Part shown: in pieces, positions 1 through 42,568 of the stretch
How the letters are laid out: each line of letters starts with the position of its first letter
Numbering within the stretch: the first letter of the stretch is position 1
From: a bacterium
Lineage (GTDB): Bacteria > Patescibacteriota > Minisyncoccia > CAIUEV01
DNA length: 42,568 nt
Assembly (NCBI GenBank): GCA_021779255.1
Contig: JAJYBC010000003.1
Location: 1 to 42,568 of the forward strand
Direction: 5' to 3'
Notes under the pieces: generated by a model
Database searches by the model: none
What the model was told of the DNA's origin: nothing
The model's input: the letters and a program-made list of their open reading frames with translations, nothing else
Translations under genes and position numbers: made by a program

Positions 1-95
1 CTTTCATTAATTTTACTTTTTCCTTATTAATGTACGCCTTTGACAGAAGAATCAACTCAGAAAAAGTTAGAAGAAATGAGGGGATTTTATTATAA
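1..95 (+). CDS. 3' end of an upstream gene, truncated by the window edge
   Basis: Open frame from base 3 (FINFTFSLLMYAFDRRINSEKVRRNEGILL) ending TAA at 93-95, 13 bp before the next ATG. Confidence 0.5.
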   Translation, partial: FINFTFSLLMYAFDRRINSEKVRRNEGILL

Positions 96-108
96 ATTAT
101 CAAAAACA

Positions 109-1128
109 ATGAAATCAGAAAAAATCAAAATTTTAATAGTCGGTTTTGGATTAATTGGACAAGAAAGATTCAAGAGTATTACAAATTTAAAGAAAAAAGG
201 AAGAAATATAGAACTTATCGGCGTTTTTGATCCCTTTTTTAAAGATCAAGATAAGTTTATCAAAGAACATAAAATTAATTTTGTTGATAACTTAAAATCT
301 GGTTTCGAATTAAATCCTGACTGGGTTTTTGTGGCCACCCCTCATGACGATGCCGTAAAAATCACAAAAATAGCTTTGAAGAAAGACTTCAACGTTTTAG
401 TAGAGAAGCCTTTAGGCAGAAATTACAAAGAAGCTATGGAGGTTTTTAAATGTGTTGAAAGAAAAGATCAGCTTTGGGTAGGCTTCAACTATCGTTTTTT
501 TGAAGGAATAAATCAAGCCCTAAGAGATCTTCAAAAAGGAAAGTTTGGTAACTTAATCTCCATCAATATTTTAATGGGGCATGGGGGAAAACCGGAAGAT
601 AAACAAACTTGGAAATTAGATCCCATAAAAGCTGGTGGGGGATGTTTAATCGACCCAGGAATACATTTATTGGATATTTGCTCTTTAATATTTAATCATC
701 AAATCGAAATTCAGTCGGGACTTCAGTGGAAAGGCTTTTGGAAAACCGGCATCGAAGAAGAAACTCATTTTTTATTCAAATCCAAAAACGCTATTATAAA
801 TTTTCAAGTTTCGGTTGTTAAATGGAGAAGTACTTTTAGAATGGAAATAAACGGTGATAAAGGTTATGGAATTATTAACGGCAGAAATCGCAGCTACGGT
901 GAACAAAAATATATCACAGGGGAAAGATGGGGTTGGCAAAAAGGAGGTAAACAGGATGAATCAGAAAAGATTGTCTGCATTGCAGCCAATGAGGATTCTT
1001 TTGAGAAAGAAATTGATGCTTTACTTTTTGCGAAAAAGGCTAAGAATGAAATTAAACCTTGTTCCGGTAAAGAAGCGGTTGCTTTAATGAAACTGTTAGA
1101 TGATTGTCGAGAAATGCTAAAAAAATAA
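109..1128 (+). CDS. Gfo/Idh/MocA family oxidoreductase
   Basis: N-terminal IVGFGLIG Rossmann motif, VLVEKP, GFNYRF and GGGCLIDPGIHLLD motifs. ATG at 109 preferred over TTG at 40 because it avoids overlap with the upstream gene. Confidence 0.88.
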   Translation: MKSEKIKILIVGFGLIGQERFKSITNLKKKGRNIELIGVFDPFFKDQDKFIKEHKINFVDNLKSGFELNPDWVFVATPHDDAVKITKIALKKDFNVLVEKPLGRNYKEAMEVFKCVERKDQLWVGFNYRFFEGINQALRDLQKGKFGNLISINILMGHGGKPEDKQTWKLDPIKAGGGCLIDPGIHLLDICSLIFNHQIEIQSGLQWKGFWKTGIEEETHFLFKSKNAIINFQVSVVKWRSTFRMEINGDKGYGIINGRNRSYGEQKYITGERWGWQKGGKQDESEKIVCIAANEDSFEKEIDALLFAKKAKNEIKPCSGKEAVALMKLLDDCREMLKK

Positions 1129-1145
1129 TTTAATTCTTACAATTT

Positions 1146-1937
1146 ATGAAAATTAAAAATCATAAAACGATTCTCATTACTGGTGGAACAGGAGGTATCG
1201 GAAGCGAAATTGTAAAATATTTATTGAGAAAATCAAGTTATAGAGTAATTGTTTGTGGAAGAGATTTAAAAAAGTTTAAAATCCTAGAGAACTTAGCCGA
1301 TAAAGAAAAAGGACAACTTACCTTTTTAAAAATTGATTTTTCAAATCCAAAGTCTATTCAAAAGGCGCTTGGAAAAATCAAAAATGTAGATATATTAATA
1401 AATGCAGCCGCTGTGTTGTGGCCAGTTAAACCTTTTGTAAAAACAGACTTACAAGAGATCGAGAAATCTTTAAGAATTTCTTTTTGGGGAATCATTTACA
1501 CTTGCTATTACCTGCTTCCGATCTTAAAAAAGTCTAAAAACGCTAAGATAATTAATTTCAGTGGCGGAGGAGGAGCTAATGGTAGAAAAGATCATATGGC
1601 TTATGGTCTTTCTAAAACAGCTTTGATCAGATTTACCGAAAATCTAGCTATGGAAAATCCAGAGATAGATATAAATATTATCGCTCCTGGAGCTCACAAA
1701 ACGAACATATGGTGTGATGAAAAATGTGAATCTGAACCGAAAAAATGGGGAAACATGCAGGAATTACTTGATTTTATTGATTTTTTGATAAGTAAAAAAT
1801 CAAACGGCATATCAGGTAAATTTCTCAACTACAGAGATGATTGGAAAAATGGAAGCTTCACCAAAAAAGCAAAAAAAGATAGTGATTTTTTAACTTTAAG
1901 AAGAATTGATGATTTTCAATTTACTAAGATTAAATAA
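1146..1937 (+). CDS. SDR family NAD(P)-dependent oxidoreductase
   Basis: ITGGTGGIG, DILINAA and catalytic YxxxK (YGLSK). Confidence 0.9.
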   Translation: MKIKNHKTILITGGTGGIGSEIVKYLLRKSSYRVIVCGRDLKKFKILENLADKEKGQLTFLKIDFSNPKSIQKALGKIKNVDILINAAAVLWPVKPFVKTDLQEIEKSLRISFWGIIYTCYYLLPILKKSKNAKIINFSGGGGANGRKDHMAYGLSKTALIRFTENLAMENPEIDINIIAPGAHKTNIWCDEKCESEPKKWGNMQELLDFIDFLISKKSNGISGKFLNYRDDWKNGSFTKKAKKDSDFLTLRRIDDFQFTKIK

Positions 1938-1960
1938 TTTTATTTCAATAATAAATTAAA

Positions 1961-2701
1961 ATGTTTTTAAAAAAAACTAGAAAAACAGTCACTTCTTGGC
2001 CAAAAAAAATTCCCGAAATAACTTCTGAGCAAAAAGTAATCAATGATGATTGGCAGAAGTATTTTCATAAAATAAATAAAAAAAAATTTTCAAACATAGT
2101 TGATTGGGGACATAAATATATTATTAAAAATTCACCTACAATATTTACTCACACTCTTGAAATCGGTCCTGGACTAGGAGAACACTTGAAATATGAAAAA
2201 TTGTCTGAAAAACAAAAAAATAACTACATAGGAATAGAATTAAGAGAAAATATGGCAAAAGAAATTAAAAAAAATTATCCCTTTGTTAAAATTTTAGTAG
2301 GAGATTGTCAAAAAAATATTGATTATCCAAATAACTATTTCGACAGAATAATAGCAATTCATCTTCTTGAACATTTGCCAAACTTACCGATGTTTTTAAC
2401 ACAAGCCCATAGACTACTTTCAGATCGAGGAACTTTACAAATTATTATTCCATGCGAGGGTGGTCTTGGTTATACTATTGGAAGAAACTTAACGACAAAA
2501 AAAATGTTTGAGAAAAGATATAAAGTCCCTTATAAAGATTTTATAGACTATGAACATGTTAACAAAGCGAAAGAGATACTAGCAGAAATTGAAAAATATT
2601 TTATAGTCAAAAACAGAAAATTTTATCCACTTAAAATTCCTATTATTGCTACTAATCTAATTATTGGGTTAACACTGTCAAAAAAAATGCTCAATTCCTA
2701 A
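1961..2701 (+). CDS. Class I SAM-dependent methyltransferase
   Basis: LEIGPGLG motif I and FDRIIAIHLLEHL post-II motif. Confidence 0.85.
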   Translation: MFLKKTRKTVTSWPKKIPEITSEQKVINDDWQKYFHKINKKKFSNIVDWGHKYIIKNSPTIFTHTLEIGPGLGEHLKYEKLSEKQKNNYIGIELRENMAKEIKKNYPFVKILVGDCQKNIDYPNNYFDRIIAIHLLEHLPNLPMFLTQAHRLLSDRGTLQIIIPCEGGLGYTIGRNLTTKKMFEKRYKVPYKDFIDYEHVNKAKEILAEIEKYFIVKNRKFYPLKIPIIATNLIIGLTLSKKMLNS

Positions 2702-2764
2702 TGTTAGTATTATTTAAAATTTTTTGTTATATAAAATATTTGTTTTTAAATTTATTATTAGAGT

Positions 2765-4537
2765 ATGAATAAAATTTTAAGTAAAAGAGAAAGTAATAAC
2801 AGTTTATCCCTAAAAACAAATTTTTTAGGCTTCCCAGTTTGGCTTTGGATGATTTTTTTATTTTTAGCCCTTATCAAATTATGGCTGGTAAGCGAACAAT
2901 CGCTAACAGCTTATGGAGACGCCGGTCATGACGACAAGTTATTTATCAATTTAGCTAATAATATTTTATCATTTCAATGGCTTGGGGAATATAGTCAAAT
3001 GACTCTCATGAAAGGCCCTTTTTATCCTATGTGGATTGCTTTTAGTCACTTTTTAGGAATCCCCCTTTTAGTCTCTCAACATTTTTTATATATTGATGCC
3101 TGTCTTTTACTTATCATAAGTTTAAGATCATTTTTATCATCAAAACCATTTTTTACTATCTTTTCTTACGCAATCATTCTTTTCAATCCTGCCAGTTACG
3201 CAGACGGAATATCTAATAGGGTAATCCGAGAGGGAATTTATTCTTCATTAACTTTATTAGTCATTGCCTTCGCTTTTGGTTTGTTTCTGAGGTTTCTCTC
3301 AAAAGAGAAAAATACCTATTTATGGTCAATTGGACTTGGTATTTCTTTATCTTGTTTCTGGCTAACTCGAGAAGAGGGTATTTGGATAGTTCCATTACTC
3401 ATAATAATTTTTATATATTTATTAATAATAATATTCATAAAATACAGAAAGAAAGAAAAAGGAATAGTATCAGATTTAATAATAATCTTCTTACCTTTTT
3501 TTATCTTGGGATCCTCTCTCTCAATAGTTTCTCTTGTCAATTATATGCACTATGGAATTCTCAATACTGTTGAATTTAAAAACAAAGATTTTTTAAGAGC
3601 GTATGGGTCTTTAACTAGAATAGAAAATTCAAATTGGAAACAGTACGTACCTGTCTTAAAAAAAACTAGAATGATGGCATACGAGGTAAGCCCAAAATTT
3701 GCCGAATTGGAACCATATCTTGAAGGTGATTTGGGAAGTGGTTGGGCTAGCAATGCACAAAAGAATCCCCAAACTCGTAATATCGACCCTTCCGAAATTG
3801 CTGGGGGATGGTTTATGTGGGCCTTTAGAGATGCGGTTGCTTTGGCAGGACACTATAAAAATGGAAAAGAAACCATGAATTTCTATAAACAAATGGCTGG
3901 TGAAATAGATAGTGCTTGCGATAATGGAAAACTTGACTGCCTAAGCAACAACCAGTCAATGACACCTCACTGGCGCAATGAGTATTTTAGCCAATTAGTT
4001 CCTTGCTATGTGGACACCGCTAAACGAACTTTTTTCTTCAGTAATATGAGGTCTGTGTCTAGTCCTAGTGCGGGAGAAAAATCTTCCCTAAGATTATTTC
4101 AAAATATAACGAATGAGCCTATTGAATTAGTTGTAGACCAACAATCGTTAGACTTACTTAAAGAAAAAGCCTCTAAAAATATTAACAATGACAAATCACC
4201 TAATTTTAAAATAAAAATTCTTGGATTTATTAAGAATTTATACACTTATACATTTTCACCATTTTTGATTATATCTATTGTTATATTATTTTATAAAATA
4301 TTTACAAGAAGAATGAAAGATAATGATTTGACCCTGATTATATTGTCATTTGCTCTTATCTTGATTGTAATCTTACGAATATTAATAATAACTCTCATCG
4401 TCGTGACTTCTTTTCCTGCCGTGGATATTCTTTATACTTCTCCTCTCTACCCCCCTCTCTTAATCTTTTTGTTATTACCACTTCTTTTTGATTTACAAAG
4501 AAAATCCACTAAAAAAGACGAGAGTCTCTCATATTAA
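2765..4537 (+). CDS. Polytopic membrane protein, probable GT-C glycosyl/modification transferase
   Basis: Many TM segments, DD in the first external loop (GHDD), KGPFYP and LTREE motifs, large external loop; glycan-cluster context. Confidence 0.55.
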   Translation: MNKILSKRESNNSLSLKTNFLGFPVWLWMIFLFLALIKLWLVSEQSLTAYGDAGHDDKLFINLANNILSFQWLGEYSQMTLMKGPFYPMWIAFSHFLGIPLLVSQHFLYIDACLLLIISLRSFLSSKPFFTIFSYAIILFNPASYADGISNRVIREGIYSSLTLLVIAFAFGLFLRFLSKEKNTYLWSIGLGISLSCFWLTREEGIWIVPLLIIIFIYLLIIIFIKYRKKEKGIVSDLIIIFLPFFILGSSLSIVSLVNYMHYGILNTVEFKNKDFLRAYGSLTRIENSNWKQYVPVLKKTRMMAYEVSPKFAELEPYLEGDLGSGWASNAQKNPQTRNIDPSEIAGGWFMWAFRDAVALAGHYKNGKETMNFYKQMAGEIDSACDNGKLDCLSNNQSMTPHWRNEYFSQLVPCYVDTAKRTFFFSNMRSVSSPSAGEKSSLRLFQNITNEPIELVVDQQSLDLLKEKASKNINNDKSPNFKIKILGFIKNLYTYTFSPFLIISIVILFYKIFTRRMKDNDLTLIILSFALILIVILRILIITLIVVTSFPAVDILYTSPLYPPLLIFLLLPLLFDLQRKSTKKDESLSY

Positions 4538-4590
4538 AGACTTTTTTAAACAAAAAAACAATAGTCATAATTTTTAGTTTTCAGATATAT

Positions 4591-5961
4591 TCATCTATTG
4601 TAATCAAATATTCTTTTTAGCAGAGCTGCTAGTCCTCTCTTTTTAAGAATTGTGGCGGACATCTTTAAAAAATAAACTATGTTTTTATTTTTAATAATAT
4701 TAACATTATCTGCATTTTTTTCTATCTTTTTTGATTCAAAAAGTAATTTTCTATCAGGGGAAATTTCCCCTGATTTTATAAATTTTGCTAAATCTTTTGT
4801 GATTACATCCCAGTAAAATTCTTTTTTTATTTTTCGGATATTGTTTTTTAACTGATCAATTTTATACCTTTGGTTGTATAATTCATCAATGTTTTTAACA
4901 ATTTCATTTTGCGTATTTTCGTTAAGCAATATTGCAGCTTCATTTTTTGCTAAATATTCTGTCGCTTCATCTCCGCCCGTTGAAATAATAGGTACTTCGC
5001 CCCAAATAAAATCTATTATCCGCGTTCTCCATGAATAAATCGTTTCCCTTGTTTTGTGATGCAAGTTTATTACAATATCAGCTTCGAGATACCAATTATT
5101 TCTTTCTTCGTATGGTATCCAATCCACAAAAAAGATATTTTTATTGAGCATTTTTTCTTTTTTTGCAAACTCACAGGCAAAATCATATTGTTGCATAAAA
5201 TCTTTTTCAGTTACGAAGGGATTTTTTCCTCCCAAAATAACCAATTTTATATCTGAATGAATAGAAGACAATTTTTTTACCGCATTTAAAAGCGGTTTTA
5301 TATCAAACCAAGGATAAAGTCCCCCAAACCAAAGTATCATAAAATCTTCTTTCTTCATTAGGACTTCTTTACAAACTTTTTTCGTATGCAGCAACGGTTG
5401 TTCATGAATCCCATAAGGAACAACATCCAATATCTTCGTATCAAATGTTTTTGGATTTATTCTTCCCATTACACTTAAAGCTCCCATGTAAAAATGATAT
5501 TGGGCTTCACTCGCACAAAGAAAATAATCTCCTCGAGGAAATGCCTTATTCCAACGCACTAAATCATTTAAGTATTGATCATGTTCAACAATCAGTCCTT
5601 TTATTTTACGAGCTAGCACTTCAATATATATAGGAACATAAAGATCGATAATAAGTTGTTTTTCTTTACCAACATTGTTTGCCACAAATTCCATAAGGTC
5701 ACCATGCGAATAAGGTATATAGACAGAATCATAACAAGAAACAAGTTCTACAAGATTACTAAAACTCCAATAGCATATTTTTACTCCCGATTTGTGATTT
5801 TTCTTATTAAGCTTATATCTCTCAGAGATAGCAATCGTTACATCTATTCCATTTTTTTTTAAACCTTGTGCTAACCCCCAAGATCTTAGTCCACCGCCTT
5901 CAACTATTGAATTCTTCGAAATAGGCACTGGACCTACAGAAATTATGAGAAGTTTTTTCAT
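4591..5961 (-). CDS. Glycosyltransferase (GT-B, family 4-like)
   Basis: MKKLLIIS start, GGGLRSWGLA, ILWFGGLYPWFD and SWRTRIIDFIWGEVPIISTGGD. Start moved to the ATG at 5961. Confidence 0.8.
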   Translation of the reverse strand: MKKLLIISVGPVPISKNSIVEGGGLRSWGLAQGLKKNGIDVTIAISERYKLNKKNHKSGVKICYWSFSNLVELVSCYDSVYIPYSHGDLMEFVANNVGKEKQLIIDLYVPIYIEVLARKIKGLIVEHDQYLNDLVRWNKAFPRGDYFLCASEAQYHFYMGALSVMGRINPKTFDTKILDVVPYGIHEQPLLHTKKVCKEVLMKKEDFMILWFGGLYPWFDIKPLLNAVKKLSSIHSDIKLVILGGKNPFVTEKDFMQQYDFACEFAKKEKMLNKNIFFVDWIPYEERNNWYLEADIVINLHHKTRETIYSWRTRIIDFIWGEVPIISTGGDEATEYLAKNEAAILLNENTQNEIVKNIDELYNQRYKIDQLKNNIRKIKKEFYWDVITKDLAKFIKSGEISPDRKLLFESKKIEKNADNVNIIKNKNIVYFLKMSATILKKRGLAALLKRIFDYNR

Positions 5962-5981
5962 TTTTTTTGCAATAAAATTTT

Positions 5982-6920
5982 TTATGTTAATTTTCCTATC
6001 CACTCCCAAGTTTTTTTGATTCCTTGCTCTAAAGTTATTTTAGGTCCAAAGCCTAATTCTTCCTGAATTCTGGCAACATCCAGCACAATGCTTCTGACGT
6101 CCGCTTTTCTTTGTGATAATCTATTGGTTTTTATTCTTTTTCGAGTGATTTTTTTAATCGTCTCTATCAATTCATTGATAGAGACTCCTTCGCCACTGCC
6201 AATATTGTAAACTCGATATTTATTTTTGGATCTAAAAGACAAATTGACCAGATTATCGATTGCATCATCAACAAAAATATAATCTCGGATGTTTTGACCA
6301 TCACCAAAAATACTGATTGGCTGGTTGTTTTTAATTAAATTAAGAAAAATAGGAATAATTCCTTGGTTGCCTATCACATTTTGATGTGGTCCGTAAGGAT
6401 TGGAAATACGGGCAATTAGATAGTCTAGACCTTTTGCGATTCGATAATATTCCAAATATTTTTCAATGGCCATTTTAGAAATGGCATAAGGAGAAATAGG
6501 ACAAAGAGCATCTTCTTCGCTATATTTTTTCTTTTTTTGATCACCATAAATCGCTCCGCCTGAGGACGGATAAATAATTTTTTTAACTTTAGCTTTTACA
6601 CATTCTTCAAGAAGGTTAATTGTCCCTCGGAGATTAGTGTCAATATCAATCAGGGGATCGCTCATAGAAGATCCGGGGGTCGTAAAAGAGACAAAATGAA
6701 AGACATAATCAATTCCTTGAAGAGCTTTTCTTAAATCGTCTTTATTGAGAAAATTACCTTGAAAAATCTCTATTTTTTTTCTAACCAATTCCAAATTTTG
6801 AGAGGCTCCATCTTTAAACAAATCGAAAGCCCTAACCTCGTTCTTTTTATCTTTAAGTAAAGCAAAGACCAGATTACTTCCCAAAAATCCGTCCGCTCCC
6901 AAAATTAAAATTTTTTTCAT
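5982..6920 (-). CDS. NAD-dependent epimerase/dehydratase (UDP-glucose 4-epimerase-like)
   Basis: ILGADGFLG, SSGGAIYG, YAISK, RISNPYGP and RDYIFVDD. Confidence 0.92.
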   Translation of the reverse strand: MKKILILGADGFLGSNLVFALLKDKKNEVRAFDLFKDGASQNLELVRKKIEIFQGNFLNKDDLRKALQGIDYVFHFVSFTTPGSSMSDPLIDIDTNLRGTINLLEECVKAKVKKIIYPSSGGAIYGDQKKKKYSEEDALCPISPYAISKMAIEKYLEYYRIAKGLDYLIARISNPYGPHQNVIGNQGIIPIFLNLIKNNQPISIFGDGQNIRDYIFVDDAIDNLVNLSFRSKNKYRVYNIGSGEGVSINELIETIKKITRKRIKTNRLSQRKADVRSIVLDVARIQEELGFGPKITLEQGIKKTWEWIGKLT

Positions 6921-9106
6921 AATGATACTTTTTTTATAATTTTTAGTAATTCCCTAGATGCTTTTTCAACATCATGTCTTTCTAGGACCTTTTTAGCAGC
7001 ATTACCCCCTAATTTTTGAACGATATTTTTGTTTTGAGCAAGAAAAATTATTTTTTCAGCTACTTTCTCTACGTCAAGATATGGTATTACAAACCCACAA
7101 TCTTGTCCAACAAATTCAGGCATTCCTCCAGCAAGATCAAAACAAATAATGGGTTTTTTAAATAAAGCCGCCTGAAGACAAACAAGTGGGTAAGGATCTT
7201 CTCTAGAAGAAAGCAAAAATACATCTATCAAATAAAAATAATCAACCTTGTACTCAACAAAAAATATTTTATTTTTTAATTTCATCTTTTTTATGTCCTG
7301 TAAAACCCTTTCGAACTCTGCGTTATCGGTTCCTCCAATCCAAAGAAAAACAATAGGTAAATCAGATTTTTGTTTTACTAAATACGCAATTTGAGGATAA
7401 AGATCTAACCCCTTACGCCATTCAAGCGTTCCAGAAGCACCAACAACGAAAGCATTCTTTGGTATATCGAGGTCTCTTTCTAGACTGTCTCTACTACAAA
7501 AATTCTGGTTCTTTAAAAATTCGGATGTAGGTATATAGTCATGAACCAAAGCTATTTTGTCCTTAGCTATTTTATGATTATTTCTAAGATTTTCCACAAC
7601 AGATTGTGAGCTACCGATATAAAGATCCACAAGTTTTGACACTCTCGTGAACATTGTTTTGTCGCAAAAATAATTTATAGTGTTCGCTAACTCGTGTATA
7701 TAGTTAATTACTGGTAAATCTAAAAATTTTTTTATTTCCAGTATTGTTTTGCAACTTGCGACAGAATTTGCAAAAATTAAATCAAAATTTTGCTTAAGTA
7801 ATAACTTTATAAGATAATTTTTACCAACTACTTTTCTTAAACCGAGATACTTTATCAAATAATAGATTGGTCTAGGATAAATTGAATTCTGCTTATTTAT
7901 TAAATGCATATCTTTCATACAATAAGTTGGTGCTATATCTTCAAACTCATTTTTAATTTCTCCACCATCTTGAAGTAAAATTGAGAATTTTATATTCGTA
8001 TTTGCTTTCAGCCAACGTAAAAAATATAAAAGTACAATAGGTGCACCCGACTTTGAGGCATCGTGGCTAATAAAAAGAATTTTTCTTGATTGGTTAAAAT
8101 TTTCTTGTTTTACAAATATATTTTTTATTTTTAGAAATTTATCCCTAATTCTCCAAAAAATAGACAACTTCATTCTTCTAATTTCTTTATTTTTGTCTTT
8201 CAAATTTTTATCGAGGTTAGCAATCTCTTTGTTTTTTAAATGAATAACTTCTTTCAAATTTTTATCGAGGTTAGCAATCTCTTTGTTTTTTAAATGAATA
8301 ACTTCTTTCAAATTTTTATCGAGGTTAGCAATCTCTTTGTTTTTTAAATGAATAACTTCTTTCAAATTTTTATCGAGGTTAGCAATCTCTTTGTTTTTTA
8401 AATGAAGAGCATCCAACTCAATATTCAATTGATAATTTTTTCCATCTTCACTTAAAAAAGCGTATTTTCTTTGCATTTCGGATTCGCCTTTAAGTAAATT
8501 TTCATATTTTTTATTGTCCAACAAAATAACGCCCAGTCCAAAAGAATGATGGAACTCGACAGATTTATATTTCTTTTTTAACTCTTCCCAAAATTTATAA
8601 ACCCCAAAATCGTTTTCACTAACAAAAACATCATGGAACATAATTACTCCATCTTTTTTAACTTTTGGCAACCAACTTTCAAAATCGTGTTTAACGGCTT
8701 CATAGGTGTGAAGGCCATCAATATGAAGCAGATCGATTGATTGATCGGCAAAATCCGTCAAAGCTTTGTCGAAAGTTTTTCGGACTAAATTGATTTTTAA
8801 ATCCGGATAATATTTTTGTTGAATTTTTTTTACTCCTTCAAAAACTTCTTCGCCATAAAAACCAGCGTGTTTTTCGCCCTGCCAAGTGTCGACAGCAGAA
8901 ATTTCCGAGTTTATTTCTCCGTCCTTGACCGCTTGAGCAAAAGACCAAAGGGAAGTGCCCTTGTGAGTGCCAAGTTCAACAATAACTTCGGGCTTAAAAT
9001 TCCGCACAAAGTCATAAGCAAAATTCTTATGACCTGACCATGGCCAGCCAGTGTCGGCAAAGATTTCTTCGTATTCAAATTTTGGATCGTGGTATTGAAA
9101 AGACAT
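6917..9106 (-). CDS. Methyltransferase (Methyltransf_24-like) - coiled coil - GT4 glycosyltransferase fusion
   Basis: VELGTHKGTS, IDLLHIDGLHTYEAV and FHD in the N-terminal part; central 18-aa repeats; C-terminal SHDASKSGAP, RKGLD and SREDPYPLVCLQA. Confidence 0.85.
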   Translation of the reverse strand: MSFQYHDPKFEYEEIFADTGWPWSGHKNFAYDFVRNFKPEVIVELGTHKGTSLWSFAQAVKDGEINSEISAVDTWQGEKHAGFYGEEVFEGVKKIQQKYYPDLKINLVRKTFDKALTDFADQSIDLLHIDGLHTYEAVKHDFESWLPKVKKDGVIMFHDVFVSENDFGVYKFWEELKKKYKSVEFHHSFGLGVILLDNKKYENLLKGESEMQRKYAFLSEDGKNYQLNIELDALHLKNKEIANLDKNLKEVIHLKNKEIANLDKNLKEVIHLKNKEIANLDKNLKEVIHLKNKEIANLDKNLKDKNKEIRRMKLSIFWRIRDKFLKIKNIFVKQENFNQSRKILFISHDASKSGAPIVLLYFLRWLKANTNIKFSILLQDGGEIKNEFEDIAPTYCMKDMHLINKQNSIYPRPIYYLIKYLGLRKVVGKNYLIKLLLKQNFDLIFANSVASCKTILEIKKFLDLPVINYIHELANTINYFCDKTMFTRVSKLVDLYIGSSQSVVENLRNNHKIAKDKIALVHDYIPTSEFLKNQNFCSRDSLERDLDIPKNAFVVGASGTLEWRKGLDLYPQIAYLVKQKSDLPIVFLWIGGTDNAEFERVLQDIKKMKLKNKIFFVEYKVDYFYLIDVFLLSSREDPYPLVCLQAALFKKPIICFDLAGGMPEFVGQDCGFVIPYLDVEKVAEKIIFLAQNKNIVQKLGGNAAKKVLERHDVEKASRELLKIIKKVSL
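8196..8406. repeat. Perfect 54-bp tandem repeat, about 3.9 copies, encoding (HLKNKEIANLDKNLKEVI)n
   Basis: CTTTCAAATTTTTATCGAGG recurs at 8197, 8251, 8305 and 8359. Confidence 0.97.
9014..9106. repeat. 93-bp direct repeat, copy 1 (5' end of the methyltransferase-GT gene)
   Basis: 88/93 identical to 10558-10650 by manual alignment. Confidence 0.95.
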
Positions 9107-9123
9107 GTCTTTATTCTAGCTTA

Positions 9124-10545
9124 TTAATTTGAAATCTCCCAATAACCGCCCTTGTCGGGGCCAATGCGTTTTAGAAGGTTTTTTTGCTTGAGTTTTTCAA
9201 TATTGTTCCTAATATTTTTTTCATTTATTCCAATTTTCTCGCTCAATTTCCTCTGGGTTATCAGCGGATTTTTTCTTATTTGCTCAATAATTTTTTTTTG
9301 ACTCGTTGATAATTTTTCTAGGTCTTTTTCTAGGTCTTTTTCTAGGTCTTTTTCTAGGTCTTTTTCTAGGTCTTTTTCTAGGTCTTTTTCTAGGACACTG
9401 TGAACAATCACATCAAAACCGCTTGAATTTTCATTTATTTCCGGTTCCGGTAATCCGTATTCTTTGATTTGGTCAATTGCTCTTTTAACGCCACTTCCGT
9501 ATCTTTCAATCAAACCGCAATCACGAAAAATTTCGGCAACAGATTTGTTTCTAGGAAAAGATTTTTTATTACCTCTTTTTATATCTTCCATCGTTAATTC
9601 TTGAGGAATTTCTCCAACATTCCAAAAGATGATTTTATCAGGATAAATTTTAAATTGCGAATGAGTGCCTTCTCTGTAATCTCGATGAACAACTGCATTT
9701 ATGATAATTTCTCGCAAAGCTTCAATCGGATATTGCCAACGCTCCTCTCTTCTGGGATTACCGGTGAAAATATATTCCTTCAGAATATAGCTTTTAATAA
9801 AGTCTAGAACCTCTTCGACTTCCGTGACCAAGTCATTTCTTATCACTTTACTCTTTTTGATAATTGTATCCGTTTGAAATAGTCCAATTTGAATGTCAGT
9901 TTGACGAAGAGGATTTTTTGAAAAAAGAAGTAAACTGGCAAAAGTAGGATATTCCTTGCCTTTTTCCTCGACAATTAAAGAATATTTTCGTAAAAAACTT
10001 AAGTTATCCCCCAATTTTGTTTCTAGATTTTCTTCAATCAAATTTTTTATTTTGAATATTTTCTCTTGGTCAAGATCGTTCAATTTAGAATCTTTATCGG
10101 GATAAAAATCCCAACTAGAATTTTTTGTTTTTAAATATATATCAGCAACTTCCTGCAAAGATAAAATATGATTACTATTATTTTTTCTTATAAAATAACG
10201 ATTTTTAAAAGAAACTGGTTTTAAAGGAAACTCCATAATTTCCAAAATCGCTATTTTTCTATTATTTAAGTTGGATATTTCAATTTCTACATTTAGTCTC
10301 GGATAGGTTTTATTTTTTATTTCATTCAACCATTTTTGGACGCTTTCTCTGCTTATTTTTATACCAATTATTTTTCCCTTATTATTTACTCCCAAAATAA
10401 TTTTTCCGCCTTTACGATTAGCAAAAGCCACCAGTGTTTCAATCACTTCGTCACAAAAACTTTCCTTAAATTCTATATTATAGCCCTCACCTTGGCTTAT
10501 TAAGAATAACAGTTCTTTTTTCAATTCCTCGTCTATTTTTTTCAT
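9124..10545 (-). CDS. Schlafen/AlbA_2 domain - HATPase_c_4 - winged HTH protein (RecG C-terminal-like family)
   Basis: GEGYNIEFKES..VAFANRKGG (AlbA_2), ALREIIINAVVHRDY, PRN..AEIF..GLIERYGSG, C-terminal wHTH ending GPDKGGYWEI. Confidence 0.85.
   Translation of the reverse strand: MKKIDEELKKELLFLISQGEGYNIEFKESFCDEVIETLVAFANRKGGKIILGVNNKGKIIGIKISRESVQKWLNEIKNKTYPRLNVEIEISNLNNRKIAILEIMEFPLKPVSFKNRYFIRKNNSNHILSLQEVADIYLKTKNSSWDFYPDKDSKLNDLDQEKIFKIKNLIEENLETKLGDNLSFLRKYSLIVEEKGKEYPTFASLLLFSKNPLRQTDIQIGLFQTDTIIKKSKVIRNDLVTEVEEVLDFIKSYILKEYIFTGNPRREERWQYPIEALREIIINAVVHRDYREGTHSQFKIYPDKIIFWNVGEIPQELTMEDIKRGNKKSFPRNKSVAEIFRDCGLIERYGSGVKRAIDQIKEYGLPEPEINENSSGFDVIVHSVLEKDLEKDLEKDLEKDLEKDLEKDLEKLSTSQKKIIEQIRKNPLITQRKLSEKIGINEKNIRNNIEKLKQKNLLKRIGPDKGGYWEISN
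9313..9394. repeat. 12-bp tandem repeat TTTTTCTAGGTC, about 6.8 copies, encoding (LEKD)n
   Basis: Read directly from the sequence. Confidence 0.97.
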
Positions 10546-10554
10546 AAATAAATT

Positions 10555-10650
10555 TTAATAAGCAAAACGCTTATGACCTGACCAAGGCCAGCCGGTGTCG
10601 GCAAAGATTTCTTCGTATTCAAATTTTGGATCGTGGCATTGAAAAGACAT
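10555..10650 (-). pseudogene. Truncated duplicate of the methyltransferase 5' end (31-codon ORF MSFQCHDPKFEYEEIFADTGWPWSGHKRFAY*); copy 2 of the 93-bp repeat
   Basis: Matches the first 31 codons of 6917-9106 with 5 substitutions, then TAA at 10555-10557. Confidence 0.85.
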
Positions 10651-10674
10651 CGGATTTATTAGAGCAGAAATAAC

Positions 10675-10703
10675 TTGACAAGATTAAGATATCTGGTTAT
10701 ACT
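10675..10703 (+). promoter_or_regulatory. Near-consensus sigma70 promoter TTGACA-N17-TATACT
   Basis: -35 at 10675-10680 and -10 at 10698-10703; no plus-strand CDS follows. Confidence 0.65.
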
Positions 10704-10709
10704 TCTAGC

Positions 10710-10770
10710 ATAAAAGGACTTTCGGCCGTGGTTTATACACCACAAATTAGCGGAAAGTCTTTTTATTTTT
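10710..10770 (+). ncRNA. Candidate ~60-nt structured small RNA, or bidirectional terminator
   Basis: Outer stem AAAAGGACTTTC/GAAAGTCTTTTT, inner hairpin GTGGT-TTATAC-ACCAC, T-tract; begins about 7 nt after the -10 box. Confidence 0.4.
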
Positions 10771-10771
10771 A

Positions 10772-10800
10772 CTGGATCCCGCATTAAGTGCGGGATGACA
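10772..10800. repeat. Palindromic miniature repeat CTGGATCCCGCATTAAGTGCGGGATGACA (GTCAT..GATCCAG type)
   Basis: ATCCCGCA/TGCGGGAT stem; related degenerate copy at 21667-21697. Confidence 0.6.
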
Positions 10801-10845
10801 AGCTAAATAAATTTTGGTTAGAAAACTATATTTTTTTATGTTTTT

Positions 10846-10873
10846 ATTGTAGCAAACTTTTTCAAGATTACAA
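10846..10873 (-). promoter_or_regulatory. Possible sigma70 promoter TTGTAA-N16-TACAAT with extended -10 TG
   Basis: Motif match just downstream of the wzt stop, pointing toward the Schlafen-domain gene. Confidence 0.35.
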
Positions 10874-10881
10874 GATAAATT

Positions 10882-12237
10882 TTACCAGTGAAAATTCAAC
10901 TCGATCATCCCTTGTCGTTTAGATGTAGAGGCGATACGAAAAATTTTGGAACGATCAAGAAAATCAATGGTGTTTAATTCAGTACCCCTAAAAATACCCG
11001 CTTTGATATAGTAAGAATTGGTTTGTAAGGGATTTTTGGAATAGTTTATTTGAAAATACTTTTGCTTTAAAATTTTGGCCACCTCAATTTTATCAATGAA
11101 AGTATTCGTGCCGAAAATATAGTTATTTTCCTGAGTGAAAAGAGCAATGCCGAAATTCAAAATTTTGGCTGGTTTATTCTGTTTAAAATAGACTCTGACC
11201 GAGAGATCCTCCCCCGTTTTAAAAATATTTTTCACTTTGCCATCTTTGTCCAGAAATTCGACTTTGGTGATTTGGGCAATTTTCTTGGCTTGTCGGGGCA
11301 GGTCGCGTTGAGGTTGGGGCAGGTCGTGTTGAGGTTGGGGCAGGTCGTGTTGAGGTTGGGGCAGGTCGTGTTGAGGTTGGGGCAGGTCGTGTTGAGGTTG
11401 GGGCAGGTCGCGACCTGCCCTTACGGACGCCGCTTCGGCCTCTTTCTCGGCTTTTAATCGCAATCTTCTTTCTTCGTTAAATAATCTTTTCTCCTCGTCG
11501 CTCATGTTCTGATAGATATATTTATTGCCTACTTTTTCCGGGTCGCCAATCATAACGACTTTACCGGAACGCAGAAGCATGGCTCGATCACAGTAGCGTT
11601 GAACGGTGGCGATATCGTGCGTAACCAGAATAACCGTCTTGCCGGCGTCTTTGTACTTATTAAATTCTTCCATACATTTGGCTTGGAAATTGCTGTCTCC
11701 GACGGCCAGAACTTCGTCCATGAGGAGTATATCGCGATTAGCATGGATAGCCACGGAAAAAGCCAGTCTAACCTGCATACCGGAAGAATAATTTTTGACT
11801 TTTTGATCGATAAAACGTTTTAATTCGGAAAAAGAAACGATGTCATCAAATTTAGCGTCGATTTGTTTTTTGGTCAAACCTAAAACCGAGGCGTTAAGAT
11901 AGATATTATCACGACCGGAAAGTTCCGGATTGAAGCCGATGCCCAATTCCAAAAAAGGCGAGATTAAGCCGTCAACTTTTATTTTACCCGTATCGGGCGT
12001 ATAAATATTGGCTAGGATTTTGAGTAGCGTTGACTTGCCGGAACCGTTCCGGCCGATAATGCCAAAAAATTAGCCCTTTTTAATTTCAAAGGAAACATCG
12101 TTCAGCGCTTTGAATTTTTCATAACCCTTGTGGCCTCGAAAGGCACCAACAAAAGCCCCCCTGAGAGTTGAAACCTTTTCCTTGGGAATTTTGAAAGTCT
12201 TGGAAATATTTTGCACCGCAATAGCAATTTTGGACAT
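10882..12237 (-). pseudogene. wzt: Wzt/TagH-type polysaccharide ABC transporter ATPase with Wzt_C domain, interrupted by an in-frame TAA at codon 56
   Basis: Continuous frame MSKIAIAVQNISKTF...ALNDVSFEIKKG*FFGIIGRNGSGKSTLLK; YSSGM signature, LLMDEVLAVGD, VTHD; stop at 12070-12072. Confidence 0.85.
11292..11424. repeat. REP family B palindrome (11397-11424) preceded by five 21-bp tandem units, each holding one 14-bp arm; in frame, encodes (DLPQPQH)n
   Basis: Units GTTGGGGCAGGTCG+TGTTGAG at 11292 (variant), 11313, 11334, 11355 and 11376, then GTTGGGGCAGGTCG|CGACCTGCCCTTAC. Confidence 0.93.
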
Positions 12238-12288
12238 AGATTTATTCTAGCTTATTAATTTTAAATTTCCAAAAAACCAACAAGCTTT

Positions 12289-13458
12289 TTAATAAAAATT
12301 ATCTGCTGTCACCAACCGAACTTTTGCTTGAGAATATCTATTTTTGAAAGCTTTATTGACAGCTTTCCGTTTGTATTTTATTTCCACTCCAATTAATTCT
12401 TTGCCCCCATCCAACACTACATCCATTTCAGACCCTTGTTTAGTCCTCCAATAATAAAATTTAAAGTTTTTATCAAGATAGCTATTTTGCTTTATCAACT
12501 CGCTAGTTACAAAGTTTTCAAATAAAGCTCCTTTGTCGGTTCTCGAATTCAAATCCGAGAAATCCTCAATTAAAGCATTTCTGACTCCGGTATCATAAAA
12601 AAATATTTTTGTAGCTTTTGAAATTTCGTCTCTTTTATTTTTCGAATAAGGGTATAGTCGAAACAAAATAAAACTCTGTTCAAAAATTTCAATATACCTC
12701 TTGATCGTTCGCTGATCGGCTCTTAGACTTCTGGCCAATTCAGAATAATTGATTAAATTTCCAATTTGAAAAGCTAATAATTTTAATAAGTCTTTAGCCA
12801 GTTTTTTATCTTCAATTAAATTAAGCTCTAGAATATCTTTAAAAATTAAACTATCTACGAAATTTAACAAATATTTTTCATCATTCGGGTTTTTAATCAG
12901 ATGGGGGTATTGTCCGAAAATCAAGATATTATTCAAAATATTTTTTATATCAAATCTGTATAACAAATCTTTCGGATTATACTTTTTATCCTCAATTATT
13001 TTTTCGAAAATATTAAAGTTAAGCTTTTTTTCAATACCCTTTTGATTTAAATATTCAGAGAAGGTAAGAGGATAAATATTATAATCAATCTTCCTACCAG
13101 CCAAACTTTCTCCTGTTTTATTCTTAATATGGAAAGAAGATGATCCTGTAATAATAATTTTTATATTCACAATTTGATCATAAATGATCTTTATTGCTCG
13201 ACCGGGATTATCCAGCAGATGAATCTCGTCAATAATAATTTCTTTAAAGTTATTATTAATTAATGTTTTATATGTTTCAATATCATATGTTTCTAAAATT
13301 TTCTTAATGGGCTCATTGTCAACCAAAAAATAATTCGCTTTAGAAAATATTTTCTTTACTAAAGTTGTTTTCCCGACTTGCCGTGAGCCAAGCAGAATAA
13401 GCACTTGTTTATATTTTCCAAAATGCTTGTTCACTTTGAGATCAAGATGCCTTTTCAT
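12289..13458 (-). CDS. AAA_14 ATPase with DUF4143 (PD-(D/E)XK-like) C-terminal domain
   Basis: GSRQVGKT Walker A, IIDEIH, TGSS, ESLAGR, KIFFYDTG, GALFEN and EMDVV..GVEIK. Confidence 0.88.
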   Translation of the reverse strand: MKRHLDLKVNKHFGKYKQVLILLGSRQVGKTTLVKKIFSKANYFLVDNEPIKKILETYDIETYKTLINNNFKEIIIDEIHLLDNPGRAIKIIYDQIVNIKIIITGSSSFHIKNKTGESLAGRKIDYNIYPLTFSEYLNQKGIEKKLNFNIFEKIIEDKKYNPKDLLYRFDIKNILNNILIFGQYPHLIKNPNDEKYLLNFVDSLIFKDILELNLIEDKKLAKDLLKLLAFQIGNLINYSELARSLRADQRTIKRYIEIFEQSFILFRLYPYSKNKRDEISKATKIFFYDTGVRNALIEDFSDLNSRTDKGALFENFVTSELIKQNSYLDKNFKFYYWRTKQGSEMDVVLDGGKELIGVEIKYKRKAVNKAFKNRYSQAKVRLVTADNFY

Positions 13459-13506
13459 AATAAAATATTACTTTTTAGACATTGAATGCATAAATTAGTA
13501 TATCTA

Positions 13507-13534
13507 ATTATACATTTAATCTTGCTCTTGTCAA
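13507..13534 (-). promoter_or_regulatory. Consensus sigma70 promoter TTGACA-N16-TATAAT for the AAA_14 gene
   Basis: Perfect hexamers about 50 bp upstream of the ATG at 13458. Confidence 0.7.
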
Positions 13535-13544
13535 ATTTTTGCTC

Positions 13545-13907
13545 CTAGCGCTCGAGAGTCTGCTGTTTAATTTTTTGAGGTTTAAAAACTTCTTCAATCA
13601 GATATTGAAAAATTTGCCCAGCTTTGGGCGTGTTATCACGTTCGTAATTACAAACAAAGACGTCCATACTGGTATACTTTTCGTCGGCCCACGTATGAAA
13701 ACTGATATGCGATTCGGCTAAACAAACAACAGCGGTTATCGCATAGGGACCGAAAAAATGGTACACTTCTCCAAGATCTTTCAGACCGACTTCTTTGATT
13801 TTGCGACTGAGATTTTTTTTGAGTTTTTCTATTCCTTGGGGAGTCGCTAGCTCTGGGGAATAAGCGCAATCATAAAGATCGCCAATTAAGTGGATTCCGG
13901 TTTTCAT
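13545..13907 (-). CDS. speD: S-adenosylmethionine decarboxylase proenzyme
   Basis: G.HLIGDLYDC start, pyruvoyl self-cleavage site LAE-SHISFHTW, DVFVC. Confidence 0.88.
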   Translation of the reverse strand: MKTGIHLIGDLYDCAYSPELATPQGIEKLKKNLSRKIKEVGLKDLGEVYHFFGPYAITAVVCLAESHISFHTWADEKYTSMDVFVCNYERDNTPKAGQIFQYLIEEVFKPQKIKQQTLER

Positions 13908-14029
13908 TTAAGTGGCGTCCGCCAAGCCCCCGAGCTTAGACGGAACAGTTAAAAGTAAAAAGAAAACTTCTTTTTTTAATTATTTTTTACGATTAAGTCA
14001 AATATAAAGTATTTTTTTATTGCGTCCAA

Positions 14030-16609
14030 TTATTTAATACTCATATCGCTTTCGGCGGGAGCCGAGGAAGTGGCATTGCCCGATCCACTTTGGATTCTAA
14101 CTAAAATTTCTTGTTCTACTTCGGCTCGAGGACGTCCATAAGTTTGGCGAGAAAATTCTCTGACAGCCATAGCCGCAGTTGAGCTACCGGTGTCCAAAGG
14201 TAAACTTTTAAGACTGAAGGGTAAAGTGGCCTGACCGCTAACAATTATTTTAAGATAAGCATTAAAATTATCCAAATTCATCAAATCATAAGAGTTAAAA
14301 ACCGGCTCATACTGCTTGGCTACCATCTCAGCATCCTCCGGACCTACTCTGAAAGAAGCCATTGAGCCAACATTGCCAAAAACGGCATCACGAATTTTTT
14401 CGTCAAGTTGTTTTAGAAATTGATGAGCGATAACCAAATTTAAGCGATATTTACGCGCCTCGGACAAGATAGAAACAATCGAATTGGTGGTAAAATTATG
14501 AAACTCATCAATATAGAGGTAAAAATCTTTGCGTTCCTCTTCTGGCATATCAACTCGGCCCATAGCCGCAATCAAAATTTTACCGACCATAACCATACCA
14601 AGCAAATAGGCATTAAGCTCGCCAATCGTGCCTTTGCTGAGATTCATTAACACAATTTTCTGACCGTCCATAATTTCTCGCAGATTAAAAGAAGAGTGTT
14701 GTTGGGCAATAATCGGACGCATTACGTCGTTAGCGATAAAAGAAGTAAGTTTGCTGGTAATATAAGGCACCATATTGGCCAAGGCGGCCTCGCCACCCGC
14801 CTTCTCCGCTTCTTTAGTCCAGAAATTAACTACAATGGGGTCGGCACAATTTTTAAGCTTCATTTGGCGAAATTCGGGGTCTGAGAGCACTCGGGAAATT
14901 TCCAGCAGAGTGGAACCCGATTCGGGATGCGCCATTACCAGAAGCATAGCATTACGCATATACTGCTCAAACATTGGCCCGCCCACTTGGCGCATATCGT
15001 ACAATTTGTCAAAAATATCAATCATCTCGTTGATGACGAAAGTTTTCTGCTCGGGACGGTTATACTCCAACAAATTTAACCCCATTGGGCGTTCCGTATC
15101 GCCCGGATCAAACAAAATAACATCTTGAACTCTATTTTCCGGAATAAAAGTTAATATTTTATTGACTAACTCACCATGAGGATCAATTACACAAACGCCT
15201 TCGCCCGCTTCAATATCCTGTTTGATTAGACCGGCTAAAAAAGTTGATTTTCCGGTGCCAGTTTGACCAATCGTATAAAGATGCCGGCGTCGATCATCAC
15301 GGCTAATTTTAACGACCGTTTCTTGATCGCGAAAAATATTTTTCCCTAAATTTAAACCTTCTAAGGGCAAATTAGTAGGGCAGGGAGCTTGACGCGACTT
15401 GGACAAAAGAATACGCGGAGCGGCTTTTTGGACATTAATACCGAAGTGAAAGAGGCTGGACAACTCTTCGGTACAAAGAAGGGAATTTCTTTTGGGGCCA
15501 AAAACACGAAAGGTATAATCAAAAATCAAATCTTTAATTTTTTTGACTTCGATATTTTTAAAGCGATTGCCCTCAGGACTTTCAAACTGAATAAAAGCGT
15601 TGGCCATATCGGAAACGATAGCCTTAGCTCTTTCTTCGGTGGGGGACGAAGCTACAAGCCTGATACTCACAGCGAAAGAATTTTTTTTCGCTTTATTCTC
15701 AATGCTGTCTATAATTTTTTCTTCGCCGGAAGTTAGAATATGAGGCCCTTTACCGTTATCTAGCTGGTTTTTTTCGTTAACGGCGGATCCACCACCCAGA
15801 CTGTGCCAAAAATCTTTAAACATTTTCTTGGCTGGTTGACTAATTTTTTCTTTGGCTTGATCGAAAGTTTTGCCTTGTTTCATTTCGCGCGCAATTTCAC
15901 TCGCCAAAGATTTATAATCGGAAGCAAAAGGTCTAACCATAATTTGAATACTGGCGCCTTCTTTTTTAGGATCCAATTTGGTTAAAGAATTCGTTAGATT
16001 ATTCAAGGGATCGCTTTCTAAATCACGATAAGTTTTAAAAGGTAAATACGGCTCTTTGTCCAGTTTTAGATAAGCGCCCGCCACGTGGCCTTTGGGCGTA
16101 AAAATGTTATAACCACGGACTTGCTCCACCGAGACAAAAGAAAAAAAACTGTGAATTTGTTTTTCCACAAAATTAGCCTGATCACTAGGCACAGCCATAT
16201 AGAAAGCAATTCCTTCTTGATTGAAAGGCACCGCCATTTCCAACGTAAAATAGGGAAAACGCGCCCATCTTTGCCAAAAATTTTGTGGTCGAATACCGTT
16301 TAGCGTGGAAAAGAACTGCTCCATCACAGCAATTTTTTCTCGCGCCAAATCCAACGAATCGCTTCTGGCCTGAATTGAAGACGAATCGGCTGAATCTCCC
16401 ATCACCGGCACAGCAATCCGTAAGAGAGTAAAACGAAAGGAATAAGCTTTTGCTTTCTGGTAGCGTAAAAGCCAAAAAATAAGAAAAATTGCCGAAATAA
16501 AGATTAAGATAAGCAAAAAAAGAATAACCAAATCATAGTTGATATTTGACCAAAAATCCAACGTGACGCTGTTTATTTGACTATCGGTTTGAGTATTGGG
16601 AGTAAGCAT
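14030..16609 (-). CDS. VirD4/TraG/TrwB-like (HerA/FtsK superfamily) ATPase with N-terminal TM anchor
   Basis: RRRHLYTIGQTGTGKS, VIDPHG, LYIDEFHNF, LSEARKYRL and AHQ. Confidence 0.88.
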   Translation of the reverse strand: MLTPNTQTDSQINSVTLDFWSNINYDLVILFLLILIFISAIFLIFWLLRYQKAKAYSFRFTLLRIAVPVMGDSADSSSIQARSDSLDLAREKIAVMEQFFSTLNGIRPQNFWQRWARFPYFTLEMAVPFNQEGIAFYMAVPSDQANFVEKQIHSFFSFVSVEQVRGYNIFTPKGHVAGAYLKLDKEPYLPFKTYRDLESDPLNNLTNSLTKLDPKKEGASIQIMVRPFASDYKSLASEIAREMKQGKTFDQAKEKISQPAKKMFKDFWHSLGGGSAVNEKNQLDNGKGPHILTSGEEKIIDSIENKAKKNSFAVSIRLVASSPTEERAKAIVSDMANAFIQFESPEGNRFKNIEVKKIKDLIFDYTFRVFGPKRNSLLCTEELSSLFHFGINVQKAAPRILLSKSRQAPCPTNLPLEGLNLGKNIFRDQETVVKISRDDRRRHLYTIGQTGTGKSTFLAGLIKQDIEAGEGVCVIDPHGELVNKILTFIPENRVQDVILFDPGDTERPMGLNLLEYNRPEQKTFVINEMIDIFDKLYDMRQVGGPMFEQYMRNAMLLVMAHPESGSTLLEISRVLSDPEFRQMKLKNCADPIVVNFWTKEAEKAGGEAALANMVPYITSKLTSFIANDVMRPIIAQQHSSFNLREIMDGQKIVLMNLSKGTIGELNAYLLGMVMVGKILIAAMGRVDMPEEERKDFYLYIDEFHNFTTNSIVSILSEARKYRLNLVIAHQFLKQLDEKIRDAVFGNVGSMASFRVGPEDAEMVAKQYEPVFNSYDLMNLDNFNAYLKIIVSGQATLPFSLKSLPLDTGSSTAAMAVREFSRQTYGRPRAEVEQEILVRIQSGSGNATSSAPAESDMSIK

Positions 16610-16624
16610 TTATATTAATTTACT

Positions 16625-18679
16625 CTATTTATTTTTCAGCTCCGCCAACATCTTGCGCAGGTCTTCTTTATATTTCATTTTTTGCTCCTCAGAAATTTTA
16701 CTCACGTATTTGGAAGGTGGCGCCGGAGGAGCTTTAGGTGTGCTGTGAGTTCTTAAATTGGTATTTGGTTCAGATTTAGAATCGGTACTTTCGTTAGTTT
16801 TTCTTTGATTTTCTAACGCTCTTTGACGTCTAATTTCTCTTAAACAGTCTTTGCAATAGACTCCTCGATCGGCCTCGGGCTTGAAGGGAATTTTGGTTTT
16901 TTTACCACAACGATCGCAAGTTGCTTCGTGCCAAATAGTCGGCTTTTTCTCTCCTAGGTCTATGACTGGCGATTCTTGTAATTCAACCTTCTTTTCTTCC
17001 TTTTCATTTTCTGCTTTTTTTTTGTTCTTGTCCTCTGTTGTCTCTTCTACTGTCTCTGACGCTATTTCTTCGGCTAATTCTTCTTTAGCATTAGCTGCTG
17101 ATAGCGAATCCTCCATCTGTTGCTTTATTTCCGCTTCGATACCATCGCTTTCTTGGTCGCTAAAACCGACAATTTGTGAAGGCGACATAAATTTATCAGA
17201 AGAAGAATATTCGGATAAATTTTCATTTTTTTCATCCGAAAGAGGGTAATTTGTTGTTGAAACAACGTGAGAGGATTCCGTCCCTATTTTTTCGGACGAA
17301 TAATTATTCACTCCTGCAGAGAGATAGGATGATTCCGCCTCCACGGATTCGCCCATTTTCTCCTGTTTCATCTCTTCTTCGGTTAAACCAAAATTACGCG
17401 ACATCCATTTGGAAATTTTTTCCTCTACTTCTTTACGTGGATGACTATAGCGTTCACGCGAAACTTGAATCGCTTTTTCAACGTAAGAGACGACAGGGGC
17501 CTCAAAAGGAGGTAGGGATTTGGCGCTAAAAGCGTCGCCCGAAACTCCGTCAATCATCAATTTTAAATAAATCTGATACTTTGGTAAGTTGATAATATCG
17601 TTCATCATCACGGCCGGTTCAAATTCTTTTTCCAAGAATTCCGCATCCGCAGCGCCTACTCGAAAAGTTATTAAGGTACCAACGTTACCAAAAACCGCAT
17701 CTCGTACCTGTTCGTCTAACTGAGCAATATACTGATGGGCCACCGTTAAGTTTAGCCGATATTTTCGCGCCTCCGACAAAATACTAGCGAAAGATTCAGT
17801 CGCAAAATTTTGAAATTCATCAACGTAAAGATAAAAATCTCTTCGCGTCCCTTCGGCAATGTCTACTCGTTCCATAGCGGCTAAGTAAAGTCTGGTTACC
17901 ACCATACCGCCCAACAAAGCCATTGATTCTTCACCGATTTTGCCTTTGGATAGATTAACAATCAAAATTTTGCCTTCATCCATAATTTGTCGCATATTGA
18001 TTGTCGATTTGGTCTGACCAACAATGTGTCTGACAATTGGTGTCGAGATGAATTGACCAACTTTATTTTGAATAGCCGCCGTGGCTTCTCGGGCAAAACG
18101 TTGATCCCATTTGCCAAATTCTTCCAACCAAAAAGAACGGACAATAGGATCTTTGACTTTTTCGATCACCTGACTACGAAATTCTTTCTCGCTCATCATC
18201 CGGTTAATACCCAGCATGGTGCTACCCGGATAATCCAGTAAAGCTAAAATGGTGTTATTGAGGATATATTCCATTCGTGGACTCCAAACATCCGGCCAAA
18301 TTTTTTTAAAAACGCCCATCATTCCCGAAGCGATCAAATGTTTATGATCTTCGTCCACCGCTTCCAAGATGTTAAAAGCAACCGGATATTCTAAATCGGC
18401 CGGATTAAAATAAACAACATCGTTAACACGATCTTTGGGAATAAAATGCATAATTTCCTCGGCTGTATCGCCATGAGGATCGACAAAAGCTACCCCTCGC
18501 CCTTTTTTAATATCTTGAATAACCAGATTGCGTAACATAGCTGATTTTCCCATACCGGTTTTGCCGATCAAATACATATGACGTCGGCGATCATCCGGCT
18601 TGATCCCGAAAGACTTTTCTTCATTGCGATAGTCCGTCTTGGCAAAAATAGTGACATCTTCCTCCTTGATGCTAGCCAT
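16625..18679 (-). CDS. VirD4/TraG-like ATPase with acidic linker and C-terminal CxxC-x17-CxxC domain
   Basis: RRRHMYLIGKTGMGKS, VDPHGD and LYVDEFQNF; CDRC-x17-CKDC. Confidence 0.88.
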   Translation of the reverse strand: MASIKEEDVTIFAKTDYRNEEKSFGIKPDDRRRHMYLIGKTGMGKSAMLRNLVIQDIKKGRGVAFVDPHGDTAEEIMHFIPKDRVNDVVYFNPADLEYPVAFNILEAVDEDHKHLIASGMMGVFKKIWPDVWSPRMEYILNNTILALLDYPGSTMLGINRMMSEKEFRSQVIEKVKDPIVRSFWLEEFGKWDQRFAREATAAIQNKVGQFISTPIVRHIVGQTKSTINMRQIMDEGKILIVNLSKGKIGEESMALLGGMVVTRLYLAAMERVDIAEGTRRDFYLYVDEFQNFATESFASILSEARKYRLNLTVAHQYIAQLDEQVRDAVFGNVGTLITFRVGAADAEFLEKEFEPAVMMNDIINLPKYQIYLKLMIDGVSGDAFSAKSLPPFEAPVVSYVEKAIQVSRERYSHPRKEVEEKISKWMSRNFGLTEEEMKQEKMGESVEAESSYLSAGVNNYSSEKIGTESSHVVSTTNYPLSDEKNENLSEYSSSDKFMSPSQIVGFSDQESDGIEAEIKQQMEDSLSAANAKEELAEEIASETVEETTEDKNKKKAENEKEEKKVELQESPVIDLGEKKPTIWHEATCDRCGKKTKIPFKPEADRGVYCKDCLREIRRQRALENQRKTNESTDSKSEPNTNLRTHSTPKAPPAPPSKYVSKISEEQKMKYKEDLRKMLAELKNK

Positions 18680-18707
18680 GAATAAGTTTGTAAAGTTTAT
18701 AAACTAT

Positions 18708-18796
18708 TGGTACCGAAGGTGGGAATCGAACCCACACGAGGGGTGAACCTCAAGGGATTTTAAGTCCCTCGCGTCTGCCAATTCCGCCACTCCGGC
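18708..18796 (-). tRNA. tRNA-Leu (anticodon TAA), CCA encoded
   Basis: GCCGGAGTGGCGGAATTGGCAGACGCG-AGGGA-CTTAAAA-TCCCT-long variable arm-GTGGGTTCGATTCCCAC-CTTCGGT-ACCA. Confidence 0.97.
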
Positions 18797-18803
18797 TTTG
18801 TGT

Positions 18804-19136
18804 TTACTCTTTTAGTCTCTGTTTGATAAATTTTTTATACTCAACTAAATCTTCCCGACAGGTCTTCCAAATTATTTTCTTATCGATGTTGAAATATTCA
18901 TGAATTAAAAAATTTCTCATACCGATTATCACCCTAAAATCCATTTCAGAATTTTCTTTCTTAAAGTCTCGACTTAATTTATTGGTAGCTTCACCTATAA
19001 CAGCTAATTGTCTAATAATTGCATCGTAGACAATCTCGTCATCGTAAAATTTAGCATACTTTTTACCTTTCGAGTATTTTTCCACCTGCTTAATTGCCTC
19101 TAGGATGTGCTCTAAATAAAAATTATCGTTTTTCAT
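18804..19136 (-). CDS. HEPN/DUF86 (HepT-like) ribonuclease toxin
   Basis: RX4H motif RNFLIH followed by EY, IGEA motif; overlaps the upstream MNT gene. Confidence 0.9.
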   Translation of the reverse strand: MKNDNFYLEHILEAIKQVEKYSKGKKYAKFYDDEIVYDAIIRQLAVIGEATNKLSRDFKKENSEMDFRVIIGMRNFLIHEYFNIDKKIIWKTCREDLVEYKKFIKQRLKE

Positions 19137-19431
19137 AGATTTTGCAAGCTTTAGATAAAACTTCTTCTTTTATCCCTTTCTTTAGTCCCTCCTTAGTAAC
19201 TAAATCCACTTCTTTATCTAAAAACTTTTTCAAACTTAATTTGATTCTAACCAAGTCGAAAAGACCTATTTTAGCACTTTTAGTAAATTCAACTAAAATA
19301 TCCAAATCGCTTCCTTTGCTCGGTTTCCCATGAGCATAAGAACCGAACAGAGAAACTTTTTTAAAACTTTTTTGATAAGGACTAATCTCTACAGCCTCTT
19401 TAATTTTAGCCTTTAAATCCTTGTTGGTCAT
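19123..19431 (-). CDS. Minimal nucleotidyltransferase (MntA-like) antitoxin
   Basis: LFGSYAHGKPSKGSDLD (GSX10DXD) and VDLVT. Confidence 0.9.
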   Translation of the reverse strand: MTNKDLKAKIKEAVEISPYQKSFKKVSLFGSYAHGKPSKGSDLDILVEFTKSAKIGLFDLVRIKLSLKKFLDKEVDLVTKEGLKKGIKEEVLSKACKIYEKR

Positions 19432-19490
19432 CTTTGTTGTTAAAAGCTTACTCCGATAGATAATACCTCGTTTTTACGAAATGTAAAGTC

Positions 19491-21491
19491 TTAGTCGATC
19501 TGAATTTCTGGGGCGCCTTCACAGGCGGGAACCTTGTAAAGTTCTTTTTCTTTAATCAATTCCTTGGGCGGACTGCTCTTGCAAGGCGCTTTGCTGGTCA
19601 CGATTTCTTTAACAATGTTTTCTTCCGCTTGTTTTAGTTGTAAATATTTCGGTTGACCACTGCAAAAACCGTAGTGGTAATCTCCTTGGTTCATATAGCC
19701 ATTCTTAATAGGATAATCTGTCCAAGCTTTAAAATTGTACTCTAAAATAGAGGTATTTAAATCTCCTCTCGGTTGATTCTCGGTCCAATAACGCGCTAAA
19801 TGTCCTCTAACTTGACCGCTGGTCTGACCGGAGCCCGATTTATACGTTACTTCCGGTCTGTTTTTCTTACCTTCGTCAAATTCCTTCATGTTCTTATGGC
19901 TCTGAGTTGTTTCCAAACTACCTATCTGATTAGCACAGGCAATCGCTTCGATCTGACCTCTAGAAAATCCCCCCATTTTATTCAAACAAAACTGGCCGGA
20001 ATGTGTTCCCTCGTGAACTAAGAAATGGGCAATATTAATAATTTTATCTTTATGCGTCACATATATACTGCCACAACCGTCGCAAAGCCCTCCTTCCGGA
20101 TTATCACCAATATGTGCCACGAAACGAAAAATCATTTCGTACCGAAATTGATCGCGGTTGGCAATTCTTTTTAGAGCTTTGAGGATGGCTTGACGAGAAC
20201 CATCACCGTTATTCCAGTCACCAGGGTCTAAATCAGATGTTCCTCCTTGATCTTTATTAATCTTATCCATTCCATCGGATATTTTACCAAAATCATCCGT
20301 TTTACTACCAGTTGGCGCGTTGCTATTAGACATCGATTTCTGCCAACTGTTAGGATCGACCTGTGTCTTATCCGTCGATTGGTTATTATCAGTTTTACTA
20401 TTATCGGTCGCCGTTTTTTCCGTGCGATCGCCGCTGTTGGTCGCATTACTTCTATCATTTACTTCAGCCACCAAAACAGCATTCTCCTTGACTTTAGCCG
20501 TTAGACCCGACAAAGTTTGCTCAATAAAAGTATTTTTGGGATTTTGCGCCTCCAAACTATCCACTGTCTGAGTTAAAGCGGCGATCGCCTGATCGATTTT
20601 TTGCGGGTTGCTTTTGAGATCTGAAAAATTTTGAACGTCTGACAAACCCATTTTAGCTAAATCACCCGATTTCCGAAGAGAATCAAAAGTCAAATTGCCA
20701 ATATAATCGGTTAAATTATTTAAAATTTGCTTTTTCTGACTACTAGTTAGGGTTTGATTATTTTGATCCAAAAGAGACAGATTACTATAGCTAGGGTCGC
20801 CAGCTAGAATACCCAGATAAGTCCCTAAATTATCCGAAAGGGCAGTCGTATCTATTTTTAACTGACCATTCGAAGAATAACCGGCCAAAAAAGGAACTAA
20901 AACTGTTTCTTCTTTATTAACTGAATTTAATTTCGCTGGAACCGAAAAAACAATTTCCTGATTTTCCGGCAAAGAACTTTTGAGTTGAGTTAAAAAAGAA
21001 TCAGCCGAAAAATTACTCGTGATAATACCCGCTTTTTCTTGGCTATTAACAAGTGAAGAAAGCTGGGAGTAAGTTTTCAGTGAAGATAAATAGTCGGCTT
21101 TTGGTAAATCACTGCCCACTTTTTGAGTTCCTAAATTAACATTTTCACTCTCATCAACGCATTGAAATTGCCACCAAGAACCGGCATTTTGATAACCTAC
21201 CGCCGAAATAGCTCCTTTGAGAATTAACCAACCGGCCAGAATTAATGCAAAACCGATAAAAGCTTTTTTGGCTGTTCCCTTGGCTTTTTCCATAAAACTT
21301 TTCCGGCCAACCGAAAAAATATAGGCAAAGCCGGCTAAAATTAGAAAGGCGATGGCCACCGAAAAGCCAATCAGGATAATATAATTATAAATATTAACGG
21401 TGGTGGTCAGCAAACTACAAACACCGCAATCACCGCCTGAGCAAGCCACCAGACTGTCGCTCGCCGCTTGCACTGTTTGAATTAAATTCAT
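19491..21491 (-). CDS. Pilin-like (2-TM, VirB2/TrbC-like) N-terminus fused to a large extracellular region with an HExxH metallopeptidase-like domain
   Basis: C-x4-C-x2-C then two TM helices (AG..YI.S.G) and SWWQFQC; HEGTH at 20001-20015; paralog of 22259-24949. Confidence 0.65.
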   Translation of the reverse strand: MNLIQTVQAASDSLVACSGGDCGVCSLLTTTVNIYNYIILIGFSVAIAFLILAGFAYIFSVGRKSFMEKAKGTAKKAFIGFALILAGWLILKGAISAVGYQNAGSWWQFQCVDESENVNLGTQKVGSDLPKADYLSSLKTYSQLSSLVNSQEKAGIITSNFSADSFLTQLKSSLPENQEIVFSVPAKLNSVNKEETVLVPFLAGYSSNGQLKIDTTALSDNLGTYLGILAGDPSYSNLSLLDQNNQTLTSSQKKQILNNLTDYIGNLTFDSLRKSGDLAKMGLSDVQNFSDLKSNPQKIDQAIAALTQTVDSLEAQNPKNTFIEQTLSGLTAKVKENAVLVAEVNDRSNATNSGDRTEKTATDNSKTDNNQSTDKTQVDPNSWQKSMSNSNAPTGSKTDDFGKISDGMDKINKDQGGTSDLDPGDWNNGDGSRQAILKALKRIANRDQFRYEMIFRFVAHIGDNPEGGLCDGCGSIYVTHKDKIINIAHFLVHEGTHSGQFCLNKMGGFSRGQIEAIACANQIGSLETTQSHKNMKEFDEGKKNRPEVTYKSGSGQTSGQVRGHLARYWTENQPRGDLNTSILEYNFKAWTDYPIKNGYMNQGDYHYGFCSGQPKYLQLKQAEENIVKEIVTSKAPCKSSPPKELIKEKELYKVPACEGAPEIQID

Positions 21492-21592
21492 TTTTTTGTT
21501 TTAATTTTAATTGTCACCCCAAACCTTATTTTGACATCTTAAATTGTTTTAATAATACTAATTATTTTAAATAACGTCTAGCAAACCAGTAC

Positions 21593-21697
21593 TGTCATTA
21601 CCCGGCCACAATCCCTTGGTCAAGCCAGAGGAGGTAATTCAGTCTATTTAGATTGTATTTTTGTCCCTAGATCGCCCGATTAAGTCGAACGATAACA
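21593..21697. repeat. Degenerate bipartite palindromic miniature element (TGTCATTACCCGG...GGTAATTCAG ... CTAGATCGCCCGATTAAGTCGAACGATAACA)
   Basis: Right half shares CT(G/A)GATC..ATTAAGT..GAT(G/A)ACA with 10772-10800; ends are inverted relative to each other. Confidence 0.45.
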
Positions 21698-21721
21698 GCG
21701 TTAACCACAGTGTAATAGCAA

Positions 21722-21755
21722 CATAAAAAAAGAACGTAGTCGGGCTACGTTCTTT
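21722..21755 (-). terminator. Intrinsic terminator after the small secreted-protein gene
   Basis: AAAGAACGTAG-5 nt-CTACGTTCTTT hairpin followed by a T-run on the minus strand. Confidence 0.7.
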
Positions 21756-21781
21756 AAAATTATTCAGTTAACAACTGATTG

Positions 21782-22147
21782 TCAATGTCTAGGATCTATA
21801 ACAATTATCGGCGGTCTCGACCTATTTTGCCCACCCGTACGAGCAAACTCCTCTAGCCAATTAATATTATTCATAACCTCACTGAAATCTATAGAATTGC
21901 GGGGACACACTTGGCGAGCACATTGGCTAGCATTTTCCACAAACGCCATAATAAAATCAGCATTCCAGTCCGCTCCAACCAACAACATTTTGACCTTGCT
22001 GTTGGTATTATTGCGAAGCCAGTTACAATCGAAACACTGCGCTCTTGAAAGTGATACGCTCACAAAAGCTAAGATTAGTACTGTAAGGAGCACTAAAGCC
22101 CAAAAAAAACCTCTACTCAACTTTTCTTCCTTAACTTCAAAACGCAT
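21782..22147 (-). CDS. Small exported/membrane-anchored Cys-containing hypothetical protein
   Basis: Signal-like hydrophobic segment ending SRA-Q, four Cys, strong SD AAGGAGG upstream. Confidence 0.7.
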   Translation of the reverse strand: MRFEVKEEKLSRGFFWALVLLTVLILAFVSVSLSRAQCFDCNWLRNNTNSKVKMLLVGADWNADFIMAFVENASQCARQVCPRNSIDFSEVMNNINWLEEFARTGGQNRSRPPIIVIDPRH

Positions 22148-22258
22148 TTTAAAGCCCTCCTTTTGTGCGATTTCCGTAGTTGCAATATGCTTTTCATATT
22201 TGTAATACGTCCATTATAGTTTCAGAAAAATTCATTTTCGTCAATCTAAAAAGCGATT

Positions 22259-24949
22259 TTACCCACCCAACTTTATTTCTTTCGCTTCTTTGCATCCTTG
22301 TAATTGTTCCTCCTTATAATCTTTATCCGTTAACTGTGGTAAATCGGCGGGTGGTTTGGAAATACATTTAAAAGTATTGGTTCTGTTCATAATTAGCTCG
22401 TTGCGACCGTGTTCGTAGTCATTTAATCTCAAAATATAATCTTCTCCACCCTTGGGCCACCCGTAAACCTGAGTGGGACTAACAGGAGCTCCGTAGCCTT
22501 TGGCATAGCTAGCTGAAGAAGCGACTGCAGTCGGATTCATATCTCCTCGCGGATCAATGTCTCGATCAACCCAGCGACTGGAATAACCTCGACATTCCAG
22601 ACGATCAGTCGAGTTATTTCCTCCCGGAATTTCCAAAACTTTTACTTCTTCTTTTTGACCGGGAACTTCTTTAACCCTGCCAACGCCTCCAATCTCATTA
22701 CTCACCGCTATGTATTCCAAATTTTTATAGCTACTCGACCAACCGTCCAAAGAAAAATCGGCTTGATGAGTTGTCTCGTGAATAATCACTTCATCCAAAG
22801 ATTTAACCGGTAAACCGAAATTAACATGAATTATTCCTGATTCATTAGAAGCAGTATGTCCGCCGCCACCGGAAGGAATCATTAAACTAACATATTTAAA
22901 AATCATTAAATAACGTAATTTATCTTTGGCGTAAATTCTCTTCAGGGCTTCTTTTACTCCTTCGACACCGCCATAAGCCTGTCCGGTGTCGTTATTATTG
23001 GGGATCATCCCTTTGCCGCCTCGCTCTCCCGGATTCGGATCGGTAATTTTCGTATTACCACTATTGCCTTTATTGATCCCTTTGCCGGACGAAGCAGCAT
23101 TTTTACCGGAACCACTGGTCGGATTATTAGCGCCAGTGTTGGAACCGCCGGCAGTTATCGTATTTTTGGGATTAGCAGTTGCTGTGTTTATATTACTATT
23201 TTGATTAAAAAGACCGCTGGAATCCATCTCTCCCGAATTATTATTGCTGTTTTGACCATTATACTGATTATTTTTCTGACAATTAGGATCGAAGGAAAGA
23301 GAAACCGGTTTGCAAGAATAAGCTAACAATTTGCCTTGCTGACAATCCTGATAACCGGTCGGATAAACCGCCCAATTATTACCGATACATTGATCAACTG
23401 GGCATTGTTTGCTTAGCATACCCAAGTCAGAGCAACCACAACCATAATATTGACTAGCTGAATCTTTGTTAATAAATTTCACTTCGGATGGGGAAGTATA
23501 GGGACAAAAATCTTGACTGTTAATAACTCCATCACCATCATCATCAGCAACTTTGGTAATGCAACTGCCCTCCGCGTCGGTACAATCATCTTTTTGACAC
23601 TGGCAAACAGAACTTCCCACCTGAGGAAGTTCATTGCTATATTGTGGCGAATCCCACGAAAGATTGTCTTCCCCGCAAAGATTTGTTTGATTACCACTTT
23701 CTTTAAGCACCCAACTACCTCCGCTGTTTTGACATTTTTGCTCTAAATCAGCCAACGGACGGCAGAAAGCATCGATTTGACCAGCAAGATTGCTATCGCA
23801 TTGACATTTTCCATCAGTCCAAGTGCCTCCGTAATTTTGGCAAACCCACTGTGCTGTCTGATTATTACCGTTTGTATTTTCTTTAGTAACCGCCATAACT
23901 TTAGTCATTTTCATAACTTCCGCCGTCAAAACGGCAATAATTTTTTGACTGTCTACTTGCGGATTATTGGGATCGGCCAAACTAGCAATAATTTCAGCTA
24001 GATCGGCATTTTTTGGATCTTTCAATAAAGTTTTGGTTCGATCGCCTTGTCCCGTTTGATAATCTTTCAACATTGACCCGATTTGCGCAAAAATAGTCGA
24101 GAAATCAGTCCCCGAAGCACTATTTAACACTTGTCCGCTACTGTCAATAATGGATTGATTGTTGGTAAAATTGTTAGTACCTAAATATTGATCTAACAAA
24201 TCAGCATTAGTCACTTGTTGATTATTGTTTGATTGTTTAGCGCTTTCATTAGCCCATTGATCTTGAATTAAAGTCCAGTATTCACCCGCGTTTTTAAGAC
24301 TTAGCTCCTCGCCATTATTTTGAACGGAAAAAAGAGGCAGAAAAGTATTTTCTGCAGAATCAGTTGAGCTCACTTGGGCAGGCGCCAAAAAATTCAAAGT
24401 TTCCCCATTATTTAAACTTTTTAATTCGGCCAACAAAGCTTCTGTATCGGTCGGACCAGTTATTTTACCTGATTTATCCGGACTCGCTAAAAAAGCTTTT
24501 ACGCTGGAAAAAGTTTTTAATTTTTCGTAAAAAGGCGAAAAATAGGGTAATTTTTCACTCCAAAATTGAGTTGTTTCTTGATTGTCCGAAGAGCAACGAA
24601 ATTGCCACCAAGAACCGCTATTTTTGGGTCCGAGAGAAATAATTAATGAGTTGGTGACTATCCAACCGGTAATTATAACAGCAAAGCCGATAAGACCGCT
24701 TTTGAGTAAATTAGCCGATTGTCTAAAAAGATTCCGATTACCGGCGCTCAAAATATAGTTTAAGCCCGCAATAATAACCGCCAGAATAGCCACCACGGAG
24801 CTAACGGCCAAGAAAAAATTATAAGTCGCCGTAATCGTTTCGAATAGCGAGCAAAGATCACAATTAGGACCTTGACAAGTAACGAGACTGGTTTGCTCAG
24901 CCGCTTGAGTGATATTAACTATTTTTTCACCAAGATAAGATAGGAACAT
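22259..24949 (-). CDS. Pilin-like N-terminus + Cys-rich/TSP3-like region + HExxH metallopeptidase-like C-terminal domain
   Basis: CQGPNCDLC, two TM helices and SWWQFRC; DDDGDGVINSQDFCP; HETTH at 22766-22780. Confidence 0.65.
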   Translation of the reverse strand: MFLSYLGEKIVNITQAAEQTSLVTCQGPNCDLCSLFETITATYNFFLAVSSVVAILAVIIAGLNYILSAGNRNLFRQSANLLKSGLIGFAVIITGWIVTNSLIISLGPKNSGSWWQFRCSSDNQETTQFWSEKLPYFSPFYEKLKTFSSVKAFLASPDKSGKITGPTDTEALLAELKSLNNGETLNFLAPAQVSSTDSAENTFLPLFSVQNNGEELSLKNAGEYWTLIQDQWANESAKQSNNNQQVTNADLLDQYLGTNNFTNNQSIIDSSGQVLNSASGTDFSTIFAQIGSMLKDYQTGQGDRTKTLLKDPKNADLAEIIASLADPNNPQVDSQKIIAVLTAEVMKMTKVMAVTKENTNGNNQTAQWVCQNYGGTWTDGKCQCDSNLAGQIDAFCRPLADLEQKCQNSGGSWVLKESGNQTNLCGEDNLSWDSPQYSNELPQVGSSVCQCQKDDCTDAEGSCITKVADDDGDGVINSQDFCPYTSPSEVKFINKDSASQYYGCGCSDLGMLSKQCPVDQCIGNNWAVYPTGYQDCQQGKLLAYSCKPVSLSFDPNCQKNNQYNGQNSNNNSGEMDSSGLFNQNSNINTATANPKNTITAGGSNTGANNPTSGSGKNAASSGKGINKGNSGNTKITDPNPGERGGKGMIPNNNDTGQAYGGVEGVKEALKRIYAKDKLRYLMIFKYVSLMIPSGGGGHTASNESGIIHVNFGLPVKSLDEVIIHETTHQADFSLDGWSSSYKNLEYIAVSNEIGGVGRVKEVPGQKEEVKVLEIPGGNNSTDRLECRGYSSRWVDRDIDPRGDMNPTAVASSASYAKGYGAPVSPTQVYGWPKGGEDYILRLNDYEHGRNELIMNRTNTFKCISKPPADLPQLTDKDYKEEQLQGCKEAKEIKLGG

Positions 24950-24976
24950 TATTTTTTTATTTATATGAACGATTTC

Positions 24977-25004
24977 GTAGGGGCGTATTGCAATACGCCC
25001 CTAC
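24977..25004. repeat. REP family A, perfect 28-bp palindrome GTAGGGGCGTATTGCAATACGCCCCTAC
   Basis: Identical to the copy inside the RAYT gene; 10 bp past the stop of 25015-25656. Confidence 0.95.
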
Positions 25005-25014
25005 GATGGGTACT

Positions 25015-25656
25015 TTATTTCTGCGCTTCTGGTGGCCCCAGTGGAAAATCATCAGGAAGAATGACCATCTCGTTGCCTTTACTCGGATTTACTTCCAAAA
25101 TAATTTTAGAATTAGTCTGAATATCCGACCAATTAGCCTGTTTTTGCAGATAAATTTGCAGTTCCGGTGTCTCCGCTATTTTCTTTTGGATTTCTTGCAT
25201 TTTTTGCTCGTTTTCTTTTTGAAGTTGACTATTGTTGGTATTTTGAGGATCAACTTGACTAAGACTCTGTATTTCTTTCGTTATTTCCCCCGCTTTAGTT
25301 TGATCAAAATTTGGATTTTTTTCTAGTTTAGTCACCGAAGATACCTCGCTCTTATTAAGATTATAGTGAATATCCGCCGAAGCAAGCTGTTTTATAATTA
25401 AATTGTCTCCCGCAATTTTTTCGACTACGCCGGAAATCTGCCGAGGATTAGTACCGATAGATTGAGGCTCACCACTGGTAGAAGGACTGGCGACTGGGTT
25501 ATTTCCTGTTATTGAGGAATTTTTTTGCGAACTGAGAGGAACAGCTTGAACAGCCGAATTACCTTTATTCTTTTTGATAGCCACAATGATTAAAAATAAA
25601 ACTAGGATGACTACTAGTAAAGTAACTCCAATTGCTACCATTTTTCGTTTTTCCAT
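25015..25656 (-). CDS. Membrane-anchored hypothetical protein
   Basis: N-terminal TM, low-complexity linker, small beta-rich domain (ISGVVEKIAGDNLII). Confidence 0.7.
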   Translation of the reverse strand: MEKRKMVAIGVTLLVVILVLFLIIVAIKKNKGNSAVQAVPLSSQKNSSITGNNPVASPSTSGEPQSIGTNPRQISGVVEKIAGDNLIIKQLASADIHYNLNKSEVSSVTKLEKNPNFDQTKAGEITKEIQSLSQVDPQNTNNSQLQKENEQKMQEIQKKIAETPELQIYLQKQANWSDIQTNSKIILEVNPSKGNEMVILPDDFPLGPPEAQK

Positions 25657-25763
25657 TTTTTTTATTTAAAATATTTTTATAAATTTCTCGTTTTTACAAT
25701 TTTACACAATTTTTAAAAAAATGGAAAAAATATTCATAAAAGACATATTATAATCTCTGTTTT

Positions 25764-27653
25764 TTAAAATTGGATAACATCTCCCCATGTATAGCGACAA
25801 CTCGGTTTAGGCTTTTCCAAACAGGCTTTCTGCTGTTTCTGCGTCGTTTTAATTTTTTCCTCTGAAGAAAAATCTTTTCTTTTATTGGAAACGCTTGATT
25901 GACCCTTTTCGGAAAGATTAAGTCGATGAACGGCCAGAGTACCGAAAATCTGAGAAGTCTCTATCGAAAAATTTTCTCCTCGACTACCTCGAAAAAAATC
26001 TGTTTTATCGGTACTTCTGGTAATAGCAAAATAAGTACCCCGCGCAGAAGGTGGATTATTGCTGAAATAATGAACTTTTTGATTGTCACCCGCCAACAAA
26101 TAAAGAATTGGACGATAATAGAAAGAGGGCGCCCAAAGAAAAATTCCATCCGGACTTTGACCTTTTTCCAAGTACGAATTTTTGATCCAATCTGCCAAAG
26201 CTTTCTCTTGTTCCAACGTAACAGGGTAAGCTTCATCTTGAAACAAAATTTGATCTTCGGGATAGTTGCCTCTATCTTCTTTGACAGCACTTTGAGCAAT
26301 ATCAAAACGATTAACCAAATTAAAAATGTTCGAACCCAAGAGAATAATTACCGCTAAAATAGCGATCCTTTGTCCAAAATTAGAGCGAGAAATTTTTTGA
26401 AGAATTAAACCCAAAATAATCCAAAAAGGAACAACCGAAAACAAGAAAAAACGTGGACGTAAAGCAAAAGATAACGAATAAAAAGCCCACCAAGGTACTA
26501 AAACCCAAATGGTCAAAAAAATTAACAATTCACCCCGAATAATTTTTTTACGATCAATTTTTTCTTTTTTGACCCGAAGATAATACCCGTTAATTTTCAT
26601 TTGATGAACTAGCAATTGAACGAAAATCAGGATAATTGAAGCGGAGAAAAGTCCCGCTCCGGCTGTCATAGGTAAGCTTTGACGACATTTATCGTCGCAA
26701 CGAATATCAAAACCGGCTTTAGTCTTCCAAACTGGAAAATCAACCCCCTGATTACCCGTTAATGAGATAAAAAGACCTTTGGGATAAACCCAAAGATTTT
26801 GAATAACTTTTTCCAAAGTGCTATGTTTGGTATCTTTGTTCTCTTTTTTGCCAACAGTAGCAAAAAATTGTTGAGTATTGATACCATGACTCACATATTC
26901 GTTCAATATCAAAGGTGTCTGGACAATCAAAAAAAGCAAGCTGAATACTACCAACTCCTTTCCCCAACCCAAAAGATATTTTTGAGCCAGTGGCGGATCA
27001 AGAAATCTGGCTTGAAGCCAAAAAATCGCGGCGCTAGCAATTAAAATCACCGGCATCGCCACAAAAGAAACAAAGTGCATTTGAGAAAACAAACCTACTG
27101 ATAAAGCTAAAATAGCTACCCAAAGGAGCGATCTTTTTCTATTTGCTTCTTTTTTGGCTTCAAAAAAGTTAAGCCAAGCGTAAATTGTTAGCACCGAGAA
27201 AAAAGGTAGCATATTAGGATTCCAGCTGAAACGATCGTAAGTAACCAAAAAAGTTGAATTAACAGCTAAAGCCACAATTATTAACGCCCACTTGGTTTGT
27301 AAAAATTTACGTAAAGTTAAATAAAAAAGCGGGATCAAAGCTAAATTGGCTAGAATTTCCGGTAAAACAAAGACGGCTGGATGAGTGGAACCAAAAATTT
27401 TAGCCGAAAGATAAAGAAAATAATAGTAAGCTGGCCCTAAACGTAAAAAGCTACCGCCAGCTCGCGGTCCCAATAGAGGTAAATCACTCAAACCTTTCTC
27501 CGCCACATCTTTAATCAAAAAAGCATCTCTCGATTGATCCAATTGAAAGTGAAGCCAGTCAGTCAGGTGAAATAAACGCAAAAAAAACGCCTCGGCCATC
27601 AGGGCAAGAATAACGAGAGCGATAATTTTTTGGCGATACGATAAATGAAACAT
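25764..27653 (-). CDS. GT-C (ArnT/PMT_2, family 39-like) membrane glycosyltransferase
   Basis: FQLDQSRD, PLLGP..LGPAYYY, RFSWNPN and QMH; many TMs. ATG at 27653 preferred. Confidence 0.8.
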   Translation of the reverse strand: MFHLSYRQKIIALVILALMAEAFFLRLFHLTDWLHFQLDQSRDAFLIKDVAEKGLSDLPLLGPRAGGSFLRLGPAYYYFLYLSAKIFGSTHPAVFVLPEILANLALIPLFYLTLRKFLQTKWALIIVALAVNSTFLVTYDRFSWNPNMLPFFSVLTIYAWLNFFEAKKEANRKRSLLWVAILALSVGLFSQMHFVSFVAMPVILIASAAIFWLQARFLDPPLAQKYLLGWGKELVVFSLLFLIVQTPLILNEYVSHGINTQQFFATVGKKENKDTKHSTLEKVIQNLWVYPKGLFISLTGNQGVDFPVWKTKAGFDIRCDDKCRQSLPMTAGAGLFSASIILIFVQLLVHQMKINGYYLRVKKEKIDRKKIIRGELLIFLTIWVLVPWWAFYSLSFALRPRFFLFSVVPFWIILGLILQKISRSNFGQRIAILAVIILLGSNIFNLVNRFDIAQSAVKEDRGNYPEDQILFQDEAYPVTLEQEKALADWIKNSYLEKGQSPDGIFLWAPSFYYRPILYLLAGDNQKVHYFSNNPPSARGTYFAITRSTDKTDFFRGSRGENFSIETSQIFGTLAVHRLNLSEKGQSSVSNKRKDFSSEEKIKTTQKQQKACLEKPKPSCRYTWGDVIQF

Positions 27654-27753
27654 AATAAATTTTATAATTCTGTCTTGTATTAAATTATCACACAATTTCA
27701 ATTTTAAAAAAATATTGTTAAACTAATAAAAAAATAACTTTAAAAAATAAATA

Positions 27754-28341
27754 ATGGAACAAGCAAAATTAAACATCGCGGTGCCGATCGAAATTTCAGC
27801 TCGCCACATTCATTTATCCCCAGAAGATATTACAATCCTTTTCGGTAAGGATTATCAACTAAAAAGAATAAAAAAACTTTCTCAGGCAGAAGACTTTTCC
27901 GCCAAAGAAACGGTTGAAGTCGAAATTAACGAGCAATCTATTAAAAATATCCGAGTCGTCGGACCAGCCAGAGAAAAAACTCAATTAGAAATCACTCTTT
28001 CGGATACTTATAAGATAAAAACTGACATCCCGATTCGCTTATCCGGCGATCTTGAAGGGACTTTCGGTTTTCGTATTATCGGTCCAGCGGGAGTGGTTAT
28101 CAAAGAAGAAGGAGCGATTGTGGCCAAAAGACATCTCCATATTTCACCTGACGAAGCTAAAAAATACGGTTTGGAAAACCAAAAAATAGTCTCTGTCCTT
28201 TATGAAGGTATTCGAGAAATTATTTTTCACAATGTAGAGATCAGAATTAAAAACGATTTTCATTTAGCCGTTCATATTGACGTTGACGAGGCTAACGCCT
28301 GCGGACTAAAAACGTGTGGGTTGGGAACGATCGTAATGTGA
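27754..28341 (+). CDS. pduL: Phosphate propanoyltransferase (PduL-type phosphotransacylase)
   Basis: SARHIHLS, RVVGPAR..TQLEI, RLSGDL, AKRHLH and HIDVDEANA. Confidence 0.92.
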   Translation: MEQAKLNIAVPIEISARHIHLSPEDITILFGKDYQLKRIKKLSQAEDFSAKETVEVEINEQSIKNIRVVGPAREKTQLEITLSDTYKIKTDIPIRLSGDLEGTFGFRIIGPAGVVIKEEGAIVAKRHLHISPDEAKKYGLENQKIVSVLYEGIREIIFHNVEIRIKNDFHLAVHIDVDEANACGLKTCGLGTIVM

Positions 28342-28360
28342 TATGGTACAGATAAATCGC

Positions 28361-28388
28361 GTAACGACAGGTCGCGACCTGTTGTTAC
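28361..28388. repeat. REP family B, 28-bp palindrome GTAACGACAGGTCG|CGACCTGTTGTTAC (unamplified)
   Basis: GTA..TAC ends, GGTCGCGACC centre, one mismatch. Confidence 0.85.
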
Positions 28389-28461
28389 AAGAGCAGTTTG
28401 TATTTTTTATATATTTGATGTATTTTATTCACGATAATCATAATATTTTTAAACATCCTCT

Positions 28462-31400
28462 ATGTTTTCTCCTGTCGACCCTAAAATATTACCTTCCGAT
28501 CGCGAAAAAAAAATTCTTCGTTTTTGGAAAAAATATAAGACTTTTGAAAAATCCATCGAAAACCGTCGGGAAGCTAAGACTTACAGCTTTTTTGACGGGC
28601 CGCCTTTCATCACCGGAGTACCTCATTTCGGAACCATTTTATCTTCGGTAGCCAAGGATGTTGTTCCTCGCTATTGGACGATGAAAGGTTTTCGCGTTGA
28701 TCGGCGCTGGGGTTGGGATTGTCACGGACTTCCCGCTGAAAATTTAGTTGAGAAACATTTAAAGATCAAAAGCAAAAGAGAGATCGAAGAGAAAATAGGC
28801 ATTGAGAAATTTGTCAAAGAATGTTTCCGCGTTACCGAAAAAATTGCTGGTGAATGGGAAGAAATTATCGATCGAATCGGCCGATGGGTCGATTTTAAAA
28901 ACGCTTACAAGACTATGGATCCGGAATATATGGAGTCGGTTTGGTGGGCTTTTAAGGAACTCTATAACCGAGGTTTAATCTATCAAGATAGTCGAATTTC
29001 TCTTTACTGTCCTCGTTGCGCCACCCCTTTAGCTAATTTCGAAATCGCCATGGATTCCAGTTATGAAGACGTGGAAGATATTTCTTCTTTCGTGCGTTTT
29101 GCTTTGTTGGAATCAGCTAAGGAAAAATTAAATTTAGCTTTAAACTTGGAAGCTTATTTTGTCGCTTGGACTACAACTCCTTGGACTCTTTTGGCTAACA
29201 CCGCTTTGGCTGTTAATTCTAATTTGGATTACGTGATCGTCAATCAAAAAGTCGACGGTAAAAGCCAATATTTAATTCTCTCCGCAACCGGTTGGCGAAG
29301 AATAAAAGAAAAACACAAACTTAAAGGTCGAATTGTTCGTCGTGTCAAAGGAGTGGAGCTTTTAGGATTAGATTACCAAAAATATCTAGATTTAATCCCA
29401 GAAATTATTGGACAAGTTCAAGATCAAAAAAATTTCTCCAAAAAATCTTCGCCCATTCAAGGTTGGAAAACGGTCGCTGGTGATTTTGTCAGCAACGAAG
29501 AAGGCAGTGGCATTGTCCATTTAGCTCCCGCCTTTGGCGAAGAAGATTATAATTTGGGAAAAAGCGAAAATTTACCTTTTATCTTAAATGTCGATGAGGA
29601 AGGCGCTTTTACAGACGGTAAATTTAAAGGTCGCAAAGTCTGGGAAGCTAATATTGAAATTCTAGCCACTTTAGAAAAACAAGGCTTGGTCCTAGCTAAA
29701 GAAAAAATTGTTCACAGTTATCCTTTTTGCCATCGTTGTCACACCAAACTAATTTATAAAATTCAACCGGCGTGGTTTTTACAAATCGATTCTTTGAAAA
29801 AAAAGCTAACTGCCACTAATGAAGAAATTAATTGGCATCCGGAATATTTAAAACACGGACGTTTTTTAAAAGGAATCGAATCCGCTCCCGATTGGAATAT
29901 TTCTCGTAATCGCTACTGGGGAACGGCTATTCCTGTTTGGCAGTGCGAGAAATGTCAAAAAGAAATTGTTGTCGGATCTTACGAAGAGCTTTATCAACTT
30001 TCCGGTCAGAGACTGGAAGATTATCATCGACCAAATGTGGACAATATTACTTTCAGTTGCCCCGACTGTGGCGGTTCGATGAAGAGAGTTCCTCAAGTGC
30101 TTGATTGTTGGATGGAATCAGGATCGATGCCTTTTGCGGAAAGACATTATCCCTTTGAAAATCAGGAGGATTTCAATCAAAAATTTCCAACTGATTTTGT
30201 GGCGGAATATGTTGGTCAAACCAGAGCTTGGTTCTATGTTTTACACGTTTTAGCCACTGCCCTTTTTGATAAACCAGCCTTCAAAAATGTAGTTACTACT
30301 GGGGTATTAGCTGGGGAAGACGGCCGTAAAATGTCAAAATCGCTGGGCAATTATTCGGACCCTAAGGAAGTTTTAGATAAATACTCAGCTGACGCTTTAC
30401 GTTTTTATTTGATGAGTTCCCCCATCATGGAAGGGGAAAATTTGGATCTTTCTATTGATAAAATTGCCGAGATTCAAAAAGGCCTTTTGCGAGCTTGGTG
30501 GAACTCTTATTTTTTCTTTGTCACTTATGCTCGTTTGGATAAATGGCAACCAAACAAAGAAGCTCCTTTTCGGTGGAGCGAGCCTCAATCCTTTAAAGAA
30601 GCTTGGCAGAAACCCGTTTCTGTCCTTGATCGTTGGCTTCTTTCCGAGTTGCATACTCTAATTCAAGAGATGAACAATTTAATGGATAATTACGCCATTG
30701 CCAAAGCTTCTCGTCTAATCCCGCCTTTCATTGACAAACTTTCTAACTGGTATATTCGTCGCAGTCGCAAACGTTTTTGGAAAAGCGAAAATGACCTCGA
30801 TAAAGGCGAGGCTTATCAAACTCTTTACGAGTCACTTGTTAAAATTAGTCAGGTCAGTGCTCATTTTATGCCTTTTCTAACGGAAGAAATTTATCAAAAT
30901 ATCAATTCGATTGATACTCAGAATGATCCGGGAGCCAATTCTGTTCACCTAACCGATTTTCCAACACCAAATCTGATGCTTCTCGACGAAAAATTGAATC
31001 TTGATATGGAAAGAATTAGACAAATTGTCACTCTCGGTTTATCATGTAGAGCTAAAGCCGGTATCAAAGTTCGTCAACCGCTGCAAACTCTTTTGGTGGA
31101 AAATAAAGGAGATATTGGTGATGATCTCTGGAATCTGGTTAAAGACGAGATTAACGTAAAAGAAATTGAAGAAAAAGAAAATCTAAAAAAAATTATCACT
31201 GAAAATCAATTAGATAAAAAATTCTTTGGTATCACCGAAAAAGAGGAAGCTGTTGCCTTGGATTCTCACATTAGCAAAGACCTGAAGTTGGAAGGAGAAA
31301 TGAGAGAATTAGTTCGCCAAATTCAAGAAGCTCGAAAGAAAGCCGGCTTTCAAATTGAAGATCGAATTATTCTAGGCCATCTTGGAAAAGAAGAGATTTT

Positions 31401-31548
31401 CAACCGATTCGGCTATATTATCGGCATTGAAGTCCTAGCCGAAAAAATTCTTAACCAAAAATTACCTAACAAAGAATGTGAGTTTGAATTTAAATTAGGA
31501 GATAAAAATGTCAATATTACTCTTTGCAGGATCAAAACACAAGCCTAA
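28462..31548 (+). CDS. ileS: Isoleucine--tRNA ligase (IleRS2 type)
   Basis: DGPPF..G.PHFGT, GWDCHGLP, WTTTPWTL, WNISRNRYWG, GQTRAWF, KMSKS and WYIRRSRKRFW. Confidence 0.97.
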   Translation: MFSPVDPKILPSDREKKILRFWKKYKTFEKSIENRREAKTYSFFDGPPFITGVPHFGTILSSVAKDVVPRYWTMKGFRVDRRWGWDCHGLPAENLVEKHLKIKSKREIEEKIGIEKFVKECFRVTEKIAGEWEEIIDRIGRWVDFKNAYKTMDPEYMESVWWAFKELYNRGLIYQDSRISLYCPRCATPLANFEIAMDSSYEDVEDISSFVRFALLESAKEKLNLALNLEAYFVAWTTTPWTLLANTALAVNSNLDYVIVNQKVDGKSQYLILSATGWRRIKEKHKLKGRIVRRVKGVELLGLDYQKYLDLIPEIIGQVQDQKNFSKKSSPIQGWKTVAGDFVSNEEGSGIVHLAPAFGEEDYNLGKSENLPFILNVDEEGAFTDGKFKGRKVWEANIEILATLEKQGLVLAKEKIVHSYPFCHRCHTKLIYKIQPAWFLQIDSLKKKLTATNEEINWHPEYLKHGRFLKGIESAPDWNISRNRYWGTAIPVWQCEKCQKEIVVGSYEELYQLSGQRLEDYHRPNVDNITFSCPDCGGSMKRVPQVLDCWMESGSMPFAERHYPFENQEDFNQKFPTDFVAEYVGQTRAWFYVLHVLATALFDKPAFKNVVTTGVLAGEDGRKMSKSLGNYSDPKEVLDKYSADALRFYLMSSPIMEGENLDLSIDKIAEIQKGLLRAWWNSYFFFVTYARLDKWQPNKEAPFRWSEPQSFKEAWQKPVSVLDRWLLSELHTLIQEMNNLMDNYAIAKASRLIPPFIDKLSNWYIRRSRKRFWKSENDLDKGEAYQTLYESLVKISQVSAHFMPFLTEEIYQNINSIDTQNDPGANSVHLTDFPTPNLMLLDEKLNLDMERIRQIVTLGLSCRAKAGIKVRQPLQTLLVENKGDIGDDLWNLVKDEINVKEIEEKENLKKIITENQLDKKFFGITEKEEAVALDSHISKDLKLEGEMRELVRQIQEARKKAGFQIEDRIILGHLGKEEIFNRFGYIIGIEVLAEKILNQKLPNKECEFEFKLGDKNVNITLCRIKTQA

Positions 31549-31583
31549 AAATTGGATTTTATACTATTTTTGCTAAAAATCGC

Positions 31584-32705
31584 ATGCAAAAAATTCGCCA
31601 AAAAGCCGACGGTATTTTAATTATCGCTAATATAGCCCTAGTCGTGGCCGGTCTGGTTTTAATTGCTTCGGCTGGTATTGCTCGCTCTCTTTCTGTATAT
31701 GGAGAGCCTTATTATTACCTTTCTCACCAGTTTTTTTATGGTTTTATTCCTGGAATGATCGCTTGGTTTTTCTTTCAAAATCTGGATTATAAAATTTGGC
31801 AAAAATGGGCTTTTCCTTTTTTTCTCACCACAATTGCTCTTTTAATCATTGTTTTTATTCCTGGCATTGGCTCCACTCTCAAAGGAGCCCAGCGCTGGAT
31901 TAATTTAGGTGGACTTTCTTTTCAGCCAACCGAGCTTTGCAAACTTTCTTTGATCATTTACCTTTCCGCTTGGTTATCCTCTCATCGCCAAAAAGCTTAC
32001 GAATCTCTCAGTGGTTTTTTAGGTTTTATTTTGATTATGGGAATCTTGGCCATTTTAATCATGAAACAACCAGATATGGGAACTTTGGGAATTATTTCCA
32101 TTACGGCTTTTTGGATTTATTTCGCTAGCGGAGCTCGCTTTCGCTACTTATTTTTGATAATTTTTGGCGGAATTTTCGCTTTTTGGACGATGATTCACTT
32201 GGCACCTTACCGCGCCGAAAGACTAATGACCTTTCTCGATCCCAGCGCCGATATGCAAGATAAAGGCTATCAAATAAATCAGGCTTTGATCGCTTTAGGA
32301 TCGGGAGGAATTTACGGTGTGGGTCTTGGCCATAGTCGTCAAAAATTTAATTATTTACCAGAGCCGGTCAACGATTCAATTTTTGCTGTTTTAGGTGAAG
32401 AGCTGGGGATGATTGGTTGTGTTTCTCTAATTTTTCTTTTTTTTATTTTAGGTTGGAGAGGTTTCTGGGTAGCCAAAAGAGCTCCCGATATGTTCGGTCG
32501 GTTACTGGCTACGGGCATCACTTCTTGGTTTATCTTTCAAGCTTTTATTAATATTTCCGCTATTTCAGCGCTAATTCCTCTAACGGGAGTTCCTCTACCT
32601 TTTATCAGCTACGGTGGTTCATCTTTAATTTTTGCCATGGCTGGAATGGGTATTTTATTGAATATTTCAAAACAAAGCAATATTATTCCTAACAAAAAAT
32701 ATTAA
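31584..32705 (+). CDS. ftsW: SEDS family peptidoglycan polymerase FtsW
   Basis: GAQRWI, FQPTEL.K, QPDMG, YLPE..NDSIFA..GEE and PLTGVPLPFISYGGSS; ATG at 31584. Confidence 0.9.
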   Translation: MQKIRQKADGILIIANIALVVAGLVLIASAGIARSLSVYGEPYYYLSHQFFYGFIPGMIAWFFFQNLDYKIWQKWAFPFFLTTIALLIIVFIPGIGSTLKGAQRWINLGGLSFQPTELCKLSLIIYLSAWLSSHRQKAYESLSGFLGFILIMGILAILIMKQPDMGTLGIISITAFWIYFASGARFRYLFLIIFGGIFAFWTMIHLAPYRAERLMTFLDPSADMQDKGYQINQALIALGSGGIYGVGLGHSRQKFNYLPEPVNDSIFAVLGEELGMIGCVSLIFLFFILGWRGFWVAKRAPDMFGRLLATGITSWFIFQAFINISAISALIPLTGVPLPFISYGGSSLIFAMAGMGILLNISKQSNIIPNKKY

Positions 32706-32706
32706 C

Positions 32707-32734
32707 GCAGGGGCGTATTGCAATACGCCCCTAC
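32707..32734. repeat. REP family A copy (1 mismatch), 1 bp after the ftsW stop
   Basis: GCAGGGGCGTATTGCAATACGCCCCTAC. Confidence 0.93.
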
Positions 32735-32806
32735 AATTTCTTTACAATTTTTATTTTTCCTTTATTATTAAATAGATAATTTATTTCTAACTTCTAAAAG
32801 AATAAA

Positions 32807-33352
32807 ATGTATATCGCTATTATAGCCGTTTTAGTTGTTGTAATCTTAGCTATCGGTATCTATAATTCTCTCATAACCCTTAAGAATAAAACCGAGGAAG
32901 CTTGGTCCGATATTGATGTTCAATTGAAGCGTCGTTACGATCTGGTTCCTAATTTAGTAGAATCCGTTAAAGGTTATGCCAAACATGAGCAAGGTACTTT
33001 TGAAAAGATAACTGAATCGCGCAGTCAAGCTATGCAAGCCAACACACCGGCCGAGAAAGCTAAGGCGGATAATGCGCTTACTGAAACTCTCAAAAGTTTG
33101 TTCGCTGTCGCCGAAAATTATCCCGATCTGAAGGCCAATCAAAATTTCTTAGATTTACAAAATCAGCTGTCTCAGTTGGAGGAAACTATCCAACAAGCTC
33201 GTCGCTACTATAACGGCAATGTTCGCGATTTCAATATTAAGATTGAAGTTTTTCCCAACAACTTGTTCGTAGGGATATTAGGTTTCAAGAAATTTGAATT
33301 TTTTGAAGTTGGGGAAGCCAAAGAGAAAGAAAATGTGAAAGTCGAATTTTAA
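32807..33352 (+). CDS. lemA: LemA family protein
   Basis: N-terminal TM, AWSDIDVQLKRRYDLVPNL, AENYPDLKAN and ARRYYN. Confidence 0.95.
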   Translation: MYIAIIAVLVVVILAIGIYNSLITLKNKTEEAWSDIDVQLKRRYDLVPNLVESVKGYAKHEQGTFEKITESRSQAMQANTPAEKAKADNALTETLKSLFAVAENYPDLKANQNFLDLQNQLSQLEETIQQARRYYNGNVRDFNIKIEVFPNNLFVGILGFKKFEFFEVGEAKEKENVKVEF

Positions 33353-33353
33353 T

Positions 33354-33379
33354 GTAGGGGCGTGTTGCAAAACGCCCAT
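33354..33379. repeat. REP family A degenerate copy, 1 bp after the lemA stop
   Basis: GTAGGGGCGTGTTGCAAAACGCCCAT. Confidence 0.85.
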
Positions 33380-33416
33380 GTGTCCCGTAAAATAATTTAA
33401 CCTTTCACGAAAAATT

Positions 33417-33782
33417 ATGTCTCAAGAAAAAAAACCAAGCGAAAATAAAAATCATAATGATCATAATGATAAAGATGTCCAAGAAAACAAAGCCATTGCT
33501 TTTTTGAGCTATTTGTCTATTCTTTGCCTCATTCCTCTTTTGGCCGGTAAAGAGAGTAAATTTGCCCAATTTCACAGTAAACAAGGTTTAATTCTTTTTA
33601 TCGTTTGGATCTTGGCCTCTTGGATTTCCGGCTTTATACCGATAATCGGTTGGTTTTTACTAGCTCCTATTGTAACTATTACCGGTCTAGTTCTCTCTAT
33701 TATCGGTTTACTCAATGTTGCCCACGGAGAGACCAAGGAACTACCCATTATTGGTGATATTGTCAAAAAATTCAATATCTAG
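33417..33782 (+). CDS. DUF4870/Tic20-like membrane protein
   Basis: NKAIAFLSYL, FHSKQGL, IPIIGW and ELPIIG. Confidence 0.8.
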   Translation: MSQEKKPSENKNHNDHNDKDVQENKAIAFLSYLSILCLIPLLAGKESKFAQFHSKQGLILFIVWILASWISGFIPIIGWFLLAPIVTITGLVLSIIGLLNVAHGETKELPIIGDIVKKFNI

Positions 33783-33840
33783 TATCAAAAAAGATTATTT
33801 AAACAAGACCCGTTTTCTTTTAAAGAAGCTTAGATAAAAT

Positions 33841-33872
33841 AAATTTATTTGTATTAAAATTTATTTGTATTA
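33841..33872. repeat. 16-bp direct repeat x2 (AAATTTATTTGTATTA) upstream of 33894
   Basis: Read directly; AT-rich, significance unknown. Confidence 0.7.
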
Positions 33873-33893
33873 AATAATTTTTCAAAAACAAAA

Positions 33894-34232
33894 ATGGAAA
33901 TAAAAGGCCTTAATCCAACTCCCATTTCCGAAAACCGCAGTAGGTTTGTCCTGATTGCTCTTTTGGCAATCATGGTTCTCTTCTTATTAGTTGTGCTTTA
34001 CTTTATGAAACAAAAAAACCTGGGGGAAGTTAACATATCTCAAGAAAATCCCGCTAAAAAACAGTACGCGCCTTCTCTTGAAGAATTAACTCGTTTGACC
34101 ACTGCACCCGAGAATTTAAACATTAAGCCCAGCCCTGAAATGGTTATGGCATCATCGTCTTCCGAAGAAAGTGTTCACGTAAAAGTTGATAAAAATCTAA
34201 TCGACGCTCTCACTGCCCCTTCCAAAAATTAA
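33894..34232 (+). CDS. Single-TM hypothetical protein
   Basis: ORF with one TM and internal LTAP-like repeats. Confidence 0.7.
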   Translation: MEIKGLNPTPISENRSRFVLIALLAIMVLFLLVVLYFMKQKNLGEVNISQENPAKKQYAPSLEELTRLTTAPENLNIKPSPEMVMASSSSEESVHVKVDKNLIDALTAPSKN

Positions 34233-34250
34233 ATTTTTTATTTTAATTCA

Positions 34251-35669
34251 ATGAAAAAAACCAAAAAGAAAAAATCAAAGATAGTAAACGCCAAGGATAT
34301 AAAAACGCTATACACAAAGAACGTAGCGTCGTTACGTTCTCACTACGGGATTAAAAAAATTGTTTTATGGAGCGTTCTGTTTTTTCTTTTCGTAGGATTT
34401 ATTGTGGCCAAAGCTGATTCTTGGCCTTTTACCGGTAAAAGTTTCAGTTGGATCGGTAATAACGTTATTGATACCAATCAAGGAAGGATTGAGCGAGGAG
34501 ATCCGGTTATTGGTATGGTTAAGATGAACGGTGATAAATATAAAGTGAGCATCGAAGGCACTGGGCCGACCAGAACTGTTACTGGCGCCGCTTGGTTCGG
34601 CATTGGTAGTAAAGATGATAAATTTGAAGATTTTTCCGACCAAAACGATCTCCCTTCTCTTGGTTGGATCCTTTTTAATGAAGGAACCCCGAGCAACAAT
34701 TGTTTCGGAATAGGAGATTGCCACGCCGCTCAATGGAATAAACGCGCCGGAACACCCGACGGCAGTATGGAAGGATATCTCTCCGGTTGGGCTAAGATGA
34801 AAATTGGACCGAATGGTGATGGTAGCGCTTATCCTGACACTTGGGTTCATTTTAAAGCTCCTCAGAATTTAACTAATTATTCTTGCTCTGGCAATCATTA
34901 CTATGTTTGTATGGACACGGCTGGGAGAATGGAGGGTTATGCTTGGTCAGCCGGCACTGACTCCGATACTATAGACGGCAACCCTGGTTTTGGTTGGATT
35001 AATTTCAATAAACAGTTTGCGGGTGTTTCACCGGATGCTTACAGCACTCCTCAAATCACTTGTCGCACTATTTTCGATTCCGGCAATAAATGCCAGAAAG
35101 ATAACGGTTTTACGGGAGAATTTAAATTTAAGGCCGTTTATCAAGGAACCAATGATCCGGGAAATACTTTACGCTGGTTTTGCAAGGATGGCGATACACC
35201 CAAAGCTGGAGCTAATGTTAGTTGTACTTATTCGGAAACGGGAACTTACCAACCGAAATTGGAATATTGGAATCTGAGCGATAATAAATGGGAAACATGC
35301 TCCAGTGAAGCTAAGGTGACAGTGGTCTCGGAACCGAAATGTCAAGTTTTGGTCAATCCAATCGGTACTAATACTGATGAACTAAGTAATTACAGTTCTC
35401 GAACAAGTCTTTCCAAGGGCGACTCCGCTTATGCGATGATCAATAAAGATTGTCTTAACAATGAGTCGGTTTCTTGGAGTTTGACTAATGGACAAAAACT
35501 TAGTGGCAGTGGCTCAAACGACACTAAAATCACTGTTGGATCGGTTGATTTAGGTGTAATGACTATTTCGGCTACGGCTAAAGATCAAGCTACTAGCAAA
35601 AATTACCCTTGTGATTCAGCTAATATTACCGTCAAAAGTGGCGCCAAAGATCAAGTGAGAATCCGATAA
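34251..35669 (+). CDS. Exported Cys-containing surface protein with GYAWS/GWI beta repeats and PKD/Ig-like C-terminal domains
   Basis: Signal/TM ending AKA; repeated GAAW..GWI, LSGWA and GYAWS..GWI; CTYSETGTYQPKL. Confidence 0.65.
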   Translation: MKKTKKKKSKIVNAKDIKTLYTKNVASLRSHYGIKKIVLWSVLFFLFVGFIVAKADSWPFTGKSFSWIGNNVIDTNQGRIERGDPVIGMVKMNGDKYKVSIEGTGPTRTVTGAAWFGIGSKDDKFEDFSDQNDLPSLGWILFNEGTPSNNCFGIGDCHAAQWNKRAGTPDGSMEGYLSGWAKMKIGPNGDGSAYPDTWVHFKAPQNLTNYSCSGNHYYVCMDTAGRMEGYAWSAGTDSDTIDGNPGFGWINFNKQFAGVSPDAYSTPQITCRTIFDSGNKCQKDNGFTGEFKFKAVYQGTNDPGNTLRWFCKDGDTPKAGANVSCTYSETGTYQPKLEYWNLSDNKWETCSSEAKVTVVSEPKCQVLVNPIGTNTDELSNYSSRTSLSKGDSAYAMINKDCLNNESVSWSLTNGQKLSGSGSNDTKITVGSVDLGVMTISATAKDQATSKNYPCDSANITVKSGAKDQVRIR

Positions 35670-35692
35670 ATTATATTTTTTAACAAAATAAA

Positions 35693-36337
35693 ATGCAAAA
35701 AACAATCGTGTATGTGGTCATTGGTTTGATTGTTGGTATCACTATTCATACCGTTTCCGCTTGGGTGGAACCTGATCAGATGCCTCCCGGCGGTAACATC
35801 GCCGCTCCGCTTAACACCGGTAATACCGGTCAATCAAAAATCGGCGGATTGATTATTGCCCTTGGTGAAGTTAAAGATATTGGTCTGGCTGTTATTAATG
35901 GTAAGTCCGGTTTTGGTACTGGTACTCCAACCGAAAGAGTGGATGTTAACGGCAATATTAAACTTAATGGAAGGATTATCGGACTTCAAGCTCCAACCGA
36001 TGCGAACGACGCGGTTAATAAAGGGTACGTAGACGCATTAGGCAGTGGTGGAGGAGGAACGTATGAAGCCTACAATACCACTAGTTGCGCACCTGGATGG
36101 ACAGTGGCATATACAGGGTTAACTATTTGGTCTTACGACACCTATTCTGTGGGGTCTGGGCATTGGTGTATGGCAGGATTAAAAGAAGATGACAATTTTG
36201 ATAATAATCCAAAAACTTTTGTCAGCGGTGGTGCCCATCATCTTAGTTTAGGTACGCCTCCTAATCTTGGATCTAGTTATACAGTTAAAGGAGCTTGGTG
36301 GAATGGAACTATTCCCTGTGCGGTTTGTGTAAAATAA
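35693..36337 (+). CDS. Exported fibre/adhesin-like protein
   Basis: Signal peptide, AWVEP..PPGGN..APLN, G.GT.TP..RVDVNG, P...NDAVNKGYVD, Cys-bounded C-terminal domain. Confidence 0.65.
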   Translation: MQKTIVYVVIGLIVGITIHTVSAWVEPDQMPPGGNIAAPLNTGNTGQSKIGGLIIALGEVKDIGLAVINGKSGFGTGTPTERVDVNGNIKLNGRIIGLQAPTDANDAVNKGYVDALGSGGGGTYEAYNTTSCAPGWTVAYTGLTIWSYDTYSVGSGHWCMAGLKEDDNFDNNPKTFVSGGAHHLSLGTPPNLGSSYTVKGAWWNGTIPCAVCVK

Positions 36338-36390
36338 AAAATGTAGGCACGTAACATACCACATACAGGTTGAATACAAATGTGTATTTT

Positions 36391-36418
36391 GCGGGGGCGT
36401 ATTGCAATACGCCCATCT
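36391..36418. repeat. REP family A degenerate copy flanking the RAYT 3' end
   Basis: GCGGGGGCGTATTGCAATACGCCCAT; a further decayed GTAGG.. copy may start at 36343. Confidence 0.85.
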
Positions 36419-36442
36419 GGGCGGGGTTATCCCGCCCTTTTT
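36419..36442 (+). terminator. GC hairpin plus T5 overlapping the RAYT stop
   Basis: GGGCGGG-GTTAT-CCCGCCC-TTTTT. Confidence 0.55.
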
Positions 36443-37014
36443 GATTGTTTGAAATTATTCCGATCATTTTCCCAATTGGTGGGGTTGCTTTTAATATATT
36501 CTTGGATACGTTCCAAATCAAATTTATCTTGAACAATATGTTCGTAATAATTACGTTGAAAAATTTTTCGACGATCAAAATGTTCGGTTTTTTCGTATAT
36601 TTGTGTCTCATTAATTTTTTTGGTTACGGTTGATTTGTATCCACGGACAATGGAACCCAAATTATTTTTGGGTGATTGAAACATCGGAGAAAATTGGGTA
36701 ATAATCGGTGTGGGTACATCCCGTAGGGGCGTATTGCAATACGCCCCTACAATGCGAATTATTACGTGAATATGATTCGGCATAATTATAAAATCACCCA
36801 ACTTGACATTTGTTCGTATTTTTGGTGTTTTTTGTAATTCGTCGTATGCAATTTTTCCAAATTTATTCAAATACATCTCCCCATTTTTGATTCGACCAAA
36901 CAAGCACTGCATTTGATAGGTGCAGATGGTGACAAAATACATTCCATTTTGGGAGTAATCATAATCTTTCAATCGTAAAGAATTGCGATAATATTTACCG
37001 GAAATAAATGTCAT
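36427..37014 (-). mobile_element. REP-associated tyrosine transposase (RAYT; Y1 HUH, IS200/IS605 superfamily)
   Basis: R.SLRL..YDYS..G.YFVTICT, HUH motif MPNHIH, FQRNYYEHIV, catalytic Tyr in YIKSNP; cognate palindromes nearby and inside. Confidence 0.92.
36723..36750. repeat. REP family A perfect copy inside the RAYT ORF, encoding VGAYCNTPL
   Basis: GTAGGGGCGTATTGCAATACGCCCCTAC. Confidence 0.97.
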
Positions 37015-37094
37015 AAAAAATCAAATATTATTTTATGACATCATACCAAATTGAATATTAAATTCTGATAAAAAGAAAATTAAAAAATCCTCAA

Positions 37095-38234
37095 CTATTT
37101 TTTAACTGTCAGATAATAACTTTTTTTGTCTAATTCTTTGAGACTAGTCAAAGTATATTTTTGGTCGGGCGATAATTTAGAAGATAATCGGCGCAACGCT
37201 ACGCCATCAACTTTCATCACCGAAAAAGGATCTTGGTTCCACTGTTTTAAGATATCCGCTACTTTGCCGGCATCATAACGATAAGTTTCTCGCAGGTTGC
37301 GTAAAATATTCCCTTGATCGGTAAAAAATTGCCCGATTTTTTCTTGTTCTAAATAAGCAGACAATTCCTTACTGATTTGCATAATTTCTTTTTCCAACTG
37401 ACTTTTTTGAACTTTCAGAGCAATAAACTTTTCGCTCAATTGTCGAATATCCTGCTCCTGTTTTTTATTTTCCGCTTTTTTAAATTTATGCGACCAGAAA
37501 GGACAAATTTTTTGATAATCGCACCAATCGCAAAGAGCGTTCATTCGCGGTTCAAAATTTTTATTTTCGGTAGCTTTTTCTACCTCCGTAATTGCTTTTA
37601 AAATATCTTGCTCGATTTGCTTTAAGTTGGCAGGGGTTCGCGTTGTTGAAAGACGTAAACCGTGACGTAAGTAGAAAAGCGATAACTTTATTTTGGTTGT
37701 ATCCTGAATTTTTTCGAAAAGCGATGGCCACTCTTTGAGAAAAGCTTTGAGATAAATACTGAGTTGTAAATCTTGGTCAATCTCTTTTTGAGGCGGAATC
37801 TTACGATTAGTTTTATAATCAATAATTTCAAAACCTTCGGCTATTCGATCGATCCGATCAATTGAACCACCCAATGTATGGTTTTGAATAGGCACTACAA
37901 AACGATATTCCAAGGTAATGGCTTTTTTTCGTTCCTCTTTCTCGATAGTTTGAAAATATTTTTGAATAATTTCCAAACCCTCCTGAAAAAGATTTTGACT
38001 GACCTCTTCTGGAAAATTTTTTTGCTCCCAATTGCGACTGAAATAGTCCAGAGTTTTTTCCTCGTCAGGCAAGCCTTTGACTGTCGGCGTATGAATAAAT
38101 TTCATTACGTCGTGAATTGTCGAACCAAAAATCTGCGCCGGCGAAGGAGGCGATTTTATCTTATCGATATGTTGGTATTTGTACTTAAGTGGGCAAAGAG
38201 CAAAAGTACTGAGAGCGGAGTAAGAGGAATGCAT
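37095..38234 (-). CDS. PD-(D/E)XK nuclease, RecB/AddB/Cas4-like, with probable Fe-S cysteines
   Basis: SYS.L..F..CP, G..IH, GSIDRID..IIDYKT, QL.IY and CDWC.Y...CP. Confidence 0.85.
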   Translation of the reverse strand: MHSSYSALSTFALCPLKYKYQHIDKIKSPPSPAQIFGSTIHDVMKFIHTPTVKGLPDEEKTLDYFSRNWEQKNFPEEVSQNLFQEGLEIIQKYFQTIEKEERKKAITLEYRFVVPIQNHTLGGSIDRIDRIAEGFEIIDYKTNRKIPPQKEIDQDLQLSIYLKAFLKEWPSLFEKIQDTTKIKLSLFYLRHGLRLSTTRTPANLKQIEQDILKAITEVEKATENKNFEPRMNALCDWCDYQKICPFWSHKFKKAENKKQEQDIRQLSEKFIALKVQKSQLEKEIMQISKELSAYLEQEKIGQFFTDQGNILRNLRETYRYDAGKVADILKQWNQDPFSVMKVDGVALRRLSSKLSPDQKYTLTSLKELDKKSYYLTVKK

Positions 38235-38280
38235 AAGGAAATAATTTTATAATTTTTAATTTAGAAAAATTGGAAACTCT

Positions 38281-39321
38281 TCACTTCTCTTCTTTTTTTA
38301 TCAAATCCAGCAAAAAAACACTGATGACGGCTGTTATTGGAATAGCCAAAATTAAGCCCGAAACACCGCCCATTTGAGCCCCGATTAGCATAGCAATGAT
38401 CACTGCTACCGGATCAATTCCTACCGCTTTATTCATCACCAAAGGAACCAAAATATGATTTTCTAACTGTTGAATTATCACGTACATAGCCAAAACAATC
38501 AATGCCAGAATAGGCCCGACACTGAAAGCCACTGCCACCCCGGCCACCGACGAAAGAATAGGGCCGACATAAGGAATAACCTCAAAAGCAAAAGCTAAGA
38601 TAGCCAAAAGTAAGGCATAAGGAACCCCTAAAATAGTCAGTCCCAAATAGACTAAAATGCCTACGCTGAAATTCAAAACCATCTGGCCCAAAAGCCAATA
38701 GCCCATTTTTTTCTGGATACGCTCCATCAGTAAAGTTGCGTATTCTTGGTGTTTTTCTGGGATAAAAGAACCTAAAAATTTACCCACACTTTTTTTCTGG
38801 ATACTTAGGTAAAAAGACAAAGAAAAAACAGCCAGAAAACCTAATATGCCACTCAAAAAAGATCCGGCTTGAGAAAAAATATTCCACCAACCGTCATTTA
38901 AATTATTACTAAGACTCGTTATTAAATGAGCTTTTTCTTGTTGAAATAATTCTCCACTACCAAAAATATATTGAAATTTTACTTGAAAAGAACTTAATTT
39001 ACTCAAATAGTTAGGTAAATTTTCCGTTAATTGATTCAACTGACCGCCTACGGCTGGTATCAAGAGGGTTAGAAAATAGATAAAACCGCCTCCGAAAATA
39101 ATATAAATAATCAAAGTCGCTATGCTTCTGGGCAAATAGAATCTTTCTAAGTAGTCCACTACGGGAGCAATGGCCGAAACGATAATAAAAGCCACAAAAA
39201 CCATCACCAAAACGTCTCTAATATAGTAAAGAAAAAAGATTCCCAGCAGAATCAGAATGGTACGAAAAATCGTGCCAGAATCAATAGAAATAATGTTGGC
39301 GGATTTCTGCGATAATTTCAT
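38281..39321 (-). CDS. AI-2E family transporter
   Basis: IPYVGP, IQQLENHILVP and G..GLILAIP; multiple TMs. ATG at 39321 preferred. Confidence 0.9.
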   Translation of the reverse strand: MKLSQKSANIISIDSGTIFRTILILLGIFFLYYIRDVLVMVFVAFIIVSAIAPVVDYLERFYLPRSIATLIIYIIFGGGFIYFLTLLIPAVGGQLNQLTENLPNYLSKLSSFQVKFQYIFGSGELFQQEKAHLITSLSNNLNDGWWNIFSQAGSFLSGILGFLAVFSLSFYLSIQKKSVGKFLGSFIPEKHQEYATLLMERIQKKMGYWLLGQMVLNFSVGILVYLGLTILGVPYALLLAILAFAFEVIPYVGPILSSVAGVAVAFSVGPILALIVLAMYVIIQQLENHILVPLVMNKAVGIDPVAVIIAMLIGAQMGGVSGLILAIPITAVISVFLLDLIKKEEK

Positions 39322-39382
39322 AAAAAAATTTATCGGATAACCAACGCATTCTAACACAAAAGATTAAAATAATAAAGAAGGA

Positions 39383-39399
39383 AGGGGCGAGCCGCCCCT
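39383..39399 (-). terminator. Hairpin AGGGGCG-3 nt-CGCCCCT after the signal peptidase stop
   Basis: 7-bp GC stem followed by a pyrimidine/T-rich tract on the minus strand. Confidence 0.5.
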
Positions 39400-39402
39400 C
39401 TC

Positions 39403-39981
39403 CTATCTCTCCGCTTTCCCTAGGATTTCCTTTTTGTCGATCAAACCAAAGCGAGTGGAATCGATAGATCCTTCAACTAAATTGCCCAGAACCAGATAGG
39501 CATTTGGTGGTATTTTCCCTTGATAATCTTTAATATAGAGAGCCAACATTTCTTTTTCTTTTTCTCCCAGTTCATACGTTTTTTGTTCACTGTTAACAAC
39601 AATTTGACCATCAATCTCTATTTGCCATTTTTCTTTGTCATTCTTCAAATCTAATTTATCCCCCGGTATGCCTTTGATTGTTTTTAAAAGAGGATTGTCA
39701 TTACCAGCATAGGAAAGGGCTATTAGATCTCCTCTCTGAACTTTATGACAATTATAATAACCTTTGAGAATTTTAATGTTAGCATTTTCTTCCACTAGTC
39801 CCGTCATGGATTTGCCTCTCACCGTACGAGTTTCCGTTTCAATCGGACAAGAAGACGATTGGTCCACACTTTTTTCAGCTACATTTTTATTAGCAAAAAA
39901 ATAAAAATAACCCGCCAAAATTATCGCGATCAATAAACAAATTATTCCTGATAACACTGCCTGATTTGATTTTAATTTCAT
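39403..39981 (-). CDS. lepB: Signal peptidase I (S26)
   Basis: TM anchor, GKSM (Ser), LLKTIKGIPGD (Lys) and VLGN..S.DS..FG. Confidence 0.8.
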   Translation of the reverse strand: MKLKSNQAVLSGIICLLIAIILAGYFYFFANKNVAEKSVDQSSSCPIETETRTVRGKSMTGLVEENANIKILKGYYNCHKVQRGDLIALSYAGNDNPLLKTIKGIPGDKLDLKNDKEKWQIEIDGQIVVNSEQKTYELGEKEKEMLALYIKDYQGKIPPNAYLVLGNLVEGSIDSTRFGLIDKKEILGKAER

Positions 39982-40020
39982 TATCGATTTTATTTTTTAA
40001 TTACTTGCGCGGACAGATTG

Positions 40021-40090
40021 ATACGGGCGGGTCGGTACGGGCGGGTCGGTACGGGCGGGTCGGTACGGGCGGGTCGCGACCCGCCCCTTC
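40021..40090. repeat. REP family B with one 14-bp arm repeated four times head-to-tail
   Basis: (A/G)TACGGGCGGGTCG at 40021, 40035, 40049 and 40063, then CGACCCGCCCCTTC. Confidence 0.95.
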
Positions 40091-40098
40091 TTACATTT

Positions 40099-42375
40099 TT
40101 ATATCCCGCATTCCACATTCAAACAATGATCGCCATCTTTGGTATGAAACAAGACCTGGCCACATTTAGGACATTTTTTATCCATTACCGGTTTGCCTTT
40201 GGCAATATATTTGCACTTAGGATATTGATTACAAGCATAAAAAGGACCACGACGTGAACGTTTTTCTACTAATTCGCCTTTACCGCATTCCGGACATTTG
40301 ATACCCAACTTTTTTTCAAACTTTTTAATAAATTTACATTTAGGATAATTACTGCAACCCATAAAACGACCGAAACGGCTTTGGCGTAAAACTAATGGTG
40401 ATCCGCATTCCGGACATTTTTCTTGACCAGCTTCCGCTTGCAATTTTTTTTCTTCCTCGTTAGCTTCGGTGTATTTACATTCCGGATAGCCGGAGCAAGC
40501 ATAAAAATTACCAAATTTACCAAATTTTTCAACCATCACCTTACCGCATTCCGGACAATTACGATCTAAAATTTTTTGAAATTTAGCTACTTCTTTTGTT
40601 TTTCGATCCAAATTTTCTTTAAAAGGATCATAAAATTCTCGAATAACCGGTATCCATTTTTTCTTGCCTTGAGCGATTTCATCCAAATCTTTTTCCATTT
40701 TAGCCGTAAAAGGGATTTCAACAATATTAGGGAAATGTTCCACTAAAATATCGTTGACAACGCAGCCTATCTCTTCGGGGAATAAACCTCCTCTTTCGTC
40801 TTTGGAAACATAGCTTCTTTCTTGAACGGTACTAATCGTTGGAGCGTAAGTGGATGGTCGACCGATACCATTTTCTTCCAAAGTCTTAATGAGTGTTGCT
40901 TCGGTATAGCGACCGGGCGGTTCGGTAAATTTTTGTTCTCCCAAAATTTTTTCTTTTTTGACTGTTTCTTGTTGAACTAGCTCGGGTAACAATTCCTCTT
41001 TTAAAACTTCCTTACCGAAAATTCGAAAAAAACCGTCAAAAGCGATTTGGGAACCACGCGATTGCAGCTCATAGAATCCTGCGGTAAAATTTACAATAGT
41101 GTTGTTAATCTCGGCATTGGCCATTTGAGAAGCAACCGTCCTTTCCCAAATCAAACGGTAAAGCCGGTACTGTTCTCCTGTCAAAGCCTGCTTAATTTTT
41201 TCCGGATCTTTTTCCACGTAAGTCGGTCTAATAGCCTCGTGAGCTTCCTGAGCTCCTTTGGCTTTCTGTCGAAAAAATCTTGGCTTATCCGGTAAATATT
41301 TTTGACCTAAATTTTGACTAACATATTTTTGAATAGAGCTCACCGCCAAAGAAGAAATATTCAGAGAATCCGTTCGCATATACGTTATTAATCCGACTCG
41401 TTTACCATCAACTTTTATACCTTCATAAAGTTGCTGCGCTACTCGCATAGTTCTTTTAGCCGGAAAACCAAAACGACGACCCGCCTCCTGTTGCAAAGTA
41501 CTGGTGCGAAAAGGCGGGGCAGGGGAACGAAGAGTTTTTTTCTGCTCGATATGACTCACTTTCATCTCCACTTGAGCCAAATCAGCGGTAATTATTTTAA
41601 TTTCTTCCTCTTTTTTTAAATCCAATCGAGCAATTTTTTTACCTTTAATCTTATTTAGCAAAGCAACATATCCTATTTCGGCCGTTTCCCGATTTAAATT
41701 TGCTACATCACCGGCTTTCTGGTTTTTAATGATTTCAACTTTAGTCAGAAAAGTTTTCTTATCTTCTTCTTTCTTTTTCTTATTCCAGACAACTCGAATT
41801 TTCCAATATTCTTCCGCCTTGAAATTTTCTCTTTCTCGTTCTCTTTCCACAATTAAACGAACTGCTACCGATTGAACTCGGCCGGCCGAAAGACCTTTTC
41901 GCACTTTTTTCCAAAGGAAAGGGGATAGTTGGTAGCCAACTAACCGATCGAGAATACGACGCGCTTGCTGAGCGTCAAAAAGATTTAAGTCAATCTCTCG
42001 AGGCTCGATTAAAGCTTTTTTGATGGCCGGTGGAGTAATTTCGTGAAAAGTAATCCTCTTGAAAATTAATTTTTTGTTTTTAGGAGCCAAAAGCTCTTTT
42101 AGATGGTATGCAATCGCTTCTCCTTCGCGGTCTTCATCGGTTGCCAGAATAATTTCTTGCGCTTTTTTGCTTTCTCTTTGGAGAATTCTAACATTTTTCG
42201 TCGCTTTAGGGGAAATAATATATTCCGGAGTAAAATCAGCCTTAACATCCACGCCTAAACGATCTTGAGGTAAATCACGCACATGGCCGAAAGAAGAAAG
42301 AACTTGATATTCTTTTTCTAGAAATCGACCGATGGTTCGCGCTTTAGTAGGGGATTCAACAATAACAAGACGCAT
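40099..42375 (-). CDS. topA: DNA topoisomerase I
   Basis: LVIVESPTKA, ATDEDREGEAI, SAGRVQS, ITYMRTD, QEAHEAIRPT and C-terminal C4 zinc ribbons. Confidence 0.98.
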   Translation of the reverse strand: MRLVIVESPTKARTIGRFLEKEYQVLSSFGHVRDLPQDRLGVDVKADFTPEYIISPKATKNVRILQRESKKAQEIILATDEDREGEAIAYHLKELLAPKNKKLIFKRITFHEITPPAIKKALIEPREIDLNLFDAQQARRILDRLVGYQLSPFLWKKVRKGLSAGRVQSVAVRLIVERERERENFKAEEYWKIRVVWNKKKKEEDKKTFLTKVEIIKNQKAGDVANLNRETAEIGYVALLNKIKGKKIARLDLKKEEEIKIITADLAQVEMKVSHIEQKKTLRSPAPPFRTSTLQQEAGRRFGFPAKRTMRVAQQLYEGIKVDGKRVGLITYMRTDSLNISSLAVSSIQKYVSQNLGQKYLPDKPRFFRQKAKGAQEAHEAIRPTYVEKDPEKIKQALTGEQYRLYRLIWERTVASQMANAEINNTIVNFTAGFYELQSRGSQIAFDGFFRIFGKEVLKEELLPELVQQETVKKEKILGEQKFTEPPGRYTEATLIKTLEENGIGRPSTYAPTISTVQERSYVSKDERGGLFPEEIGCVVNDILVEHFPNIVEIPFTAKMEKDLDEIAQGKKKWIPVIREFYDPFKENLDRKTKEVAKFQKILDRNCPECGKVMVEKFGKFGNFYACSGYPECKYTEANEEEKKLQAEAGQEKCPECGSPLVLRQSRFGRFMGCSNYPKCKFIKKFEKKLGIKCPECGKGELVEKRSRRGPFYACNQYPKCKYIAKGKPVMDKKCPKCGQVLFHTKDGDHCLNVECGI

Positions 42376-42447
42376 AGAAATGAAGATTAATGAATTAACC
42401 TAATTATCCTAATAATACTAATTTTTCTAAATAAAGACAATAATTTC

Positions 42448-42568
42448 TTATAGTCCCTCCTCTTCCAATTCTTCTAATAATTCTCTGGCTCTAGCGCTCA
42501 TTCGTGCTGGCATTTTGATTCTTACTTTGATAACTTCATCTCCTCTTCCTCTTTCTTCTTCTTCCCCA
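42448..42568 (-). CDS. dnaJ: 3' end of molecular chaperone DnaJ, truncated by the window edge
   Basis: Translates ...RGRGDEVIKVRIKMPARMSARARELLEELEEEGL*, typical of the DnaJ C-terminus. Confidence 0.7.
   Translation of the reverse strand, partial: GEEEERGRGDEVIKVRIKMPARMSARARELLEELEEEGL

Follow-up and report, generated by a model that had tools for sequence, protein, structure and literature searches.

The stretch of DNA analysed here (the window; 42,568 nucleotides) is contig C1 of a Patescibacteriota genome (G000) that comprises 843,505 bp in 50 contigs, with 36.8% GC and 94% estimated completeness; the genomes of its sampled relatives range from 0.5 to 1.2 Mb. The window contains a wzt-like gene with a palindrome and a tandem array inside it, and several related elements:

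10882..12246, minus strand: wzt-like gene encoding an ABC ATPase and a Wzt_C domain (ORF translation and domain matches)
11292..11410, no strand assigned: left-arm tandem array of six arm copies with a 21-bp unit (TRF and offsets of the arm copies)
11401..11420, no strand assigned: core of a family-B REP, a perfect 20-bp palindrome centred between 11410 and 11411, in a 28-bp frame (11397-11424)
28361..28388, no strand assigned: solo unamplified family-B REP, intergenic, upstream of ileS, with 16-nt arms at 94%
36395-36414: A-like palindrome, directly 3' of the RAYT-like gene
36427..37014, minus strand: RAYT-like gene (NHIH ... YIKSNP), NF047646 65 bits (cut-off 80), PF01797 33 bits (cut-off 23)
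36723-36750: family-A REP, in frame inside the RAYT-like gene
40022..40086, no strand assigned: second family-B REP with array, intergenic, palindrome at 40067-40086

The genome is also rich in perfect tandem arrays unrelated to palindromes, such as those at 8196-8406 and 9313-9394 of the window.

The wzt-like gene includes an open frame of 395 codons on the minus strand (10882-12069), the product of which has an ABC_tran domain at residues 3-120 (PF00005, 1.6e-17) followed by a Wzt_C domain at residues 259-390 (PF14524, 5.4e-23), as expected of Wzt. The REP and its array encode approximately residues 208-250 and thus are situated in the linker between the two domains, which is hypervariable and tolerant of changes in length. 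As the preliminary description of this DNA had stated, the 28-bp palindrome is in frame in this linker, where it reads ...VRAGRDLPQPQHDLPQPQH..., and the array is translated as ...SVRAGRDLPQPQH(DLPQPQH)3DLPQPQRDLPRQAKK.... An in-frame TAA codon is present at 12070-12072, shortly ahead of the Walker A motif. The corresponding residue is Glu in 7 of 7 aligned Wzt orthologs, and base 12072 is C, giving GAA, in the Logan contigs of all three runs that cover the site; thus, the TAA is a variant or a consensus error, and to judge from these contigs wzt is probably intact in the sampled population. Homologues that are 61-62% identical to this Wzt carry the source names 'Parcubacteria group' or 'Candidatus Moranbacteria', and a protein search found no strain-level relative, the next best match being 70% identical.

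Of each 4-nt foot in the 28-bp frame (GTTG...TTAC), the outermost two positions alone are paired. The REP is predicted to fold into a hairpin with an 8-bp stem and a CGCG loop (-9.3 kcal/mol, z -4.5), and none of 200 shuffled sequences was equally stable. TRF reports the adjoining array as 5.5 copies of a 21-bp unit at 11295-11410 (98% matches, score 225); the unit consists of the left arm and 11 more bases and encodes (DLPQPQH)n, and the array ends at the centre of the palindrome. Arm copies lie 0, 21, 42, 63, 84 and 105 nt to the left of the centre, so the earlier count of one arm repeated five more times was correct. The last unit is the palindrome's own arm, the four inner units are identical to one another (GTTG...GTG), and the distal unit differs at two positions (GTCG...GCG). 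The first unit keeps GCG, that is, 2 nt past the centre.

The reality of the array was examined in Logan contigs from four runs, all belonging to one study, which were compared with the window. In all four runs, contig X1 (10741-11336) covers the left flank and the first two units, a loop unitig of 51 nt lies inside the array at 1.5-3.6 times the depth of the flanks, and contigs X2 and X3 (from 11381) cover the last unit, the palindrome and the right flank. No Logan contig in the four runs spans the array, and therefore the count of six copies rests on one assembly. An apparent deletion of wzt, by a joint of 10650 to 12241 in X1 and X2, was rejected: the shorter side of the joint is 38 nt with 4 mismatches, and the contig continues into unlike sequence, so that it is taken to derive from another organism or a repeat. 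In the Wzt protein of a separate organism (P0002, 70% identical), the linker at the same spot reads AGRDLPQLQRDLPQP, a REP and, at a distance of 7 residues (21 nt), a further copy of the arm. At the level of protein sequence, this is independent support for the array, and it suggests an old founding duplication that was expanded later.

The other two family-B sites of the window are as the preliminary description had them, one amplified (there placed at 40021-40090) and one not. The array at 40022-40076 (TRF; GTAC-side arm, 14 bp x 3.9, 100% identity) ends at the centre of its palindrome and is located between topA (40099-42375, minus strand) and a signal-peptidase-like gene (39403-39981, minus strand); the palindrome at 28361-28388 is solo, with a predicted hairpin of -8.6 kcal/mol (z -4.65).

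Throughout the genome, the core GGTCGCGACC is found in 31 exact copies in 843,505 bp, compared with approximately 0.1 expected from base composition, and 34 family-B sites were recognized when up to two mismatches were allowed in 14 fixed bases; a control pattern read backwards had 0 matches versus 24. Both the many dispersed copies, far above chance, and the short GC-rich palindrome with its stable predicted hairpin (stem of 8-12 bp, -8.6 to -9.3 kcal/mol, z approximately -4.5) are properties of REPs. One foot is mostly GTAC or GTTG in this genome and the other is decayed (GAAG, ACAG and others), the wzt copy having GTTG...TTAC; the commonest pairs of feet in the wider set of loci are GTAG...GTAC and GTAG...CTAC. 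Readings of the palindrome as a dif-like 11-6-11 tyrosine-recombinase site, a telomere-resolvase site, an iteron, a CRISPR/TIGR array or a terminator did not fit its anatomy, and were dropped because the 34 copies are dispersed and without spacers, and no T-runs follow the hairpins that were inspected.

Two RAYT-like genes are encoded by the genome, both of which score below the NF047646 cut-off of 80 (65-69 bits) and pass the Pfam cut-off. The motifs read from their translations are NHIH, FQ and YIKSNP in the window and NHIH, WQ and YIRNNP on contig C48. RAYT subclass 2.4 is described as having the motifs NH[IFV]H, WQ and YIxNNP, and its double-foot REPs as ending in GT[AG]G on the 5' side and C[TC]AC on the 3' side (PMC6006769); the genes found here agree with the motifs of this subclass, and the one in the window also with its in-frame REPs, an assignment judged from translations by the motif definitions of PMC6006769. 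Neither of the two genes is tied to family B in this genome. The window gene contains a family-A REP; on C48, two copies of a third palindrome, inverted relative to each other, lie on either side of the RAYT-like gene, each with a perfect 23-bp array on its outer side. Elsewhere, family B is associated with RAYT genes, as in the relative G003. Among the loci listed, a family-B centre lies inside 20 ORFs with NHxH and Yx..NP motifs, and all six of those tested match NF047646 (REP-associated tyrosine transposase) with 46-69 bits, below the cut-off of 80. Two RAYT genes (L199 and L028) even contain half-arm arrays. The earlier view of the palindrome as a REP-type element is supported by the two RAYT-like genes here and by the same palindrome inside RAYT-like genes elsewhere; family B is probably a 'double-foot' REP with GT[AG]G/GTAC-type feet of 4 nt and a 10+10-bp core, of the type associated with RAYT/TnpAREP subclass 2.4.

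At least 120 stretches from metagenomes and at least 118 from GTDB species genomes contain the 24-nt family-B pattern. Among the matches listed, the GTDB hosts that are isolates belong to Flavobacterium, Aequorivita, Rufibacter and Pontibacter, and those that are MAGs to Saprospiraceae, Chitinophagaceae, Magasanik-, Falkow- and Saccharibacteria, and WOR-1, along with one gammaproteobacterial genome. Of 40 sampled relatives, only G003 has the pattern (2 sites), but the impression of a lineage-specific family was overturned by the metagenome and GTDB scans.

Scoring of the flanks genome-wide for arm repeats, a check proposed in the preliminary description, revealed a further direct arm copy within 45 nt at 17 of the 34 family sites, versus 1081 of 20,000 random 10-mers (5.4%). 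For counts across data sets, perfect cores at least 60 nt from sequence ends were used and whole second hairpins were set aside, with the following numbers of half-arm arrays:

G000: 15 of 29 centres (further direct arm copy within 45 nt)
metagenome loci: 21 of 150 centres (among the matches listed)
GTDB loci: 36 of 150 centres (among the matches listed)

Half-arm arrays thus accompany 14-24% of the family-B copies among the matches listed in the latter two sets, and they are found in cultured strains such as Flavobacterium orientale (15 bp x 4) and Aequorivita capsosiphonis. The first unit in this genome is 13 (1 side), 14 (6), 15 (5), 21 (1), 24 (2) or 27 bp (1) in length, so that 12 of 16 sides have units of 13-15 bp; 15 bp is also the commonest first unit of the GTDB loci (12 of 42, among the matches listed). 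From these lengths, the unit is usually the arm (10), the foot (4) and 0-1 nt, and boundaries of this kind recur on three arm variants, which bears out the independent recurrence that had been claimed for single-arm amplification. Half-arm copies were found in this genome at 13 of 20 family-B palindromes, 1 of 7 of family A, 1 of 4 other loopless palindromes and 1 of 36 other looped palindromes, and in the fetched loci at 52 of 252 for family B versus 12 of 92 for all other palindromes. It is confirmed that half-REP arrays are real and widespread, and that they extend further than first noted.

Family-B REPs inside ORFs are found in genes for MetRS, KsgA, MiaA, a TPR protein, YdjC, methyltransferases, an LTD protein, a PD-(D/E)XK nuclease and a NusA-like tail with (DLPVQ)3; together with (DLPQPQH)n in Wzt, the last of these substantiates the proposal that arrays produce new in-frame peptide repeats. 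The unit is divisible by 3 in 6 of 8 intragenic arrays, and the two units of a seventh (14+16) sum to 30, whereas it is divisible by 3 in only 1 of 6 intergenic arrays (one-sided Fisher test by hand, approximately 0.05). An identical 24-bp unit, including a 10-nt spacer, is present in two unrelated genes (C9 2193 and C15 8989).

The extent of repeat homology past the centre was determined for 80 sides, and was 0 nt in 30, 1 nt in 15, 2 nt in 25, 3 nt in 7 and at least 4 nt in 3 of them, where extension by chance would give approximately 75%, 19%, 5% and 1%. The predicted CGCG loop occupies 4 nt, from -2 to +2 about the centre. The proximal breakpoint is therefore placed in the predicted loop. 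The boundary originally proposed, at the symmetry centre itself, is not strictly correct, as the repeat extends at least 2 nt past it, still inside that loop, in 35 of the 80 sides.

The coding strands of the wzt linker from G000, G003 and G005 were aligned. The most distal unit in G000 (CGACCTGCCCCGAC then AAGCC) matches the right arm and flank of the palindrome in the G003 ortholog; only an arm-like remnant is kept in the G005 linker, and the arm-encoded PRQ is kept in all three Wzt proteins. Since the distal unit corresponds to the ancestral arm in G003, the five extra units lie between the centre and the ancestral arm. This comparison contradicts the earlier definition of the unit as the arm plus 7 adjacent bp of ancestral flank, as does the CTCAAC tail of the wzt unit, which occurs nowhere else in the genome; no donor for it was found anywhere in the assembled genome. 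At the same site, the G003 ortholog has a second copy of the opposite arm instead. The absolute bias to the GTAC side that had been gathered from G000 was discarded, the wider sets having a bias of only approximately 2:1 in the amplified side (46 versus 22), to which the search pattern itself contributes. Among 36 arrays with at least 3 arm copies, the more diverged copy is distal in 14, proximal in 5 and equal in 17, a weak signal of growth polarity. The feet of inner units differ from those of the resident distal arm at three loci (GTAC versus CTAC in L052 and L068; CAAC versus CGAC in wzt). Minimum-energy folds of both arrays of the window predict that the lone opposite arm pairs with arm copies that are not adjacent to it.

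The reading preferred here, to which we attach slightly less than an even chance, is a two-step model in which a RAYT nicks the loop, seeding a duplication that slippage then expands. Its observed basis is that the element is a REP, that its arrays have the anatomy described and recur, that their breakpoints cluster and that the distal arm occupies the ancestral position; we infer the nick, the enzyme that makes it and the slippage. A double-foot REP would have been inserted in frame, long ago, into the Wzt linker between the ATPase and Wzt_C domains. In the rare seeding step, the REP on single-stranded DNA would fold into its hairpin, a nick in the 4-nt CGCG loop would expose a 3'-OH to be extended, and a second cut just beyond the foot, with strand transfer, would leave one extra arm plus foot (and possibly a short spacer); the maker of the nick would most likely be a HUH nuclease of the RAYT type. 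Once at least two units existed, the lone opposite arm could pair with any arm copy, forming slipped hairpins that would allow ordinary replication slippage to expand or contract the array. Identical inner units would accumulate while the oldest unit stayed at the distal edge, and within genes essentially only frame-keeping arrays would survive, as peptide repeats such as (DLPQPQH)n. In Wzt, the array probably lengthens the linker in a way that is tolerated and nearly neutral.

Several observations are in keeping with this model. By our reasoning, when one arm of a palindrome is first duplicated there is nothing with which simple slippage could misalign it, so that a break or nick in the loop is the most economical seed. 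The pairing of the lone arm with non-adjacent copies in the predicted folds implies that slippage should be driven, and the four identical inner units of wzt, with two arm copies in P0002 versus six here, fit the slippage step. TnpAREP is reported to cleave single-stranded DNA beside a bound REP, to form a 5'-phosphotyrosine link and to transfer strands, and a model has been presented in which a nick primes the addition of one unit, delimited by two cleavage sites (Ton-Hoang et al. 2012, PMC3333891). Counting against seeding by a RAYT are the lack of a family-B-linked RAYT in this genome, the cuts published for TnpAREP, which are made between C and T beside the hairpin and not in the loop, the ability of either arm to be amplified, and the lower but non-zero rate of half-arm copies at other palindromes (12 of 92). 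The C/T cleavage rule established for E. coli and S. maltophilia is at odds with family B, since CT is absent from the CG-variant arm. The wzt spacer CTCAAC has an origin that the two-step model fails to explain, which counts against the model, and the 24-bp unit shared by two genes fits a mobilised ready-made composite as well as local copying. Also to be set against the model are the modest side bias (46 versus 22), the weak polarity, the 5.4% background at random 10-mers and the dependence of the wzt copy number on one assembly. The broader proposition, that half-REP arrays are footprints of the RAYT of this REP family, an enzyme that would make its cuts in the loop and immediately beyond the foot, adding single arms again and again, is put forward tentatively, with rather more doubt than confidence.

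A different account dispenses with the transposase and attributes the arrays to errors of host replication or repair at a perfect palindrome: the tip of a hairpin or cruciform would be broken or would stall the fork (for example, through a hairpin-loop nuclease or fork reversal), one arm would be duplicated by misrepair or microhomology-mediated re-priming, and slippage would do the rest. We consider it unlikely, though a contender of substance, as breakpoints in the predicted loop and units that end near the foot of the hairpin are landmarks that need no sequence-specific enzyme. Both arms are amplifiable, as attested by the opposite arm at the same site in G003 and by the two sides overall (46 versus 22); unrelated palindromes in other genomes have half-arm copies in 12 of 92 cases, and G000 is rich in perfect arrays devoid of palindromes (8196-8406, 9313-9394). 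Weighing on the other side are the strong family specificity of the effect in G000 (13 of 20 versus 3 of 47), when family A is also a loopless perfect palindrome, the missing partner for the first arm duplication, and the recurrence of boundaries at arm plus foot plus 0 or 1 nt on three arm variants. It is improbable that the units were instead pasted in, that is, that a half-REP or a ready-made REP with its array moved as single-stranded DNA into the loop or foot of a resident REP. The inner feet that differ from the resident distal arm in L052, L068 and wzt, and the identical 24-bp unit with its 10-nt spacer in two unrelated genes, would be expected of such transfers, but one point change in the foot explains L052 and L068 equally well, and the tail of the wzt unit is without a donor in the assembled genome. 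Moreover, we know of no precedent for transposition of a 14-nt unit, which also counts against such transfer.

That the arrays are artefacts of assembly from palindromic k-mers is very improbable. Long perfect palindromes at contig ends (G000 C26, L031, L049, L058, L064, L067, L099) do resemble assembler turn-arounds, and the wzt array is unspanned by any contig in the four runs. Against this, the Logan contigs of all four runs contain k-mers of the junction and the loop, arrays are also found in isolates and in assemblies made independently, which number in the hundreds, and the Wzt of a separate organism has two arm copies at the same spot. An assembler is blind to reading frames, yet intragenic arrays mostly keep the frame, as intergenic arrays mostly do not, which likewise argues that the arrays are biological.

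The closest relatives of family B are the double-foot REPs of RAYT subclass 2.4 (Quentin et al. 2018, PMC6006769), with which it shares the GC-rich hairpin, the dispersed copies and hosts in Bacteroidetes and scattered other phyla. The 5' GT[AG]G foot with its 3' complement is common to both as regards the wider set of family-B loci, and the RAYT-like genes resemble those of the subclass in their NH[IFV]H and YIxNNP-like motifs and in having REPs inserted within them in frame. The presence of REPs inside RAYT genes matches the description of this subclass, and that side observation is therefore already known. The sections of that source on these REPs make no mention of direct arrays of single arms, and here, unlike there, one foot is decayed and the genome has no family-B RAYT. 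BIME-2 and tandem REPIN clusters (PMC3333891; Nunvar et al. 2010, PMC2817692; Bertels and Rainey 2011, PMC3116915) resemble the present arrays in head-to-tail local amplification and variable copy number, and the models offered for them likewise invoke RAYT cleavage, priming from a 3'-OH, a second cleavage and strand transfer; their units, as described, measure tens to hundreds of bp and comprise whole REPs or inverted pairs with linkers. The present unit, by contrast, is half a hairpin of 13-27 bp with one boundary inside the hairpin loop, and in place of the inverted REP pair and linker that define a BIME or REPIN unit there are direct copies of arm and foot, with no second whole hairpin. 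Minisatellites (VNTRs) that expand by slipped-strand mispairing have identical inner units, diverged edges and copy numbers that vary among relatives. The wzt array is like them in its identical inner units, its diverged edge unit and its 2 versus 6 copies between relatives, but is unlike them in that one side is anchored to the centre of a mobile palindrome and the unit is set by the structure of the element.

Palindromic repeats tolerated in frame within ORFs are known from in-gene REPs and Rickettsia palindromic elements (Di Nocera et al. 2013, PMC3733652), the REPs being reported from genes of replication, repair and tRNA synthetases, among others, with clusters encoding tens of residues. 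In those systems, as described, the peptide comes from whole elements, whereas most of the residues added here come from amplification of one arm after insertion. The preliminary description had not recognized the phenomenon as a described behaviour of REPs. This was too broad for REPs in ORFs, REPs in tnpAREP genes, tandem whole REPs or BIMEs and nick-primed RAYT models, all of which are published, but it stands for the single-arm arrays: searches of the main texts of articles found no account of one REP arm repeated directly in an array that is anchored at the hairpin loop.

The mechanism by which REPs are disseminated is termed unknown in the literature, or is represented by models only, and half-hairpin arrays bounded in the loop limit the positions at which cutting and re-copying of the DNA can take place. 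If they are indeed footprints of RAYTs, their boundaries in hundreds of Bacteroidota and Patescibacteria genomes would map cleavage sites and record REP amplification in progress, with frame-preserving peptide repeats as a by-product in genes that include essential ones (Wzt, NusA-like, and RAYT itself). The arrays are present in cultured Flavobacterium, Aequorivita and Rufibacter, where they are accessible to tests at the bench. For assembly and annotation they are a warning, since half-REP arrays break contigs and create VNTR-like sites. For the small genomes of Patescibacteria, they offer a concrete route by which a selfish hairpin may give rise to variable, in-frame, low-complexity linkers.

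Palindromes are found inside and beside the RAYT-like (REP-associated tyrosine transposase) genes of the Patescibacteria genome under study (G000), the first of which lies in the window:

36427-37014, RAYT-like gene
36723-36750, family-A REP, in frame within this gene, immediately past the HUH motif
36395-36414, A-like palindrome, 3' of the stop codon of this gene
G000 contig C48, 36288-37209 (locus L001, 1140-2090), second RAYT gene, with a third palindrome, inverted, on both flanks

Where the window gene carries its family-A REP, the ortholog in the sampled relative G003 has a family-B REP, the palindrome of which one arm (half) is tandemly copied within wzt, together with a 24-nt arm duplication. 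The presence of REPs inside the gene is a known trait of RAYT subclass 2.4 (PMC6006769). Each of the palindromes flanking the C48 gene is accompanied on its outer side by a perfect 23-bp array (5.0 and 6.4 copies), the units of which are not built from the palindrome arms. A decayed locus resembling that of C48 was noted on contig C16 (about 1600-2550), with three related palindromes and arrays of 21-30 bp.

Family-B REPs also lie in frame within other genes of G000, at these contig positions:

C32 6765
C40 6130
C48 15168
C39 7990
C2 7877
C15 8989
C9 2193

Domains of MetRS, KsgA and MiaA are encoded at these sites, as are a NusA-like C-terminal tail with the sequence (DLPVQ)3, one TPR protein, one LTD protein and one methyltransferase. 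An identical 24-bp unit, spacer included, is common to the C9 and C15 sites. In distal array units at independent loci, the same change of CGACC to CGATC has occurred repeatedly (G000 C5 3844, C33 7968 and C48 4132; G003 L003 about 1520), which could be due to recurrent deamination or to selection against pairing.

Both genes adjoining wzt (10882-12246, minus strand) contain perfect coding tandem repeats, and the genome seems broadly permissive toward tandem arrays:

8196-8406, 3.9 copies of a 54-bp unit, in a protein of 729 aa (methyltransferase/glycosyltransferase-like)
9313-9394, 6.8 copies of a 12-bp unit, encoding (EKDL)n, in a protein of 473 aa

A short piece similar to the N-terminus of the 729-aa protein is located downstream of wzt, at 10555-10683. 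Logan contigs of two sequencing runs (X1 and X2) join position 10650 to 12241 with three added letters; the shorter side of this joint is 38 nt with 4 mismatches, the sequence beyond is unlike the window, and the joint probably represents another organism or a repeat. Within wzt, the sequence has one in-frame stop:

12070-12072, minus strand, TAA directly ahead of the Walker A motif

Glutamate occupies this position in all seven orthologs and GAA is read by Logan contigs in all three runs covering it; the TAA is probably a minor variant or an assembly consensus error.

Perfect palindromes centred on family-B REPs reach 25-60 nt into unique flank precisely at contig ends (G000 C26 1-56; loci L031, L049, L058, L064, L067 and L099) and look like assembler turn-arounds at a palindromic k-mer. 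Shorter extensions (7-31 nt) at L056, L074 and L095 are internal to long contigs and may be real.

Among the matches listed (loci L156-L273), a 24-nt family-B REP core, defined by four two-fold degenerate positions with the remainder exact, was found in cultured Bacteroidota, several Patescibacteria lineages, one WOR-1 MAG and one gammaproteobacterial MAG. That these hosts have the core in common implies that the REP/RAYT pair has spread horizontally and that the REP sequence is under strong constraint.

Follow-up and report, generated by a model that had tools for sequence, protein, structure and literature searches.

The tandem array downstream of topA in the stretch of DNA analysed here (hereafter the window, 42,568 bp in length) is interpreted as a REP of which one arm has been reiterated, the extra arms having arisen through hairpin-anchored seeding and then slippage; we place the probability of this interpretation at about 0.55. 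The array comprises four 14-bp units arranged head-to-tail (copy number as assembled), to which a single opposite arm adjoins directly (Table 1). The first of these units opens with A and units 2-4 open with G. Tandem Repeats Finder delineated the interval 40022-40076 with a period of 14, 3.9 copies, 100% matches and a score of 110, and the periodicity ends precisely at the dyad centre of the palindrome, TCG|CGA. The last unit and the opposite arm together form the core REP palindrome, which is perfect over 20 nt: the sequence CGACCCGCCC complements the arm's inner 10 nt without a mismatch. Over its full length, the opposite arm agrees with the unit at 12 of 14 positions, its outer four bases reading CTTC where GTAC would be expected, and hence the feet of this REP are GTAC on the plus strand and GAAG on the minus strand, each one base removed from GTAG. 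When the window was searched for the arm 14-mer with up to three mismatches, 14 matches were found against 0.40 expected, and the core GGTCGCGACC, with up to one mismatch, was matched four times against 0.24 expected; neither count was reached in any of 100 shuffles. The description in the first-pass annotation of a REP arm present four times and followed by one complementary arm was thus confirmed, apart from the first base of unit 1 and the incomplete (12/14) match of the opposite arm, and its view that the repeat unit is the REP arm itself is likewise supported.

Table 1. Location of the arrays, palindromes and genes of the window
Feature	Position	Strand	Remarks
Wzt-like ABC transporter ATPase gene, holding the sister array	10882-12237	-	In-frame TAA at 12070-12072
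Sister array, 21-bp units x 5.5, then opposite arm	11292-11424	+	Unit is arm GGGGCAGGTCG plus 10-11-nt spacer
Family-A REP copies	24975-25006, 32709-32732, 33354-33381, 36395-36414, 36723-36750		GTAG...CTAC double foot; no reiterated arms
Third palindrome with GGTCGCGACC core	28361-28388		Between the PTAC gene and the start of ileS; no extra arms
RAYT (TnpA_REP) gene, 195 aa	36427-37014	-	Motifs NHIH and YIKSNP; 3 kb from the topA array
Terminator-like hairpin after the S26 peptidase gene	~39382-39400	-	GC-rich stem of GGGCGGG/AGGGGCG type
Signal peptidase S26-like gene	39403-39981	-	Lies downstream of the array; co-oriented with topA
Tandem REP-arm units with GTAC foot	40021-40076	+	Unit 1, ATACGGGCGGGTCG, 40021-40034; units 2-4, GTACGGGCGGGTCG, 40035-40076
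Core REP palindrome (last unit and opposite arm)	40063-40090		8-bp stem, CGCG apical loop
Single opposite arm	40077-40090	+	CGACCCGCCC at 40077-40086, then degenerate foot CTTC
topA, type I DNA topoisomerase, 758 aa	40099-42375	-	Stop codon 8 nt from the REP

Since the window is one whole contig, the exact arm count rests on its assembly. The copy number, or even the array itself, could be an artefact of metagenome assembly, as the organism is uncultured, the window is a complete contig and assemblers can mis-count short perfect repeats. However, the array is, at 56 bp, shorter than typical reads, and the same architecture is present in many independent assemblies, including the isolate genomes of Aequorivita capsosiphonis (L026) and Flavobacterium stagni (L035), and we regard an artefact as highly improbable.

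A second single-arm array, which had been proposed at 11292-11424, proved to be real. With this sister array, Tandem Repeats Finder returned a period of 21 and 5.5 copies at 98%, the unit being an arm together with a spacer, and the array lies in frame within the gene for a Wzt-like protein, encoding (DLPQPQH)n in the linker of that protein. The two arrays share one polarity. Read along the minus strand, the sense strand for the genes concerned, each shows a single 5' arm ahead of the repeated 3' arms. Palindromes with the GGTCGCGACC core number three in the 42.6-kb window and two of the three carry arrays that end at their centre. Extra arms are absent from all five family-A copies of the window, as the first-pass annotation had stated. 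The Wzt-like gene itself is interrupted by a TAA codon situated just before the Walker A region, at a position occupied by glutamate in the closest homologue; the frame of 451 codons is otherwise intact, and the gene is either a recent pseudogene or else affected by a sequencing error. Elsewhere in the window, positions 14030-21491 hold a type-IV-secretion-like cluster with two TrwB/VirD4-like ATPases and a T4SS pilin-domain protein, with a HepT/MNT toxin-antitoxin pair and a tRNA-Leu intervening; the stretch may be an integrated mobile region.

The presence of a RAYT gene in the window, also anticipated in the first-pass annotation, was supported by a match of its product to Pfam PF01797 (Y1_Tnp) at 33.3 bits against a cut-off of 23, and by 2342 homologues at E <= 1e-10, several of which are named RayT by their sources. 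The 'WQ' motif reads FQ in the window protein, a deviation. One family-A REP (36723-36750) is located in frame within this gene after the HuH motif, where it encodes GAYCNTPL, and a further copy (36395-36414) lies just downstream of the gene, so that the window RAYT is flanked by family-A REPs and not by REPs of the family found in the topA array. A GC-rich hairpin at 36419-36437, with a stem of the GGGCGGG/AGGGGCG type, overlaps the stop codon of the RAYT gene; on the plus strand, a T-run comes after this hairpin. Subclass 2.4 of these transposases was described as having 'double-foot' REPs and REPs placed in frame within the transposase gene (Quentin et al., 2018; PMC6006769) and, judged from sequence and by that description, the window RAYT is a member of subclass 2.4 (Bertels group 4). 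The palindrome of the topA array is, on the same kind of evidence, assigned to the TCGCGA-centred 'double-foot' REP class of group-4/subclass-2.4 RAYTs. As detailed below, this palindrome occurs beside and inside RAYT genes of other genomes (L067 and the regions matched by tblastn), and it is therefore taken to be a REP family of the window's RAYT class.

To place the palindrome in other organisms, species-representative genomes were scanned with a degenerate pattern derived from the three window copies, and at least 121 loci were recovered in which GGGC(A/G)G arms and GTA(A/C) feet flank the core GGTCGCGACC; the window's own genome was not among these loci. Among the matches listed, the hosts are mostly Bacteroidota, together with Chloroflexota, Ignavibacteria, WOR-1, spirochaetes, Gammaproteobacteria and Patescibacteria, the last represented by Magasanikbacteria, Moraniibacteriota, Falkowbacteria, Saccharibacteria and Gracilibacteria. 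Positions 40060-40087 of the window are matched exactly, over 28 nt, in a locus of Patescibacteria (L109). A tblastn search with the window RAYT matched 14 of the at least 121 loci, corresponding to 12 regions in which a RAYT-like gene adjoins or encloses the palindrome. In one of these genomes (L067), the RAYT gene contains the palindrome in frame, and two further copies lie just downstream, each of the three with several copies of the opposite arm. A GTAG foot is present on at least one side at 40 of 146 core sites (26 GTAC/GTAG, 12 GTAA/GTAG and 2 GTAG/GTAG), frequencies that are biased because the search pattern demanded GTA[AC] on one side. At seven loci (L033, L034, L037, L081, L086, L088 and L093, from Saprospiraceae, Chitinophagales and Opimibacter), the 28-nt REP core sits inside a far longer perfect palindrome of at least 50 bp, with AT-rich flanks that are mutually inverted. 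A Bacteroidales contig (L040:1-2801 and L041) holds at least six copies of a repeat of a few hundred bp in which the REP occupies a fixed position, and a RAYT-like gene is present in that region. The arrangement resembles a larger, composite repeat that has the REP as its nucleus.

Reiteration of a single arm is not confined to the window. The survey covered the 143 unique core sites flanked on either side by 60 nt or more, those closer to the end of a locus being left out, and an arm copy was scored as 10 nt with at most two mismatches within 10-40 nt. A same-side direct copy of the arm was found at 23 of these sites, in 17 loci among the at least 121, compared to 2.80 +/- 1.79 with shuffled flanks (maximum of 10 in 200 shuffles), which upholds the earlier claim that the topA array is not a one-off. 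Copies of the opposite type were encountered at nine of the 143 sites, with 1.94 +/- 1.31 from shuffled flanks. In the reiterated unit, the arm and its foot are accompanied by 0-15 nt of flank, and the periods at the surveyed sites are 10-28 bp; among 42 outer units, the window arrays included, they lie between 14 and 30 bp, the commonest being 21 (11 units) and 15 (8 units). The bases following the arm in these 42 units are CG in 19, TG in 8, CA in 3 and others in 12, the last including the three GT of the topA array. CG represents the first two bases past the palindrome centre and, given that the loop is CGCG, the bases found after the arm place the inner breakpoint within the apical loop or at its 3' edge. 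The break exactly at the symmetry centre that the first-pass annotation had described thus holds for the topA array, and the relatives usually break 2 nt past the centre. The reiterated arm was the GTAC-footed one in 10 cases and the opposite one in two weak hits, a ratio affected by the pattern-biased choice of feet and from which no mechanistic conclusion is drawn; GTAC feet are often preceded by an overlapping GTAG (GTAGTAC). A single 15-bp junction is shared by five Bacteroidota genomes (L021, L022, L027, L060 and, with one base different, L050), and nested forms of the type arm-arm-arm'-arm' were found at L050 and in the RAYT proteins P0004 and P0068.

Arm repeats are also seen within the transposases. 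The insert could be delimited in 112 of the best 120 of the 2342 RAYT homologues and, with a four-residue word recurring within 4-20 residues as the criterion, short tandem repeats were detected in the in-frame REP insert of 24 of the 112, whole hairpins and arms being counted together. Repeats of an arm alone, of the family-A type, occur in P0026 (three left arms), P0015 (four right arms), P0004 and P0068. The proposal that single-arm amplification is a family-specific trait therefore does not stand: REPs of the family-A type undergo it in the RAYT genes of other organisms, and the trait belongs to the REP class rather than to family B alone.

Differences in copy number between relatives were observed at several sites. 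Alignment of the Wzt-like protein of the window with its 44 best homologues revealed that in the closest, P0122 (69% identity), the corresponding linker holds this same REP, with two copies of the right arm, compared to six in the window. The next, P0123, has a family-A-type REP and a left-arm doublet of the TCGCGA type, and the linkers of the remaining 42 of the 44 are lysine- and glutamate-rich or of other sequence, and without a REP. At an orthologous site in two Aequorivita species (L026:1480-1560 and L060:1480-1540), three REP arms are present and the middle arm is inverted between the two, giving arm-arm'-arm' in L026 and arm-arm-arm' in L060. The RAYT proteins P0113, P0118 and P0116 contain two, three and five copies, respectively, of one 16-residue unit in the insert that follows the HuH motif; these three proteins are closely similar and the copy number of the unit is their sole difference, which points to variation inside the transposase itself.

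According to the interpretation favoured here, such arrays would arise in two steps. A rare error of replication or repair that has one of its ends in the unpaired loop at the hairpin apex would first generate a second copy of the arm. Slipped-strand mispairing between the resulting direct repeats would then allow the array to grow or shrink and would leave its inner units identical. Plain slippage cannot create the initial duplication, a lone palindrome having each arm only once per strand, and the seeding event is the weak point of the interpretation. In the second step, ordinary slippage was probably responsible for the expansion. The window contains two further tandem arrays that involve no palindrome, one of 54 bp x 3.9 (8196-8406) and one of 12 bp x 6.8 (9313-9394), both with 100% matches, and these perfect arrays indicate that slipped-strand expansion is active in this genome; by the same token, the assertion in the first-pass annotation of a mechanism 'rather than generic slippage' went too far. 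The first of the two is coding and located in a methyltransferase-glycosyltransferase fusion, and the second gives (EKDL)n in a protein with Schlafen AlbA_2 and HATPase_c_4 domains; together with the two REP arrays, there are four arrays of 98-100% identity per 42.6 kb. Further observations count against the two-step interpretation: the topA array breaks at the centre and most of its relatives at +2; the feet in the window are GTAC and GAAG and not the canonical GTAG; and the window RAYT is flanked by REPs of family A and not of this family.

The non-palindromic arrays also raise the question of whether plain replication slippage in a repeat-prone genome could account for everything, the end of the array at the palindrome centre being then a coincidence or a by-product of GC-rich sequence. 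A comparison with other GC-rich hairpins in the same DNA would accommodate this, since arm copies at 23 of 128 REP sites did not differ significantly from those at 4 of only 41 control hairpins (Fisher p = 0.33); with the removal of two mis-sorted family-B variants having a GTGA centre, the control became 2 of 39 (p = 0.07, a small sample), and the control-hairpin arrays included one low-complexity and one partial case. Hence, arm reiteration may be a general effect at any GC-rich hairpin. However, slippage alone is strained by the recurrence of the architecture at 23 of 143 sites elsewhere where 2.8 were expected, by the excess of same-side over opposite-type copies (23 versus 9), and by the two of three window palindromes with this core whose arrays end at the centre. 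We thus consider it improbable as a full explanation.

A different source of the extra arms would be the RAYT itself. As a HuH nuclease, it would make one cut in the apical loop of the extruded hairpin and a second beyond the foot, both in single-stranded DNA, and rejoin the ends by strand transfer; in a variant of this proposal, half a REP or a whole one would be pasted into the loop of another REP, and the repeat unit would correspond to the stretch between two cleavage sites. TnpA_REP enzymes are known to cut and rejoin single-stranded REPs at dinucleotides chosen by the foot, and a GTAC foot redirected one such enzyme to GA and GT sites (PMC8266576). Many of the junctions, being GCG|T and GCG|A (e.g., GCG|TAC), fit this GA/GT rule, but the window junction TCG|GTAC and the arrays with GTTG feet do not, and the cleavage sites reported in the same source lie outside the hairpin and not in the loop. 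Also consistent with enzymatic action are the pattern of one breakpoint fixed in the single-stranded loop and another that varies in the flank, the junction shared by the five Bacteroidota genomes, and the existence of nested forms. The arrays may furthermore be enriched near RAYT genes, which accompany 4 of 14 array regions and 5 of 63 others (Fisher p = 0.052), although this enrichment is weak and the density of REPs is in any case highest beside RAYT genes. On balance, production of the extra arms by the RAYT appears unlikely, if less so than slippage by itself. A broader and somewhat more doubtful proposition is that subclass-2.4 RAYTs cut REP loops as well, that the half-REP is a unit capable of being duplicated or pasted, and that the arrays, the nested forms and the RAYT insert would be the footprints of this activity.

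The setting of the topA array bears on whether it serves a function. The distance from the topA stop codon (40099-40101, minus strand) to the start of the S26-like gene (39981, minus strand) is 117 nt, most of which is occupied by the element; the best named relatives of the window TopA, at 71% identity, are from Candidatus Moranbacteria, and TopA was seen on two contigs. The host is accordingly taken to be an uncultured bacterium of Patescibacteria type that has no close relatives in the protein collection searched. The minimal element is predicted to fold as DNA into an 8-bp stem with a CGCG loop at -10.1 kcal/mol. In the context of the array, the fold of lowest energy pairs the single arm with a distal unit and, as it represents only 0.3-5.7% of the ensemble, many pairings must be nearly equal, which bears out the earlier suggestion that alternative hairpins are possible. 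The fold energies of the array are no better than those of shuffled sequence (z of -0.93 for RNA, -1.14 and -0.23 for DNA, and also -0.64). A search of Rfam with positions 39850-40250 gave no matches at E up to 1, and the whole window gave only the tRNA-Leu. An intrinsic terminator after topA was considered and rejected, the minus-strand hairpin having arm repeats in the place of a U-tract. The window is AT-rich, with about 27-43% GC, and its GC skew tracked only gene orientation and did not provide the direction of replication.

With the array situated in an intercistronic spacer, 40-95 nt upstream of the S26 start codon, and with its capacity for alternative hairpins, it might be supposed to be a selected cis-element, either as direct repeats for the binding of a regulator or as an RNA switch or stabiliser between topA and the S26 gene. 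Both the Rfam result and the comparison of fold energies with shuffles speak against this, as do the lack of a U-tract terminator on the sense strand and the fact that the unit is an arm of a dispersed repeat family found also in unrelated contexts and within genes; such a role is therefore seen as very unlikely. The topA array probably has no dedicated function; in the transcript from topA to the S26 peptidase gene, or in single-stranded DNA, it makes available four near-equivalent hairpins where an ordinary REP has one.

These arrays bear on two standing questions, namely the means by which REPs multiply and the cellular role of RAYTs; the mechanisms of REP dissemination are described in the literature as poorly understood. 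A lopsided REP with its inner breakpoint in the hairpin loop amounts to a natural 'scar' that constrains the mechanism to one with a break or stall at the loop. Reiteration of arms also explains why the insert of subclass-2.4 RAYT proteins varies in length, as do host proteins, for instance in the linker of the Wzt-like protein. If seeding were dependent on RAYT, the arrays would provide the first in vivo footprint of that class of enzymes; if not, they would neatly illustrate repeat instability anchored at hairpins in streamlined genomes. Should RAYTs indeed cut REP loops, one could read directly from the arrays the sites and the manner of action of a domesticated HuH transposase in vivo.

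A number of known systems resemble the arrays in part. The 'peel and paste' transposition of the IS200/IS605 elements (PMC8266576, PMC6006769) likewise involves a HuH-Y1 enzyme, a hairpin with a guide tetranucleotide and the cutting and rejoining of single-stranded DNA. The arm unit differs from these elements in that it has no transposase gene inside, and the known cleavage sites are outside the hairpin; the involvement of an IS200/IS605-like enzyme in arm arrays is purely hypothetical. As in the sister array, an in-frame palindromic repeat is tolerated in proteins with the Rickettsia palindromic elements (cited in Di Nocera et al., 2013; PMC3733652), which belong to another sequence family and another host, and in connection with which the text of PMC3733652 consulted here makes no mention of arm-only arrays.

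Clusters of REPs and BIMEs also reiterate in tandem, some within genes (Di Nocera et al., 2013; PMC3733652). The unit in those clusters, as presented there, is a whole REP or a REP dimer, whereas that of the topA array is half a REP, which permits only one complete hairpin at a time. REPINs are, similarly, short REP-derived units, for which mobilisation by a single-copy RAYT has been proposed (Bertels and Rainey, 2011; PMC3116915). However, a REPIN is composed of two inverted REPs and the topA array of direct copies of an arm with one inverted arm. Classification of the topA array as a BIME or REPIN was accordingly rejected: its four direct arms and one inverted arm include no second complete palindrome.

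The closest parallel is found with the REPs of subclass 2.4 (Quentin et al., 2018; PMC6006769). These are GC-rich perfect palindromes with tetranucleotide feet on both sides, their copies occur beside or in frame within the RAYT gene and within other genes, and their hosts are Bacteroidota and scattered phyla. The legend of Fig. S6 of that study refers, moreover, to 'short repeated sequences' in the RAYT insertion domain. The feet of the topA-array REP are GTAC and GAAG as opposed to the GT[AG]G of the subclass-2.4 REPs and, in the parts of that publication that were available, the repeats are not described as single arms beside one opposite arm, nor as present in intergenic copies. Our searches of the literature, in which the supplement of PMC6006769 was represented by its legends, returned no account of single-arm reiteration as a recurrent form of REP. 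REPs, RAYTs, double-foot REPs, in-frame REP insertions and the tandem reiteration of whole REPs are thus already known (PMC6006769, PMC3733652), as are the 'short repeated sequences' of the subclass-2.4 insert (PMC6006769); what is apparently new is the recurrent, lopsided (arm)n+arm' form of this known class of REP.
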